Shown here: piece by piece, positions 1-64,000 of the stretch
Position numbering within the stretch: position 1 is the stretch's first letter
Layout of the letters: every line of letters starts with the position of its first letter
DNA from: Spizellomyces punctatus DAOM BR117
Taxonomy: Eukaryota
DNA: 64,000 bases
Reading direction: 5' to 3' (one strand)
NCBI GenBank assembly: GCA_000182565.2
Contig: KQ257471.1
Notes under the pieces: generated by a model
What the model saw: the letters and a program-made list of their open reading frames with translations, nothing else
Database searches by the model: none
Told to the model about the DNA's origin: nothing
Position numbers and translations under genes: made by a program

Positions 1-566
1 GAACCTTCCACAGAAGCATGCTCTACTGTCGCTGGTACACCCACCTCCAATAACCGTTTCGTAGCCGCCGGACACGACAACTAAAAAAGAAAATACATTC
101 AGAAATAATCCCTTCCTTTATTGTTTGTTGAGAGACGTGAACACTCTTACCTTGTACCCCTTGATAAAAGCATTAATATCCGGCACAACATCCGAAACAA
201 GATTCAAAGCCGTCTTGTATTGTGCAATCAATTTCAGGCATGCCGGTGTATACCTAAAAAAAACCCACCACTTAACCCTCATTCCAAATACGATTGTGAT
301 TTGGGTTTTACGTTACTCTTGGGCTGAGATGGCATCCCGAATGTAGGCTCGTTCCAAGTACTCTGTCGCGACGAGTATACCGTATAAATCAGCCATGTTG
401 TCGTATTTTTCGCGGTCTTTGTTGGTTGTGTAGAGTCGGAGTTCCTATCATGTGAATTAGCGGACTGTAAAGTGTATTGTGGGGGCGTTTGAAAGGGGGG
501 ACTTGCTTGGTCGAGGGATCGGTCTGTCGGTGTTGTGGGGTTTGTTGGAGAAAAGGAAGAGTACAT
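1..566 (-). CDS. VPS28: ESCRT-I subunit Vps28, 5' part (gene continues off the window edge; spliced)
   Basis: Spliced translation ...SLDQ|ELRLYTTNKDREKYDNMADLYGILVATEYLERAYIRDAISAQE|YTPACLKLIAQYKTAL...|LSCPAATKRLLEVGVPATVEH matches the Vps28 N-terminal domain. Confidence 0.9.
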
Positions 567-1042
567 GGTTGGGAGTGCGAATGCAGGTGTGATGTGAGAG
601 GTTGATGTTTTGGGTAGAGGAATGAAGGCAAAAGTTCACAATGCTGATCTAGAGAGACGACCTGCCAAAGCATGCAAGGTTGGCGCTACTTTGTTGAGTC
701 ACGCGCAGATTACGTAATTGCCAAACATCCTATGATTGTCACCTCTACACTAACTTCCTCTCAAACCTATGTACTCAAAGCAATATGCATCAATTTCGCA
801 ACGTGAAAGGCATGTATTTTGTCACAACGTAAAGGTTTTGATAAAGCAGGTACGCAAACAAGAAGCACACACAAAATTTGGAACCGCACAACGCCGATAT
901 TCACCATCTACCCCTCCTATACGGCTGTTCCTTTACACATGTCATTTTGCAATTGTCCAAAAGGTGCAATCATTAGCAAACGTCATTTTATGCTATGCTG
1001 AAATGGTACCACAGTGGAAATAATAGACAAATGTCAACCACT

Positions 1043-4000
1043 TTACATGTAGTACATCGTGTGTTGGTCCATCAGGGGCATGACTTTGCGCAATGTAATG
1101 GTTGGCTCAGAATTTCCACTGCGCGACGAGGCAGTATCAAAATCGCCCTCCAAGAACATTCTTCCATCTGGATAAAAACAAATTTTAGTAGAGTGGTATA
1201 AGAGTCCATTGCAGCAAGTACTCACAGTAAGCAGCCAAATGGGCGCGATAGGCGGGCGCAACCATGTTGATACTCCTCGTGGCGCGTTCCGAGAGGAAAC
1301 ACAAGTTAAAGCACAGTTGCTGCAAGACATTCGAGGACATTTTAATCTCGTCATGAATAACGTGATAAATAGTCGGGCGGGACGTCCCTTGTAACCCCGC
1401 ATGAGATTGGAGGACAAAATTGTACTCTGTCGGATGCATAATATCGGTATCGACCTAGAAAAAGTAAAACATGCACCTCAATTCACGAGAGTTGTCGCTA
1501 ATAGGTACCTGCCAAAGGAAAACACCTACAGTAGTACCAGGCAAGCAGTTGCCAGACTTATCCTGGTTGTTATCGTTGGGGAAGAAGCGTATATGGTGGC
1601 GTTTCTGAACGATGATAAACGTGACGGGGACCGCACCCAGTTTCAGATTCGCCAAGGCCCGTTTGATTGCCGAGACTTCTTTCTCGCGAACCTCCTTGAA
1701 CTGACCGGACGACACACCATCTCTAAAAAAAATGAGCCGTTGAGGAAAGGTTCCAATGGCTTTTTTGAAACTTTCAACTGCATCGCCCATGATTTTTTCC
1801 ATGTCCTGGATGATTTCAAGACGACTTGGCTGAGCCGCCAAGAAAGTACGGTATCTCGTCGCTTGTTTGTCCAAAGATGTTACCACTGCCGCGACTGAGG
1901 GCGCACCAGACCCTGGAGCAGCGTGGGTCACATCAGCACCACAAATAAGTGTGGGCTTATCTTCAAAGAGGGGAAGCCTGTCAACAAAATTGGTAGCTCC
2001 GCCCATTTTGACGTTAACCTATTAAAAACAAGAGTCAGAAAAGAGAAACTTGCAGATACATTTGCCATGAGAGGCAGCCCTTCCTAAAGCTTTGGCAGAT
2101 CCTCACCTTGAGCGCTACATTCTCTGCATACTTGTTGTTCAATCGGTCCAGACGAGCTTTGTCATCAGCCATACACTGCGAGAGGACATCCATCTCGGTC
2201 AGCGTGATACGCTTAATCTCATCATATAACGTGAGAGCGTTCCCGTCGATTTTCCTGCCTCGCGGGATGATACAAAAGATAATTTGGCAACGAGATTTGA
2301 AAACGGCCGTCGCCTCTGTGGCTACTGCGTGCAGGGCCTTCCTAACATTTTGGGATTGTTCCGGATTCTGAATCCGGATCGGACATTCAGCGTTCGATTT
2401 GAAGATGATTCCAACAGACTGGAAGGTGCTGATAAGCTGCTTCTTGACTTGGTATGCCTCCGAGTCTTGCATACGGGAAAAGAAGACGAATCCGTAGCTC
2501 GCAATAGTGGATGGCTTGGCGAGTGCTTTTCCAAGCCTCCAAGAGCCTTCGGTTCCCTTGGCCCTTTGGTTCCTCCCAAAGACCACGTCCGGTGCAGGGA
2601 GGACGCGAGCCTTGATCGTCATGGGGCTCGGGTCCACAGAGATCCCGAACGCTTTCATGTAGGGATTATTATTGTATCTCAACGCAGTAGTCACCGCAGA
2701 AGCAATGCGCTTCTCCCTGTCCAAGGGTCGCTGGACGGTGGCACGAATCATCTGAGATGTCTGATCCCCGTTGAGTCTATTCTTGAAACGCACTGAAGGG
2801 GCCATTTTGAGGAATTCCATTGGGAAGGCACTCTTTCCATTGCTCTGCAATTATATGAAATGAGAATATTGTATGCATCAAAACAACTGTTTGTTCCCCA
2901 CCTTGACGACAACTGGAAGTTTAGGATATTTAAGACGAAGATTGTACTGCTTCAAAAAGTACTCTGCAATGGACATCTTTCTGCCGTCCACATCAAAAGT
3001 GTACTCATCAGCGCTCTGTCTTGAAATGCTGCCTATTTTGAATCGTTGTTTAAGGTCCCCGCGATGCGTTGTCACCACGACCGCGTCTTTGAATTCACTG
3101 GACATGCGTGCCCGGAGACTTAAAATAGGAATCCGGGTCAATTCGGCGACATCCCTGACGTTTAGTACCTCAGCGACGATGTCCAAAAAAGGGACCTCGC
3201 CTCTGCGGAACACGGTGGCAGCGACATCTACATTGATCCCAAGATGTCCAGCCATCATGGCCCGAATACTCTGATGGTATCCGCGCCAGATTTCCAATCC
3301 TCCAGAGATGTGGGTCCTGTCTTCAGGAGTGTAAAAATTTGACCCTACTGCAACAAAACTCATGCAGGGGATGTGCCGAAGCACACTGCTCAAAGCCGTG
3401 ACTGCATGCAGAACATGGTCCGTCTCCGGTCCCTTCTTGGTCATGAAAAGCGCCAAGGAGTGAAAGTCTATCTTGGCGGTCTACAAATATAGAAACGATC
3501 TTCAGTCCATGTCGGAAGCCACAGCATCAATAAAGCCGACATTGCTCTCACCTGCTTGATACGGATATTCACGGTTTTGGTCCGTGCTGGACCGACACTC
3601 ACGGGACGGACAGTTGGTGCCGTCTGAGAAGCTCCGCCACGGCCGCCACCACGTCCTCCACGAAAGTCTCCCCTTCCTCCCCTTCCTCCCCTTCCTCCTC
3701 CACGGCCACCCCGACCAGCACCGGCACTCAGAGTCTCCTCCATGGGAGGGTAATATTCCTCTTCATCTTCATTCACAACGACCTTTACACTCTGCTGCTC
3801 AAGATTAGCCGTGCTGAAGGCATTTTTTTTGCCGTCATAGACGACCAAGGCAGCCTTGTCACCGGCACGGAACTGTTCCTCGGCAGCGCGCCAAGCTCTT
3901 TTCGCCAAGCTAGCACTAATTTTGTCAGCCTGTTTCTCAGGCGTCATGACCACATCATACTGGTAGGCAATCGTGTTTGCCACCATCCTGTCAAAGCGTG

Positions 4001-4250
4001 GGAAAAAATAGGGGCTCCATTAGAGGGTGAGAAAAAATGTAAAATGGTAGTGAACGAACACACCTTAGAGGGAAAATGTTGCAGCGGACCTGTATATAGG
4101 GGGGCAATCAACGGTAAACGTTCGTTCCTTTCAGAAAGTCATGTTTGACGTGGACCAGGAATGGCGACCGAGACCAACCTTAATGGGACGCCCGATGGTC
4201 CCCCCAGCATCTGGCCGCAGCGGTAATTCCGTGAGCTTAGGAGTAGCCAT
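1043..4250 (-). CDS. AGO: Argonaute (AGO clade; N-PAZ-MID-PIWI), multi-exon
   Basis: N-terminus MATPKLTELPLRPDAGGTIGRPIK; GYHQSIR; PAZ (SIAEYFLKQYNLRLKYPKLP); PIWI motifs GADVTH, RLEII, FFRDGVS, VQKRHHIRFF, SHAGLQGTSRP, AYRAHLAA. Confidence 0.96.
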
Positions 4251-4495
4251 AGCGTGCAGTCTCGTCTTTTAAAGCGTATAGAAAAGTCAAGAATGCAGAA
4301 CGAGGGGAGAATCGGGTGCGGGCCCGCTTTATAAACAGCAGTTCCCTTTGACAGGCCCGTGCGCCTCGTCCGCGCGCGCGACGCACTTCGATCATGGACT
4401 TGACAGCCGTCATATGTGCGCTCTCATTGTTGCCATGGCAATAGACAACCACCGCACTAGCAGGCTTGGGACCTTTATTGATCACATCAACAAGT

Positions 4496-6818
4496 ATGGC
4501 ACGAAGAAGCTACTCACCAGAAGACAGACGACAAAGTTACTCGCATAAGCGGGACAATAGTGCTTCTCCTGACCGGGTTAGAAGAAAATCGGAGCGCAGC
4601 CGTGAGCGTGGTAGAGACGTCAGTAGGACTGGACGAGATGGATACAATGGGCCTGACCGACGACACAATCGTGATCGGCGAAGAGAATACAGTGAGAGTC
4701 TCGATGGTAGTGACCGTGAGCAGGATCGAAAAAGGAACAGAAGCCGGACCCGAAGTCGACAAAGGAGCGTGAGTGCTGATAGTAGTCGAGATCGAAAGAG
4801 AAGCAAAAAAGATAAAAAGGAGTCAAAGAAGAAGCGCGAGACGTCTGAAGAACGCCGTGCGAGGAAAGCAGAGAGAAAAGCCGAGAAGAAACAGCTGAAA
4901 GAGGATCTAAAAGCTCAAAAAGAGTCACAAATCGCAGCTCAAATGTCGGCGTCGCTCGGCTACTCCAATTCTGAAAATCCTTTCGGGGACAGTAATTTGA
5001 GTGCAAAATTCGTTTGGCTAAAGAAACGAGAGAAGGAATCAAAGGAAGGTTTGATGGGAAGCGAGAGAATCCGAAGGGATCTGTCAAGACGAGAGGAAAT
5101 CGAAACCGAATTGGACAAGCTGAAAAAGCGCCGCACAGAGAGGGAAATAGAGCAACAGCTGAGGGAACAGGAACAGCTAAGACTGCAACGGGAGCAGGAC
5201 CGCATTGCAATGGGCGATTGGGAGTCGAAGGAAAATGAGTTCCACTTGGAACAAGCAAAGACAAGAGCACAGATTCGGATCAAAGAGGGGCGTGCCAAGC
5301 CAATTGACATCTTTGCAATGAACCTCAGCTTGGCAAGTGACTCTCGAGTAGCGGAGGAATTCGATGCGCTTGGATTCGAAATGGGAATTGAAGAACCGTA
5401 TCTCATTTTCCGTGATCTGACCCTCGAGGAGGTTGAAGAGCTGCACAAGGATATCCAGCTATACCTATCACTGGAAACAGATGAAAACAATGTCCGATTC
5501 TGGGAAGCCATGATCGTTGTATGCGATGACGAATTGGCCAAGCACCGTAGCGCCGCTGCGGGATCAGTGCCAAGCGGTGTCACGGACGCAATAGCCGAAG
5601 ACATTGAAAAGATGTTTGCGAATAAAACTCATGATCAGCTCACACTACTACAAAAACAGATTGAGAAGAAACTGAGCCAGGGAGGACCTGTAGATGTAGA
5701 GTATTGGGAGACAGCCATCAAAGCGTTAATTGTATGGAAGGCGAAAGCTAAACTCCGTGATATGCATGGTTTCATGCTACGGAAGCGGCTGGAGCGTCTG
5801 CGCGAAAAGAAGCATACTGAAATGGAGACAGGTGTTACCCCACAACCCATTCAATTCCGGAGGGAAGACCCCGACGCTACGGCTGCCTCCATGGCGGCGG
5901 AGGCTGAAGAGGAAGTGGAAACGGATGAGGAGATGGAAGAATACGATCCATCAATGAGTCCTGTCCTCGTTGACAGAATCAGCAAGGTGGATGCCGGGTT
6001 CGAAGTGGTGGATGAAGAGGTGGATCTTAACCAGTTGGTAAGTAGGACGGTTAGAACGGTTCTTATTCATATGCAAACCATTATCCTTACGGACTACATT
6101 TCAGATGGAAGCGCGGAACCTTGTCTTAAAGAGCCAGCTTGGTGTTTTGGGTGGATTGAGTGCTGAGAAGGCACTCGCCCTTGCTGGCGCAGGGCCTTCG
6201 ATGGAAGACCTGGCTGAGCAGGCATTCATGAGGGAAGCTGCCGAGAATATGGGCTTGGACGAGACGGCATTCAATGAAGAGGCAATTATATCTGCATCCG
6301 CAGCGACACAGGTGGGAATTTTACTGTTCGCTGATACATTTCCACCAAACTGAAACTGACATCGTTTTCAGGATCCGTACCTCTGGCATGACAAGTATAG
6401 ACCGCGCAAGCCTCGATACTTCAATCGCGTCCATACTGGGTATGAATGGAACAAATACAATCAAACACACTATGACAGTGATAACCCACCACCCAAGGTA
6501 CGTGGGTTTTGCGCCGTACTATAGTCATCGATCATAACCCTTTTCTTGTCCTAGGTCGTGCAAGGCTACAAATTCAACATATTTTATCCTGATCTTATTG
6601 ACAAAAGCAAGGCGCCAACATATGTACGCGAGAAAGATGAAGGATATCCAGATACAATCATCTTGCGGTTCAAAGCGGGTCCTCCTTACGAAGACATTGC
6701 TTTCAGGATTGTCAACAGAGAGTGGGAGTATTCACATAAAAAGGGCTTCAGAAGTTCTTTTGATAGAGGTGTGCTGCAGCTGTGGTTCCACTTTAAACGG
6801 CATTACTATAGACGATAG
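4496..6818 (+). CDS. CACTIN: Cactin (spliceosome-associated), multi-exon
   Basis: RS-rich N-terminus; GYSNSENPFGDSNL; FHLEQAKTRAQIRIKEGRAKPID; C-terminus GYKFNIFYPDLID...FKAGPPYEDIAFRIVNREW...QLWFHFKR. Confidence 0.95.
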
Positions 6819-6966
6819 TTGGTGACCTGTAAATAAAATGGATCGGGGGGGCAGTCACGGAGCTAAGCCACCCGTTTGTTGCTTACTTGAAAATGTCCAG
6901 ACGCGTGCAGATTTGGGTTGGCCAGTCCAACACCAGATCGTCTAGCCAGCCATCCTAGCAAGTCAA

Positions 6967-9177
6967 ATGCTGCATCGACCTGTATACACATCTTGTGGAA
7001 TAACAAAGGAAGGCCTCAGCCCGGATTTTTGTGGGGCACACGAGGAGAATCAGGATATTGCGGCTTTGGCGAGAGAGTACGAGAAAGCCCTACGCACAAA
7101 CCCCGCATACTGGGCATTTAAAAAGCTTGTTAGGGTAGGGAAACCCAGAGTTCCGCAAACCTCCTTTCAAAGACAAGCTTGTAACTCTTAGCAACAGAAT
7201 GAGACTCTGAAATCACCCAACGCGACCGACGTGGTCACTCTTGCCAGGCAAATCTTTAATCAAACAGGCGGTGCCAGGCAGTTGATTGAAAATCATGTGG
7301 CCCTAGTGTCTGCAAGAAAGAAAAGAAGGGGGCAAGCAGCAAGAGAAATACAACAATGTAAAGCCTCTGACCCTAATGCGCTTAACTGTGCCGAGCGAAG
7401 GTATCCAAGGTATCGGTCGGTGGGGCCAAAGGAGCAATTGGCTGTAGAAAGTGCGCGTAAGACATTGGAAAGTTTGATCACCAAACGACTGAATCGTATT
7501 TCGGCGGATATGGCGGTTCCTCTGAGTCGAAGGGTGAGTACACGCCTTAATGGGCACTCTACATCATTGGGGCCTTTCTCCTGAACTGCGATTACTAGCG
7601 AACTCCACATGAAGAAACCATATTCCTTGACCGATCCTTCTCATCAAACCAGGAGGATTCGTCCAACAACCCCCCGCTAGTCTTACAGGGAATTGGTCTC
7701 CCATCAAAGGGTGTCCGCGATCCCGAGCGACTGTATCTTTACGATGATCAAGATGTGCTGGAAGCCATGATGAATGTGCAGATGAATATAAGCCATGAGT
7801 AATTCAGAAATCAAGTATTCTGGAATGCGCCTTGGCAAGAGTATTTATACGCAGCCTACAGACAATCGTCAGAGCTTGGAACCTTTTGGAGCAGCATCCC
7901 TGCCCTTTTCACACGCGGCCCGTCAACGATACAAGAAATGGCAAGAAAGTTTTCGCTTCTTAGCCCTCGGTACCAACATGTGGGTGTGGATGATTGGGTA
8001 GACGATAACCCAGGTAAAGCTCCAGGTTTTCAACACCCATATCCGTTGTCATTTGTAACCTCACCTAAATGAATTGGGACTAAGAGACGTTCCTGGCTGC
8101 CCGGATTGAGACTGGTGAAAAGGTCCTGGCATCCAAATCGCTCCAGCAGGCTCGGGACTATGCCAAGAATGGAATGCCACCTTGCCTGCGTGCACAACTG
8201 TGGGACCTAATGTTACAATCCGAGCTGACCGATGATCTAGCTGCATATGTAAGAAGGCGCCTCTTGGTTTTCGTAAAACTCCTTATACTTTAAAACCTTG
8301 TATGTCAACAGACACGTCGTCACTGCCAATCTCTCAAGGTTGATATTGCACGATACGACCTGCTAATTGACCGTTTGATAAGGATTGACGCACGACAGTG
8401 TCGGAATGATGACTGCTACTTTGTCTTTGAGGATATCATCGCGGAGGTGATGTCGTACTGGGTCAGGGATGAATGGGTTGCGCAACACGTCGCTGCAGAA
8501 CAGAAGCAATCGCATGTCATGACATGTACTGGCAAAATCTACCCGCCCAACGGCGTAATGCCCTTCTGGGGAATATCTTGCTATGCTTTACCCCTATGCT
8601 TTTTGCATGGAGAAGCGGAAAATGCTTATATGATCTTTCGCGAGCTGTATACTCGGTAAGGCTAGCCAGTAAAAGCAGTTTCATAGGAGTCAGCCAGCTA
8701 AATTAGCTCTCTAGCTTCTTCTTTAACTTACACACAGTTCGCTTGTCGTCTACACCGACACTTCCTACTCTTTGCAAAACATTCGAATATCTTCTGAAAG
8801 AGCATGATCCCTACATATTTTTCCACCTTACTCATCATCTTGGCATTCTTCCAATCACATATGCGTGCCGCTGGATCATGTTTGCCTTTGTCGGCATTCT
8901 CGACATTGAGCAAGTTTTGCAGTTGTGGGATCGAATGTTGGGCTATGAGGAAGAAGGTATGGAATTGTTGAGTGTCGCGGCAGCAGCAATATTTGGCTTT
9001 AGAAGTGATATGCTATGCCGAGCACGGAATTTGCGAGATGTAGAGGTACGATGTAGCTCGCGTTGATATCTCGAATAGGCGACGCAATCACTAACCAATC
9101 GTCACCAGCATGCTTTCTCTGATCTCGGGGCAGTTAAAATAATTCCCCTTCTGCAAAGCTACCTGTTCAGTCGATAA
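6967..9177 (+). CDS. TBC1D19: TBC1D19-like TBC domain protein (start uncertain), multi-exon
   Basis: QCRNDDCYFVFED, IYPPNGVMPFWG, WIMFAFVGILDIEQVLQLWDRMLGY, AAAAIFGFR, KIIPLLQSYLF match TBC1D19 C-terminal motifs. Confidence 0.8.
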
Positions 9178-9358
9178 CAAGAAATTATGATATTAAACGA
9201 TGGAATACATATGAAATAAACATAAACAGCACCAAAGCCCTCCATGAGTGTTGCCACATTGAAAGTAGCAATTAATGAAGCGAAAGCCCATTTCAGTAAC
9301 CATGCTCCGCAGCTCCGCAGTCGGACCAACCTAGTCTATAGTCACAAAATCTCCAATC

Positions 9359-10229
9359 TCAGGAAATGATACAGCCTTTGTCTCTTGACCTTCGCTTGTA
9401 GCTCTCAACGAACTTTAGTTGGCGGGCGTTGATGGCACCCCGGCGCCGCTCTCGCACGTAGATAACCGCATCCAAAGGTGATAATCCAGCCTCAATAAGG
9501 GCCATGGTAACTAGAACCGGGGCCCTGACACACGGTTAACAAAAGGCGACGCCAGGCAAATACGACCGGTATCAAAATAGGCGTACCTCCCCAGCCCTGC
9601 TACACAGTGCACGCCAATTGCTGGTCTCTCCGATTGATTCACCTCAGCTGCAGAACCTTCCTTCTTGTCTTTGTTGCCGAATCTTGAGTTTACCAGATTG
9701 AGAAAATCGGTCACGATGCTGGTCGGAGGCGGGTCACCTGATAGCACAAAGATGAGCTAAAGGACAAGGACATCTGAAGTCGATGGATTCTTGGATCACT
9801 TACCATCCGGGAAAGGCCAATCCTACGGCACGAAGGAGGTCAGGGGGCGAGTGAGTTACTCGTCCATACTTGAAGTTCTTGCATACGCGCGACTTACATG
9901 TACAGTAATACCATGCTCCTGTAGAACTTTCTTGTCGTAAGTAGGATCACATACGCGGACCACATCGGTAACAGACTGCTTTTGCAATTCCTGCGTCATA
10001 AGTTTACGACCATTAGAGGTGAGAATCAAATTAACAAATATGCATCAGTAGTTACATTCAGGTACAGATCCAAAGTACGATCTGATGGAGCATCAAAAAT
10101 AAGAAATCGCAGGTTTTTGTATTCGATCAATGTCGGAGGGTTGGGTAACCGCTGCAGAACCCCATCTTTCTGCGTAGAGCCTTGCCTCTGCGCCCTAATG
10201 CCTCCTACTTGCATGCCCTTAGCCGACAT
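9359..10229 (-). CDS. PRL: PRL/PTP4A-family prenylated protein tyrosine phosphatase
   Basis: NPPTLIEYKNLRFLIFDAPS, VRVCDPTYD, DWPFPDG, catalytic HCVAGLGRA, RERRRGAIN and a C-terminal CaaX box (CIIS*). Confidence 0.92.
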
Positions 10230-10786
10230 ACGGAACCGTGACAGTGAACAGAATTCCAATCCAGTTAACGTCGGCCACCCTCAGTCCGTATCGCAGCTAC
10301 GGAGAGCGGTCCGTTCAAAAGGCGACGCAAATATCCCATCCAGTCAGCAACAAGATGTGCAGGTTTCCCCTTGTTGCCTGGTACAATGTCTGCCACTGTG
10401 GGAAGACCCGACGATTGTTTATTGTCACTGTGCAAAAATGGTGTAAAACTCCCGAGTGTATATCTATCTCGACGTCAGCCGGGATCCAGCATCAAGAGCG
10501 TCGAGGGTACCGCCAATTGAAAATGGCCAGCCAGTCTCGGTAGTCAAAAGGAGGGGCGTAACGAAGGGCGTGTGGGATTATTACTTCCTGTCAAGAGCCG
10601 AATCGTAAAGATGGGATCAATCAGAGGCCGGATACAAGGCCGAGTGTGAAAAATAAAAGGGGTGGACAAAGGGCTAAGCCCACCGTATCCTAGCCCAATG
10701 ACCTAATCCAAATATCCCCAAATACATTCTAATAACCCTTGTAGATCTTTCCCCATCCGTGATCCTGTCCGACGAGCAGAGCCTTA

Positions 10787-12432
10787 ATGTCTAGGTTACC
10801 TGCGACATGGGAAGCTCGGAGTACTGCTTCAGGAGTTGGCGGATGGAATGATGTTGCGTCCGCTGCGGAAGCTCCGACCCAAGCTCAGGCTTTTCACACA
10901 CCTTCACAGCTGCCAATTATCCCAAAGAGGAAGAAGAAGAAGAACTTCGATCCAAGTTGGCTCAAAGCTCCGCCCCACTTGATGCCAGGATATGAGGAAA
11001 AATTGGAATGCCGTGGTTGTGCTAGGATGCTTTCCAAAGGAAGCTTCTCAAAAGTGCAGCTGAGAGAAGATGATCGCCGCCGATGCAGGTACTGCGAAAT
11101 TTATCAACCACAGTCGCCACATTTGTAATCGCCACTTCCAGGGAATGCATCGATGAATACGAAGGCTCGTGGGCCGATGTTCAGCGTCCCTCCAAAACGG
11201 CAGAGATCTCCAACGGCCCGACGCCTGTCAAAGCCGCAACGAAGCCGATATATAGTGACATAGCACGTAGCCAGGCGAGCAGGCCCCAGGAAGCGACGGG
11301 AAACGGTCGACGTCTTGTCCAAACAGCTCATCTCTCTCACGGCGCGACACCTGTCAAAGCCGCCCCAAAGCCAAGATTTGGTGAGGGACCACGTAGACAG
11401 GAAACCAGACCACTGCAGAAGACGACGGCAAATGGTCAACGTTCTCGCGAAACAGTTCATCTTTCCCACGGCGCGACGCCTGTCAAAGCTGCTGTGAAGC
11501 CAAAATTTAATGAGGGAACAGGAAGACAGGACACCAGACCCCAGAAAACCACGGAAAGTGTTCAACGTCCTCTCGAAGCAACTCATCTCTCCCACGGCAC
11601 GACGCCTGTCAAAGCTGCAGAAACTTTCGAGCGACAGCGGAGACCGCAAAATAGACTAGATAAACCCAGTCAGACCGCTGTCGTAAAGGGCTATGAGGGG
11701 ACGGCCAACCAGCCTGGAATAACCCGGGATCTGGACTTGGATGCTGTATATTATTCCCGGAAGCGACAACTTAGTGAGATTGCTCTTCTTAAAGACATAT
11801 TCTTAGAAGGGGAGTTTGGATGGATGGCATGTGATGATATATCAAAGGTAACAGTATGAGGACGCCACGGCTATTGTCAATCGACATCATTATTAATTGA
11901 TGATGGTCCTACGTAGGATATCATGACTGTATATGACGGTGCTCATGATGATCCAACTGTTCTCAGTCTGATACCCAGCGACCATGAGTTTCGTTTCGCA
12001 ATTCAGCTGACTGGACCTACCGCAAAGTCTTTAGGTACTCTTGGGTTGTACTGCATCTGTCAAGTCACGCTGACTTTTCCCAATTTAGAGCCATGTCAGA
12101 TTCGCTTTACATTGCCGCCCAATTACCCATATTGCCGTCCAGTCTGCAGGTTTACTTGCAGCACCGATGTAAGCTGACAGACTTTACAGTATTGCATGTC
12201 AAGTGTTAACCCAACAACAGTTTCCACATGTCGCCAACACAGTCGCTTCTGCCCTGAAGACATACATGCTATCCCTAAAAAGTAACGTACCTCATAGCTC
12301 AATCTGTATCGCCGCTATATTCCTGACCCAACACCCCTATCAGTCGAAGACGGGCGAGTAGCCCCGTGTTTACTTGATATACACCAGTTTGTGTTTTCTC
12401 AAGTAGATACCTTTTCCGGAGCATTGCTATGA
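10787..12432 (+). CDS. Protein with Stc1-type zinc finger, internal ~42-aa repeats and C-terminal RWD domain
   Basis: Intron 11089-11141 (GTACTG..TTCCAG) joins CRGCARMLSKGSFSKVQLREDDRRRCR to ECI, giving CxxC..FS..QL..CxxC. Later exons give SEIALLKDIF, IRFTLPPNYPYCRP and APCLLDIHQFV (RWD-like). Confidence 0.65.
11200..11625 (+). repeat. Four degenerate coding tandem repeats, ~123-129 bp period
   Basis: Core ACGCCTGTCAAAGC (peptide HLSHGATPVKAA / ISNGPTPVKAA) recurs near 11220, 11347, 11476 and 11601. Confidence 0.85.
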
Positions 12433-12679
12433 AGCCAGAAAAACAAAGTGGTATACCCCAGCGGTTGATAGACTGAAACAATTTGACATGTACTGTGAAG
12501 CTCCCAACCAGGCACCATTGAAACCTATTGCGAAAGGTGCAGAGTGAACCTGTTGCTGATTGCACATGCTGAAATTATTAGCTCAATTGTGTTATGCGCT
12601 GTTACGGTAGATCAGATGGCTTGGATAGCTCTCGTTATATAAATATGTGTGTATGTGTGTAAATGCAATATCGATGCAC

Positions 12680-14576
12680 CTACTGGCTATTTGATTGGGT
12701 TGGCACGTCAGTTGCCACTTTTGCCCAGCCCTCCAATTCCGTCTCATCAACCCATTCACCAGTCAACATGCTCTCTTTCGCAGCAAGCACCACGTCAGCT
12801 CGCCGCTTCTTCCCCTCTCTCTTGATAGCTTTCTTCTGCGTAGTCTTTTCGCGTTTCGTCATTTTCGGTGCTTCCACCTCATTCGGGTCCGGTTCCACAT
12901 AACCAGGTTCGCCTACGTTCGGTTTTGTTCGACCTGTGGTTCTTCGCAAACTTTCCTCATCTACTTGTTCTATCCATCCATTTGCATCTAAAGCTTCGCG
13001 ATCACGGGTACTTTCCCCACCTGGACCATCCCACGATGCTAAAACTACCGGATGGGGAGTTACTCCCGTCGTGGTGGCCACGTCAGGCAACCGATTATTC
13101 AGTGACGTCTCTAATCGTTCTAATTTCGCACTACCACGCTTTGTCGCTGTGGGGCGTTGATACCCACGGTCCAAAAACAACATTGTACGATTCCACTTGA
13201 CAAAATCGATAGCTTGACTGCCTTTGAAAGGGGCGGAATCAAAATGTTTCTTCAAAAGTGCTGTGTCCATCCGTCCCTCGATGCGAAGCTTCCATGCCGA
13301 ATGGGACGTTACTGGCTTCGCGGGAGTATGGCGGTCCTTTTTAGACGAGGTTCTGCGCGTACGGAAAAGTTTTTCCTGCTTAGGTGTCTCAGAAGACTTT
13401 CGTGCGGCAGGGGCTGACCACCAGGAGGCATCCTTTTTGTCGCCTGCTGAGTCTTCAAGGACTTCACCAGCACCCAATACTTCCTGTATGTACTTTAGCG
13501 TCTCGGGTTCGTGCCATTTGACTTCAGCATATACGGCCTGCGCCCCAGTGTCTACCCTAAGCCGACCCCTAGCCTCAAAAAAGCCCGTGAACCAGTGGTC
13601 ACCAAGTCGTGGGGCGGTGTTTGGTCGACAAAATAATTCAGGATGCCCCAGTTCTCTGCACAGGCGCGAAATTTCCGCCTGTCGTTCTGGTATCCAAGAT
13701 CGCCCTTGCAGCAAGCGTGCCATCCTTAGCAGTCCATGAGGTTCGTAGCATCGCCATACCATGTTTCCATCTGGAAGGCTTCGTACGACGCTGTACCGGA
13801 CCATCATCTTAATATAATACAGCGCGCTCACTTCGATGGCGGGCAAAACGATCTCCCATACATGCCGGGGCCAGCCCTCTCCACGTTTAAAGTATATCGT
13901 ACCAGCTGCGTCGTTCAGACCAGCGAGCCAGTCCACGAAACGGGTTGGATCACTTTGGAAAGCATCTGTCAGCCTGGAAAACAAAAGGAGGTGGGGACGT
14001 TCGACTGTAAGGGGATCTAACTGCTCAATCGGATCACTGCCTTCCCATGGCAATCTTTTCCGTCTCCTTGGTCTAGTAGGTGGAGTATGCGAACTCCCGT
14101 CCTTTGGTTCTGGACTTTCTGCTGCAGGTTTGGTAATCTCTTTTTTTGATGGCAGCCGACGCCTAATTTCCCTGGGTTCAAACCTTACGCCATCATCTGG
14201 CAAAGAACCATATCCTTTTTCCCGTTCACCGCGACTTGAAACCGCACCCCACTGCGACTCTCGGGCATTCAAATCATCACCCAAGTGTTTTACTTTCGGC
14301 GATCGGCGTGTCCAGGTGCTGTTCTGTTTCGCCCCATTGTAAGTCACCCCCAGCAGATTTTCAGCACGGAATCCACACCTACGCATGTGTTAGAGTCAGG
14401 TGGACGGGGCAGACAATGCAGAAGAGCAGCTCAGCTACTAACTTGGTCTCGCTGGTCGAATTTCGGGCGCTGGACGTCAAGATGGAAACTGACAAGAGTC
14501 TATAATAGCTACGAAAAAGGCGGTCACAACCCCCCCTCGCAAATTTGCAGACTTGAGGAGGTGCAACTGAGGACAT
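12680..14576 (-). CDS. Nuclear-encoded double-motif LAGLIDADG homing-endonuclease-derived protein with putative mitochondrial presequence
   Basis: Motifs WLAGLNDAAGTI and WFTGFFEARGRL; C-terminal LAGLIDADG signature WKLRIEG..LLKKHFDSAPFKGSQAIDFVKW. An upstream exon (ATG 14576) joins in frame through intron 14379-14442 (GTTAGT..CTAAC..TAG). Confidence 0.75.
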
Positions 14577-14743
14577 GGTGGGCAACTGGTGGTTGTTTTG
14601 GCCAACCTCCTGTCAACACATTTACTCAGATGCAGCCAAACCTCGACAGTGGTTGCTATACCAACAGGCCAAATATGAGTCACCCAACAGGACGATCAAT
14701 TGTCGCGAATTCTGCCTAGATCTCTACCACATCACAGTTCAAC

Positions 14744-15634
14744 ATGCCCTACCCAAGACTGATACGAAACGGGTTGACACCCGCCGAGGTGGAATTCATT
14801 GCAGAAAACGAAACTATTACAATTGTACCACTCCACAGAATGGGCACCCTGCAACTCATTAATGTTAGAATTCACCATTCTTGTATCCCCGATGCGATAA
14901 TTATGATTTACACATGTCCTGTACGTTTTCTAGGGATCATACGGTCCATTCAAGCCACCAATAAAACACCAAGTCCCACTATGGCTGGCTTTAACACTAA
15001 AACGAAAGCAAAAGTGCCTGATACAACCGCCGGAGTGGTTGGACGTGGGTGAGGAATGGGAGACGAAAGTTGTCGGCCGTGCTTCACTTGTGTCTGAACC
15101 TTGCCCGAGTAGCCTATTTGCGCACAAAATTAGAGCAAGAGACGAGCGGAGAGAATTTCAGCGACTTGCCCTTTCGTTTTATGGAAGTCTCCCACGCGTT
15201 ACTTGATTGGTGGGTAATTAGCTGGCGGTTCGCCTGGCATAGATATCTTCTTATTCTTCGTATTCAGCGCGGCAGATGATGTACCACAAGCAGACATGGT
15301 GCGAACGCTTCTGAAGGATCTGCGAGAAGTAAGGCAAGCCAAAGCACGCCGGGGTCTACAGGCAATAAATCCACGCTGCGTCGAGGTTCGTCCGCCAAGC
15401 GATCGCACCCACTGTCGCTCAGTTTCTAACTGACACACTCAATGGCAGATGAACAATCTCGGGATGATGGAGCTGAATGAGATCCGCCCTTTTTTTACGA
15501 AAGCGTTCAATGAATTGAAAAAATTGCGAAAACGTCCACCTGGCGATTCACAGCCAAGTCAGCATACAAATTCCGATCAACTTGGGCAGTCCCAACGAAC
15601 AGGAAATGGGTTGTCTTTTTCACCATCCATGTAA
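14744..15634 (+). CDS. PSF2: GINS complex subunit Psf2
   Basis: [65 protein letters not shown]. Confidence 0.94.
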
Positions 15635-15769
15635 ATAAACGTCCACAGGAAATGACAATAGTATCCTACGGCGCTGATCAGTCCCCCTCGACGGCAAATA
15701 ACCAGGATCCCACCCACTTAAATCAGGGAAAGATCTGCTCTAAATACAAACTTCTATGGTCGTGAGGTT

Positions 15770-17085
15770 TCATATACCCTCCTCCGGCCACAGCCATCCA
15801 TATGTTTGCCAGCCATCCAAATCCCCAGTCTGAAGTGCCCGGTATGCATCATAAAGCTGCCTAAAGCCCTCAAACTTGCTGGATTGGTCTGCCACCTTTG
15901 CGATATCTAGCTCTACATCTTCTTCTTCATCATCATCATCATCCCATACGCTGCTCGAGTTCGTCTTCGTCTTAGCGGACGCAGATGTCTTGGGTTTACC
16001 AACCTCGCGATGGATCTCACTCACTGGAGTGATGATAACGGCCGTACCGCACGCTGCTACTTCTTCAAAACCTCCCGAGCGCACCTCCTCCCATGGTACT
16101 CGTCTCCTTTCTACTCCCCAGCCAAAGCGCAAGGCTGCCAATTCGCACAAGCTACGGTTTGTGATCGATGCCAGGGCGCTGGTACTCTTGGGAGTGACGT
16201 AAATCCGCTTACCGTTGGCATCCGGAGCGGTCAGAGCAGCAAAATTAGAGGTAGCAAATTCGTCGACATACTTGTTTTCTTTGGAGTCCAAAAACAAGAG
16301 GACGGTGTAGCCCTTCTCTTTGGCTGCTAGAGTAGGGCCCAGCGACGGTGCATAGTTACCGCCCATCTTAACTTGTCCCGTCCCGTACGTCGCAGCACGG
16401 TCAAGTTTGTGCTTTATAAGCGCCTTCGTCGGAGCACCCATTCCCCCAACATAGTACTCGCCAACAGGAATAACCAGCACTATGAAGATGTATTCCTTTG
16501 CAGGAGACAATCCAACCTGAGCCCCTGAGCCAAAGACAAACGGACGAATGTACATGGCTCCATTCGAACCGTATGGAGGAACGTAATCAATGTTCGCCTC
16601 TATTGCTCGACGGACAGCCGACAGAAAAAGTTCCTCCGGAGGAGCTGCCATGCATAAACTACGGCATGACTTTATCATCCGTCGCGCATTGAGTTCTGGA
16701 CGGAAGACACGGACCTAGATAGACCGACAGCGGTTAGTTTTATTATGAATTTTAAGTGAACAAGCCTGCTGGACTGTCTACCTTCCCGTCTTTCATACGA
16801 AACGCCTTGAGACCCTCGAAACAGGACTGACCATAGTGCAGTACCGTTGCTTAAGGTAAAGTTGAGAATGTCAGGAAAAGCCCTTGTGCAGCCGACGGGC
16901 AGGCGGCCTTAACACCTACCCGCAACATCCAGCGTGACTTTAAAATCCTTGAGGAGTTCCCCTTCGTTCCATTTGCCGTCCTTCCATACATATTTGACAC
17001 AGCCATTCGTCTTCACATAAGAAAATCCCAGGTTTGCCCAGTCAATGGTTGCGGGGTCAATGCGATCGGGAGCGTAGGAAGCCAT
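15770..17085 (-). CDS. Branched-chain amino acid aminotransferase (PLP fold IV)
   Basis: IDWANLGFSY, LHYGQSCFEGLKAF, FRPELNARR, MYIRPF, PLP-binding Lys in VKMGGNYAPSL, ACGTAVIITPV. Confidence 0.92.
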
Positions 17086-17321
17086 GACGAAAGGGTGTGG
17101 GCAAACTAACGCGAGGAAGACAGGCGTGAGTTATCCATGATGGTTGATATGGCAACAGTCGATCTAATTAATAATGTAATAACGACCCAATAAGGACACA
17201 TTACTTGCACATGACAAGGAATATACGGAATGTCGCTAACTAGTCGCTAACTGGCCTCTGTACCAAGCTATGATTAGCACTACACTAGACGTCACAATTG
17301 CCTATTCTACATTCCCCCAAA

Positions 17322-19094
17322 TTACACGGTAACCACGTTTTCCAGATGTCCCTTCACAGCTCCTCCAATGTTGACCAGGTCGATCAAAAATGTATCATGT
17401 CCATACATGGCATCAAGTTCGTAGTAGGTTACATTGCGGTTACCGGCTTCTTTTAAACAATCTGCAATTTCCTTCTGCTGCCAATATGGAAATAGGATGT
17501 CCGATTGCACGCCCAGAACCAATGTCGGCATCGTAATAGGTGACAGACCTTTAACCAATGCAGCGCGATCTGAGGGCGACGCCGTTGTTGACGACAATGG
17601 CTGATGGGGGGATGGGTGAGAGATGGGGCAGTCAACCGGTTTGTGTTGCGTTTGCTGGTGACACTCCGGACTGTGCACGTTAGGGTCAGGTGGCAGCGGA
17701 TAACTCATGTCGAACATGTCCATTGCTTTTGAAATATACAAGAGGGAATTTGGGTCATACTGGAGGCAAAACCGCTCTCCCTAAGCAACCGCATGCCACA
17801 AGTCTGATTAGTATCTAGCACAGGGACATTGCATAAGCGCGACCTCCCACCTGATGGTCCAAGTATGTCTCAATGAGAAAATCTGGACACAACGCGGGTG
17901 TTTGGTCAGGATTCGCTCGTTTCCTTCCAAATCGCTGCTCCCATTCCGGGCCAGACCGATAACTGGACGGTACACGAAATAATGTATTGATATCGGCTTT
18001 AGCAAGCTTTCAGGACATGCTCCTCCTACCTGATGGTTGCAATTTGGCGTGCCAACTGAAATTTCGAAACGTTAGTCTCCGATGCTATCTTTCTTAGTCA
18101 AGATAAGACAAATGCTTACCTTCATACCAACATGAGGCGGTACTCCTTGATAGTAAAATCCCTCTCTCCAGTTAGGGTCAGCCATCAATACTTTCCGAGT
18201 CGACAAATTATTAGCACAGATAGATCGACAACGGCGCACTAATCAGAGAAGCTTACCTTGCCGTTGGGTGTGACGCAGCGCAATGGAGTAGGGATGTGAT
18301 CGAGCTGCTCCTGAAATGGATACTACTCGCCCAACGCGTTCCGGGAACAAGGCGGCAGCCGCTAGAGATTGCATTCCTCCCATTGAACTCCCAACGCTAG
18401 CATGCAGCTTCTGAATACCAAGACTGTCAAGAAGCTTAAATTGTGCCCGAATCATATCAAAGATGGTGATAATCGGGAATCGGGTCGCGTATCGCTCGCC
18501 ATTGGATGGGTCAATACTGGATGGCCCAGTTGACCCATAACATCCTCCGAGGGCGTTCGTACATATTACAAAGAATTTGTTGGTGTCAATGGGATATCCA
18601 GGACCTATAAACTTCTCCCACCACCCATCCTTCGTATTCTTCTCATGACTTTTAGCGTGACTGCTAGCACTTAATCCTGTGTGCAGCAAAATAGCATTGT
18701 CTTTGGCGGCATTCAGTGTTCCCCACGTCTCATAAGCAATGTCAAACTCGGGTAGCACGCCGCCGTGTACAAACTTGAAGGGTTCACTGTGATGGTATGT
18801 TGAATAGCCAGAAACAATCTTGTCATATGCTGGTTCTGGTCCACCGTCAAGCGAGCGTTCCCGCTCAGCATTGCGTTCAAGGCATGGGAAAGAAAGTGCA
18901 GGATTGGACGAGCGAGATGTTGATGCAGATGTAATATGGCGTGCAAAGTATGACGGTTCTTGTCGTCCTGTTGCGGTAAGAAGGATGGTGGGTCTCGTAA
19001 GAATTGTTCGCTCCCCCAAGATGAGGGCGTTCTTTGATGGAATACCGCTAATAGCGCTGCGTATTCGCCAGGCTGGAACTGTAGGTTTGAACAT
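17322..19094 (-). CDS. cys2: Serine O-succinyl/acetyltransferase (Cys2/CysA-type, MetX fold), probably mitochondrial
   Basis: [34 protein letters not shown] nucleophile motif, SDILFP, YGHDTFL; Arg/Ser-rich N-terminus. Start approximate. Confidence 0.85.
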
Positions 19095-19678
19095 TGGTGA
19101 TAGCTTGACGGACAATAATCGCCTATGCAGAAGCAAGACTGCAAACAAAGGAGGGAAGGAGGGAGGACAGTGGGCTTAAAGGCGGTGGAAAGCTTTCAAA
19201 TCCAAGATCACTTTCAATCACGTGCTCACGATCGCGTCTTGTCCGTCCAATCTTTTTGTTGCAACGCTTTGGTGGTCGGGTTTGTAAACATGGTGCGTAA
19301 CTGCGAACGTCCAAAAGTACATCGCCCTTGATGAGGAATAATATATGTATTACTTGTCTTGTCGTAGCATATCATCAGAAAAGTGACTCTTCTGCCGCTT
19401 AGCGTGGGCTTGAAGCAGGCCAGATAAATACAAGTTTCATGCATTGTTCTCTCCAATAGGGTCACGTGATACGATGTTTACGTGAACAAAGTGTCATGTT
19501 CCACTCCACCAGGCGACGATACTCTACGCGACGAAAAGCCACGCATCGGGATTGCCTCTCCAAGTTTTGGAGCCTCGTATTGAGGTTTCTTTGAATCGGG
19601 ATCGGGCGCCTGTAACTTTCCTCCGTATTTGCTACCTATCGGGTTTTCCAACCGTTCCGAGAGCATTCGCGGCTAATA

Positions 19679-22207
<2,529 letters not shown>

Positions 22208-22293
22208 ATTGTACACAGGGTTAACTGGATCGGAATAATGCGAAAAAGGATGCCATGAATCTCCTCATATGAAACTATTTCCACTATACTATA

Positions 22294-23882
22294 TCAATGA
22301 TTTGCCCGATTAGCAGTTAAGACTTCCACCCCAGTTTCCGTCACGAGCAAGGTCTCTTCGAATTGTGCAGACCTTTTCCCATCCCTTGTCACAACGGTCC
22401 ATCCGTCGGGCCATTGCTCATCGTGCCATGTGCCTTCGTTAATCATCGGTTCAATAGTAAACTATACGCAAAATCAGCAACATTTCACAATCAGTAAAAC
22501 CTTAGCACAGTACCCACCGTATGTCCGGCCTTCATGACACCAACAGCCTTATTCCGTGCGTAATGTGGCACACTGGGAGTACCGTGGAAGAGTCGATGTA
22601 TTCCATGTCCACAGTAGCTTCGTACAACCGAGAACCCTTCCGACTGGGCATGCTTCTGAATTACGTTCCCCACCTCCCGATACAATGTCCCTGGTTTCAC
22701 TGAAACGCCAATAAAGAAGCAGGGTCAGTATCATAGCGGTTAGATCCGTGGCCTACTACTTGCGTATACATACCCATGGCAATCGCCTTGTCCAGGCACG
22801 CTCTAGCAGTTTTGACCAGCCTTTTACCCGCCTCGTCCACATTTCCCACCAGGTAAGTCTCGTTCAAATCAGCGTGGAAACCATCGTACATGCAGCTCAC
22901 GTCGAGATTGACAAGATCTCCGTCTTGTATTTCGTACTTGTCAGGGATACCTAACGATCGAATTCAACAGTCACTCAATGACTGCAGGTAACGATGCTGC
23001 AGTATAATTCAGTATAACGTACCATGGCAAATGACTTCGTTGACGGAGACACAACAAGATTTAGGGAACCCGTGATAATTGAGAGGCGACGGATATGTGT
23101 CTCGTTCTACATGTGAATCCAATTAACATACTACCCTCATTCAGGGTATTTTGAATGTAACAAATGCCCACCCAGGCAAGCTTCATGTACCACCCGGTCA
23201 ATCTCGTCCGTAGTTGCTCCAACTTTGATGGCCTTGGCGCCTTCGTTTAATACGTCGCGAGCTATCTTTAGATCACATCCGATCAGCATCAAAACGTCAA
23301 AGAGAGTAGATCGTACAGGCCAACCTACTCTGCAGACAGTCCTCATCTTCTCAATTTCTTCAGGGTTTAAGACTTCGATTCGGGTGCTTCCTCTCAAACT
23401 GAGTTCACTGTATGGTTTGCCTTTTAAAGTATAGGCACATGTATTAGTTCCGTACTATACTGCCGTCAATAAATGGTTCAAAAAACGTAAATCCTACCAT
23501 CCGCGGCATAATCCGGCTTTCCAATATGGTCGGGTACGGCACGTCTAGGGTCGAGAGGATACATTGGCCGTATCTTCCCAGTGTAGTGGTAGGACGGCCA
23601 AGGATTGAACGTTTTAACGACTTTAAGGAAGAGAAAAATCGGGCATCAGCCTCTATGCCCGAGGACAGTCACCCATGTTCCAGTTTAAAGTCAAGACGAA
23701 CCTCCATTGGATAGTGCAGCCGTGGCGGTTTTGTGTTTCGCTTTGTGTTGTGCCCAACTCCCTTTAAAACATTCTTGACTACAGAAGTGAGATCCGGCGA
23801 TATCCAGCTTCATGCACGTAGGGCATCTTAATTTCGCAGGCTGCCCACAAGCTTCGCAGCTGTACCCGTCCATCGTTGTCAT
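22294..23882 (-). CDS. MAP1: Methionine aminopeptidase 1 (with N-terminal zinc finger)
   Basis: [76 protein letters not shown]. Confidence 0.96.
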
Positions 23883-24027
23883 CGCTGTTCTGGTTGTCAA
23901 TGGTTGGTCTCTCACACAACCAACAAAAATATTGAGGGGTTAGCACGCGCCCTTGTGACAAGGCTGCTTCCCCACAATTTTCGAGATTGCGCTCCTTTTG
24001 AACATTTCTTTCAATCTTGCCTTCAAC

Positions 24028-24760
24028 ATGAGCTCCACCGCTCCAGCGCCTTTGTCCCGTCAGAGTTCTGCGGCTAACTCACCCATTATATATGAAGTCA
24101 ATCTGTCGGTGCCGAAAGATCGTTGTTCCGACTATCTGACATATTTGGCGGATTTCACGCGAGGGGTCTGCTCGGAAGTGCAAGGTGCGTTTCATTGAAA
24201 CGCCTGCTAGTTTACAGAAATACGGATGGCAAGGGGATAATGTGTGTTGATCGGATAGACATGAGCTCTCGAAATGTCTAGCTTGTCTCTCTGTAGCGAT
24301 TGCGTGCTGGTGATCCTGAGTCATATCACCATGCTATCCGCAAGCTCAGTGAGCAGTGAATTGATATGGTTTATGCTGATTGCCTTTTTTCTAACAGGGT
24401 TTACGGGTGTCCAGATATTTACGCAACCCAAGCCAGTAGGACTACATTGGCTGAGCGAAGAAGGGGATTCCAAGGTTTGTTCCTAGATCTAGGAGCATGC
24501 ATATGGAACGAACTCGAATCTTTCACTTTCGAATAGGCGTACGTAACAGTTCATTACCATGTTGCATCACAAATGGACTTGGATTTGTATTTGAAGGATC
24601 ATCAGGAACGGTAGGGCCTTGCTTTTGACAGTTGCAAAAGTTTGTAGTTCTCTCCTTAACCCTTATTTCAAGAGTGGCGGTGGCCGATCAGAGCAAATGG
24701 GGCCATTTAGTTACCTCAAGACGGATCTTGCGACTAACATTCAGCACTATTGATGCGTAA
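24028..24760 (+). CDS. Small DUF4286-like dimeric alpha/beta-barrel protein (spliced)
   Basis: Spliced product IIYEVNLSVPKD..YL..GFTGVQIF..YVTVHYHVASQMDLDLYLKDHQER..KWGHLVTSRRIL resembles the DUF4286 pattern. Confidence 0.55.
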
Positions 24761-24880
24761 CCTGTTCAATATCATTTACAACTTAGATGTCTGGGAAACC
24801 CCCGCCCACCAAAATTTATACATGCAGTCGTATTTATACATTGGGGTCTAATCGCTGCCATATTCTGCCGCGACTTTGAA

Positions 24881-25524
24881 TTATGCGGGAACGACAGCCA
24901 AAGTGCTCCTGCAGCGAGGACAGCGGTGAATCTTGTCCTGTCAGAGCCATTTAAAAAGGATTAGCACAATGCACATGACGGCAGAACATGTGTTGTAGTC
25001 TCCCCACCTGACATGTGCCAGAGCAGAAGGGAAGGCAAAAGCATGGCCAGCAAACAAGACAAAGCATAAGCGACGTGCAATAAGCCAAGAGTCCGGGAGC
25101 ATGGGTCACTTTTGTAACGACATCCGTATTGCAAAACGGACAGTGCATTCTGTTCGCAAAAGCTTATTTCAGATCATGGTATATCAGATTGAAAGATACA
25201 AAGACTGACTCACCTCAACGGCTCCCGTGCATCTACCATTACAAACCCATCCACAACGTTCACTCCAATGGGCGTGTTTGTTCTCACTACATAGACGTCA
25301 GCTTGAGGGTGGGCTGTATAATAGTCGGCTGGCGCCTGCGGATAGGGGGTTCCTCCAGCCGTACCGGGATAGACATTATAATTTGGACCACCAGGCTGCG
25401 GGTAGAGAGGTGTAGTGAACGTGGCTGCTGACGAGGACGGCTGATGCGGGCCTGCGTAAGCGGGAGGCGAGTCGTTGGAAATGGACTCGTAGTTGTTGGG
25501 TTGTTTCTTTTCAGGGTTCGACAT
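24881..25524 (-). CDS. LITAF-like zinc-ribbon domain protein
   Basis: Pro/Tyr-rich N-terminus (PPAY), MHCPFC, hydrophobic Cys-rich hairpin, final HRCPRC. Confidence 0.9.
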
Positions 25525-25704
25525 ATTGAATGGCTTCTGGGGATAAACAGTAAGTGTAATTTCGACGGGAAACAGACTAAAGCCAGTGAGCCTTTTTTAA
25601 ACCTTCCGTTTTTAAAAACCTTGGCGGGGAAGCGGGGAAATGAAGGAAAAACGAAGAACTCGTGGCTGTGGTTTTGTGGGGAGGGAAGAAACTCGCAGTG
25701 ATAA

Positions 25705-25727
25705 TCAATGAGTCATCAAGGAAGTCA
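25705..25727. repeat. 23-bp direct repeat copy 1 (contains ATGAGTCAT AP-1/Gcn4-type site)
   Basis: TCAATGAGTCATCAAGGAAGTCA; copy 2 at 27283-27305 differs by one base. Confidence 0.8.
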
Positions 25728-26775
25728 TCTGCATGAGTGCACGTGAACCATAACATTCAATAGTGTAGAGGTGACAGAAACTGGCACTAGCTACTACACC
25801 AGGGAATAAACCGGCGACAACCGGTTCGGAAAAGGTAACTAACTACTACTAGGCAATTATACACGCAACGGTTGTTCTAACCGGATAACTGCCCACCACT
25901 ACACGTGGTCCCTACTAGGCCTTGATCCAGAACTCTTGATGGCATTGAAGCCAGACTCTTGCATCCAGGAGCGAATCGACTGGGCAGCGTCACAAGCTGG
26001 TGGATTTTCAGTGACAAGGCTTGGAGACTAAAAAAAACTTGCATGTCAGCGAGGTGACCTGATGACAAGAAATGCAAGAAATGCCATCGATACATACCAA
26101 CCAAGCTCAACTAATGTGGCAGTATAATAGTAGGTTTTGTTATCGGATCCGATTGGTTGCCGCTGGTTCTGATCACGGTTGCTGTCGGGCGGTCGAGGTC
26201 CTCGACACCACCACATCGGCGTTCTCATGGTTGACCGAGTCGCGATGAGGTTGTGTGGGTCGCAATGAGCGTTGCGCAGATGCTTCGAGTCGAGGATGGG
26301 TAAAGAGGAAAGAGGGAAAAGGCCCCCCTTTTATAGACCTTTGGCATGCGCCTCACCGCAGTTTAAAAAAAAACATTACAATACATGCCACACCAATCTG
26401 AGCGATAGAGGGGGGTTCTGATTATGCGATATGATTAACCGGATTAATCCGGATAATAATGCGTCCTAGTGCCATTTTCAATCGCCTCCACACTATGAGA
26501 GAAGATGTCACGTGCAATCACTGCTGGGTCGATATCACACTGTCCAGCTTGATCATCCACCAGCGGCTTTCTTCCAGTTTTCTACCTGTTATAGACGAAT
26601 TTTCCATGCTTTAACAAATATCGATAAGGGTCACAATATTTCTATGTATCGGTACTGTTTCTCTCCATGTACTCTGCAACCTCTGGCAATACTTGCTATT
26701 CTGGTTTGAATGAAAAGATCAGCTTGTCCAATCGAGACTAATGGACGCTTTTTTTGTTTTAAAGAAAGCGTACGG

Positions 26776-27192
26776 TACACTGAACAGGTCCGAACATGAA
26801 AATGCTGCCAACTCCGACATTTACATAACCAAACATTCCTCATAACCGACCATTACTTCTTGATATCTGCAGGTGCTTGTATTGTAGTCTGATAACACAT
26901 GTTTTATTAAAAACACCGTACACTGAACAGTTCTGAACAAAAATGTTGCGAACTCCGACAGTTACATAACCAAACCATTCCTCATAACCGACCATTACAT
27001 TTTGCAGTCTCTTCTTTTCGTGCTGCCGTTTTCCCTGCCTTTTCATCTGGCTTCCTATTTGTTCCAGATACTTTAAAGTGGCAGGCGTGAGCGATATCCT
27101 ATTAGGTCCAAGTCCTTGATAACGTATGATTTGATGATACTCTACTCGGCACCAACGATTCCTCATAACCGACCATTACATTTTGCAGTCTC
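26776..27192. repeat. Degenerate local tandem duplications
   Basis: ATTCCTCATAACCGACCATTAC occurs three times (~26835, ~26977, ~27158). An ~80-bp unit beginning GTACACTGAACAG occurs at ~26776 and ~26918. Confidence 0.85.
26990..27166 (-). pseudogene. Fragment paralogous to the C-terminus of orphan ORF 27640-28428
   Basis: QIIRYQGLGPNRISLTPATLKYLEQ versus ALIRYQKLGPERMTLTPILSKYMAK, with clear nucleotide similarity (27059-27130 versus 28279-28350). Confidence 0.7.
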
Positions 27193-27221
27193 CTGTTTCC
27201 GTGTATGCCATATTGACTATG

Positions 27222-27271
27222 GGGGTACTCTGTAGTATATCACGCCAGTACGCTATACTACAGAGTACCCC
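27222..27271. mobile_element. ~50-bp MITE-like mini-element: perfect 18-bp TIRs with flanking direct repeat (TSD)
   Basis: GGGGTACTCTGTAGTATA-14 nt-TATACTACAGAGTACCCC, flanked by GACTATG on both sides. Confidence 0.65.
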
Positions 27272-27282
27272 GACTATGGTAG

Positions 27283-27305
27283 TCAATGAGTCATCAAGGA
27301 CGTCA
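27283..27305. repeat. 23-bp direct repeat copy 2
   Basis: TCAATGAGTCATCAAGGACGTCA. Confidence 0.8.
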
Positions 27306-27639
27306 CAGTGGATCGAACCAGGTACATGACACGCTGTGATAATCCGCTGAGCACTTGGGCCAACTATTGCAGCTCATCATCGATTTTGCACGTTTGACAG
27401 ATATTGGCATCGTCTTTATTCCAATAGTAGTGTTATATCCATTCAAACATGCTGCTGTACGCAGCTGGGGTTGGCCTTTCGTGTCGTCCCTTCTGAACTT
27501 TTCTATGGTTGTGAGTGGTTCTCTTAATGGGTTCGAGCGGAGACCGGTTTGATGGGGGGCAGTAAGGAATGGGGCAGAGTCCGACGTATCTGAATTGGGA
27601 GCTTATTTCGTCTAGTTTTGTCAAAGAGCACCAAACAAG

Positions 27640-28428
27640 ATGGCTTCTCGGCATCCCATTAGCAACGTCTCCGTCGGCGGTGACGCCGGGGAGCTGCAGT
27701 CACCAAAGGCTCACTCCTCAGGTGAGGAAAGCACAGGCAAGAGCAGCAGCACCAGGCAGGGCAATAGCAGTGCTCCTGCCGCCCCTATGGGACAATCCTC
27801 CTCTTTTTCAACTGTTACCTCTCCGGCACAGACGACTACATCCGCTGATAGCACTTCTCACTTCCGTAAGAGACCTCGTATAGAGGGCAACCTTGGCTGT
27901 GTTTTCGCGGATTGCGAGCCGGACATGTGGGAATATCGTTTTCAGCGTCCTCGTCCGCCGAAGTCGGAACTGATACGGACCTGGGACGGCCACCCCGAAT
28001 TCCGGAAGCAATTTGAAGACTTGGTCGACCTTGGTATTCAGAGATATCTTCGCCTGGAAGCTCTTGAACCCAACCATCTGGCAAGATTTGCTCTCTGGGC
28101 ATGGGGATTGAATGTGGCATATGCAATGGAAGGACAGGATATGCCTGAGGGGGAATTTTTTGAGGCGCAAACAGCTGCAATTGATTTGGGCAAGAGTTTT
28201 CGAGACGAGACGCGGCTCTGCCAGCGTATTATTTTCAAATATGATTTTGATTTCGACTTCGTTTCAGGCGAGCAGGCACTCATTCGTTATCAAAAACTTG
28301 GACCTGAACGGATGACGCTCACGCCTATACTTTCAAAGTACATGGCAAAGAAGGCAAAGCAAGATGAGAAGGCACGGAAAAAGGTGAAACGAAATGATGA
28401 CAAGGGAGAATGTAAGGGCCAGTTATGA
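27640..28428 (+). CDS. Intronless orphan protein (262 aa): Ser-rich N-terminus, RKRPR NLS-like motif, basic tail
   Basis: Long ORF with plausible composition; a diverged paralogous fragment nearby supports coding status. Confidence 0.6.
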   Translation: MASRHPISNVSVGGDAGELQSPKAHSSGEESTGKSSSTRQGNSSAPAAPMGQSSSFSTVTSPAQTTTSADSTSHFRKRPRIEGNLGCVFADCEPDMWEYRFQRPRPPKSELIRTWDGHPEFRKQFEDLVDLGIQRYLRLEALEPNHLARFALWAWGLNVAYAMEGQDMPEGEFFEAQTAAIDLGKSFRDETRLCQRIIFKYDFDFDFVSGEQALIRYQKLGPERMTLTPILSKYMAKKAKQDEKARKKVKRNDDKGECKGQL

Positions 28429-28702
28429 GGAGCTGAGGCGGTCAATAATGTTACCCGCAGGTCCTCTGCCTGTGGAAGTGACCCTCATCCTTCCCCGCCT
28501 TTCTTTTAAAATTTGCTTTTCAATGTACCTGCAGCAAGTGTCCAGTTGAACATCCCCATTTGAGGGTAGAGCTCAGATGTGTACTAGGGGGGATAAGGGC
28601 GCCGTTTGCCTGTAGTTGTGAGGTCGTGAATAGGTTAGCTAATTACTAGGGTAATCCCAGCGTGTTGGGTGTGGGAGATATGTATTGTAGTAAGATCGCC
28701 CA

Positions 28703-29545
28703 CTAATCCCAATCATCATCATCCTCGTCCTCCTTGCTGGCCCGGTTCACTCGAAATCCAGATCGCCTCTGATCCGATTCTTCATCGTCATCTCCGTCAC
28801 CCCGCCGTGTGGTAAGGACGGTATCGTGAATAGCGCCAATTGACTTGAGCAGCTTCTCCACATGGTCTACGGTCGTGCCCATCCCACCAAGCTGCTCGAT
28901 CCCAACCAGATTGCGCTTCAGATCCCCCTCGCCGTATATCAATAATGTCGGCACGTTGCGATCTGGGTAGTTTGGTATACATTGGTCCGCAACGATTTTT
29001 AGGAATTTTGTTGAGCGATACCGAGCAGCGATGCGCTCGAGGATGCCGTTGATGAGTTTACAGGCTTGGATATGATTCTGAAACAGATGCAAGACAACCC
29101 ATGTGTCTTTGCTTGCCTCCGTCACTTCCACTGTATAATCTGGCTTCGAGATTTGGGTGACAGTGCCATACTTCTCCAACCTTGCAGCAGCGTTCATTTC
29201 AGCGATGCGCTGACGACGATACGCCCTAACGTTGGAGTGGAAAGTCAGGTAACCGGAATCCTGTGTAGACGTTTACACGTACTCTAAGACCCGGTCGTCT
29301 TCTTCGTCCTCAAGCTCGTCGAGTTCGTCCAAATTGCGGTCTTCCAAGGCTTTCTCGCCATACTTCTCTGATATCACTTGGTCAAGCATTTCGTTTATTT
29401 GGTCTTCTGTGACCTCAGGTTCCGCGGGGAGGATTCCCTGCGCTCGCAACGCAGCATTCCATTCTTGACACAAGTAACAGTGCCAGCTTCAGTACAGATT
29501 CCGTTTATTTGATGAAAATAGTCATCTACCTGTGTCTTCGGCCAT
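28703..29545 (-). CDS. PLP2: Phosducin-like protein (Plp2/PDCL3)
   Basis: EDT|EWNAALRAQGILP, LDELDELEDEED, ISKPDYTVEVTEAS, WVVLHLF, CIPNYPDRNVPTLLIY. Confidence 0.93.
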
Positions 29546-29655
29546 TGCGTCTGTACGTTGGTGAAAGGAAGGTTAGTTAAGGACTGAGCGAGCAGGAACG
29601 CGGCTGGACAAGACTCGTGTCCGACCGCGTCCCGGAGATCATTCTCACACTTCAA

Positions 29656-32232
29656 ATGGGAATCCAAGGACTTCTGCCTTTCCTCAAAGACATACACCGT
29701 CATGTTCACATAAGTACATATCGAGGGCAAACTGTAGCTGTAGACACATACGTATGGCTTCACCGAGGCGCATTTGCTTGCGCATTAGAGCTGGCCACTG
29801 GGCGTCCCACTCGCAAGTACGTGTCCTCATATTTCTGTCCGTTCAAGTGTTCTTATCTGACAATGGATTCGGCGCAGATATGTAGATTATTGTATGAGAC
29901 AAGTGCAGTTTCTGCTAAATCACAATGTCCGACCAATCATGGTTTTCGACGGGGGTAATGTCAGAAATGCTCATATGGCTTTTGGGGAGCCACCGACTTA
30001 TTTATTGGACTGAAAGGTTGCCTTCCCATGAAAGCTGAAACTGAGAAGCAACGACGAAAGTAAGTGCTATTTTGGTTTATGAGCCTTCATTAGTGGAGCT
30101 ACAAAACTTGCTTTCCATTAGACGACGAGAAGATAATATGAAGAAAGGACATCAGTTTCTACGGACTGGCCAAATGATGAAGGCAACAGACTGTTTCCGG
30201 CAATGTGTGGACGTTACACCGCGGATGGCATATGAAGTCATCAAGGTACGGAGCGGCATCTCCGCCAAGAGTAGGGAGTCCGGTCTTGCTAATTCATCAG
30301 AGAAGGAGCTTCAAAGGGCAAATGTCGAGTACATCGTGGCCCCATACGAGGCGGATGCTCAGATAACTTTTCTGTTAAACTCTGGGCTAGCCAGCGCCGC
30401 CATTACGGAAGATTCAGATCTCCTCGTTTTTGGGTGCTCTAAGGTAGTTCCTGTTGATGTAGTTTCTCATGAGCGAATGAGGACCAAACCACAGTGCCAA
30501 ACCCTCAGGTGTTGCTAAAGCTCGATCGAGAAGGAAATGCAGTCGAGATAAGCATTGACGACTTTGGACACATAGATGGAATGGAGACTTGGACACATCG
30601 TCGATTTCGCCAAATGTGCATCTTATCTGGATGCGACTATCTAGAGTCGCCTCAAGGCGTGGGGATAAAAAAAGCTCACGGGCTATTGAAGTACAAAGAC
30701 GCAGAGGAAGTGAGTGTGCATGGGTATTTGCAGAACATTCGGAATTGCTGACTGATACCCACGTTGCAGCTCATTAAGGGCTGGAGATGGGGGCGAGCTG
30801 TCAATGCACCAAAATGCCCCGGTGACTATCTGGAGCGCTTCCGTCTTGCCGAATTGACTTTTTTGCACCAACGAGTTTACGATCCTCGGAGTGGCACTAT
30901 CATCCATTTGAATCCTCTACCTAGCAATTTACAGCTCGATACCCAACTGATTCGATTTCTTGGGCCGTAAGTGCCATGCTAGTGAATATTGGAAAGTAGA
31001 TCGCTTCATAATGAAAACTCGTATGTTGTTTGTAGTGACCTCTCACCTGACATAGCCAAAGGAATTGCAACCGGGATTCTTGATCCCGACACAAAGTTGC
31101 CGTTCGAAGGCGACGCGGGGCTACCACTTGACGCAAATGCCACCAGTGCAGGGCCTTCTCTCCCACCACCTAGTAACTCAATGGACACAACTGTTGCAGA
31201 ACCAGCAAATACCAAGGAGAACCTCTCACCCATGAACTTCCAGGGAACGCACTTCAAAGGTCCACCCTCTGAGCCGGATAAGCCAAGTATATGTGCTGAT
31301 TCAACCCCCATATTTCAACACTCTCCACATTCCAAAATACTGAACCTCAAACCTCGCAATGTATCTCTACCCGATGAGAAAAGTGTCAGCCGGACTGGAA
31401 GCATTTCTCCCTTTTTCCAAAGCCTGTCCAGCCTTGGCAAACAGGCTGCTAAACGTGAGCTGTTAACACCTCGCAAAGTGGAGGACATGGACGAAACAGG
31501 ATCCTCTGCGAAAGCTGAAATTCCCGCGTTGATGGCATCACAGGATGACAGTCAAGATGCTTCAAGTCAGACTGCGAACGATGGGTCCCTAGTCAAAAGA
31601 AGTTGGAATGATCAACCGCTTTCGATATCATCCCAACCTCTGCAGACAAGTGCAAGCGGAACTATATCCCTTGGAATCACTTCGACCAGAGTTGAGAAAA
31701 GTGTCAAACGACGGAAGTCAGATACGGAGACCGATGGCACCCTCATCGCTTCGTATAGTTCCGCACAAGAATTCACCTCTACGGTAGAGAAGGTGTCGTC
31801 ATCCACACTAAGCGCTTCAACGACAATACCTCCAGCTGCACATGCACAACCTGGCATAGGACATCGTTCCATAATACGCACCCATATATTCCGTAAGGGC
31901 GTTGTAGCTCAAGGAATCGGTGCACGATGTTCTATTACACCCGCATCTCACACGGTAATGCAAGCCTGGAAACGCACCGTGCGACTGGCCGTGTCTTACT
32001 AAAATGCTTGTTGCAGAAATTTCGGCAGCATGTACTGCAGTTCTCACATGTGGGAAGCAGTACTTCCTTGAAAGGTGATGATAGTCATTTAGAGACTTGT
32101 TCAGAACAGAGCGCATTAACGTGGTTACTACCCAGCTACCAAAAAACGATTAGGCGTTGGGAAAATAAAGGAGAAGAGATAGACAGCGGAACGTTTCTGA
32201 TGCTATATATCGGCCTGACACGATCGGAATAG
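29656..32232 (+). CDS. EXO1: Exonuclease 1 (XPG/FEN1 family); 3' end uncertain
   Basis: [73 protein letters not shown]. Confidence 0.93.
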
Positions 32233-32404
32233 TTCTGCTCATTTATTCCCATTGATAGAGTATTTGTAAAATAGTGCCTGCAAAAGGATCAACTGACGCC
32301 ATGCCGCGTATGGATCAGCGTGTAAATATACAAGATAGATCCATCAGCAAAGCTCTTCTCCGCAAGCTCGGGCTTCACATGACGTGTTTGTCTTTACGAG
32401 ATTT

Positions 32405-33632
32405 TCACTCAGCGAAATGGGAAGATGCTTCGTCGGTATCGCCAACCTTCCTTTGGTCTACAGACGGACCAGGCTCCACGGTCGTCCCACTCTCAATCAA
32501 AGTCTACACAAAGAGGGACCATAAAAACAAAACCGCGATTCGCTAACTCTTACTAAGTTACTTACGTCTTCTTTTTCGGTAAGCTCGGACGCGTGAGGTT
32601 CAGGGGTGGGCTCCCGCAGGGGTCGGTCAGGTCTACGACTGCTGAACTTGTCATGGCGCCATGCATCTGGAGATGATGTCCGAGGCTTCAACGCCCATGA
32701 TGGTCGCTGTAGATCAGGTGTACCATAAGATGGACGAGGGTTAGGGTTGGGAAAGGGACCGGGTCGACTCCTATCATCTGCACGGCGATCTACTGGCCGA
32801 TCGCGCAGACCCGGCCGCGGGATGAACCTGTCTGACTGACGACGACGCTGCTCTTTTCGTTAGCCAGATATCAAAGGAGAATCATTCAAACCGCCAACGA
32901 ACCTGCTTAAATTTACAGAAAAAGGCAATGAAAGAGCTCAAGATTAATTCAAGTCACTTCACTCAAGTCCGTTGCCGCAGTGGAAGCGACAATGGGAGCC
33001 ATTGTCCAGTTTCCCCAGGCATTGCGGCCCTCGCACCCATCTCATACATCGCTTGCATGAATCACGTATTTACCTACATCATAGGGATTTAAAAAGAGCC
33101 ATGGAAAGAGATTGAGAACATGGCATATTAGATACTACCTCATAAGAATCCAGTCTTCCGCTCCTGCTGTTGGTAGTCCTTCCGCTATCGTAGTCCCTTG
33201 TCTCACGGTGATCATAGTTACCCCGTCTATCCTCTCTGCCAGAATCTTGGTATGCTCTGTCTCGACCGTATCGAACACTTTGTCGCGAGTCGTTCAACTG
33301 TCCTCTGTCCCCCCTCTCGTTCTTATAGGCAGGCGTGTGGTACTGTCGAGAGTCTCTCGCCGTGTCGTACTTCTGAGAGTCGCGACGCTCTCTGCCATAT
33401 TCATCCCGAGCAACAGGTTTTCCATAGCTATCACTCCTTCCAGAATTTTTGGGAGAGCGGCTGCGTGTTCTGTAAGATCTGCTGTCGTCCGAGGCTCTGC
33501 GGAAACGACAGCCAGTGACGGTAGATCAGATGATCTAATTTGCCACAAGCTGAAAACAATCGCGGCAACCCTGCCGTTAGACGTATCCAACGTACCTGTC
33601 TCTTCTGCTATCGTTATAGTTTCCACGAAGCA
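32405..33632 (-). CDS. Arg/Asp/Ser-rich low-complexity protein with WRHDKF motif
   Basis: Spliced exons MLRGNYNDSRRDR|..RTRSRSP.. and ..SSPDAWRHDKFSSRR..; canonical splice sites; middle exon structure uncertain. Confidence 0.55.
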
Positions 33633-33780
33633 TATTTGTTTCCACTTGCGTTGGATGAGGGCGGCAAAAGGAGGTTCACAGAAGAGAAGCGCACAACGCT
33701 ACTGAATGTGCTCACGTGACGAGAGGTGCTCAATGCTTCAAGTCGCCGCAGATCGCAGCAGAGGGAGGATCAAAGCGAAC

Positions 33781-34547
33781 ATGCCACCACAACCATCAAC
33801 ACGGACGCCTTACACAGACTACTTTGCCTATGTGTATGCAGGGATTGTCTTCATTGGGGGGATAATTGGGTTTATCAAAGCAGGTTGACAACACCAGTCC
33901 CTTCATCCTCAAAGTTCGCTACAGTCGTCTTACCTACACGCCTGTACCCAGGTAGCTTGACGTCTATTGGTATCGGAACAGTGACAGGCACATTACTGGG
34001 AATAGGTGCACGACAAGTCAGCGCAAACCCAAGGCACTTTTCGCTGTTGTTGAGTAAGTTTGGTTTGCTTTTATCTCTTTGTACGTGTAGGATTAGGAAC
34101 TGATGTGCTCGTCTTTTGCGTTTGCCTTCTAGTCTTGAGTGGGGCCCTTATGGTGGTGATGGGGACACGGTACTCTCAGTCAGGTATGTACTATCAGTCC
34201 CTTCCGCGTCATCGTGTTGGGATGGATATGGCCTCGACAAAAACGGCCTGTGTTGGCCTGCTGGTGCTGTTCGGCATAATGCTTCGCGAAGTTTGCCTTA
34301 CACCACTAGCCGGCCAGCCGCTATGTTTTTCGCCTATACCATTCAATGCGTGTAATTAACAGCGCACACCGCTAATCAATCTCTCCCGTTCGTTGTAGGC
34401 AAAGTGATGCCCGCTGGCCTCATTACTCTCATCAGGTACTAACTCCGTAGGTGTGTTCACGCTCACCGTGATTTCTGATGTTTATTGTTCTCGGTCGTTA
34501 GTGCCATTTCCTTTCTGCGGTACGGAATCCGCCTGGCGTCAAATTGA
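33781..34547 (+). CDS. TMEM14: TMEM14 family membrane protein
   Basis: DYFAYVYAGIVFIGGIIGFIKAG|SLTS..; MGTRYSQSG|KVMPAGL. Confidence 0.9.
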
Positions 34548-34822
34548 TATATAATCTTGTAATGGAGGTTGCTGTCGAGCTATGCTCGACTGAGTGGATC
34601 AATGGTCATTGTACATCTGTATTCTGTCATCTATCTATCTGCATAATAAATGCTGTCCGCGAAGCGAGGTGACTAATAATAGGAATTGGAGGTTTTCCTC
34701 CCCGTCACTGCAGTTTCTGGGATGCTTCCAATAAGAACACCTGCCAGACGCGTCCTCATCGCTGACATGCCAGCTGACTTTCACCAAGCGCGTTCTTTCT
34801 GGGTTTGACCTCCAGTCACACA

Positions 34823-36233
34823 ATGTACTGGCCATTTGGCTCAAAACAACAGCAGAATGAGACGGTTACCTCTCCAAATGAAGAGCAAGTTCAAGCAGCA
34901 CATACAGAAGGTGTTCCAGCATTGTCAGCTATGGAACCCTCAGCACCGAATTCTGAACTAACACTACACACCACAACGCCTGGCTTGCCTCCTCCCCGTC
35001 TCGAATCGCTCAGCTCACCTTCGGATCAGGTGTACCCCACGTCATTCTCTGGTTTCTTTTGGGAAATGCTCGGCCTTTCCTCTCCAAACGTTGGAGAGGG
35101 TCCGTACTCCTATGCGACTTCGTCAAATCGTGAACTCTCCCAAGCGTTTAACGAATATGAAGGGTTGGACGACGAAGAGCCCACAGTCACGTTGCCGGAC
35201 GTCCTGGCTGAAGCTGCACCGATACCCCCATCTGTTACTAATATGCCTGCATCTGCCAGCACCATGGTTCTATCACAGTCTGCACCTGATCAATCAAGCG
35301 TGAAAGCGCCAGTATCCGGGATGCGATTATCCCTTGACTCATTATTCAGACGGCGGAGTTCCTTGATCAGTCCTGCACCACTGGGAGATGAAGGAAGTAA
35401 GGTCACGGAGGACCCCCCGTCGCCGATATCACCTTTCGAGGAAATTTCTCGTCCTCCTATTGCTCTCATAGGGCGCAAAGATGACATTCAGACCGTTTTG
35501 GACCACAATATGGCTGAACAGGTGGGTCTAGACATGCTGTGCATCTCGGAAATGGAGCTACGTTTCTGCATGTTTATTCTCGCCATTATAAGTAAATAAT
35601 TTGATGGTATATTGTTTTGATGAAAATGCAGCTTCGTCTACATCTACCGCCAATACTACGAGAAGCACCCAGTTGGATATTGGTGTATAGCATGGAACAA
35701 CACGGAATCAGTCTAAATACGTTGTATAAGCGTAGTGAAGGTCAGGACGCGGCATTGTTGGCGATTCGAGATGGCTCGGGGGGGATCTTTGGCGCATTCG
35801 GGAGCGAAGCTTTGAATGTGCATGCAGGTTACTATGGTACTGGAGCATGGTCAGTATGCATTGCTTTTATTTTGAACATTAGCACAATCATCCAATGTTC
35901 GATCACGCTCCACCTAGCTTCCTGTGGAAATTGCTCGATGGTGGAGACATTAAGGTGTTCCCGGCCACTGGGCATAATGATTACTTAATGCTGAGTGAGC
36001 CTCACTTCATTGCATTTGGTGGAGGGTGAGTGCTTCGTATATCTGGCACAGGGTCATATACTCGAGATTGATTTCCAAATTCAATGTTCAGGGAAGGTCA
36101 CTTTGGCCTATGGATCGATGACGAACTCTACAATGGCCATAGTGGACCCTGCCAGACTTTTGATAACGAGAAGCTGTCGACCACATCAGAATTCGAGATC
36201 GTCGGTCTGGAGGTGTGGACTTTCAAAATGTGA
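34823..36233 (+). CDS. OXR1: Oxidation resistance protein 1-like, TLDc domain
   Basis: WILVYSMEQHGISLNTLY, IFGAF, YYGTG, FIAFGG, FGLWIDDEL, CQTFDNEKL, FEIVGLEVW. Confidence 0.9.
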
Positions 36234-37278
36234 TAGATTGCGAGGCGGGCACATGGCATCCGGTCAATATTCCAGAACAGTTTGCTAGGATGGTGAATTC
36301 CTCCTAGCTCATTATCTATATATATATATTTTTGCTCCCTTGAGGGATTGTAAATACGCATATTTCTAAGCATAGCATCCTTCACGTTGGGGTTTTCTTC
36401 GGCCTGCTCGTCTTTTCTACAATCTTCATTTGGCGCAGTCAGTGCAGGACAAATCCTCTTTACTGGTCGACATATTTCTTAGCATAATCGATACTGCTTG
36501 AATCGATAACTGATCCTGCTAACGTTCCCGTAAGTATGCTAGTATGGTGCAAAAGTTAACATTATGAGCAACTTCAGTTGAGCGACAGCAGCTGGCATTA
36601 TCATGACTGCTAATCCTTGCGCCCATATGATAGAACAGCAGTTACAACTTGGTTTGCAATTCGACGTCCAAACCAGGTCTCACGGACCTCCCACGCAACT
36701 ACGTGGCAGCAGCTACACTCCTGTCTCAGACGAACTGCATTTGTAATATTCTACTGTTATTTTGTGTTTCTTTTACAGTGGCCAAACAACTTGAGTCTAT
36801 ACTTCCTTCCCACTCCTCTCTCTTCTCTTCAGCGGCCTCTGTGTTAAACAAGAAACCAGCGAGTGTGCACTCATGCCTGTGGCACCAATGGCCACATCCT
36901 CATGATATCGACAAAAACCCTTCCGTTTGTCAAAGAAGCTTTGAATATATTGCCCCGGAGGTTGGGATATCCATCTGCTGGGGGTTTCCCATGTTGCCGC
37001 TCCCTCACACGAATGGATCCTCACCCGAAGTCGCTCCTCTACTGTCCTAGAAACGACCACCATTTTACCAGTATGTTCTTGGCTTTTGTGGAGGTCCCCC
37101 AAATGTTATCCGTAGGTATCACTGGCCTTTAGGCAGAAGGCCTCCAAGCACGTCCGGGGATAAGCGCAACTTGAGACAATCCGATGAAAGCAAAGTAATT
37201 AGCACTGGGATATGCAGATCTCGGGCATCGCAGTGAAACACAGCGACTCGCATCGGCTCGTTTCAACAAGCCGCCATT

Positions 37279-37922
37279 CTATTTTCGTCGCTTCAAGCTT
37301 TCTTCTGACAAAGCAGTTCGTTGGGTAGACAAGGTTAGCATACAATAAACCACGGTCTTGAGATGCAATAACTACCGAGGCGTTTCGTGTAATCATCGAG
37401 TTCCGAAACAACTTGTTCAATGCTTGCAACCTGACGCTCCACATCAAATATTTGATCTATGTATGTTTCCATTTCCGCGTCTATGATAGAGCTTAGATCT
37501 CACAAGCTGTTCAATAACGGGTGATTGGCGGGGGCCTTACAAGTGTGTTGAACTTTGCCCATGCCAGCTATAAGCTCTTGTGCTGTTGCGTTATACTCTG
37601 CGTAACGGTCGCGTGCCAGAGCAGTCATCGACTGGAGAACGGTCAAATCGTCTCCTGCGGCTTTTAGAGAGTTGTGAAAGCTGAGAAGCGATTTCAAATA
37701 AAGCTACAAGGATACGGAGCCCATACCAGTAACGTCGTTGCGGATAGCCTCTGCCACTTTGACAAGCGTATCCTCAGCAACCGCTTCGGCAATGCCTAAC
37801 AGACGTGATTGGTCAGGAGGCAGAGAGACGCTGCGTGGAGGGAAAGAAGGGCTAGTGGAGCCCATTGATGCTTGTCGAGGTGGCAGAGGTGGTGCTTCGC
37901 TGGATGCTCCAGATGATTGCAT
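37279..37922 (-). CDS. BLOC1S2: BLOC-1 subunit 2 (BLOS2)
   Basis: DDLTVLQSMTALARDRYAEY and YIDQIFDVERQVASIEQVVSELDDYTKRLEESLK fit the BLOS2 coiled-coil pattern. Confidence 0.75.
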
Positions 37923-38282
37923 GGTTTGCAGTCTCCTGGGATTAGGGCGTGGCTGCCCATTCACGTGGATTTAACCATGTTAATGATCTGGTTCGATCCT
38001 TGGCTTGGATAATTCCATACATTAAAAGATAGTCGGATAACCCTAATTACCTTGCGAGATCTTGCACATCTTGCATAAATTGCGTTATATCTAGGATGCA
38101 TAACGATCGGGGCAGCCGCTCTTGAAAGTCGAGCAAACCTCGCCCGTGAATTATAGCGTGAAATTAATTTGATGTGGGTATTTTAAATTAATTTTTTTTG
38201 GTTTGATTGCAGCAGGTTGCAGAGGCAGTTGGAATCAAAACACTCATTCCTCTTTTTTGACGTTTGGGAAGGATCGTCGGTC

Positions 38283-39783
38283 ATGGCGCGAAATTGGGGC
38301 CTGCGGGCAGGCTATTGGCTGTTGCTCGTGGCTCTCTTGATTCCACAAGCCTGGGCTTGGGAGCAGCGCGATTACGAGATTTTTGATTTGGTATAGTACT
38401 GACATATACGGCGGTAGTTTCATTTCGGCCAACTAATCTTGTCGGCCCTGCAGAACGACGATCTTCTGTCGGTGAGTGGCCCTGGGACAGACTTCTACTC
38501 GGTGCTCAACGTCAGGTGAATTGGTACCTTAAAAATTATACTTTGCTCCGTGGCTCATGGTTATATCAGTCGGACCGCAACTACAAGTGAAATACAACGA
38601 GCGTATCGAAAGGCATCCCTATCCTTGCACCCTGATAAGAACCCTGATCCAGCAGCGCATGAACTCTATTCCCTTTTAACCTCAGTGGCTGCTATATTGA
38701 GGGATCAAGAGTTTCGGGAACGATATGATGGACACCTTCAGCGCGGCATTCCAAGATGGCGAGGTCAGTAGAGCGCAAGCACCTCGTGTTTATGTCGATA
38801 TGGAAGATATCTTCTACTAATTCTATGATTCTTATATCTTCTTAATGTGCAGGAACCGGGTACTACTACAGTCACTACAAACCAAGTCTCGTCACGATCT
38901 CTTTGTTGATCATATTGTCGACAAGCTTTGTTCAATATGTGTCCGCCTGGCTCATCTACGTCCGACGCAAATCGCACTTGCTTGAAGTGGAGAACAGCAT
39001 CAACAATCTCACTTACACCCAAGTTAAAAAGCAGCTTAAAAAACGGGGGAAGCTGGACTCGCCCAATATATCACGCCGTGCTTTCAAAAACGCCACCCCT
39101 CTTCAGCTACTCCAGGAATCCGGCGAGATCCCTAGCGAATTAACTGTTTCACGGCCTTCACTGAAAGACGTCCTCATTGTGCAATTGCCTGTGGGCTTGA
39201 TGCGCGGATTGTTCAATGCACCTCGCATTTTGCAACGGGTAGGAGCCTTCTTCAAGGAAGCGGCCGACGATAAAACATTAAGAGAAACTGAGAGATCGGA
39301 AGACACAACTGAGAGCGAAACTAGCGAACGGGATGACCTCAATCGTGAAGAACGGCGAAGCAGAGGAAAGAGAAAGAGGGTTCCCGCGAGATTTACGGTC
39401 GACAATCCACAGACTGAATCAATCGGAGCGCCGATCGACAACCCATTCGGAAATTCTGAAGCAATTAAACAAGCATCTGATGAGAATCACGGCGTAGCAC
39501 AAGAAGGCGACCAAACTTCCGAAGTAGGAGAAATACCACTCAAGGAAGGGGAATGGGAGCTGCAAGAAATAAAAACTCTGGTTGCATTGGTCAAAAAGTA
39601 CCCAGCAGGTACGTTCAAATTGGCAATTAAAGCAAAAAGACTTGCGCCGTGAAATCGACATGATGTCTTATAGGCAGCCGTGGACGATGGGTGCTAATTG
39701 CAAGGGAACTGAATCGCGACGTAGATGATGTATCTAGCAAGGCTCGCGCCATTGCGACCAATCCTACTTTGAAATTGCAATGA
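38283..39783 (+). CDS. ER J-domain membrane protein, ERdj1/DNAJC1-Erj5-like, with C-terminal SANT/Myb domain
   Basis: Signal peptide, WEQRDYEIFDL, DFYSVL, HPDKNPD, RERYD..GIPRWRG, TM segment, EWELQEIKTLVALVKKYPAG..RWVLIAREL. Confidence 0.85.
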
Positions 39784-39877
39784 CCAGGTGTATTTATGAC
39801 AGATAACCATCGGAAGTATATGGAGCAGCTCTAGTACATAGAAATAGAAACCGTATGCAACAAGCCTTGGACGATTA

Positions 39878-41049
39878 TCATCGGGCAGAGGTTTTTTCCA
39901 AGATCTGTTCGAGGACGGTTTGTAGCTGCACTCCGCACGTCGAAAACCACATGACTGTTGCTTGCTCGTCAAATAGGGTCTTCGCTAAGGTTATCCAATC
40001 CGTGCAGGTGCTGGTAAGCATCGAGGCGGCACTGGCCACCTCCGCTGGTAGTATTGGGGGATCGATGTTGCTGACAAGGTCGTCAACACGTTGAGAGCAT
40101 ATGCTACTTAAACGGGCTAACTCGTCTAACATTTGGACCCTCTCCACATCCACTTGAACCCTTCCTTCTTTGCCTGAATTGATGATTTGTGAGGATACTT
40201 TCTTCCCGTCCTTCTCCAGAGTTGTCATGGTTTTCTTCATCATCAGCTTTGTGGCTTTCACAATCACGATGCATCTTTTGACCAGGTCCTTCTCCGTGTC
40301 ACTAAGTTCCTTAGGCTCCGTTTCTCGCTCATCATCTGACATTAGATCGTCCCAGCCTTCGTCCGCTATTCCTCCTGCTTCCAATACCTCCTCGAGCTCT
40401 AGCACTGCATCGGCCACCAAGGTTATCCGGCTGTTCACTTTCTTTGCAACAGCTGCTTCATTATTCATTGACATATTCTCAACAACTTGGCACGCTTTCC
40501 ACACGATCCCCGTCGATGATAGGTATCCGAGCTTGTTACCGCTGTCCAATGATCTTGGTTTCGAGAGGAAGTTATTGGCCAGGTGTGCTACGTCAAAAAG
40601 GAGAGATATTGAGGTACTGCGAATTTCGTCCTGCAGGGATACTCCAAGTGAAGGGGGAACCGACTCAACAACCGCGACGATATGCAAAATGCACTTTTCG
40701 ATGTTTGTGCATATTTCGGGAGTGTCCTTTGCTTGGTGGGGTGCCGTTAATGAGAGCTGTAACATTGGAGAAAGAAGTATTTCAGTTCCGCTCGCACTCA
40801 CTTAATGTTACAGAAAGAGCGCCTCACCTTTGTAGCATTGTGAGAGAGAACTTTTGCTCCTTTCACAAGCTCATTTTTGAACCAAGACTCGTCGAACTGC
40901 TCAGGAGATACTGCGCTTGTTGAATCCCATTTTTGCAGCTGCTCAATGTATTTGAGCGCCTGATCAATTAGTCGGTTTAGCTTCAATTCAAGCTGTCCAG
41001 TCGCTTCGCTTTCGCTGGTCATGGTTATGCGCTGGGTCAAACTGGACAT
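39878..41049 (-). CDS. GCIP/CCNDBP1 (cyclin-D1-binding) family protein
   Basis: AKVLSHNATK|LSL, STGIVWKAC, NNEAAV, LVADAVLELEE, VDDLVSNIDPP. Confidence 0.75.
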
Positions 41050-41170
41050 GAGCTTGATGTGCAATCAAATGGCTGGTCTTGTTGCCATGACATCTGTGAG
41101 GGATTACGTCCCAAGTTACCTACTCTGCTGGAGCAAGCATTGAATCAAGCTTTCAACAACCCCGTTTGGA

Positions 41171-42626
41171 ATGGACTTGACTCCACCGCCGGATGCACCA
41201 CCGCCCCAGCTTTTTGAGGAATCCTCACAATACCGACACTGGAAGTATACTCCTGAAGAGCTTCGTGAGCTCCGTGAGAAGGTGAACGCAGAAGGAGCGG
41301 CGCGAGTCCGGAAGGCGTTTGCTGAGGAATGGGTACGTAAAGTATACAGATTTTTGCTTTTTGTTTCGAGCAGCTCAAACTGATCGGCCGTCACAGTCCG
41401 TAACGAAGGGCGCAGAGGTGGGGCCACCAGAGGTGGACTGCATAACCTCGGAAGAGCAGCTAGCGTTGTGTCGATTCTATGAAGGAAAATTAGTGCACTA
41501 TTGTAACTACTTGAAGTTTGATAGATCCGTGCAGGTATGCTCTCCTCGACGCTTCCAGTTGAGGCCCCCAAACCATGCTTGGACCCCGCTAACTGGCCTC
41601 AGGCCACCGCCCTAGCTTTCTACAAACGGTTTTATCTCCTAAATACCGTTATGGATTATTGCCCAAAGTTATACCTGTGCGTGTAAGAGATGTTCATATT
41701 ATTGTTTTAATGGCCACCGCTGACTCTGTCACATAGTATGACATGCATTTTCTTGAGCAGCAAAGTCGAGAACTCACACATGTCGCTTGACTTGTTTCTG
41801 GGAAAGATACCAAATCCACCGACATCTGACAAGATGGTCGAATTGGAGTTTACCTTGTCGAGGGGTATTCGCTTTGAGTATATGATCCATCACCCGTACT
41901 GGCCCCTACACGGTTTCTTTCTGGACATCCAGGTACAATCTGCATCGTTCTGATTTATGTACGTGATTGTCAGGAACTCTAACAGTGAAGTCGGTAGAGT
42001 TATCTGGCCTCTGCCCATCCCCGTCCCGCACACGAGCATCTCTTTCAGAAGCTGCAAAAAACCTACGATCGCGCACAGCACTTCACCCAGTTAGCCACCT
42101 TGAGCGATTTGATCTTCACCCATATGCCGTCCCAAATAGCGTTGGGGTGCTTACTAGCGGCAGCTCGGGAAACCGATTTTGAAAAGGAGCTGGACAAGTA
42201 AGGAAGTAGGCTGCTTACACTTTCGAATATGGCAACCTAACGCGCATTCGACGTTCAAAAGATACCTGGCCGCCCGTTTCCATGCGGACCCAGAGCGCCT
42301 TGTGAAGTTGCGAATGGCACTAGAAGAAGTGGCAGATGATGTTACAACGCAAGGCGACAAGGCTGTCAACAAAGAAGTGGCTGCGCAAATCGCAAACAAA
42401 CTACGCAAGTGTCAAAATCCAGCATTTGATCCAGAGAGTGCATTGTAAGTCATGTGAATCTAACGATAAGTGTTCGATATTGTGATTCTCATGTTTTGTG
42501 GCATTTTTCGTTAGACATAAACATAAAGCCCAAGAAGAGACTCGAGAGCGGGAGGAGCGTCATGCCAAGAAGGCAAAGCTTGATCATGAGCGACGGACGA
42601 GTTTGGAAGGATTATTTACAGCATAG
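41171..42626 (+). CDS. CCL1: Cyclin H (TFIIH/CAK cyclin)
   Basis: FEESSQYRHWKYT, ATALAFYKRFYL, CIFLSSKVEN, LEFTL..IHHPYWPLHGF, PSQIAL. Confidence 0.92.
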
Positions 42627-42680
42627 TCCTGTTATGATCACTATTCAGGGGAGCAAGCGACACCAATTTGTATAATATAT

Positions 42681-43729
42681 TTAATTGTCATCGACCGTCA
42701 AGAATTCTTTTGCATTTGTCCCTGTTTTTTGAGCCGTCTGTTCCAAGGTCCAGCCTTTTGCGTCTGCAACCAATTTACAGGCTCCTAACATACCAGAGTC
42801 TATTGCGGCCGCATCGTGCAAATCAGACTCTATCAGGATTCTATCATCCGGGACAGCTCGTATTCGCTCGACGGTCTTTAGAGACCGTCCATTGATGCCA
42901 ACCGAAAAGCTGAAGTAAAATCGCCTTCCAACACCCTTTGGTAGACGCAGCAGTGCGCGAACAATGTCCGGAGATCCGGAAAATGAATGATGCATCATCT
43001 TTGGTGGAAGAGGGTCAGGGACGCGGTAGCGCCCTGTTCCTCCACTAGACTCGTTGGAGAGCGCCTCACTAGATTTCGGTCGCATGGTCAACGCCAATTC
43101 ACGCATAATCTCTAGCAGCTTGCCATGGCATTGGACGGTGTGGATGCTCACAGGGCGCCGCAGCTCTGCCGCTAATGCCAACTGGGCCTGAAATATAGCA
43201 ACCTGGTGCGGCATGGGATACTTGATGTTCGTGTTTCGGTCACGGGCTGCACCATCAATGCCAATTTCTCCCACTAGTGCATGAGGGTGTGACGTTAGCT
43301 GCTCACGAAGATTGCGCCAGGCTGCTGTTTCCTCCAGCTTTGGCGGCCCATCTGTGTGGTGTGCAAACCAAGGGTGGATTCCTTGCAGAGCACCTCGAGT
43401 GAGTGAGAGCAGTGACGCATAAAAGGTCTACACTTGCAACAAGAACAACGCGGGGGATCTTCTCACTGAAAGTAGATTAGATGCAAGTACCTACCAAACG
43501 CGGGAATAACTTTTTCGGAGTAGTCATTTGCGACTTTGCTGACGAGCGCCCAGTCATCCGGTCTCGTTCCCATAACAAACAACTGTCTTGTTGCAAGTGT
43601 GGGAAGTAAATGCACATGTTCCGGGGTATCTACGGGGTGACAATGCACATCCACAAAGTGTGGCCATACTGGGGCGCTTTGGTCCTTTGAGATTTCGGAT
43701 TGGTCTGAAGGGCTGTTGGACTCTGACAT
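42681..43729 (-). CDS. TatD-family nuclease (Scn1/TATDN3-like)
   Basis: DVHCH, FG|IHPWF, GEIGID, PVSIHTVQCHG, HSFSGS, ILIESD. Confidence 0.9.
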
Positions 43730-44078
43730 GTGTATTAAAATGGATGGATGCTTTACTTCACGCATGGCATTGTATTCTTCCAAGCAGCATTCAAATGTGA
43801 ATAAATGTAAACACCTCGTCAGGTGATTCTCAAGGATCGGACGGAGCATTGGGTGGACCTTTCAAACAGTCGCTGCATCGTTATTCTTGGCGCGGGCAAT
43901 TACTTATCTTCGAATCTTTGTTTAAGCTGAGCGCAGTGGACAACCTCTTGTTTACAGCCTGCACATTGGCTTCTTTATATATATTCTTGCTCCAAGCAAG
44001 CAGTCCGACTCGCTTTCACCCAATCCTTAGTCACCTGGCGGCTGCGTCTCCAATCTCGCCCTTCTCTCTGCATAAGCT

Positions 44079-44986
44079 ATGAATCTCTTTAGACGAGCAC
44101 AAGCTACAAAGACAGCTCCTAAGGATGCCATCGTTCGATTGCGCGAAAGTCTGGAAATGCTAGAGAAGCGGGAGAAGTACCTGCAGACTAAGATTGATAA
44201 CGAACTCAAGATTGCGAAAGCAAATGTATCGAAAAATAAGCGGGGTATGTACTGCCGGACCGAATACGTGTGAATAGCCTACATGGCGATACGTCATTGG
44301 AATTGGCGACATTGTACGGATGGAGTGGTTAAAGGCGCGTTAAAAAAAACCGTTCCCACGAGCTAAAGCATATATTTCTTTTGCTCTTTATATAGTGGCT
44401 CTCACAGCGTTAAAGCGCAAAAAAGCATATGAGGACCAAATTTCCAAAATAATGGGCTCGCGCATGACACTTGAGCAACAAGTGATGGCCATCGAAAATG
44501 CAAACGTTAACCTCGAAACGATGAATGCAATGAAGGCAGGAGCGGACGCAATGAAGCAAATTCACGGGCATCTGGATATAAACAAGGTCGATGCAACCAT
44601 GGATGATATACGCGAACAAATGGACCTGGCTAATGAGATCAGCGAAGCGATCTCGCAACCAGTCAACTTTGGTGTAGAGTTTGATGAGGAAGAGTTGAAT
44701 GAGGAACTCGAGCTGCTAGAACAGGAGGATTTGGATGCAAGATTGCTAGATACAGCTGGCGTGGGTGTAGATCTTGGACAGGTGGAGGCCGCACCCGCTG
44801 TCCCGAAGATTGCTGTACCTGGTAAGACGTTGAGGAGTCTAACGACTTTCCGTGGCACATTGATGTCATACTTACGCTGTTCTTCCTACAGCGATTGCTC
44901 AACCCCCGCGTCCAACCAGAGCGCAACCTGTCCAGAGCGAGGAAGATGCAGAGTTGGAGGAGCTGCGGGCGGCGATGGCTCTATAG
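44079..44986 (+). CDS. SNF7: ESCRT-III Snf7/Vps32
   Basis: PKDAIVRLRESLEMLEKRE, ALKRKKAYE, AIENANVN, DKVDATMDDIREQ, EISEAISQP, EELRAAMAL*. Confidence 0.96.
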
Positions 44987-45228
44987 ATGGGATCATTATT
45001 GTGCAGTATAAGATTGATATGTATTGATTAAACATCATGGAATTTGGCAGTGAGTAGTGAGTGTATCATCTTGAGGTGGTAACGATGGTATAATATGCCA
45101 TGACATTGAACAGCTAAAGGCCGAAAACTGAGTTTTGCCCCATGTTCAGCCACGGTCACGGTCAAGTGTTTTAGTGGATTAAACGCTAGAAATTAGATTC
45201 GTATCAAACTATTCAACAAGGCTCTACG

Positions 45229-47189
45229 CTAGTTGTCCTTCTTCAAATCATTGTCATGGTCCTTCACATCTTTCACCTCTTCATCTTCGCCAGTCACGAA
45301 AACATCCGCACTATCCCTCACGCTCTTCTCAACCTCAACTTTCCCAACTGTCCCAAGATGCTTATGGCCATGGTAATCTGCGCCGACGAGTTCACCAATC
45401 CGTCTGCATAATTTTCCACCTCCAAGGATGCCAAATGCAACCAACGCTGCCACGTTCCATATATGTACCATGAAATAAACGGACTTCCACACCTGGATTC
45501 CATTAGGGATAGTGTATACGGGAAACGGGGCGCAAATGTAGTTGATGGAGATTTGCGTACCAAGCCAGCCAACAAAGTCGTAGAGCGGCTTGTAGGTGGC
45601 CAAGCGAGAAGGTTGTGTAACCAGTGGGCGTAAATTACGGCGTAAAAGTTGTCCTGTAATCGTTACCATCGCTCCCGACAAGAAGGTAAAATAGTAGCCA
45701 GGTCGGAAACCGTGCCAAAAGGCGGAGGTGAAGTAAGTCCCTACATTCGCCAACGCTATAGCTTTCCCTTTCTCTTTCGGCTTTTGATGTTTTGAGCGCG
45801 CGTTGTCAGTAGATTTAGCGGGGGTATGTTGAGGTGCCAATCGAAGATACACGCACTCTCGAAGCCATTTTCCTGTTTGTTGATTCCATGCACCAATGTA
45901 CTCGCGGGGAGATTGCGCCAGTTCGAGACGGAGTGGATCGGCATTTTGAACGCGTGAAAACAGCATTTTGGTTGGGTTGCGAGGACAGGGTCCAAGATAA
46001 CCGATCCCAGAGATAATGCAAGCACCCTCCGCAAGCTTCCAAGCACCATAGTATTTGCAGCGAACAACGTTGCCTGCAAGATTAATGTACAACAATCTAA
46101 CAACGAAAAAGAGGTTCAATCCAGTTCCTCATGGGTAACAGCTGCAAACACATAAAGGGCGGGAGTACCTACCTAAACCAAAAGGGCTGTTTCATAAATT
46201 CTGGAGTGATTGCTCCATAATGTGATAACGGCTCGCTAAACTTCATGTAAATCCCTATGGTAAAAAGCCCTACCAACAATGTTTTAAACGCTGGAAGACC
46301 ACGTGGGGGAATTTTGTCAAACGGGGGCTGTAACCCAGATTTGCAAAAATAGAAAGCATTAGTGTTCCTCTGTACTTTGCTCGCAGCGATCAAGACGGTG
46401 GCCGACGGACCTCTCCTCGCGTGAATCTCCGATACTCAATGAAATCATTTGCCGGGCCCACAAACCATCCGCCAAAGAAGAAGGCGTATCCGAGGAACTC
46501 GATCAGATTTGGCATCGTTCTTATCGCGGTTCTCTGCTGCTCTCTGGACAGCAACTGAATATCTCGGCAAATGAACAAAAATGACATAAATATCGATCAC
46601 GAGCGACAACCATACCGTGTCCTTTTTTGTTCCGTCATGAGCCGCCCACGCAAATGTGCTCATTTTGATAACCATCATCATGATAGGGGCTGTGTTGTCA
46701 GCTACTCCAGAATCCGGGTTAAATATTTGGTTTTCTAGATGACTGGAAGGCAATGATGTCAACCAGATGCCACTGCGTTAACGATCTAACAGCTGTAACC
46801 TAACGCTGCAACACGCGGCCCTCCGTATGAAAGAGCAGGTCATGGGCACAGAGTTTGGGAAGAGGAACTTACTGGACACTCAAGAAGGCCATCATTCCTA
46901 AAAAGACTGAGACTGGGGCCCACACGCTCTCCCGGCTTATGGACACGACGGTGTATGCAACAAGACAAGCAGACAGAAGTTGAACATAGAGCCATGGGTC
47001 AACGAGAGTAAGGCAGAGCGTGATGGTGAGCAAAATGGAAAATAAATGCTTGGCAGTTGGGAGGGTCGAAGGGATGTAAGAGTATATGTAGGCGAGAGGG
47101 TAGGCCGAGAACAGAATCACCGCAATTGTGAAATTCTGTATCGGCATGGACAGACTATCTGCCCAACCCTGTACCACTTCAAAAGCCAT
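45229..47189 (-). CDS. ALE1: MBOAT lysophospholipid acyltransferase (Ale1-like)
   Basis: IKMSTFAWAAHDG, GWFVGPA, KYYGAWKLAEGAC, WNQQTGKWLRECVYLR, SAFWHGFRPGYY. Confidence 0.9.
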
Positions 47190-49010
47190 CTTGCTGGTAC
47201 CAGTGAAGGATCAGCGAACTAACTTGTCAAGGCGCTTTCATGCAATGTCGGAAAAACGGGTAAGCTGTCGAGCGTACCCAAGGGCCCACGCAATCCATCC
47301 CAAGTGGAATGATGTTTAACCAATTAACCACACGGTCTGATAGATGCCTTCCTGCTAGATGTTCTCTTCTAACTCCGATCATCCGTCAATCCCACTTATA
47401 GCAGCCTGCTTCTAGATGCTTCCCACACTTGATATGGCTTCAAAAGTGCAAGATGGCTTAGGACGGTAGCCATGCCGGATCACTGCACTAGTAAAATAAC
47501 CCGGAACAAGAATGTATTGCGTTGATCCACACCAACCACTGAGCAAACGATTCTACAAAATAGGGGCACTTTTATAATCCGTCAAGTGATGTAATCATGT
47601 CCTCTATGACACTAGTAAGTGCTGTTCAATTGGTAATAGTAAAGAAAAGGCAAATTAGTACAAGCGCACAAAACATTGTCTACAGAGGCTGATTAATCTG
47701 GGCCAGAGCACAGCTTTCACACACCTGCGAGGGTCACAATTTGTCAAAAAAGAACCGGAGCAGAATATTGGCATGTGTCGCCAGACGTTTAAGGGACGAA
47801 CACGTACCTCCGCCTTTGGGTCCAGCGCATCATTCCGATCAACACATTTGTGCAGAGCCAAGGCCCCGAGAGACTGATCAAGCAGAGTAATCCCTTTCGA
47901 TTATCATTCCACCTCGACCGATGCAAAGAGTTCGAAACGTGTTCTCCTCCTTGTAGATGATTTTTCCAATTACGTCGCGTGGTGTGTTCGTTCACCATCG
48001 GCTGCCCAGATCGGCTGCTGAGTTTCTTGGAGGCCTGCTGTCAATTTTCGAATTTTCTTTTACATGGAAGTTCCACTTGTTTGGCTGAGTGCCCCCATTG
48101 CTGACAATTTATTACGGTTGTAAGGCAACTGCAAAAGCTGCAAAAGCATTTTTCATCTTATTTCCATACAACTTGTCTGCTGAGCGCGGTTTGGCTTAGC
48201 TTCGTGTGAGTGTCCCCCACAGGGGACGTGATGTGTGGCTTTCTCCGCTTTTTACCCTTACCTAAGCATTTTGTCCTACTTGTCTTCAATCGTCGGCAAA
48301 AAGTGTTCGAAATGGCAATCTCTTCTTGCCTCAGCACTTTATGATGTGGGATGGAAGACGTACAATTTCGTCCTCAGCAGCTGAGGAATTGTCTCCTCTT
48401 TTGCTTTAATAAGGTCAAGTTTGTACGGCTACGCAACACCATGTCAACGAATCCAAAGAGAAAATACGCCATTTCAATACGGAAACTTGGCGCAGCTTCC
48501 GGCGCCATTACGACCACCAAATGTTTTGGAGAACCAGCACCCACAACAAAGACAACAACGAGCGAAAAGAAAGTCTTTGCAATAAATCTCTTCCGCGCAG
48601 CTTCCTTTGGTGACTGCTTCCCTCACATGAGGTAATTAGCCCAAAGCACTGAGTGAAAGGAAAATCCTTCTCCTTCGTAGATGAGATCACCAAAGCCCCG
48701 TTGCATACATCAGAAACCTGCTTCTTAAACAAAAAAAATGGGGTCTTTGCATTCCATACCAGGACATTTACAGTCGTCTGCTGAGCTAAAATGCGGCTTG
48801 TTTTTTTTTTTTTTGGTTTTTTTCGGCTATATAGACGGTCATTGTGGAACGAATGGGATTGTCATTCAGTATCATCCTTCGCTGTCAGCTTACAATATAA
48901 TCTCACCTGGTTGAAGCCCTCTTCTACTGATCCAGTTGACCTGCACTTGATCGGAAGGAGATCTGACATTAGTAACTAGTGACGTTGAGCAGTCAACCAA
49001 GTAGTAAAGC

Positions 49011-52000
49011 ATGAGGTTAAAGCATCAGATACGTGTCGAGACGAGTGCGGACATATGGCAAGCACTTCGGGATAAATGCGAAGGTGACCTTGTAAATGTC
49101 ATGGTGGGATGCCTGGTTACGCTTCTCTGGAAGTACACCAAGGTTCCCGTGCACATTTTGGAGGTGTGGAGGAAGGATGGCAGGTGTGTATTACTCTAAA
49201 TGACCGCCGCGCGCGTAAGGTCGATCGCTGATGAAATGTGGCTTAGATCGAGTCGGGTGAAGTTCCGTATCTCCCCAGACACAACCCTTGGCGAGATCCT
49301 TGAAATCAGCGCTACCTCTCTGCCTGCCACAGACTTTGAAAGTCTCGACTATGTCCACGCCAATGATAAACACAGCGAGAGTCCTGAATTTCTTGAGACC
49401 GCCTTGGCAGGCGGACTGAAAATACGATTCAATGTATCTGGTTCGCTCTCTACGTCAATTAGTTTCAACCAACTCCTCGGCCACCGCGAACCGCATACGA
49501 TTCATATCGCAGACCATTGGAATGCATTGTTGCGGTTTATTGCGAAAAACGACGGGTGGCGGGATACGCCAGTTAAACAGATTTCCATTGTACACGGCAA
49601 GGAGCTGGATCAAGTGATGTCCAAGTGGACTACCAATGTTCATGGAACAACCTTGAAGTCGTATGCAGATGGACCTAAGCTGCTACACTCACATTTTGAC
49701 GCCTCCGCGAAACGAAACCCGAGAGGCGTTGCCTTGAGATATATTGATCACGACAGAAGAGAAGAACTGACGTACCGAGACGCCGCGCATATTATCGCAC
49801 GAGGCGTACGGGCAATTTTGCGCCGTTTCCGCCAGTCGCAACCATTAAGCCAAGAGCATCTTGGCTCTGCGTCAATGGAGCGATACGTAGCTATTTTCTT
49901 TCCGCGTGTTGGTATGGAAGCCTACCTTGCCATGCTTTCTATCCTGAAATCTGGCGCCGCTTATGTTCCTATCGATCCTGCCTACCCACCGGACCGAGTG
50001 GCTTACATCGTTGAGGATGCCTGTGCATCATTACTGATCACCACTCGGGCCATGGAGCAAATGGTCGAAGAGTCAGGATTGCTTGGCACTGGCAAGTGCA
50101 CTGTCGTTTTCTGGGATGAATTGCTCCAGGAGGTTCCAGTGGAAGGTACCACTGAAGAGGTGGCGATATCTCCATCAGCTCCGTGCTATTCTATATATAC
50201 ATCTGGGTCTACTGGGAAGCCAAAAGGTGCAGCGTTCTCCTATTCGAGAATCCCATGCATTTCCTTACTAACAGACCTCGTAGGTGTAATTGTTGAGCAT
50301 TGCAACGCTTCCTTCCTCGTACACTCAGAGTCCGTTCTTTTTCCTCTGAATGCCCAAGATGTAGTCCTCCAGCCGTTTTCCATTGCTTTTGATGCCTCAA
50401 TCGAATGCATCTGGCTGGCCTTCCACAATGCCGCGACCCTGCATATCCCGTCGGAAGTCGATATGAAATCTGGACCCATGCTCGCTGACTACATTACAGA
50501 GCACAATATTTCGGTTCTTTCGACTGTGCCGACTTTATTGTCCATGATAGACGAGGACATGCCTACCTTAAAATTATTGATCTTGGGTGGTGAAGCATGT
50601 CCACCGGCGCTGGTAGAGATGTGGGCTTCAAGGACTAGACTGGTAAACACTTATGGACCTACGGAAGCAACCGTCATCTGTACATCATGTGATATGCAGC
50701 CTGGGGTGCCAGTAACGATAGGAAAGCCGATACCGAATTACGAGATCTATATTTTGGACGATGAGCTGCTACCTGTACCTATTGGAATTGCTGGAGAGAT
50801 CCATGTCGGTGGAGACGGGTGGGTACCGTTTTATATTTACAGCTGTGCAATACTGTGCAATACTAAATACCGATCAATCCTGGCATCGTCCATCAGGGTT
50901 ACTCGCGGGTACCGAAATCGTGATGACCTAAATACTGAAAAGTTTATTCCCAGCCCGTATGGTCCTGGAAAACTTTATAAAACTGGTGATCTGGGCCGTT
51001 GGACGCCAGAGGGCGATATTGCTTACTTGGGCCGTGCCGATGCCCAGGTGAAACTGAGAGGTGAGCATATCTTGCATCTGAAATTGGTCATTGCATTCTG
51101 AGTAACGACCTTCAATTGTAATAGGCCATAGAATTGAGCTCGGAGAAATTGAATCAGCCCTTGTCCGCTTTGGTCACCCAACCGTCCTTGCGTCCTGCGC
51201 TACCGTCCAGCAGATTGAAGGTGTTGATCACCTTATCGCCTATATTATCCTAGCTGATCTCGATGACGAGGATAACGCGAGCCGATGTGACTCGAACTCA
51301 GAGTCTGACACAGTGTATGCTGAGGATGTTGACATCCAGGGTATTCTCGGGCGAATGAGGGCTACCTTACCTGGATACATGGTGCCAACCTATGTGGAGG
51401 TAATGAACGGTGATTTTCCAACGCTTCCCAGCGGCAAGGTTGACCGGAAGAAACTTCCGGTGCCACCACGTAAGTGCTTGCAGTTTATTGATATGACGGT
51501 GTATCCTGCGAACTGAGTTCGTCTACTGGCAACCTTATAATGTAGCGCATGTAATAAAAGCCCGTTCTTCCATGTCATCGATTCGCTCCCAGAGGAAGAC
51601 ACTAACTAATCAAGGATCGTTTGACTCCATGAATACTCTCTCTGCGGAGTCCCTGTTGGTAGATATGTTTACCGAGGAAGGAACCACCCCGACCGAGCGT
51701 ATGTTGCGCGATGTGTGGTCTAATATCCTGATGATAGAGATCACCACCCCCGAGGTGGACTTTTTTGCGCTGGGTGGCCACAGCGTCCTTGCTGCCCGAC
51801 TAGTTTCCGAGTTGCGCAAGTCGCCGACAGTGAAAGGTGTTACTGTGCGTGATGTTTATACTGAACGCACGATTAGGGGTCTTGCTGCAAGAATCGATAC
51901 ATTAAATGGCAAAACTGAAATTGCGGTAAAAATGAAGAACTCCAATGGCCGCCAGTCGTCTCAGGATGGGTCTGAAGATGCCAGTGGTACAGATGGGACG

Positions 52001-54632
52001 GTGGTGGACATGCTTGGTTCACCCAGTGACAAAAAGGAGCTGCCCCATGTGTTCCTACCCCACATCGTTTCGTTGATCCTATTCTACGTAATGGTGAGTC
52101 CAAGTCTTGTAGTTTTTCTTCGAGCCCAGCGGTAACAACTTTGTGCTTCAACAGGGGCATATTACCAGCTTCATGTCGTTGATCGGGTATTACCTTTTTC
52201 TCGAGTTCATGAATCCGACGTATTTCTCGTCCCGCTATTATGTGTTCCTAGTGGGAATCGCTCTATTTCCTGTCATTCAATTTTTGATGTTCGCTGCTGC
52301 CATTGGGTTAAAATGGCTCGTTATTGGAAAGTTCCGACCGGGAAAGTACAGATTGTACTCGTTTTACTATTGGAGGTGTGCTACTAGTTATTTCGTGGCT
52401 TGCAGAAAACTGTGATATTAACGGATCACTTACCCTCACTTTTTCGGCTCAGATGGTGGATCGTTAGTCGTGTTACCGCAATGGTTCCGGCTGCTTTCAT
52501 GCGTGGTTCACCCCTGCTTCGTATCTATTTGCGTTTGCTTGGTGCTAAAATCGGGCGCAACGTTCACCTGCAGTCAGTTTTCGTATCTTCGTTCGATCTG
52601 ATCACCATCGGCGATAACACTTCAATCGGGTCTGATGCTCACCTATACGGATTTCATGTCATGAACGGTTATCTGCACATTGGACGGGTGACAATTGGTG
52701 AAGGATGCTACGTTGGTGCCCGCTCACATTTGGAACCAAACACGTCGATGGGCGATCGGGCGCAGCTTGGCGAATTATCATGTGTTGGAATGGGACGGCA
52801 TATTCCATCGGGCGAGAGTTGGACTGGGTCTCCTGCTGAGCCTGTGGACCCAGCTTCCATCCTTTGTGCAGATATGGTCATCCCCCTCCGAAAAAGACGC
52901 AGCTGCTTTGGTCGCATGTTTGAGGCCATCGGTGACTTCCTGCACGCCCTCTTTTTCGTTTTCGCATACTTCATCATGGCTATCATGATGTTTGGGGCAT
53001 CTGTACCGAATTTAATTCTTTTGCTATTCACCGGAAATGTGATAAGCTCATGGACTATGCGGATGGCAATCTATATACCAGTCATGGGGTGAGTGACAGT
53101 AACTACGTTTCCCGCTGTCCAGCTGTAGTAACGATGTTGAATATCCTCTTTAGTCCAATCTATTGCGTTTGCATTGCCTTTCAGCTGGTGATTCTTAAGT
53201 GGCTTATCGGTGGCCGTATTCAACCTGGAGTCTATAGCACACGATCCTTCGCTTACTTCCGTATATGGTTCGTTGACAAAATGGTCCAGACCTCGCTCAG
53301 CGCACTGGGTGGAATGTACGCGACTCTGTATCTTCCACCGTGGCTCTCAGCAATGGGTATGAAAGTGGGGAAGACTGTAGAAGTGTCTACTGCGGCGAAC
53401 TGGACTCCGGATCTCTGTACGTTGGGTGACAGGTCGTTCCTCGCCGACAACGTCTGCCTCGGCGCGCCTGTGTTTCATGGTGGAATGGTGAAAGTTAGCC
53501 ACACGGAGATTAGGGAGAGGTCTTTTGTTGGAAACAGCGGGCTCATGCCATCCGGTAGCACCATTGGCAAGAACTGCTTGATCGGCGTCAATTCAGTGCC
53601 TCCTGCCAGTCTCGCAGAATGCCAAAGCTCTCAAACGGTCTCCGAAAAGAACAAAGAACATGGTTTCGTTGTGAATGTGGAAGAAGTTATACCACCTGGT
53701 TCCCGTTACGATGTTCCCGACGGTACATCTTGGCTTGGCTCACCAGCAATGAACCTCCCCGCTCGCGCTTGTGCAGTGAAAAAATTCAAAGAATCGAAGA
53801 CCTTCCAGCCGTCTCGCAAGCGTTATTTGCAACGGTATTTGATCGAGTTCTTCAGGGTGACTGGTCCTGCCATGATTGAAGGAGGAACTTTGGTTGGCGC
53901 GTTCATACTGGCCATGTGGCTGGACCTGAGGTGGTGGCATCTTTGGCTCTACTGGCCGCTCTTGCATATCGGTCGTGGAATTTGCTTTTGTGCCTGTGTA
54001 TGGCTCGCCAAGTGGATATTGATCGGCCGCTATATTGCTCAGGAACAGCCCTTGTGGTCCGTTTATGTTTGGAAGGCCGAGGTAAGAAAGTCGCAAGGTG
54101 CCTGGCTTATGCTGTTTACCGTTATCTAATCTCTTGTTTACTTATCCAGCTTGTCAGCGGTTGGGAAGAATTCGGCTGCAATCCAGCTTTCGTCTCTGGT
54201 CTTCAGGGAACTCCGTGGATAAATCATTGGTTTCGCTCTCTAGGTGCCAAAATTGGTCGGCGCTGCTACATTAACACGGTAAGTGCACACCAGCAGTTAC
54301 TCGGTCAGCTGCGCTTTTCTCATTATCATCGATTACTTTTGCTCCTCCAGGTGTGGTTCTGCGAACCTGATTTGATTAGTATCGGCGATAACGTGTGCCT
54401 AAACACGGATGTTGTCCTGCAAACGCATCTGTTTGAGGACCGAATTATGAAGATGTCACATTTGCGTATCGAGGACCATGTGTCAATTGGCGGCGCTTCA
54501 GTGATTCTCTACGACTCAGTCATTGAAGAAGGGTGTCATGTTGATTCGCTTTCGTTGGCCATGAAAGGCGAAGTACTCAGTTCTTGGACGCATTGGCGAG
54601 GGACGCCAGCCCAACCTGTTTTCCAGGGATGA
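49011..54632 (+). CDS. Pls-type (epsilon-poly-L-lysine synthetase-like) NRPS: degenerate C-like domain, A, T, then three TM/left-handed beta-helix modules; ~10 introns
   Basis: A-domain motifs LKSGAAYVPID, YTSGSTGKPK|G, FDAS, NTYGPTE, GEIHVGG, YKTGDL, QVKLRG|HRIELGEIE, LPSGKVDR; T domain DFFALGGHS; three KW...LG(A/M)K(I/V)G repeats ending LQTHLFEDRIMK. Confidence 0.9.
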
Positions 54633-54942
54633 TGCGGATTTCTGCATAATGCGACGCTGTATTTGCTTTGTATTACTCTAATAGACACGCTTCACAAGAT
54701 CAATTACACTAAGTGGCTTATGTGAGAACTAAGTATTTAGAGTTCGAGATGCGAGTTGCAAAGCACGAGAATAACAACTTGAGATGCATCTATTCATACA
54801 TCGAACATTTAATTCACAAAATACTCAGAAATCGTAGATGCCATAGTGTACCGGATTCAAAAGTAGTCCTTCGCGGTTTTCGGCATGACTGCAGAGAGGA
54901 GGGAAGTTACCTAACAAGTATCCGGGTTCATTCTTGCACAGG

Positions 54943-55157
54943 TGCAAGGTAGACCTGTTCTTTGGTCTTCGCACGCAGTTGCGGACTTTGATTTTTGCGA
55001 CGCGTCTCGCGTGCCATATGACCATATATAGTTATAGTGATCATGTATCCATGTATAGCTAAAGTATGGCGCAGCGCGTAGCAGTTAGCTTAGGAAAACC
55101 CCGCCGCGCCGACAACCTGTCAAAGTCTGTCGGTTCCACGGCGGCCCCGTAGTTAGA
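54943..55157 (+). mobile_element. Partial LTR copy, inverted relative to the LTR at 55913-56450
   Basis: TGCAAGGTAGACCTG...CCCCGTAGTTAGA aligns with the reverse complement of 56239-56450 over ~215 bp. Confidence 0.8.
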
Positions 55158-55912
55158 TGTTTATTCTTTGCCTCATTGCATGGCACTGTCACAAGACGGA
55201 TTTCCCTCCCATTTGTTTGTTGGGGTACGGTTGTCTGTATCACTTGAGAATTATGGTACGGGGTCTTTTTTGTGCGGTTAACACCAATACTGTGTCACTA
55301 TGCACATATATGTTCAAGTGGGACTTCTATTGGCCAATTCTCACTTACAACAGCTGCTCTGTGATCTCTATGGCTAGAATTGATGTTTGATGGTTGAAAA
55401 TGGGTCTTTGTGATCAAAGGACTTTTTTTTATGGTTGAAAGCATACTTTCTATGGTTGCATTGTTCTAAAATGCACTTTTGATGGTCTGAAAATGAGTTG
55501 GTACAATCAGTTTGTGTTAAAAACATCATTTCAATGGTTTGTGAGTGTAAATATCTTGTTTTCTAATTATCGCTCAGTGTTTCAGTATCTCCAGCATGGA
55601 ATGGTTCTTCGTGACTGACTAGAGAAATTAAAACACAAGCAACACCAGTAAAGGTATGTAGAAAAACTAAAATATATATATATTTGCTACAAGAAAAGGG
55701 GAATCCAGTGCAAACATGCCTCTTATATACTGCTAAAACTATGTACTCTAGAAGAAAAATTGTAAAGTAGGGAGATGAACCATAGGTTTGAAATATAATG
55801 GATTAAGATTGCTCTATTAATTTCCCATCACTGGAATGCTTTATATACCATGCATTTACATAAGCTTTAAATACAATATCCATGTGTCGCACATATGGCA
55901 CTAGCACTTTCT

Positions 55913-56450
55913 TGTAACGTCAATCGACCAGATTGCTCTAGTTGATGTGTTTCTTGTGAATCATTGAGCCCTGTGAGAGGGCTGTATAAAGACTTTGTTG
56001 TTAATACAAGATAAAGGGAACTATTGATAGTTCCTCACATTGCTAACTAGGCTAGTTGTTCTTCTAGTTTTTCCTTGCTTGCTGCCTCCCCTTCTGAGGG
56101 GCTTTGGGGCAGCACTTTTTTATGCTTGCTCCCTCCTTCGGCGGGGCGTCGGCATGAGATTTCCTGCCCCCGCCGGTGCGGTCCCTCTTGCGCCAATCGG
56201 AAGTGATTGGCACTAGCAATTAAAGGGACAAATAATCTTCTAACTACGGGGCCGCTGCGGAACCGAACAACTTTGACAGGTCGTCGGCGTGGCGGGGCTT
56301 ACATAATCTAACTACTGTTATGCACTGCGCCATACTTTGGCCATACATGGCTACATGATCACTATAGCTATATATGGTGTATGAGAGACGCGTCATGAAA
56401 ATCTAAGTTCGCACTTGCGTGCAAATACCAAAGGACAGGTCTACCTTACA
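55913..56450 (-). repeat. Putative 3' LTR (~540 bp) of the Gypsy element
   Basis: On the minus strand it starts TGTAAG, ends GTTACA, is preceded by a GGGGGG polypurine tract (56451-56456) and contains a TATA-like CATAAAAAAG. Confidence 0.7.
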
Positions 56451-56730
56451 CCCCCCGCAGATTATACCTGCAGCAGTAGCGAAGGCTTTAATCTCTTCTT
56501 GACCTTTCTTTTGGTCTGGAAACAAGAGTTCTATCTACTTCTATGTAGTGAGGTCCTTGGGTTTTCCTCATCCCCTGGGTGTCTCCTCGGTTTGCCCAGA
56601 CCGGTTGAGCTCTGTGGCTCGGCCAGTGGGGCTGTCCCCGGGACTACTGGGCTTTCCCAGCATGACCCATGTGATTGCATCCAATGCAACACTTTACATA
56701 CGTATGATTTTCATCATGATGAGGTAATTG

Positions 56731-56922
56731 TTTGGGGGCTGACCCCTGGAGCAGCTTCACCCGGTGCCCACGGGGACCGTTTGCTGAGTCGTCGCTCCAT
56801 TTCTGGCCCTTTTTATACTTTATACAATTTGGGGGCTGACCCCTGGAGCAGCTTCACCCAGTGCCCACGGGGACCATTTGCTGAGTCATCACTCATTCTG
56901 GTCATGTATATACTTTATACAA
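56731..56922. repeat. ~97-bp tandem duplication in the Gypsy 3' non-coding region
   Basis: TTTGGGGGCTGACCCCTGGAGCAGCTTCACCC...TATACTTTATACAA occurs twice (56731 and 56828). Confidence 0.85.
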
Positions 56923-57561
56923 AAGTGCGCTTATCGCTATCTTAGTGCTAGACAAGCCTTTTTACTTTTGTTGCGTCATCTATGTACTAAAGCCCTACTG
57001 AATATACACGCGTACTTGGAAGCTTCTTTTACGTACAAAGAACCAGTTGCTTTGTCCTTTTAAATGGGAGCGTATTTCGCTTTCCCCTCTATCATTCTTA
57101 CTACCCACTGTCGATAATGTCTTTTCCCCATATGGACATCACAATACGCCTTGGTCCACACTTGAGACCGACTGCACATGTAAGCCCTGCATGATTTACG
57201 CAGGCACCTCGCTTATCACATCGTGGGAATGGTTATGGAGGTGGTGACCCAGTGGGTCATTGCGTCCATGGTCCCATGCATAGCATTTTGTGTGCTCGGG
57301 TAGGTCATTGTTCATTGTCGGTTTCTTTTGTCTTTCATGTTGTTAATCGGAGTGGACTGGATTTAGATTTTCGACCAGTCAGGGGCTTGAGAGTATTTTC
57401 AAGCCCAGTCATTCTCAACAAACCCCCGAAGAACATATCGCTTTTGTTCCGTTTTGGGCTGTTGGGACCTTGCACTTGGGGTTTGTGGTCGATGTGGGTC
57501 TGTTGGGTATGCTTGTATACTTGTAATAGACATCATCCTCGTAAATATATGTTTCATGTCC

Positions 57562-60500
57562 TTAATGCTCCATTCTCCAAATTTTGTAAGCGTCTGTCTG
57601 TCGAATGTGGTGGAGAGGTTCCCAAGTGTTCTCACTATGCGGGTATCCTTTCCATTTGATGAGGAATTGTGGTTTACCAAGTCATCAGCGTTGGTCAATA
57701 ATCTCCTCGACTTCATATTCGGGAATCCCTGCGATATGAACAGGAGGTGGCAGTACTACTATGTTCCTATAGTGGTGAGACGCTGGGTCTTCGTATTTCT
57801 TTAGGACACTAACATGGAAGATAGGATATAAGGCAGATAAGTGAGTATCCTGTAACTTGAGCTCATAGGTGTCCGGATAAGGTCCCATTGCTTTGATTGT
57901 GTAGGGGCCGATCCAGCTAGTGGCTAGCTTTGCTGGTTTCTGCAGACTAATGTCTACCTCAATCCCTTTGCAATTGAGTAGGACCTGGTCTCCTATGGCG
58001 AAGGTAATAGCTGTGTGTCCTTTGTCATAGTGTTCAGCATATTTATCCTGTAGTTCCTTCATGCGGTGTTGAACGATTACGGCTATTTTGTCCATCGCTT
58101 TTTTGATGTCCTTAATCTCATTTCGGTCGATAGGTTTCATCATTTGAAGTTCTGTGGAAGTAATGACTCCATCCGCTTGTGAGGGCATTCGCCCGATATC
58201 TGCCTCAAATGGTGTCAGTCCATGTTGGTTCGGGGTGTTGTTCAATGTGAACTTGAGGAGAGGAAGATACTGTGGCCAATTATCTGCCACATGGTTGAGG
58301 TACGGCCGATATATGGACTTTACTGTCCGTATCATCCGTTCGCATTTGCCGTCAGTTTGTTGGTGTCGGGCACTAGCAAATTGGTGTTTCGTACCAAGGA
58401 CTCTACAGAAGGCCTCAAAGAAATCGGAAAGGGCTTTCGGGTTGTGGTCAGTAATAAAGATCCTGGATGCTCCTACATTCTTGTAGACTTGGGACAAATA
58501 TGTCTGCGCAAGATCGTGAGCATTGGAAGCTTGGAGTGTTGGTACGAGGATGGTCCGGTTAGTCAAGTAATTGACGAAACAAAGAATGGCATCGGGTCAG
58601 AATCCATGGGTGCTATTGCCTGGAGGCATATAAGTCATATCAAACCCGATCATATGCCATCGACTATTAGGGATTGGTAATGGTCATAAAAACCCATGCT
58701 TCCGTAAAGGGTTCTTGTATTGTTGGCATTCAGGACAAGTCCGAATATATGCGTAGATGTCACGTTCGAGGTGAGGCCAGTAGAATCTTCGTAGAATTTT
58801 AGCTAATGTGCGTCATTGACCTTCATGCGAGCCATCTATTAGGCTGTCATGATATTGCTGTAAGATTCTAGTATGCTGCATTTCTGGTATGTATAGCCGG
58901 TCCTTCTCATAAGTTAGGAGGTCATTTTGTATTGCGTAGTGTCGTAGCCTTGATCCTAAGGCATGGGCTGGTGTTGTCTTCAACGTTTCGATTATTGTAA
59001 GGGCATAATTGTCTTGGCTCAGTGCCTGAGTCCATTCTTCGCGATTAAATGGCATTAGTGTCGTCTTGGTGTTGGCGACTAATATGGCTTGCAACTGGAT
59101 TCGTTGTTGACACTCTGCACATCGGGGTGCATAGTGTGGGTTCTGCGAAAGAATGTCCGCAACATGGTTAACTTGTCCGGGCATGTATTCGATCGTCATG
59201 TCGAATTGTTGTAATGTTTCAACCCATCCTGCTTGTCGTCAGGAAAGGTGCGGCTGCATTTGAAGGTAGATCAGACTTTTATGGTCAGTGAAGGCATGGA
59301 AGAAGATACCAATCAGATATGGGCGATTATGTTTCAAAAACTTGACTAGGGCTAAAAGTTCCTGTTCGTGAACTGGATACCACGTCTCGGTGGGTTTCAT
59401 CTTACAGGAGTAAAATGAGACTGGTCATAGACGGGGTAGCGCTTTAAGTTCCCAGATGGTTTTCGGCAGCGGAGATGGTATCTCATCTTCCAGGTCTGTG
59501 GTTTGGGCTAGCCATCCGCTGATCGCGAATCCTGATGAATCAGTGAAGATGAAAGTGTCTTTGGTCAGGTCGAAGGTCACCAGGATGGGTGCAGTGGTAA
59601 TAGCATTTTTGATCTTTTCGAATGCTGTTTTTTCTTCTTCTTTCCATTGCCATGTTTTCTTTCCAGATTGTAGTTGCAAGAGGGGCATCACGATTTCTGC
59701 ATATCAGTTGACAAAGTCAATGAAGTAATTAGTTAATCCTAAGAATCGTTGGACATCATGATGATTTCACAACTCTGGCCAGTCTTGGACAGCTAGAATC
59801 TTGCTGGGAGCGATCCATATTCCGTTTCATCCAATAATATGTCCGCAGAACTCGACCTCAGGTTGTCCCCACATGCACTTGGCTGGGTTCACATAGAGTT
59901 TGTGTTCAGTCAAGACTCGAAGCACAATATCTACATGCTTCTGATGTTCCTCCATTGTCCTGGAGAATACCAGGATGTCGTCGAGGTAGGCGAGGACTAG
60001 GTCGTCATAATGCGGGCCGAGGATCTTGTTGATGAGGTGCTGAAATGCAGCTGGAGTGTTAGTTAATCCGAAAGGCATTACCAGATACTCAAAGTGTCCG
60101 AATTGTGTACGAATGGTGGTCTTTTCCACATCGCGTGGGTTTATTCTAATGCAATGGTAAGCATCTTTGATGTCGATACTCATGAAGAACTTTGCACCAG
60201 CTACACAATCTCGCATCTCTTGTAGATTTGGTAGCAGGGTCCGGTCCTTTTTGGTTACGGCGTTTAGTCCTCGATAGTCTAGACATACTCGTAATCCCCC
60301 ATCCTTCTTCTTGGCGAACACTATCTGGGCTCCCCAGGGGCTAGTGGAGTGTCATATTCATCCTTTTGCTAGGAGGTCATCGAGCTGTCAACGAAGCTCT
60401 TCTAACTCATTGGTACTCATATGCTGTAAGGGGTATGCGAGTGGTTTAGCTCCAGGAAGGAGTTCAATGCTAAAATTGTCTTCCCCTCTGTCTGGGGGGA

Positions 60501-61386
60501 ACTTGCCATTCTCGGTAAAAAGCATGTTGTTGTATTTATCGAGTGTAACCTTAAGGAAGCCTGTGCATCCATTATTGGCTGTGTCGAACTCTCCTTTTCT
60601 TTTCTTGCCTTTTGTGTAGAGCCTTGCTACATGGAAACTCATGTAGCGATCATCGGCTTCCTCTGGTTGGATCCTCCATGCTGTCAGGTATCTGTTACAT
60701 TTGATATCTTTGTCGAATTGCTTGGAGGAGCATTCATCCCATGTCGTCTTGGGTTGAATAAACTGTGAGGGAGGTTTGCCGAATCCTCTCAGATGGGCGG
60801 CATGATATGAGGCGGTGGCTTCCCATGCTCTGCTGGTCCATTGCGCTTCGATGTTATGGCTCACATTGTTAAAGTTAAACCAAAGAGTTGGTCGTTGTGC
60901 TGTCCAATCAATGGAGACCTGCTTAAGGAGTTTTAATAGAGGTAACCCTATCACTGCATCAATGCCAATATTTGCTACAACAAAAGGGATCTTTCCGAGG
61001 TTTATGAATCCTTGAGGTTGCGAATTGGACAAGACTAGTGAAGAGGTTATCATCAAGTTTGATAGGCTCTGAGATCCTTCTTCGCCCCATTTTATCCGAA
61101 TGGGTTGCTCTGGAGCATACTGTTCGAAATGATGTCAGTTTGCAAACTTCTTGTTGATGAGGTAGCTTGTACATCCAGTGTCAAATAATATTCTAGCAAA
61201 CTTGTCGCTGACACGTCCATGGATAATGAAGGGCTCCTCAATCTCAGGATTTTTGATCTTGGTGTCGTCGCAACATAACGGTTCTTCCTTCTGGTCCTGA
61301 TCTGGTAGTCGTGGTACAATGACCTCGTGCATGTGTACTATGGCTGCTGAAGGGATCAGGGCAGTCAGCGGCTTTGCTAAAAATCC
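57562..61386 (-). pseudogene. Gypsy pol (protease, RT, RNase H, integrase, chromodomain) with many in-frame TGA stops
   Basis: LFDTG; KKKDGGLRVCLDYRGLN; YLVMPFGLTN; YLDDILVFS; FTDSSG; QTDGKCERMIR; WIGPY; EYEVEEII..FLIKWKGYPHSENTWEP. Confidence 0.93.
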
Positions 61387-61860
61387 TCCGTTTGTTCATC
61401 CTCAAAGATTTCTTCAATCAAGGATGGTTCCCCTTGTTTTGCCCAGGTGGGCTCGTCGGCCTCCATGGTTTGGTACTCAATTGGAGGGTGTTCAGTTGTC
61501 ATTGATTGAACCTGGGATTGCGACATTCTGACTCCACGTCCCCTTCCTGGTCCTGTACCTCTGGTAGAGGGTTGTCCGGGTCCACGAGGAGTTCCTCGAC
61601 CTTGTGGCAACTGCGTGGGGTATGGGGCAGCTTGTACTGGAGCGGATGGACATTGACAAGCATAATGCCCTCTTCCTCCGCAGTTATTGCAAACAATGCC
61701 AGAGCTTGTTCTCATTACTGGCTGAGTGGCACCTTGGGTTACCGTGGATGTCATGTGACCGCGAAAGGATCCTCATCCACGAGTGGACGGGTGACTTGGC
61801 GTTGTTGAGGATGGTGCGGGCACACCGATTCGATCGATGAGTCCCCGATCATTATATGCC
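61377..61860 (-). pseudogene. Gypsy gag C-terminal fragment with CCHC zinc knuckle
   Basis: CNNCGGRGHYACQC; RG-rich linker. Confidence 0.8.
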
Positions 61861-62283
61861 ATGTGAAGGCTCTGCTGCAGGGGGACCAATACATCTTCTT
61901 CATCATTCATTAGTGACAGCATTACTACAAAGTGAGGCACTTGGGGACAATTTCATCAAAAATATTCCCAGGGAAAAAGTGCCACAGGATAAAACCAATG
62001 GTAAAAATTGGAAGCTTATGGAAAGTAAAAAATTATGTAGAGACATGTAGGGATGAGAAATGTCCCCATTTTCCTAGCAAGATTGCAAAAAGAATAGAAA
62101 TATCCACATGTTTAAATGGCAACATTGGTTTCCTTGTTTACACAAAAATCCACAGAAGATGTAGGCAACTCAGGCGTCAGAACTCATCCCATCTCAACAT
62201 TACCTTTGAGGCATACCAGCCGGGATTGGCCACTCCGCGCCCGGCATGCCTGCCGGCATCCTCATGTCCGTTCTTCAAATGGA

Positions 62284-63384
62284 CTACATCTGCGCCGGCA
62301 TCTTCTGCCGCAGAATTTCTATGTGCAAAAATGTACCCTTCGGACGAACTTTTAACTTTTTCTGTTGCAATCTTGTTTTAGTAGGTCGTGTTTGTACAGG
62401 CTCCAACTGATGAATTTCTTTGTGAACTTCTTTTTGTGTTCTGGTCAATTTTACTGGTAGATGACCTGGTTTCTCGGTAATCGGTGCATTGGTTTTCTGT
62501 AATTCATAGTATTTGAAACGCTGGTCTATTTCTTTACCATTGGCGTATGCTACTACGAATCGATAGCCATCGACATTGACTATATGGTATACTTCATCAG
62601 ACCATTTTGCCTCGTATCCTTTTTTGAAAATATCCTGTTTGAGTAATATTCTTACATGGTCGCCAATGTCAAACTTCTTGAAATCACTTACAGCCTTGCT
62701 ATTATCGCGTAGATAATCACCATTAGCAACATCGACAGGTGCCTTTTTCAATAGACTGTGATATGAAGTATTGTAGTTCATAACAAGGTCAGGAAGAGCA
62801 TCTATGTAGCGCTTAGTTTTAAATACGGTCATGTATCTGGAGATAACACTTTTCAGTGTGCGATTAAACCTTTCGACCAGACCCATATGGTTATGGTCTG
62901 CAACTTCAGCCATGTAATGGTTTATACCATACTTATTGAGCAATTGCTCAAAAACAATGTTGTTGTACTCTGAACCCCTATCAGTCGTGATATTTTTAGG
63001 ACGCCGCCTAGCGAGTAACTTTGTAAAACAATCAGCAATCTTTTCTCTGGTTTTATTCTTGAGAGGAAAAACAAAGGCATAACGAGAGTACACGTCTACA
63101 ATACATAACAGATAACGGTAACCATTGTTGTAGGTAGCATATTTCTGCATGTTGCACAAATCCGATTGCCATATGTGATCAACACCATTGGCTGTTATAT
63201 GCATGTAGTTAGGCTTGACAAGAGGTTTGTGTACTTGTTGCACATGCTGACTGTCGATGAATGTCTTTATATCCTTTCTGGAAATACCCTGATCCTTGAG
63301 TCTCTGGTAGAGCTTTTCTATGCTCTGAAGTCCAGTCTTGGGATCATAGTAAACTTTCTTGATTAGTTCGGTTTTTGTCCCCAT
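62284..63384 (-). CDS. Polinton/Maverick rve-type (DDE) integrase
   Basis: YYDPK..EKLY, WQSDL, GYRYLLCIVDVYSRYA, TDRGSEY, VERFNRTLK, RYIDALPDLVMNYNTSYH, FDIGDHVRI..FKKGY..KWS, YYELQK. Confidence 0.92.
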   Translation of the reverse strand: MGTKTELIKKVYYDPKTGLQSIEKLYQRLKDQGISRKDIKTFIDSQHVQQVHKPLVKPNYMHITANGVDHIWQSDLCNMQKYATYNNGYRYLLCIVDVYSRYAFVFPLKNKTREKIADCFTKLLARRRPKNITTDRGSEYNNIVFEQLLNKYGINHYMAEVADHNHMGLVERFNRTLKSVISRYMTVFKTKRYIDALPDLVMNYNTSYHSLLKKAPVDVANGDYLRDNSKAVSDFKKFDIGDHVRILLKQDIFKKGYEAKWSDEVYHIVNVDGYRFVVAYANGKEIDQRFKYYELQKTNAPITEKPGHLPVKLTRTQKEVHKEIHQLEPVQTRPTKTRLQQKKLKVRPKGTFLHIEILRQKMPAQM

Positions 63385-63385
63385 T

Positions 63386-64000
63386 TTAAAAACCGAAAGG
63401 AAGTGTCTCTATGACCTTAGACTCAGAGTTAAATTCTTGAACCACACGTTTGTTGTAGACAAACTTGTACTTTTTGCAGGGTGAGTTATTTTTTTCTGGT
63501 ATGATGATCTTTGTCTTGTTACGCACACTGTGTGTTTTACTAATGTTGATTTCGCTAAAGTTAAAATTAACACAACTCTCTTTCTCAATACCTTCATCAT
63601 CAATGTACCTAGGGTTAAATACTATATCCTTCATAGACTCATGTCCAAGATTGAGTCCATTTTCATATGAAAGTGCGAAGCCTTTACAGACCGTCTTTGC
63701 TCTCCCTGTTTTGTTGAGAATGTAAGAGTAATTCTTAGCGCCACCTGAAACAAATTCTACAATATGGTCGCCTTTCAATTCATCTGTCAGGTCTCCAAGA
63801 TAATTACCATAGGGCAAAGTCTTTTCAGTTGATCCTATATCATCATCAACATATATAATAGAATCAGTATCATAGTACAACACCTTTTCCCCTACAGTAT
63901 CCAGAACACTGTAAAGTTTACAACGAGCCAAAGCGGTAGTGTATGCAGCAATGAAAATACTAGTATTCTTGTCATCACGAACAGCAGCCTTATGCAAGGA
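63386..64000 (-). CDS. Polinton-type protein-primed family B DNA polymerase, C-terminal part (truncated by window edge)
   Basis: IAAYTTALARCKLY, LYYDTDSIIY, GNYLGDLTDEL, EFVSGGAKNYSY, CKGF, KRVV..TLPFGF*. Confidence 0.93.
   Translation of the reverse strand, partial: SLHKAAVRDDKNTSIFIAAYTTALARCKLYSVLDTVGEKVLYYDTDSIIYVDDDIGSTEKTLPYGNYLGDLTDELKGDHIVEFVSGGAKNYSYILNKTGRAKTVCKGFALSYENGLNLGHESMKDIVFNPRYIDDEGIEKESCVNFNFSEINISKTHSVRNKTKIIIPEKNNSPCKKYKFVYNKRVVQEFNSESKVIETLPFGF

Follow-up and report, generated by a model that had tools for sequence, protein, structure and literature searches.

The window analysed here, a stretch of 64,000 nt from contig KQ257471.1 of Spizellomyces punctatus DAOM BR117, holds a two-exon gene on the minus strand at positions 12680-14576, whose spliced product comprises 610 aa. 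Exon 1 (14443-14576, minus strand, 134 nt) begins with the start codon and contributes 44 codons and 2 nt, which encode a putative mitochondrial presequence. It is separated from exon 2 by a spliceosomal intron of 64 nt (14379-14442, minus strand) with a GTTAGT donor, a CTCTAAC branch-like site and a TAG acceptor. Exon 2 (12680-14378, minus strand, 1699 nt) codes for residues 45 (in part) to 610, with the stop at 12680-12682. Retention of the intron would close the exon-1 frame after 65 aa (ORF 14379-14576). An earlier reading of this DNA from its letters alone (the sequence-only reading) had joined the upstream exon via this 64-nt GT-AG intron. The spliced product that we computed is identical, letter for letter, to the deposited protein P0001 (NCBI SPPG_08533, Spizellomyces punctatus DAOM BR117), which is labelled "uncharacterized protein"; the splice of the sequence-only reading is therefore that of the deposited annotation. 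Recomputation of exons, intron and motifs reproduced all of its statements on the sequence.

The genome annotation of S. punctatus drew on RNA-Seq (PMC4991717). In run X7, which consists of raw reads and of which about 6 in 100 were read, coverage was seen at the 3′ end of the gene only, with a depth of up to 54 at 12643-12966. In this one 3′-biased RNA run no joints were listed for the intron junction 14379-14442, the depth at 14344-14505 being only 0.3-0.5. The contigs of runs X1-X3 have low depth, run collinear to the genome with the intron present, and were taken as DNA. SPPG_08533 is a genuine nuclear gene and is expressed.

Homology, predicted fold and domain parts

The LAGLIDADG_1 HMM of Pfam, by which the sequence-only reading had proposed to check its assignment, did not recognise the gene: the 568-aa ORF gave 0 matches at E ≤ 10, and the gathering threshold of PF00961 was not reached. 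None of seven relatives (P0005-P0011) came over the threshold, with P0009 just under it (20.4 bits versus 23.1). A phmmer search with the 393-aa core in 1.84 billion sequences yielded 40 matches at E ≤ 1e-3. Thirty-one of these are short (P0012-P0042, E 4.6e-12 to 5e-4), and PF00961 scored above the Pfam cut-off in every one of the 31. One of these LAGLIDADG_1 relatives, P0013, is joined to exon sequence of cytochrome b, as is the arrangement in mitochondrial intron ORFs. The PDB returned only 5gkk (E 0.21) in a single-sequence search, while the family profile retrieved the homing endonucleases 5gkk (E 1.2e-7) and 3e54 (E 5e-4). In the Atlas feature search the best 5 of 30 matches were all LAGLIDADG_1 clusters, the top score being 0.90.

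Structure prediction, also named as a check in the earlier reading, did find the LAGLIDADG fold (Z about 20). The model of the core (pLDDT 81.5, pTM 0.82) shows the secondary-structure order of two alpha-beta-beta-alpha-beta-beta-alpha domains, and Foldseek matched it to I-OnuI, I-PanMI and I-SmaMI (E 3e-11, probability 1.00). In the VIA comparison the model aligned to I-GpeMI over 232 residues (model range 27-327) with Z 20.1 and an rmsd of 2.6 Å, and all 50 of the VIA matches listed are titled meganuclease or LAGLIDADG homing endonuclease. The best structural matches were I-OnuI, I-LtrI, I-SmaMI and I-GpeMI (Z 19-20, rmsd 2.5-3.2 Å, about 230 residues aligned). In contrast to the SPPG_08533 product, these monomeric meganucleases keep the catalytic acids and cut DNA; identity to them is 12-17%, and they are devoid of the extra motifs and tails described below. 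By this model a homing-endonuclease fold is present in the product, and both phmmer and fold bear out the homing-endonuclease ancestry and the double LAGLIDADG motif that had been read from the letters. The product is almost certainly a domesticated, inactive LAGLIDADG protein of the monomeric, double-motif, organellar-intron type (LAGLIDADG_1).

The full-length model predicts disorder for residues 1-130, the exon-1 peptide included. A basic cluster, RRRKR, is located at residues 148-152 before the core, followed by a family-specific N-terminal motif, LPWEG..PIEQLDP.TV..PH.LLF (13973-14053, minus strand; residues 154-180), ahead of the LAGLIDADG core. W156, P167, L176, L177 and F178 of this motif (pLDDT 59-77) are invariant or nearly so in the family alignment (A3). 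The double LAGLIDADG core itself, with the two domains described above, spans residues 176-476 (13085-13987, minus strand). It contains motif 1, LAGLNDAAG (13901-13927, minus strand; residues 196-204), with Ala at position 8, and motif 2, FTGFFEARG (13565-13591, minus strand; residues 308-316), with Arg at this position. Domain 2 carries a disordered, K/R/S-rich insertion loop (13307-13441, minus strand; residues 358-402; pLDDT <50), which has a net charge of +7 over residues 361-400 and differs in length among family members (A3).

Downstream of the core, a family-specific C-terminal motif, NGWIEQ.DE..LRRTTGR..P..GEPG (12899-12982, minus strand; residues 511-538; pLDDT 71-88), has an invariant Q516 and nearly invariant W513 and L522 (A3). 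Residues 549-570 are K/R-rich, and residues 553-584 (12761-12856, minus strand) form a long basic C-terminal helix with pLDDT 88-94 in the full-length model; charged tails are found at the C-terminus of most family members (A3). For the C-terminal part (residues 470-610) no known relative emerged from the Atlas search, whose best score of 0.78 is uninformative. The family has gained the conserved N- and C-terminal motifs, the basic disordered loop and the basic C-terminal helix.

A chytrid family and its motif positions

The family consists of 10 long proteins that are invisible to Pfam, and its six named members, from Spizellomyces (two species), Phlyctochytrium, Borealophlyctis, Blyttiomyces and Cladochytrium, are all Chytridiomycetes. 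In a tree from a quick LG+G4 search, midpoint-rooted and with SH-aLRT as the only support measure, the 10 long proteins lie on one side of a branch with an SH-aLRT of 97; the rows beside the family (P0032, P0033, P0038) have long branches that were marked unreliable. Word-index homology searches with the family alignment and with residues 290-720 of P0009 added no further or named members. Every deposited member bears the label hypothetical or uncharacterized. In the open-access text searched, no paper naming SPPG_08533 was found, nor a description of this family under nuclear-encoded or domesticated LAGLIDADG proteins in fungi or chytrids, which is consistent with the sequence-only reading, where the system was called likely undescribed.

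The sequence-only reading had pointed to the loss of both position-8 acids, replaced by Ala and Arg, and the same loss was seen in 10/10 members. An acidic residue (D/E) at position 8, which an active enzyme requires for metal binding, occurs in 0/10 family members versus 22/31 canonical relatives for motif 1, and in 0/10 versus 26/31 for motif 2; neither motif has an acid at this position in any of the 10 members or in 3 of the 31 canonical relatives, with the Fisher test on these counts being descriptive only, as it ignores shared ancestry. In the alignment with 5gkk, the family has a conserved Gln at the Lys site of the 'PL.T.K' segment in domain 2, a Lys that we take to have a role in the catalytic pocket. 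The position-6 acids (D201, E313) are retained in nearly all family members (A3). The metal-binding acid at position 8 was lost in both motifs before the sampled chytrid lineages split.

SPPG_08533 is a nuclear gene that lies outside any group I or group II intron or intein, and it is not a free-standing organellar or phage gene. The nuclear location had been claimed from the letters, and it agrees with the spliceosomal intron, with a GC3 of 0.47 (neighbours 0.45-0.52) and with the nuclear neighbours, which encode cactin, a class IV aminotransferase and an alpha/beta hydrolase. Within the 64-kb window the gene is present in a single copy. No Hint/intein domain matched in Pfam at E ≤ 10, PPR, zinc-finger and HTH domains likewise gave no match, and no group I intron context was found around the gene, in line with the earlier statement that it is not inside a group I intron or intein. 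Origin from an intein was rejected, considering the missing Hint/intein match at E ≤ 10 and the nearest relatives, which are all of the PF00961 type. Identity to the orthologue of S. 'palustris' amounts to 188/209 and 130/138 in the core, 76/104 in the linker and 35/45 for the exon-1 residues.

Localisation and possible function

The first 30 residues of SPPG_08533 contain 5 K/R versus 1 D/E. Over the same stretch of 30 aa, 8/10 members have at least 3 K/R and no more than 2 D/E, although their N-terminal sequences are otherwise unrelated. The exceptions are P0006, with 5 D/E, and P0011, with only 1 K/R, and these count against import. Going by the basic, acid-poor N-termini, we consider a mitochondrial product probable, and, as in the sequence-only reading, we infer from its composition that the exon-1 peptide is a putative mitochondrial presequence. 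The basic clusters (RRRKR and the K/R-rich tail) could equally be nuclear localisation signals.

By analogy with known maturases, a group I intron splicing cofactor is the most likely reading of the product, which we hold with slightly less than even confidence. The exon-1 peptide would direct import, and the protein would act in the matrix as a non-cutting nucleic-acid binder. As a candidate maturase-like cofactor in trans, it would stabilise the catalytic core of miniaturised, ORF-less 'derived' mitochondrial group I introns. This would parallel the LAGLIDADG maturases encoded in introns, except that the gene would have relocated to the nucleus, as in the case of the nMAT group II maturases of plants. 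In most cases a known LAGLIDADG maturase serves just one or two introns, while the proposed cofactor would serve many, which counts against the cofactor reading. The mitochondria of S. punctatus contain 15 group I introns, most of them tiny and atypical, which reportedly do not self-splice (PMC8971849). Many maturases are degenerate LAGLIDADG endonucleases and some act in trans (PMC3073962). Rhizophydium is reported to have similar derived introns (PMC8971849), but no member of Rhizophydiales is among the six named of the 10 proteins, which also counts against the cofactor.

A further-reaching and distinctly tentative proposal, on the doubtful side, is that the family represents the first nuclear-relocated group I intron maturase, which would have moved early in chytrids, acquired a presequence and RNA-binding additions, and become a general trans-acting splicing factor. 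If this is true, the relocation would have allowed the mitochondrial group I introns of chytrids to shed ORFs and peripheral domains and to contract to about 140 nt, and the family would stand as a fungal equivalent, for group I introns, of plant nMAT and OTP51 and would mark a step on the way to a regime that is protein-dependent and spliceosome-like. Degenerate LAGLIDADG maturases (intron-encoded, in fungi) and maturase genes moved to the nucleus (in plants: group II maturases and OTP51) are already known separately; the conserved nuclear LAGLIDADG family of chytrids, which Pfam does not see, unites both ideas. It provides a concrete candidate protein for the puzzle of tiny, atypical chytrid introns that are reportedly unable to self-splice (PMC8971849), and an example on which to study how ribozyme introns turn protein-dependent. 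It also represents an entire family of homing-endonuclease derivatives that domain annotation has missed.

Conservation of the beta-strand segments is strong throughout the family (A3), which would also fit a retained fixed DNA target and argues against the splicing cofactor. An unlikely alternative is a mitochondrial sequence-specific DNA binder that does not cut, such as a nucleoid, replication, recombination or transcription factor acting on an mtDNA sequence that resembles the ancestral homing site. The double-LAGLIDADG saddle fold is intact, like that of DNA-bound meganucleases, the RYSVVR, VWRC and GR.RV strand segments are kept across orders, as for a fixed target, and the N-termini are presequence-like; moreover, S. 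punctatus mtDNA is unusual in having three chromosomes (PMC7272585). However, a DNA target is not known, the precedent for degenerate organellar LAGLIDADG proteins is an RNA maturase function (PMC3073962, PMC8393795), and the loop and helix gained by the family, both basic and the loop disordered, would be more typical of RNA-binding accessory parts.

These basic additions and the targeting-like N-termini fit equally well with a mitochondrial RNA role outside introns, as an adaptor in 5′ tRNA editing, a factor for rRNA or mitoribosome assembly, or a protein stabilising mRNA. Mitochondria of S. punctatus do perform 5′ tRNA editing (PMC4991717), but a search of titles and abstracts showed no link from LAGLIDADG proteins to tRNA editing or mitoribosomes, and the dead active site excludes the product as a tRNA-editing nuclease. 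We regard such a role as rather improbable.

Somewhat less probable still is a nuclear DNA-binding regulator that arose from a homing endonuclease on a WhiA-like or HO-like path, with the basic clusters as NLS and without a presequence. RRRKR at residues 148-152, the K/R-rich residues 549-570 and the disordered N-terminal region of about 130 residues, a common feature of nuclear regulators, would suit this role. Against it, RRRKR is not conserved in P0005 or P0006, unrelated N-termini share the basic, acid-poor composition in 8/10 members, and the closest relatives are organellar-type LAGLIDADG_1 proteins.

The position-6 acids D201 and E313, kept in nearly all members, would speak for a still active endonuclease that uses other metal-binding residues, or for a nickase. 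In the LAGLIDADG family, however, catalysis does not depend on motif position 6; we rejected this very improbable option on the grounds that the position-8 acids are missing from both motifs in 10/10 members, and a homing context is also absent, with a single copy in the window. A recent NUMT or a decaying pseudogene, to which the mitochondrial-type intron ORFs among the relatives might point, is exceedingly improbable and effectively refuted by the open frame of 610 codons with its spliceosomal intron, nuclear GC3 and nuclear neighbours, by the RNA reads at the 3′ end, and by orthologues in several chytrid orders with a core better kept than the linkers; the sequence-only reading had named a recent NUMT with absent orthologues as the case against itself, and the conservation across orders means that the gene is not one.

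Relation to known systems

WhiA, a bacterial transcription factor, is a domesticated LAGLIDADG protein with an added helix-turn-helix. HO is described as a domesticated element (PMC8393795). Both derive from homing endonucleases and were kept for a host function, as is proposed for SPPG_08533. HO comes from an intein, has kept its DNA cleavage and works in the nucleus, whereas Pfam gave no match to a Hint, zinc-finger or HTH domain in SPPG_08533.

For the plant nMAT1-4 proteins, PMC8393795 describes maturase genes that passed from an organelle intron to the nucleus, with products acting in trans on several ORF-less introns. The evolutionary logic is the same, but nMAT1-4 belong to an unrelated, reverse-transcriptase-type family and serve group II rather than group I introns. 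OTP51, a plant PPR protein carrying two LAGLIDADG motifs, is necessary for the splicing of plastid ycf3 intron 2, and it resembles SPPG_08533 in being nuclear-encoded, organelle-directed (presumed here) and equipped with two degenerate LAGLIDADG motifs, OTP51 being a co-opted splicing factor (PMC8393795). In contrast, OTP51 has PPR repeats and acts on a chloroplast group II intron, while SPPG_08533 has no PPR or other Pfam domain and a disordered N-terminal region. OTP51 functions in plant plastids and SPPG_08533 is a fungal protein with a presumed mitochondrial location.

Fungal mitochondria contain intron-encoded LAGLIDADG maturases such as the bI3 and bI4 maturases of yeast and I-AniI of Aspergillus. 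They have in common with SPPG_08533 the double-LAGLIDADG fold, a degenerate or dispensable endonuclease site and, as proposed by analogy, the stabilising of group I RNA, and the relatives of SPPG_08533 include an ORF of the cytochrome b intron type. These maturases sit in the mtDNA intron that they serve, whereas the SPPG_08533 gene is nuclear and contains a spliceosomal intron, and its product adds an N-terminal region of about 150 aa, the conserved N- and C-terminal motifs and a basic tail.

Gene structure and transcription

The SPPG_08533 gene (12680-14576, minus strand), as read from the sequence, comprises exon 1 of 134 nt (14576-14443) and exon 2 (14378-12680), separated by a 64 nt intron (14442-14379) with donor GTTAGT, a branch-like site CTCTAAC and acceptor TAG. 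Database comparison showed that joining the exons by their coordinates gives a 610 aa product identical to the deposited "uncharacterized protein SPPG_08533" (P0001). Hence, the splice proposed in the sequence-only reading is the annotated one; the S. punctatus annotation combined gene predictors with RNA-Seq (PMC4991717). With the intron retained, the first frame ends at a stop after 65 aa. An in-frame ATG lies at 14384-14386 (minus strand), within the last 8 nt of the intron. In principle, a transcript left unspliced or begun further downstream could encode 568 aa without the N-terminal peptide, so that the protein might reach two locations.

We compared the window with raw reads of one RNA-seq run with the same species label (X7), a 3′-biased tag library. 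Over the gene's 3′ end (12643-12966) depth reached 54, and a pile of opposite orientation at 12400-12642 belongs to the convergent neighbour. The piles swap orientation sharply at 12642/12643, beside a short CA-rich repeat (12635-12661) that was skipped in read mapping, and the convergent transcript from the opposite strand stops no more than a few dozen bases from where the SPPG_08533 gene ends. Whichever mate orientation is taken as "sense" in X7, a transcript of the gene's 3′ end exists. Over the intron, depth was 0.3-0.5 with no joints reported, too shallow in this 3′-biased library to judge the junction.

A LAGLIDADG fold lacking both catalytic acids

Both LAGLIDADG-like motifs, LAGLNDAAG (residues 196-204 of P0001) and FTGFFEARG (residues 308-316), lie where the sequence-only reading had placed them. 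Of the checks it had suggested, a Pfam search for LAGLIDADG_1 returned nothing, with 0 families for the P0001 ORF at E ≤ 10. Searching PDB sequences with the single protein brought up just one marginal match, 5gkk ("putative homing endonuclease", E 0.21). With the 393 aa core (P0004, window 12887-14065) as query, exhaustive phmmer against 1.84 billion representatives retrieved 40 proteins at E ≤ 1e-3. Nine are long (610-1090 aa, the query's own protein included) and, with P0002, bring the family to ten. Each of the remaining 31 (169-543 aa) has a PF00961 LAGLIDADG_1 match above the Pfam cut-off; P0013, which belongs to this group, is joined to cytochrome b exon domains in the classic arrangement of a mitochondrial intron ORF. 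A profile built from the ten long proteins matched the solved homing endonucleases 5gkk (E 1.2e-7) and 3e54 (E 5e-4).

Structure prediction, another suggested check, recovered the fold. The AlphaFold2 core model, made with a 41-row alignment (pLDDT 81.5, pTM 0.82), shows two alpha-beta-beta-alpha-beta-beta-alpha units. Foldseek found 88 PDB matches at E ≤ 1e-3; those listed, to rank 50, are I-OnuI, I-PanMI, I-SmaMI, I-LtrI and similar meganucleases (E about 3e-11, probability 1.00). VIA-align gave Z 20.1 and an rmsd of 2.6 Å over 232 aligned residues (model residues 27-327), and a language-model feature search also led to the LAGLIDADG_1 family (best score 0.90, 175 features shared). Homing-endonuclease fold and LAGLIDADG homology are thus established, and by fold and sequence the protein is a member of the LAGLIDADG_1 superfamily. 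It falls below the superfamily's Pfam threshold, lacks its catalytic residues and stands outside its genomic context, so functionally it does not count as a homing endonuclease.

Position 8, the metal-binding acidic site of each motif, is replaced in P0001 by Ala and Arg, as had been noted before, and in the 41-row alignment it is non-acidic in both motifs of all ten long proteins (motif 1/motif 2: A/R five times, S/C, A/A, N/N, C/N, S/T). The canonical relatives have D in motif 1 in 22/31 and D or E in motif 2 in 26/31; 20 keep both acids and only three have lost both. Comparison of acid loss between the two groups (Fisher p 2.6e-7) is descriptive only, because family members share ancestry. 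By this pattern, the predicted loss of cleavage is ancestral to the family and maintained. In the profile alignment, a conserved Gln of the long family aligns with a Lys in the domain-2 segment of 5gkk that presumably lines the active site.

An old chytrid family with basic N-termini

In a maximum-likelihood tree one branch (SH-aLRT 97) separates the ten long proteins from the other rows; the tree comes from a quick LG+G4 search with midpoint root, and the rows adjoining the family are long branches. All six members with assigned taxa are Chytridiomycetes: Spizellomyces punctatus, S. 'palustris', Phlyctochytrium arcticum (Chytridiales in NCBI taxonomy), Borealophlyctis nickersoniae (Rhizophlyctidales), Blyttiomyces helicus (incertae sedis) and Cladochytrium replicatum (Cladochytriales). 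No Pfam domain was above cut-off in the eight members scanned (P0001 ORF, P0005-P0011), and the database entries of P0002 and P0003 list none. Outside the core, the alignment shows a common N-terminal motif (PWEG..PI..LDP.TV..PH.LLF), a C-terminal motif (GWIEQ.DE..LRR.TGR..P..GEPG) and a charged C-terminal tail. In the full-length model of P0001, residues 1-130 and the loop 358-402 are disordered, the C-terminal motif has pLDDT 71-88, and residues 553-584 form a long confident helix (pLDDT 88-94). Identity to the S. 'palustris' orthologue is 188/209 and 130/138 in the two parts of the core, 76/104 in the linker, 35/46 in the loop and 35/45 in the exon-1 peptide, a pattern pointing to selection on the family.

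Several members carry additional segments. The N-terminal extension of P0003, the P. arcticum orthologue, has several tandem S/Y/R/D-rich units (SYSSERSYDR..QSDRGQRG...) at residues ~100-370 that the Spizellomyces proteins lack. P0007 and P0011, which pair up in the tree (SH-aLRT 99), have a large insertion of ~60-90 aa within LAGLIDADG domain 1, and P0009 and P0010 have in common an N-terminal extension of ~300 aa with a conserved PIDYAANPF motif.

The first 30 residues of P0001 contain 5 K/R and 1 D/E, the first 40 contain 6 and 1, and the helical hydrophobic moment is high over the 18 residues 11-28. Although the relatives' N-termini show no sequence relationship, three or more K/R and no more than two D/E occur within the first 30 aa of 8/10 members. 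Two depart from this: P0006 has 5 D/E and lies on a 4.5-kb contig, where its gene model could be in error, and P0011 has 1 K/R. This similar composition of unrelated N-termini is more telling than the N-terminus of P0001 itself, and it fits a mitochondrial presequence without proving one.

Possible functions and nuclear setting

Four points come directly from the data: the homing-endonuclease fold, the absence of both catalytic acids, long-standing conserved inheritance in the nucleus, and transcription. The function we infer from statements in three publications. Degenerate LAGLIDADG endonucleases account for many group I maturases, some of which act in trans (PMC3073962); in plants, nuclear genes from intron proteins, OTP51 and nMAT1-4, serve organellar splicing (PMC8393795); and S. 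punctatus mitochondria have 15 group I introns, only 3 of which fit standard models (PMC8971849). As the likeliest reading, we suggest that SPPG_08533 may be a matrix-targeted, non-cutting scaffold for the catalytic core of mitochondrial group I introns. The ORF-less, stripped-down ribozymes of S. punctatus would need protein help, the putative presequence would direct import into the matrix, and a LAGLIDADG protein with added basic segments would be a natural candidate to scaffold the intron core. The identity of the protein is solid; its splicing function is a hypothesis that is well grounded and open to direct test.

Intron-encoded LAGLIDADG maturases are proposed as its closest functional likeness, although SPPG_08533 is nuclear, far longer and has extra motifs. 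OTP51 is a parallel case, but SPPG_08533 lacks PPR repeats and would act on mitochondrial group I introns, where OTP51 serves a plastid group II intron. The nMATs are parallel in evolutionary logic only, and HO is intein-derived, unlike SPPG_08533. A search of open-access text found no mention of the locus tag, and topic searches of such text, mostly at abstract level, found no description of a nuclear chytrid LAGLIDADG family.

Strong conservation of the strand segments would also fit a non-cutting mtDNA-binding factor, an unlikely but credible reading. Some other mitochondrial RNA role, to which a presequence would be equally suited, seems rather doubtful. Basic clusters elsewhere in P0001 could be nuclear signals; that the protein is a nuclear regulator is improbable in view of the N-terminal composition. 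Residual nuclease activity, with both acids replaced throughout the family, is very improbable.

A NUMT or pseudogene is ruled out for practical purposes by nuclear GC3 and neighbours, by conservation of the core in S. 'palustris' and by the spread of the family across chytrids. The nuclear composition recognised earlier was borne out: GC3 is 0.47, against 0.45-0.52 in three neighbouring ORFs. The gene is single-copy within the 64-kb window, which also holds ordinary nuclear genes, namely ORFs with Cactin_mid (4445-6166, plus strand), class IV aminotransferase (15770-16714, minus strand) and alpha/beta-hydrolase (18243-19175, minus strand) domains. A 258 aa ORF (11083-11859, plus strand), for which the Pfam scan gave no family, contains three to four copies of a ~45 aa repeat (...HLSHGATPVKAA.KP...). 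GC content dips to 0.425 at 54001-56000 and 0.389 at 62001-64000, compared to ~0.47-0.50 elsewhere in the window.

What the first reader, a model, noticed from the sequence alone, without database searches (positions are those of the whole stretch)
49011..54632. Intron-containing epsilon-poly-lysine-synthetase-like NRPS in an early-diverging fungus
Seen: a single A-T module followed by three membrane/left-handed beta-helix repeats ending in QTHLFEDR, with no TE or R release domain. About 10 spliceosomal introns show a long-resident eukaryotic gene rather than contamination. Established: this is the Streptomyces Pls architecture (TIGR02353-type C-terminus) that makes isopeptide homopolymers of diamino acids; a fungal example is known from Epichloe. 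Reading the specificity positions by eye against GrsA gives D-A-E-S-I-G-T-V-I-K, one residue from the Pls Lys code as I recall it (DAESIGTVVK). Inference: this organism may make a cationic antimicrobial or surface polymer (poly-Lys/Orn/Dab), a chemistry I do not know to be described in chytrids. No degrading peptidase or tailoring genes flank it.
Basis: partly seen in the sequence, partly recalled or inferred. Interest (0 to 1): 0.85.

Follow-up and report, generated by a model that had tools for sequence, protein, structure and literature searches.

The report
Chytrid polylysine-synthetase-like membrane enzyme gene
A soil chytrid fungus carries an intact, intron-rich gene for a bacterial-type membrane enzyme that most likely strings lysine into a cationic antimicrobial-style polymer; the enzyme family is already known in other fungi, so this is a new member rather than a new kind.

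Summary
Window 49011-54632 (+) is one gene of 11 exons and 10 GT-AG introns (57-78 bp). Its spliced translation equals, letter for letter, a 1646-aa protein that a source names for Spizellomyces punctatus DAOM BR117.

The architecture is adenylation domain, carrier domain, then three "membrane hairpin plus left-handed beta-helix" units. It passes NCBI's curated cut-off for the Pls/PosA family (TIGR02353, 573 bits against 423.1). No thioesterase or reductase domain is present.

The same alignment columns give PosA's published code in six homologues, and 42 of 97 aligned proteins (P0001 among them) have this exact code. It carries every residue reported to hold lysine in Pls.

Eukaryotic housekeeping genes flank the gene, and its base composition matches theirs, so it is not contamination.

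Its place in the tree is inside a bacterial and metagenomic radiation, but unstable. Transfer from bacteria is likely; the donor and date are open.

No RNA, product or structure test could be run. The family is already reported in fungi and other eukaryotes, so this is a new member of a known kind, of modest interest.

The parts
49011..54632 (+). Whole gene: 11 exons, 10 introns, 1646 codons plus the TGA stop
   Evidence: The spliced CDS of 4941 nt translates exactly to P0001. P0001 is named by a source as an amino acid adenylation domain-containing protein of Spizellomyces punctatus DAOM BR117.
49184..49246 (+). Intron 1 (63 bp, GT-AG, phase 2)
   Evidence: It is needed to join exon 1 to exon 2 in frame. 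The join reproduces P0001 residues 57-59.
50227..50283 (+). Intron 2 (57 bp), inside the SGSTGKPKG motif of the adenylation domain
   Evidence: A TACTAAC branch-point-like site is visible in the sequence.
50819..50896 (+). Intron 3 (78 bp)
51061..51124 (+). Intron 4 (64 bp)
51470..51545 (+). Intron 5 (76 bp)
   Evidence: A longer alternative acceptor at 51614 would also keep the frame. The database model uses 51545.
52094..52154 (+). Intron 6 (61 bp)
52376..52452 (+). Intron 7 (77 bp)
53089..53153 (+). Intron 8 (65 bp)
54082..54149 (+). Intron 9 (68 bp)
54279..54350 (+). Intron 10 (72 bp)
49011..49694 (+). N-terminal extension, residues 1-207 (includes intron 1): probable remnant of the C-terminal half of a condensation domain plus the C-A linker, without the catalytic His motif
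   Evidence: For: all 30 named ESM-Atlas feature hits are Condensation-domain clusters, top score 0.95. It is collinear with the N-extension of Basidiobolus P0111 and weakly similar to those of metagenomic homologues. 3 of 13 members of alignment A1 (P0001's exon-2 part, which had no such hit, plus 12 N-extended homologues) hit PF00668 at E <= 1, best 1.9e-4, below the cut-off. Against: no Pfam hit for P0001 itself, and 0 PDB hits by phmmer with this part alone.
49695..51553 (+). Adenylation domain, residues 208-735. Code residues: D421 A422 E425 S464 I484 G486 T507 V515 I516 K722
   Evidence: Pfam AMP-binding 208-568 at 232.9 bits; TIGR01733 at 367.4 bits against 317.4. Code. D421 is at window 50391-50393 and K722 at 51436-51438.
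51704..51895 (+). Carrier (thiolation) domain, residues 786-849, with Ser812 in GGHS
   Evidence: Pfam PP-binding at 34 bits against 20.8. The serine is invariant in 97 of 97 sequences. S812 is at window 51782-51784.
52049..52298 (+). First hydrophobic hairpin (TM1-TM2), residues about 901-963
   Evidence: Kyte-Doolittle 19-residue windows with peaks of 1.83 and 2.42.
52299..52936 (+). First left-handed beta-helix unit (C1), residues about 964-1150
   Evidence: Pfam Hexapep at 1068-1099. TIGR02353 profile positions 80-258.
52937..53220 (+). Second hydrophobic hairpin (TM3-TM4), residues about 1151-1223
53221..53865 (+). Second beta-helix unit (C2), residues about 1224-1438, with a lineage-specific insert at 1358-1387
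   Evidence: TIGR02353 profile positions 278-437. BLASTP against C1 gives E = 3e-8. Insert.
53866..54036 (+). Third hydrophobic hairpin (TM5-TM6), residues about 1439-1495
54037..54629 (+). Third beta-helix unit (C3), residues 1496-1646
   Evidence: TIGR02353 profile positions 609-695.
54420..54443 (+). QTHLFEDR motif (residues 1577-1584), the likely single active site of the membrane domain
   Evidence: Q, H, L, F, E and R are identical in 97 of 97 sequences, and T and D in 96 of 97. The equivalent positions in C1 and C2 vary.

Best explanation
The gene encodes an intact, membrane-bound, single-module NRPS-like synthetase of the Pls/PosA family (synthetases of cationic homo-poly-amino acids).

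Most likely mechanism:
1. The adenylation domain activates L-lysine with ATP.
2. It loads the lysine as a thioester on the phosphopantetheine arm at Ser812 of the carrier domain.
3. The C-terminal domain has six membrane helices in three hairpins. They carry three beta-helix units that pack as a pseudo-trimer with one active site at the invariant QTHLFEDR of unit 3.
4. [quoted passage not shown]
5. An epsilon-linked polylysine-type polymer therefore grows without ever being bound to the enzyme, which is why no release domain is needed.

Shown here: the domains, the motifs and the lysine-type pocket. Taken from work on Streptomyces Pls: the loading and polymerising chemistry. Inferred: the monomer, the linkage, and that the chytrid makes the polymer at all.

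The gene is of bacterial type. It most likely entered a fungal lineage by horizontal transfer long enough ago to gain 10 introns and the host's base composition.
For: Family membership. TIGR02353 scores 573 bits against a cut-off of 423.1, and TIGR01733 scores 367.4 against 317.4. Pfam finds the A and T domains and hexapeptide repeats, and no TE or R domain.

Membrane domain. Six hydrophobic segments fall in three pairs. Units 1 and 2 are internal repeats, E = 3e-8. QTHLFEDR is invariant and occurs only in unit 3.

Pocket.
- The code is DAESIGTVIK. The columns used give DMEHNGTVSK in 6 homologues, which is the code published for PosA (PMC10522769 passages).
- 42 of 97 aligned proteins (P0001 included) have the identical code, and 60 of 97 start with D-A-E-S.
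- Pls holds lysine with D213, E217, S256, T301 and K495 (PMC11253843 passage). By spacing these are code positions 1, 3, 4, 7 and 10, and P0001 has the same residue at each.
- Lys-activating members have Ala at position 2, where PosA has Met and the Dap enzyme has Phe (PMC10522769 passages).

Integrity.
- P0001 keeps 206 of 225 columns that are >= 90% conserved in the other 96 sequences.
- It keeps 68 of 70 near-invariant columns of the membrane domain.

Mechanism of Pls: PMC9205021 passages.

A true fungal gene.
- It has 10 GT-AG introns.
- Its GC3 is 0.525 against 0.474-0.539 in four neighbouring genes.
- The neighbours are GCIP, TatD, Snf7 and an LPLAT-type MBOAT, with a Ty3-like element downstream.

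Bacterial affinity.
- The best full-length identity in the alignment is 41%, to a Planctomycetaceae protein; BLASTP gives 38% over 1453 columns.
- P0001 sits inside a 27-row clade of lysine-code sequences with SH-aLRT 98.
Against: - No product, assay or structure was available.
- P0001 is the third least conserved of the 97 sequences.
- It has Cys where all 96 others have Glu, next to code position 3 (E426C). It has Ser where all 96 have Gln (Q908S).
- Its terminal branch is 1.37 against a median of 0.55.
- Its A domain is no closer to the solved Pls A domain (7wew, 240 bits) than to ordinary NRPS A domains such as 1amu at 254.8 bits. Orthology to Pls proper is therefore not shown.
- No homologue with the same code that I aligned is known to me as characterised.
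- After the protein itself, the best of the 120 listed hits was 42% identical over the 309-aa query. No close relative turned up in the metagenome scan either. I cannot show that selection has kept the gene within chytrids.
Confidence: 0.6

Rival explanations
1. The family and mechanism are the same, but the monomer or linkage differs: for example ornithine, diaminobutyrate, beta-lysine or D-lysine, or a mixed or short oligomer.
For: Family members with small changes in the code make different polymers (PMC10522769 passages). P0001 has the unique E426C change beside the pocket and sits on a long branch. No protein with exactly this code that I aligned is known to me as characterised.
Against: Position 2 is Ala, the lysine class; Met goes with ornithine, Phe with Dap/Dab and Gly with beta-lysine (PMC10522769 passages). 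All five reported lysine-contact residues of Pls are the same in P0001 (PMC11253843 passage).
Confidence: 0.15
2. The gene looks intact but is silent or in early decay. It would be a leftover of an old transfer with no product in the living chytrid.
For: After P0001 itself, the best of the 120 listed hits was 42% identical, and the metagenome scan found no close relative. Conservation is the third lowest of 97, with changes at two otherwise invariant columns. No expression data could be obtained.
Against: The frame is open across 1646 codons and 10 introns, all with GT-AG ends. P0001 keeps 206 of 225 conserved columns, all A-domain core motifs, Ser812 and the whole QTHLFEDR motif. A neutral sequence as diverged as this one would not keep them.
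Confidence: 0.12
3. The enzyme has taken on a new role. It would transfer lysine, or a short lysine chain, to another acceptor at the membrane, such as a lipid or a wall polysaccharide, instead of releasing a free polymer.
For: The branch is long and there are lineage-specific inserts at residues 246-266, 664-682, 743-774 and 1358-1387. An extra N-terminal condensation-domain remnant has no known role. The acceptor site of the membrane domain is not understood even in Pls (PMC9205021 and PMC10522769 passages).
Against: Every characterised member named in the papers I read makes a free homopolymer (PMC10522769 passages). The near-invariant columns of the membrane domain are kept, 68 of 70. The N-terminal remnant also occurs in intronless metagenomic homologues.
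Confidence: 0.1
4. The stretch is bacterial contamination or a misassembly, not a chytrid gene.
For: All close homologues are bacterial or metagenomic.
Against: Ten spliceosomal-type introns are needed to read the gene. Eukaryotic genes (Snf7, GCIP, TatD, LPLAT-type MBOAT) and a retroelement lie on the same 64 kb. GC and GC3 match the neighbours.
Confidence: 0.01

Closest known systems
[quoted passage not shown]
   Same: It shares the A-T start, the six membrane helices in three pairs around three tandem units, and the lack of a C or TE domain. The lysine-contact residues (Asp, Glu, Ser, Thr, Lys) and Ala at code position 2 are the same (PMC11253843, PMC10522769 and PMC9205021 passages).
   Different: P0001 has about 208 extra N-terminal residues: Asp of the code is D421 against D213 in Pls. 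It also has several inserts and 10 introns. Its A domain scores only 240 bits to 7wew, no better than to unrelated NRPS A domains. I had no full-length Pls sequence, so orthology was not tested.
Epls of Epichloe festucae, the fungal epsilon-polylysine synthetase shown by overexpression
   Same: It is a fungal member of the same family with the same domain plan (PMC7179176, section 6 read).
   Different: Epls is 51% identical to S. albulus Pls, and its homologues are reported mainly in Clavicipitaceae (PMC7179176). P0001's best relatives are about 40% identical and bacterial. I had no Epls sequence, so there was no direct comparison.
PosA, the delta-poly-L-ornithine synthetase of Acinetobacter baumannii
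   Same: It belongs to the same NCBIfam family, with the same architecture and Asp and Glu at code positions 1 and 3 (PMC10522769 passages).
   Different: The PosA code is DMEHNGTVSK and P0001's is DAESIGTVIK. Met at position 2 restricts PosA to ornithine; P0001 has Ala.
Basidiobolus meristosporus K493DRAFT_300898 (P0111)
   Same: It is the only other protein with a eukaryote's name among the 120 listed hits, of which only part carry any name. It is 34% identical over 1704 aligned columns and shares the N-terminal extension from residue 30. Its code is DAESIGSVVK. It is sister to P0001 in one tree, SH-aLRT 96.
   Different: The sister grouping has support of only 0.29 in FastTree. Each sequence moves to a different place when the other is removed. 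Gene model 300898 is listed as an NRPS-like transfer candidate whose best hit is in firmicutes (PMC7466969, table passage). Matching that number to the locus tag is my reading.
Planctomycetaceae bacterium Pls/PosA-family protein (P0057) and other DAESIGTVIK homologues from bacteria and metagenomes
   Same: It has the identical 10-residue code. Identity is 38% by BLASTP over 1453 columns and 41% over the trimmed alignment.
   Different: It has no introns, and P0057 has no N-terminal extension. None is known to me as characterised.

Membership tests
Pls/PosA-family NRPS-like synthetases (cationic homo-poly-amino-acid synthetases; NCBIfam TIGR02353) | The C-terminal domain matches TIGR02353 above the curated cut-off. 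| tested here: met
   573 bits against 423.1, covering profile positions 5-695 in two stretches.
Pls/PosA-family NRPS-like synthetases (cationic homo-poly-amino-acid synthetases; NCBIfam TIGR02353) | There is a single N-terminal module of an adenylation domain and a carrier domain with the phosphopantetheine serine. | tested here: met
   TIGR01733 scores 367.4 against 317.4. PP-binding scores 34 against 20.8. Ser812 lies in GGHS, a column invariant in 97 of 97 sequences.
Pls/PosA-family NRPS-like synthetases (cationic homo-poly-amino-acid synthetases; NCBIfam TIGR02353) | Six transmembrane helices in three pairs separate three tandem soluble units. | tested here: met
   A hydropathy scan gives three pairs at about 901-963, 1151-1223 and 1439-1495. 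This is a crude method; no dedicated topology predictor was run. C1 against C2 gives E = 3e-8.
Pls/PosA-family NRPS-like synthetases (cationic homo-poly-amino-acid synthetases; NCBIfam TIGR02353) | There is no functional condensation, thioesterase or reductase domain. | tested here: met
   Pfam finds none at E <= 0.1. The N-terminal remnant lacks the part that would carry the catalytic His motif, and no upstream exon has a Condensation hit (0 of 18 ORFs).
Pls/PosA-family NRPS-like synthetases (cationic homo-poly-amino-acid synthetases; NCBIfam TIGR02353) | The pocket has Asp at code position 1 and Glu at position 3, to hold a diamino acid. | tested here: met
   D421 and E425. The rule comes from PMC10522769 passages.
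Pls/PosA-family NRPS-like synthetases (cationic homo-poly-amino-acid synthetases; NCBIfam TIGR02353) | The product is an isopeptide-linked homopolymer. | not testable with these tools
   This needs expression and mass spectrometry.
Epsilon-poly-L-lysine synthetase proper (Pls / Epls) | The pocket is of the lysine type: Ala at position 2, plus the Ser and Thr that bind the epsilon-amine. | tested here: met
   A422, S464 and T507, set against PMC10522769 and PMC11253843 passages. I mapped the Pls residue numbers to code positions by spacing.
Epsilon-poly-L-lysine synthetase proper (Pls / Epls) | It groups with characterised Pls or Epls in a tree. | not tested
   No full-length characterised sequence was at hand. 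The only stand-in, the 7wew A domain, scores 240 bits, no better than generic A domains.
Epsilon-poly-L-lysine synthetase proper (Pls / Epls) | It makes epsilon-linked poly-L-lysine. | not testable with these tools
   This needs LC-MS or MALDI and NMR.

The most novel reading that the evidence does not exclude
The chytrid and Basidiobolus genes descend from one very old bacterial-to-fungal transfer near the base of the fungal tree. Both carry the same vestigial condensation-domain stub. The gene has since been lost in most fungi and colonised by introns. In the chytrid, the enzyme makes a polylysine-type polycation with a role of its own in zoosporic life, such as defence of the sporangium or adhesion of the cyst. 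That would be the first polymer of this chemistry, and one of the very few secondary-metabolite-like products, in zoosporic fungi.
Probability: 0.15. Interest if true: 0.6.

Novelty: new member of a known kind. Interest (0 to 1): 0.35.

Why it matters
Chytrids are regarded as poor in secondary metabolism (PMC7466969, introduction passage). I found no paper that links a polylysine-type synthetase to any chytrid:
- one search returned 7 papers, and I read passages of two;
- one search returned 3 papers, and I read passages of one;
- one search returned 15 papers, 14 of them listed;
- one search returned 0 papers.

S. punctatus can be transformed (PMC7213984 and PMC10267658, search listing and abstracts only). 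The prediction can therefore be tested in the organism itself.

The gene is also a clean example of a bacterial-type gene that has gained ten introns.

The invariant QTHLFEDR in only the third unit adds to the case that the little-understood polymerising domain has a single active site.

None of this changes what is known about the family.

Tried and rejected
- RNA evidence. Splicing rests on the sequence and on agreement with the database protein.
- Own genome. None is held, so paralogues and a phosphopantetheinyl transferase could not be sought.
- Structure of the N-terminal part. The prediction tool accepted no jobs, so there was no fold and no fold search.
- Residue-level alignment to the solved Pls A domain. 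I queried PDB with a Streptomyces homologue, P0101. It is not a close Pls relative (7wew 245 bits, rank 34), and only the top alignment, LgrA, was printed. I validated the code columns through PosA's published code instead.
- Literature search for a recalled 10-letter lysine code found 0 papers.
- phmmer of residues 1-208 alone against PDB gave 0 hits at E <= 1.
- Upstream exons for the missing half of a condensation domain: 0 of 18 ORFs between 46.4 and 49.0 kb had such a hit.
- Close relatives in metagenome contigs: 26 pattern matches, 0 confirmed.
- A single fungal clade. It is supported in one quick IQ-TREE. It is not supported in FastTree, and it did not hold up when either sequence was left out. 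I left it open.
- The MBOAT neighbour as a DltB-like partner is rejected. Its best solved relatives are lysophospholipid acyltransferases.
- Earlier notes of this scan: none for this genome.

Full report
**What is there**

The + strand between 49011 and 54632 holds long open frames that break and resume in other frames. On their own, the pieces match AMP-binding, PP-binding and hexapeptide repeats in Pfam. In NCBIfam they match the amino-acid adenylation domain and, in four pieces, TIGR02353, the Pls/PosA family terminal domain.

I read the junctions in the sequence and placed ten GT...AG introns of 57-78 bp. My first assembly started one base late and garbled exon 1. With the start at 49011 and intron 1 at 49184-49246, the spliced CDS of 4941 nt translates without a stop. 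It is identical to P0001, a 1646-aa protein found by searching with exon 9. A source names P0001 as an adenylation-domain protein of Spizellomyces punctatus DAOM BR117. That species is a chytrid of the order Spizellomycetales.

**Architecture**

On the whole protein, TIGR02353 scores 573 bits (cut-off 423.1) and TIGR01733 scores 367.4 (cut-off 317.4). Pfam places AMP-binding at 208-568 and PP-binding at 786-849, with hexapeptide repeats further on. It finds no thioesterase, reductase or condensation domain at E <= 0.1.

A hydropathy scan gives six hydrophobic segments in three pairs, at about 901-963, 1151-1223 and 1439-1495. The first and second units between them are recognisable repeats of each other: BLASTP E = 3e-8, 24% identity over 161 columns.

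I aligned the 97 of the 120 listed homologues that have at least 1250 residues; the 23 shorter ones were dropped. In that alignment QTHLFEDR (residues 1577-1584) is identical in 97 of 97 sequences at Q, H, L, F, E and R. The matching positions of units 1 and 2 vary freely. This fits a single active site in unit 3.

Earlier notes of this scan on split archaeal relatives gave me the lead that only one of the three modules keeps a catalytic histidine. I tested it here only as conservation.

**Substrate pocket**

I took the ten specificity positions from their places relative to the core motifs; the numbering scheme is recalled. I then read the same alignment columns in all 97 sequences.
- P0001 reads DAESIGTVIK.
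- Six homologues read DMEHNGTVSK, which is the code published for PosA (PMC10522769, passages). This validates the columns.
- 42 of 97 sequences, P0001 included, read DAESIGTVIK.
- 13 read DAESIGTVVK.
- 60 start with D-A-E-S.
- The rest are D-M-E, D-F-E or D-V-E types.

In the Pls A-domain structure, lysine is held by D213, E217, S256, T301 and K495 (PMC11253843, passage). By spacing these are positions 1, 3, 4, 7 and 10, and P0001 has the same residues there.

Position 2 is reported to set chain length. Ala goes with lysine, Met with ornithine, Phe with diaminopropionate or diaminobutyrate, and Gly occurs in a beta-lysine enzyme (PMC10522769, passages). P0001 has Ala. Lysine is therefore the best-supported monomer.

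I could not read the complete code of S. albulus Pls from any tool or paper.

**Is the gene in working order?**

- Of 225 columns at least 90% conserved among the other 96 sequences, P0001 keeps 206. By region that is A domain 96 of 103, carrier 14 of 15, and membrane domain 95 of 106.
- This is the third lowest value of the 97; the range is 0.907-0.996.
- Of 70 membrane-domain columns identical in at least 94 of 97 sequences, it keeps 68.
- Two changes stand out. Cys426 replaces a Glu found in all 96 others, next to code position 3. Ser908 replaces a Gln found in all 96 others.
- Inserts specific to P0001 lie at 246-266, 664-682, 743-774 and 1358-1387.

The protein is diverged but keeps what the family keeps. 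That argues against free decay but does not prove activity.

The protein does not begin with the adenylation domain. Residues 1-207 have no Pfam family, and with phmmer alone they find nothing in PDB.

They are collinear with the N-terminus of the Basidiobolus homologue P0111 from residue 30. They are weakly similar to about 200-residue N-extensions of several intronless metagenomic homologues, with E from 3e-4 to 0.03 in a small database.

Alignment A1 holds P0001's exon-2 part and 12 N-extended homologues. Three of its 13 members touch the end of the Pfam Condensation model at E <= 1. The best is 1.9e-4 at profile positions 363-449 of 456, below the cut-off, and P0001's own part had no such hit. 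All 30 named-cluster feature hits in the ESM Atlas for residues 1-207 are Condensation-domain clusters, with a top score of 0.95.

The consensus of the extensions shows motifs that I recall from the C-terminal lobe of condensation domains and the C-A linker. No upstream ORF carries the missing half.

I read this as a vestigial half condensation domain inherited with the gene. Its function is unknown, and a fold prediction could not be run.

**Context**

Upstream lie GCIP, TatD, Snf7 and an MBOAT gene. The best solved relatives of the MBOAT are lysophospholipid acyltransferases. Downstream lie an inverted repeat and a broken Ty3-like retroelement.

The CDS has GC 0.499 and GC3 0.525. Four neighbours have GC3 of 0.474-0.539, and the introns have GC 0.441. 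This is a resident fungal gene, not contamination. Among the 25 ORFs scanned, no peptidase or tailoring gene appeared.

**Origin**

After P0001 itself, the best of the 120 listed hits was 42% identical over the 309-residue query. Only one other listed protein carries a eukaryote's name, the Basidiobolus protein; only part of the rows carry any name. The closest full-length relative is a Planctomycetaceae protein, at 38% by BLASTP and 41% on the trimmed alignment.

With a site-heterogeneous model, P0001 sits inside a 27-row clade of lysine-code sequences (SH-aLRT 98), as sister to Basidiobolus (96). Both are on long branches, 1.37 and 1.34 against a median of 0.55. FastTree gives that pair 0.29. 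When either is removed, the other moves to a different, poorly resolved place.

A bacterial origin by transfer is therefore likely. One transfer or two, the donor and the date all stay open.

The Basidiobolus gene model 300898 is listed as an NRPS-like transfer candidate with a firmicute best hit (PMC7466969, passage). A scan of metagenome contigs for close relatives found none.

**How it compares with what is known**

Pls of Streptomyces is the type of the family, and its mechanism is described in PMC9205021 (passages). Epls of Epichloe shows that fungi can make epsilon-polylysine with such an enzyme (PMC7179176, section 6).

A 2023 survey reported homologues in several fungal genera, Amoebozoa, Metazoa and alveolates. 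antiSMASH has a class for such clusters (PMC10989895, passages).

My four literature searches found no paper that links this chemistry to a chytrid.

**Verdict**

The gene is a new member of a known family in a new host group. Its product is plausible but untested, and its N-terminal stub is unexplained.

Noticed in passing
window 57685-63408, - strand: A broken Ty3/gypsy-like retroelement. Pfam finds SH3_Tf2-1 (57685-58596), RVT_1 (59827-60351) and rve (62284-63408) in separate frames.
   Followed up: partly
window 54941-55165 and 56231-56452: Inverted repeat arms, 75-89% complementary, start about 310 bp after the stop codon. There are also two 67-nt direct copies 97 bp apart at 56731-56894. 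This may be a small transposon or two repeat copies.
   Followed up: no
window 45229-46128 (- strand), likely further exons up to 47210: An MBOAT gene lies divergent from the synthetase gene. Its best solved relatives are lysophospholipid acyltransferases MBOAT7, MBOAT5 and LPCAT3. It is a housekeeping type, not a DltB-like partner.
   Followed up: yes
proteins P0011, P0068, P0076, P0112 (homologues, not in the window): Some bacterial or metagenomic family members carry a 4'-phosphopantetheinyl transferase domain (PF01648) in the same protein. It lies at the C-terminal end in the two whose positions I saw, P0068 and P0112. They would be self-priming synthetases.
   Followed up: no
window 50406-50408 (Cys426) and 52070-52072 (Ser908): Two residues differ from all 96 other aligned family members: Glu to Cys beside code position 3, and Gln to Ser at the start of the membrane domain. 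The window coordinates follow from the exon map.
   Followed up: no
window 1-64000: No tRNA gene and no Rfam family reach threshold anywhere in the window.
   Followed up: yes

Follow-up and report, generated by a model that had tools for sequence, protein, structure and literature searches.

The window analysed here, a 64,000-nucleotide stretch of contig KQ257471.1 from Spizellomyces punctatus DAOM BR117, ended in two open reading frames arranged in tandem on the minus strand. The first, recognized from its ORF, motifs and homologues, encodes the C-terminal 204 codons and the stop codon of a protein-primed family B DNA polymerase (pPolB) of the Beta-adintovirus/Maverick type (63386 to 64000); read from 64000 to 63386, its frame is stop-free and still open at the window end. 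The second (62284 to 63384), assigned by ORF, Pfam and alignment, encodes an rve (DDE) integrase of 366 amino acids. The polymerase stop codon TAA occupies 63388 to 63386 and the integrase ATG lies at 63384, so that a single base (63385) separates the two genes and the minus strand reads TAA-A-ATG, exactly as an earlier note on this DNA had described. In 2000 base shuffles of 62284 to 64000, a 366-codon stop-free frame never occurred, the longest reaching 191. The same note had called the genes AT-rich. None of 120 other 2077-nt windows was as low in GC as the element, but with 38.9% GC against 47.9% in the remaining window this richness is moderate. A plus-strand frame of 154 amino acids (61917 to 62381) was rejected as a gene, having neither a Pfam match nor a good start.

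Both the YYDTDS and the KNY motif were present in the 204-residue polymerase piece, which by itself gave no polymerase family match in a Pfam search. The piece was 98% identical (4 of 204 residues differing) to SPPG_05489, a 484-amino-acid S. punctatus protein that matched DNA_pol_B_2 (PF03175) with 79.1 bits (cut-off 25.8); a PDB sequence search with SPPG_05489 returned no match. Identity of the piece to Powellomyces hirtus TPX53505.1 was 66%, and to a PolB of 1362 amino acids 68%. When SPPG_05489 was used as the query, these longer proteins (67 and 65%, respectively) were followed by a drop to 45% or less, a level at which the named rows were mostly animal loci; the top PolB matches outside the chytrids were animal Mavericks, at 40–45%. 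A search with the Powellomyces PolB additionally found that of a Rhodactis coral adintovirus (41%), a Beta-type element according to the available part of the supplement of Starrett et al. (2021; PMC8502044). With its 484 residues, SPPG_05489 is about a third as long as the full-length relative of 1362 residues, which suggests, judging by sequence, a gene break or a poor gene call. One contig of run X1 showed 0 differences from the window over 63361 to 63727, a stretch that includes three of the four sites at which SPPG_05489 varies. The window copy is therefore real, and SPPG_05489 represents a sister copy.

A PolB tree was constructed by a quick method from 44 rows picked from the search results for the polymerase piece and SPPG_05489; it was rooted at its midpoint, and its sampling comprised no plasmid and no Glomeromycota polymerases. 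The window polymerase, SPPG_05489, the Powellomyces protein and the 1362-residue PolB formed one clade (SH-aLRT 100, stem 0.75), which, under the midpoint root, fell outside the group with the named animal rows (support 85). In encoding a protein-primed family B polymerase, here represented by its C-terminal 204 residues, the element agrees with the Polinton/Maverick type; the N-terminal terminal-protein, OTU and exonuclease regions of the gene would lie beyond the window end.

The integrase matched Pfam rve (PF00665) with 64.7 bits (cut-off 32.6). Its SDL, TDRG and VERF motifs, at residues 74, 134 and 170, respectively, correspond to D75, D135 and E171, with 35 residues separating D135 from E171; D75 and D135 were invariant across a 13-row integrase alignment. 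The triad, which the earlier note had read as intact from these same motifs, was confirmed, and the protein is a DDE integrase of the kind expected in a Polinton/Maverick. A chromodomain was detected in its tail neither by Pfam nor when 14 chromodomain tails were compared with it, the best E being 0.021. The best of 168 matches was the integrase of Powellomyces chytrid fungus MELD virus 1 (DAC81637.1), with 59% identity over 99%. In a quickly computed tree of 40 integrases, the window protein, MELD virus 1 and two further proteins formed a group (support 95) that was separate both from the integrases with a chromodomain and from that of the Gypsy. Viral-contig scans with the integrase, SPPG_05489 and a four-member integrase alignment yielded no relative, and a metagenome scan gave two short, distant loci among 92 candidates.

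In P. hirtus, PolB and integrase are annotated as the single gene TPX53505.1, the tail of which was 80% identical, gaps included, to the MELD virus 1 integrase. The order PolB-then-integrase is thus conserved in Powellomyces. The fusion itself, with its gaps relative to DAC81637.1, looks like a gene-calling artefact that merged two neighbouring viral ORFs. Identification of the window element as a Polinton/Maverick, which had been proposed on the basis of pPolB plus rve integrase, was borne out by the presence of this tandem and by MELD virus 1 as the closest named source of the integrase.

On its left-hand side, the element adjoins a chromodomain Gypsy retrotransposon (57565 to 61923, minus strand; assigned by Pfam and reads) with gag end, protease, RT, RNase H, integrase and chromodomain; the element interrupts the gag of this retrotransposon. 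Four sequencing runs were mapped onto 52001 to 64000; runs X16 and X18 are ChIP libraries of other samples. One X1 contig and four X18 reads had different letters before 61924, while five X18 Gypsy reads ran on past 61923 with different letters and represented uninterrupted Gypsy copies; 14 read letters beyond 61923, checked by hand, extended the gag frame without a stop. In contig and read mapping, both sides broke at the same base (61923/61924), which moves the start of the element from 61900, where it had previously been placed, to 61924. Among the records listed, no contig or read explicitly bridged this junction. The other flanks before 61924, combined with uninterrupted Gypsy sequence beyond 61923, indicated that the element was inserted into the gag of an already existing Gypsy and is younger than this retrotransposon. 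The element has a sharp terminus, further insertion sites and multiple copies, as expected of a Polinton/Maverick. At several positions in the Gypsy (57633 to 61863), nearly all X16 and X18 reads differed from the window (25 of 25 at 59748); these samples may therefore lack this locus or carry it only rarely, or other copies may be enriched in them.

Read break points and comparison with vertebrate motifs identified the terminus as 5'-ACTACA (61924 to 61929, plus strand), an imperfect trinucleotide repeat and candidate jumping-back motif in protein priming. Vertebrate Mavericks end in (AGT)2, (AG)3 or (AC)3A, which, in the available text of PMC8097293, are thought to permit jumping-back priming. 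ACTACA matched none of these three motifs, which places the element outside the Mavericks in the narrow, vertebrate sense; its imperfect repeat may follow the same logic as the vertebrate ends. The Gypsy bases beside the junction, AGCATT (61918 to 61923, plus strand), are predicted, from this one end, to form a 6-bp target-site duplication; duplications of 5–6 bp are characteristic of Polintons/Mavericks.

The first 420 bp or so of the element (61924 to 62342) constitute a terminal segment that is probably a terminal inverted repeat and that overlaps the last ~19 integrase codons. This assignment was based on read depth and on a contig end at 62313, which suggest an inner limit near 62342. Mean depth in six single-copy NRPS bins was 2.8 (X16) and 3.5 (X18), as compared with 10.7 and 8.9, respectively, in 62401 to 64000 (3.8 and 2.5 times the NRPS bins); in the bin 62001 to 62400, it reached 20.1 and 19.4, about double that of 62401 to 64000. 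These values suggest about three element copies with the terminal segment present twice in each, copy numbers that are rough since other samples supplied the reads and their ChIP libraries may enrich repeats. Within the 64-kb window, the terminal segment had no long inverted partner.

A GC-rich hairpin island (62200 to 62320), recognized from GC content, folding and loose contig ends, may represent a cis element within the terminal segment. GC content reaches 61% at 62201 to 62300, and the island folded with a z of -3.36, with 0 of 200 shuffles as good; it was one of three stretches folded and was picked for its GC content. X1 contigs with loose ends at 62159 and 62219 contained the island but diverged leftward for at least 255 bases. 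The island is thus common to diverged elements and may inflate the terminal depth, and diverged sister families may keep it (62159 to 62320) as a conserved cis element. Folding of the terminal 100 and 150 nt was matched by 13 and 16 of 200 shuffles, respectively, and a perfect terminal palindrome was absent.

The proposal that the element is younger than the neighbouring Gypsy agreed both with its nesting in gag and with the contig pieces. Among the 8 of 34 pieces listed, 0 of 367, 2 of 265 and 16 of 727 bases differed from the window in the element, as opposed to 34 of 457, 23 of 352 and 47 of 696 in the Gypsy. The frames themselves carried less information. The Gypsy had 14 TGA stops in 1277 pol-frame codons and the element none in 570 codons (Fisher p 0.008), but this contrast is weak because CGA, the usual source of the Gypsy TGA stops, occurs only twice in the element. 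Of the seven differences within the element (among 40 of 598 differences listed), six were TG/CA in the window and CG in other copies; four differences altered integrase residues (250, 321, 353 and 360), none of them in an invariant column. The earlier description of open ORFs was correct as to the absence of stops and overstated as to intactness, given the two CGA codons and the element's own CpG mutations. Overall CpG observed/expected ratios were alike (element 0.64, Gypsy 0.68) and gave no separation. In Spizellomyces, 5mC is confined to transposons, according to the accessible portion of PMC12695648, and the observed differences fit a window copy that is undergoing methylation-driven CpG decay.

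Transcription was assessed with RNA run X15, in which about 6 in 100 reads were sampled and which derives from another sample and is 3'-biased, as judged by its pattern. Element bins showed a depth of 0 to 0.14, with 0.68 in the terminal bin on the strand opposite the integrase, as compared with a depth of 36, with poly(A) ends, at the 3' end of the NRPS. In this library, the element was near silent. No RNA dataset was listed as carrying 61900 to 64000. The NRPS-like gene itself (49200 to 54703, plus strand) was transcribed, with X15 poly(A) ends at 54699 and 54703.

MELD virus 1 is represented by a 21,205-bp record that was deposited as a virus (integrase DAC81637.1; Starrett et al., 2021; PMC8502044, as far as available). 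Polintons/Mavericks measure 15–25 kb; of the present element, 2077 bases fall in the window. Section 3.4 of that study describes six Powellomyces MELD viruses, which combine fibre-like genes with either a Beta-type PolB or other replicases. A PolB named for MELD virus 1 was not among the best 120 matches in either the SPPG_05489 or the Powellomyces PolB search. The window element resembles MELD virus 1 in the sequence of its integrase (59% over 99%), which is of the same length class and without chromodomain, and in its chytrid host; it resembles the Powellomyces locus of TPX53505.1 in having a PolB, 66% identical, directly upstream of a MELD-virus-1-like integrase. It differs from MELD virus 1 in its host genus and in being integrated and multi-copy, with a mapped end.

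Bellas and Sommaruga (2021; PMC7805220, available in part) reported an integrated S. punctatus PLV, the 'S. punctatus group', which, like the window element, is integrated in this host species and encodes a pPolB; its terminal inverted repeat has a probable counterpart in the window element. The published PLV lies on NW_015971538, with a 154-bp repeat, whereas the repeat of the window element looks longer. Among 30 of 114 supplement rows, its pPolB is SPPG_00918 and its MCP SPPG_00925, whereas the window polymerase matches SPPG_05489. In view of the different contig, repeat length and SPPG identifiers, the window element very likely belongs to another family, set apart by description.

With animal Mavericks and Beta adintoviruses, the element shares a pPolB at 40–45% identity, an rve integrase and intronless ORFs, and its probable terminal repeat would, like theirs, measure a few hundred bases (PMC8097293 and PMC8502044, in the sections available); it differs from them in its own PolB clade, its chromodomain-less integrase and its ACTACA end. 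Adintoviridae, as Starrett et al. (2021) proposed them, have an animal host, adintovirus virion proteins and a chromodomain on the integrase; the window element has a chytrid host and no chromodomain, and no virion gene is visible in its part within the window. According to the available text of the same study (PMC8502044), virion proteins of the adintovirus type were found only in animals and in protists close to them. A 2026 preprint (10.64898/2026.06.19.733378, seen in part) places PLV ATPases in numerous chytrid genomes, and together with the chytrid elements of Starrett et al. (2021) and Bellas and Sommaruga (2021), in their accessible parts, it indicates that the phrase 'sparsely described in fungi', used in the earlier note, understated the record. 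In the literature searched, with subscription papers outside its coverage, no account of this family in Spizellomyces and no mention of SPPG_05489 was found.

Whether the family is a virus or a transposon turns on genes beyond the window end. A PolB alignment scan of viral contigs (IMG/VR) returned 12 PolB-bearing loci, three of which (L003, L005 and L010) encoded a related integrase. In L003 and L005, both PLV-like, a chromodomain-less rve integrase lies directly behind PolB, at distances of 6 and 51 bases, respectively, and thus in the same tandem as in the window. Both contigs are distant from the window lineage (PolB 43 and 36%, integrase 39 and 33% identical, for L003 and L005, respectively) and, unlike the window element, fall outside the chytrid PolB clade. 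Both encode an A32 ATPase above the Pfam cut-off, and L005 has a weak protease match just under it. A 552-residue protein of L003 and a 577-residue protein of L005 were related (29% identical); Atlas assigned the former, with a score of 0.98, to the double jelly-roll capsids, its TM to a cluster named DJR being 0.65, and structure prediction of this capsid candidate without an alignment gave a pLDDT of 29.4. By analogy with relatives, the remaining 13–20 kb of the element would probably carry genes for a capsid, a packaging ATPase and a protease; it would then be an endogenous virus and not a transposon lacking a capsid.

A capsid-less or internally deleted Polinton, in which the module is real but the morphogenesis genes were lost from the copy or from the whole family, so that only a transposon or a truncated relic remains, is an unlikely alternative. 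It would account for the 2077 visible element bases without a structural gene, for the length of SPPG_05489 (484 versus 1362 residues, by a break or poor gene call), and for CpG decay and near-zero RNA; moreover, some fungal Polintons have no detectable MCP, according to the available part of PMC7805220. It fits less well with a closest named relative whose 21-kb record was deposited as a virus, with the ATPase and capsid-like genes of two viral contigs that share the tandem, and with an element end that is sharp and common to other insertions.

The earlier note had named a polymerase of linear mitochondrial plasmids as the reading that would overturn a Polinton. A nuclear insert of such a mitochondrial or cytoplasmic plasmid polymerase, located by chance beside a transposon integrase, would be compatible with PF03175, which also covers organellar plasmid polymerases, and with the former binning of Beta-type PolBs with fungal mitochondrial plasmids (PMC8502044, in its available text). 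No plasmid or mitochondrial label occurred on named rows among the best 120 matches in each of the two PolB searches; those rows came from Powellomyces, from animal loci, from an adintovirus and from a small number of metagenome bins. Linear mitochondrial plasmids, for their part, encode a phage-type RNA polymerase and have no integrase. The PolB-integrase tandem, moreover, recurred in Powellomyces and in viral contigs. Chytrid and Maverick PolBs as best matches and the adjacent integrase argue for a Polinton, a conclusion reached with a tree that held no plasmid sequences, and a plasmid origin is extremely improbable. It is likewise very unlikely that assembly fused fungal DNA with a Maverick of animal or environmental origin, or that the element was recently transferred from animals. 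This reading draws on the animal Mavericks as top PolB matches outside the chytrids (40–45%) and on the lack, among the records listed, of one that spans the junction. Against it, same-species runs cover both the element and the host NRPS, one contig equals 63361 to 63727 with 0 differences, the break falls on one and the same base from either side, a 66% orthologue exists in a second chytrid genus, and a long stem carries the chytrid clade, which lies outside the animal groups sampled.

The end of the window is thus very probably one end of a low-copy (about three) self-synthesizing element of the Polinton type, from a lineage in chytrids of which Powellomyces MELD virus 1 is representative. 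Its polymerase and integrase would act as one replication-integration module. Following the priming and integration model drawn from Polinton, adenovirus and virophage biology (PMC11071308, PMC8097293 and PMC8547959, each in its available part), pPolB would replicate a linear copy, with a terminal protein serving as primer at the ACTACA end, and the DDE integrase would join the element ends to host DNA, generating a short duplication, predicted to be AGCATT. The copy is probably silenced; under this model the host would achieve this by cytosine methylation, which would now be eroding the copy.

These results trace the MELD virus 1 lineage into a further genus within its host order, reveal a second, apparently unannotated Polinton family in a model chytrid, and supply the exact end, end motif and insertion order of the element. 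They leave the overall picture unchanged, Polinton-like elements having already been reported from chytrid genomes. It is speculative and quite improbable that the approximately three copies include at least one complete endogenous virus that can be induced and that, kept silent by host methylation, brings together an animal-Maverick-type polymerase, an integrase without chromodomain, ACTACA as a new end motif and a capsid of the protist type. If such a copy exists, S. punctatus, which is culturable and transformable, would be a workable system in which a fungal Polinton with pPolB and integrase could be shown to replicate by protein priming, to integrate and to form particles; only an inducible complete copy in this tractable host would raise the value of the finding.

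Other features were observed elsewhere in the window. A 1.5-kb region (54941 to 56452) without a long ORF is bounded by long, imperfect inverted arms (54941 to 55165 and 56231 to 56452; 75–89% complementary) and is probably the relic of a non-autonomous DNA transposon; depth was raised at 56001 to 56400 (about 17 versus 3). On the minus strand, an intronless-looking frame of 568 amino acids (12683 to 14389) had no Pfam match at E 0.01, and two of its stretches resemble LAGLIDADG nuclease motifs. At 27064 to 28345, inverted arms of 66 nt (76%), 1150 nt apart, surround a 269-amino-acid frame without a Pfam match, and short direct repeats (26772 to 27203) adjoin these arms.
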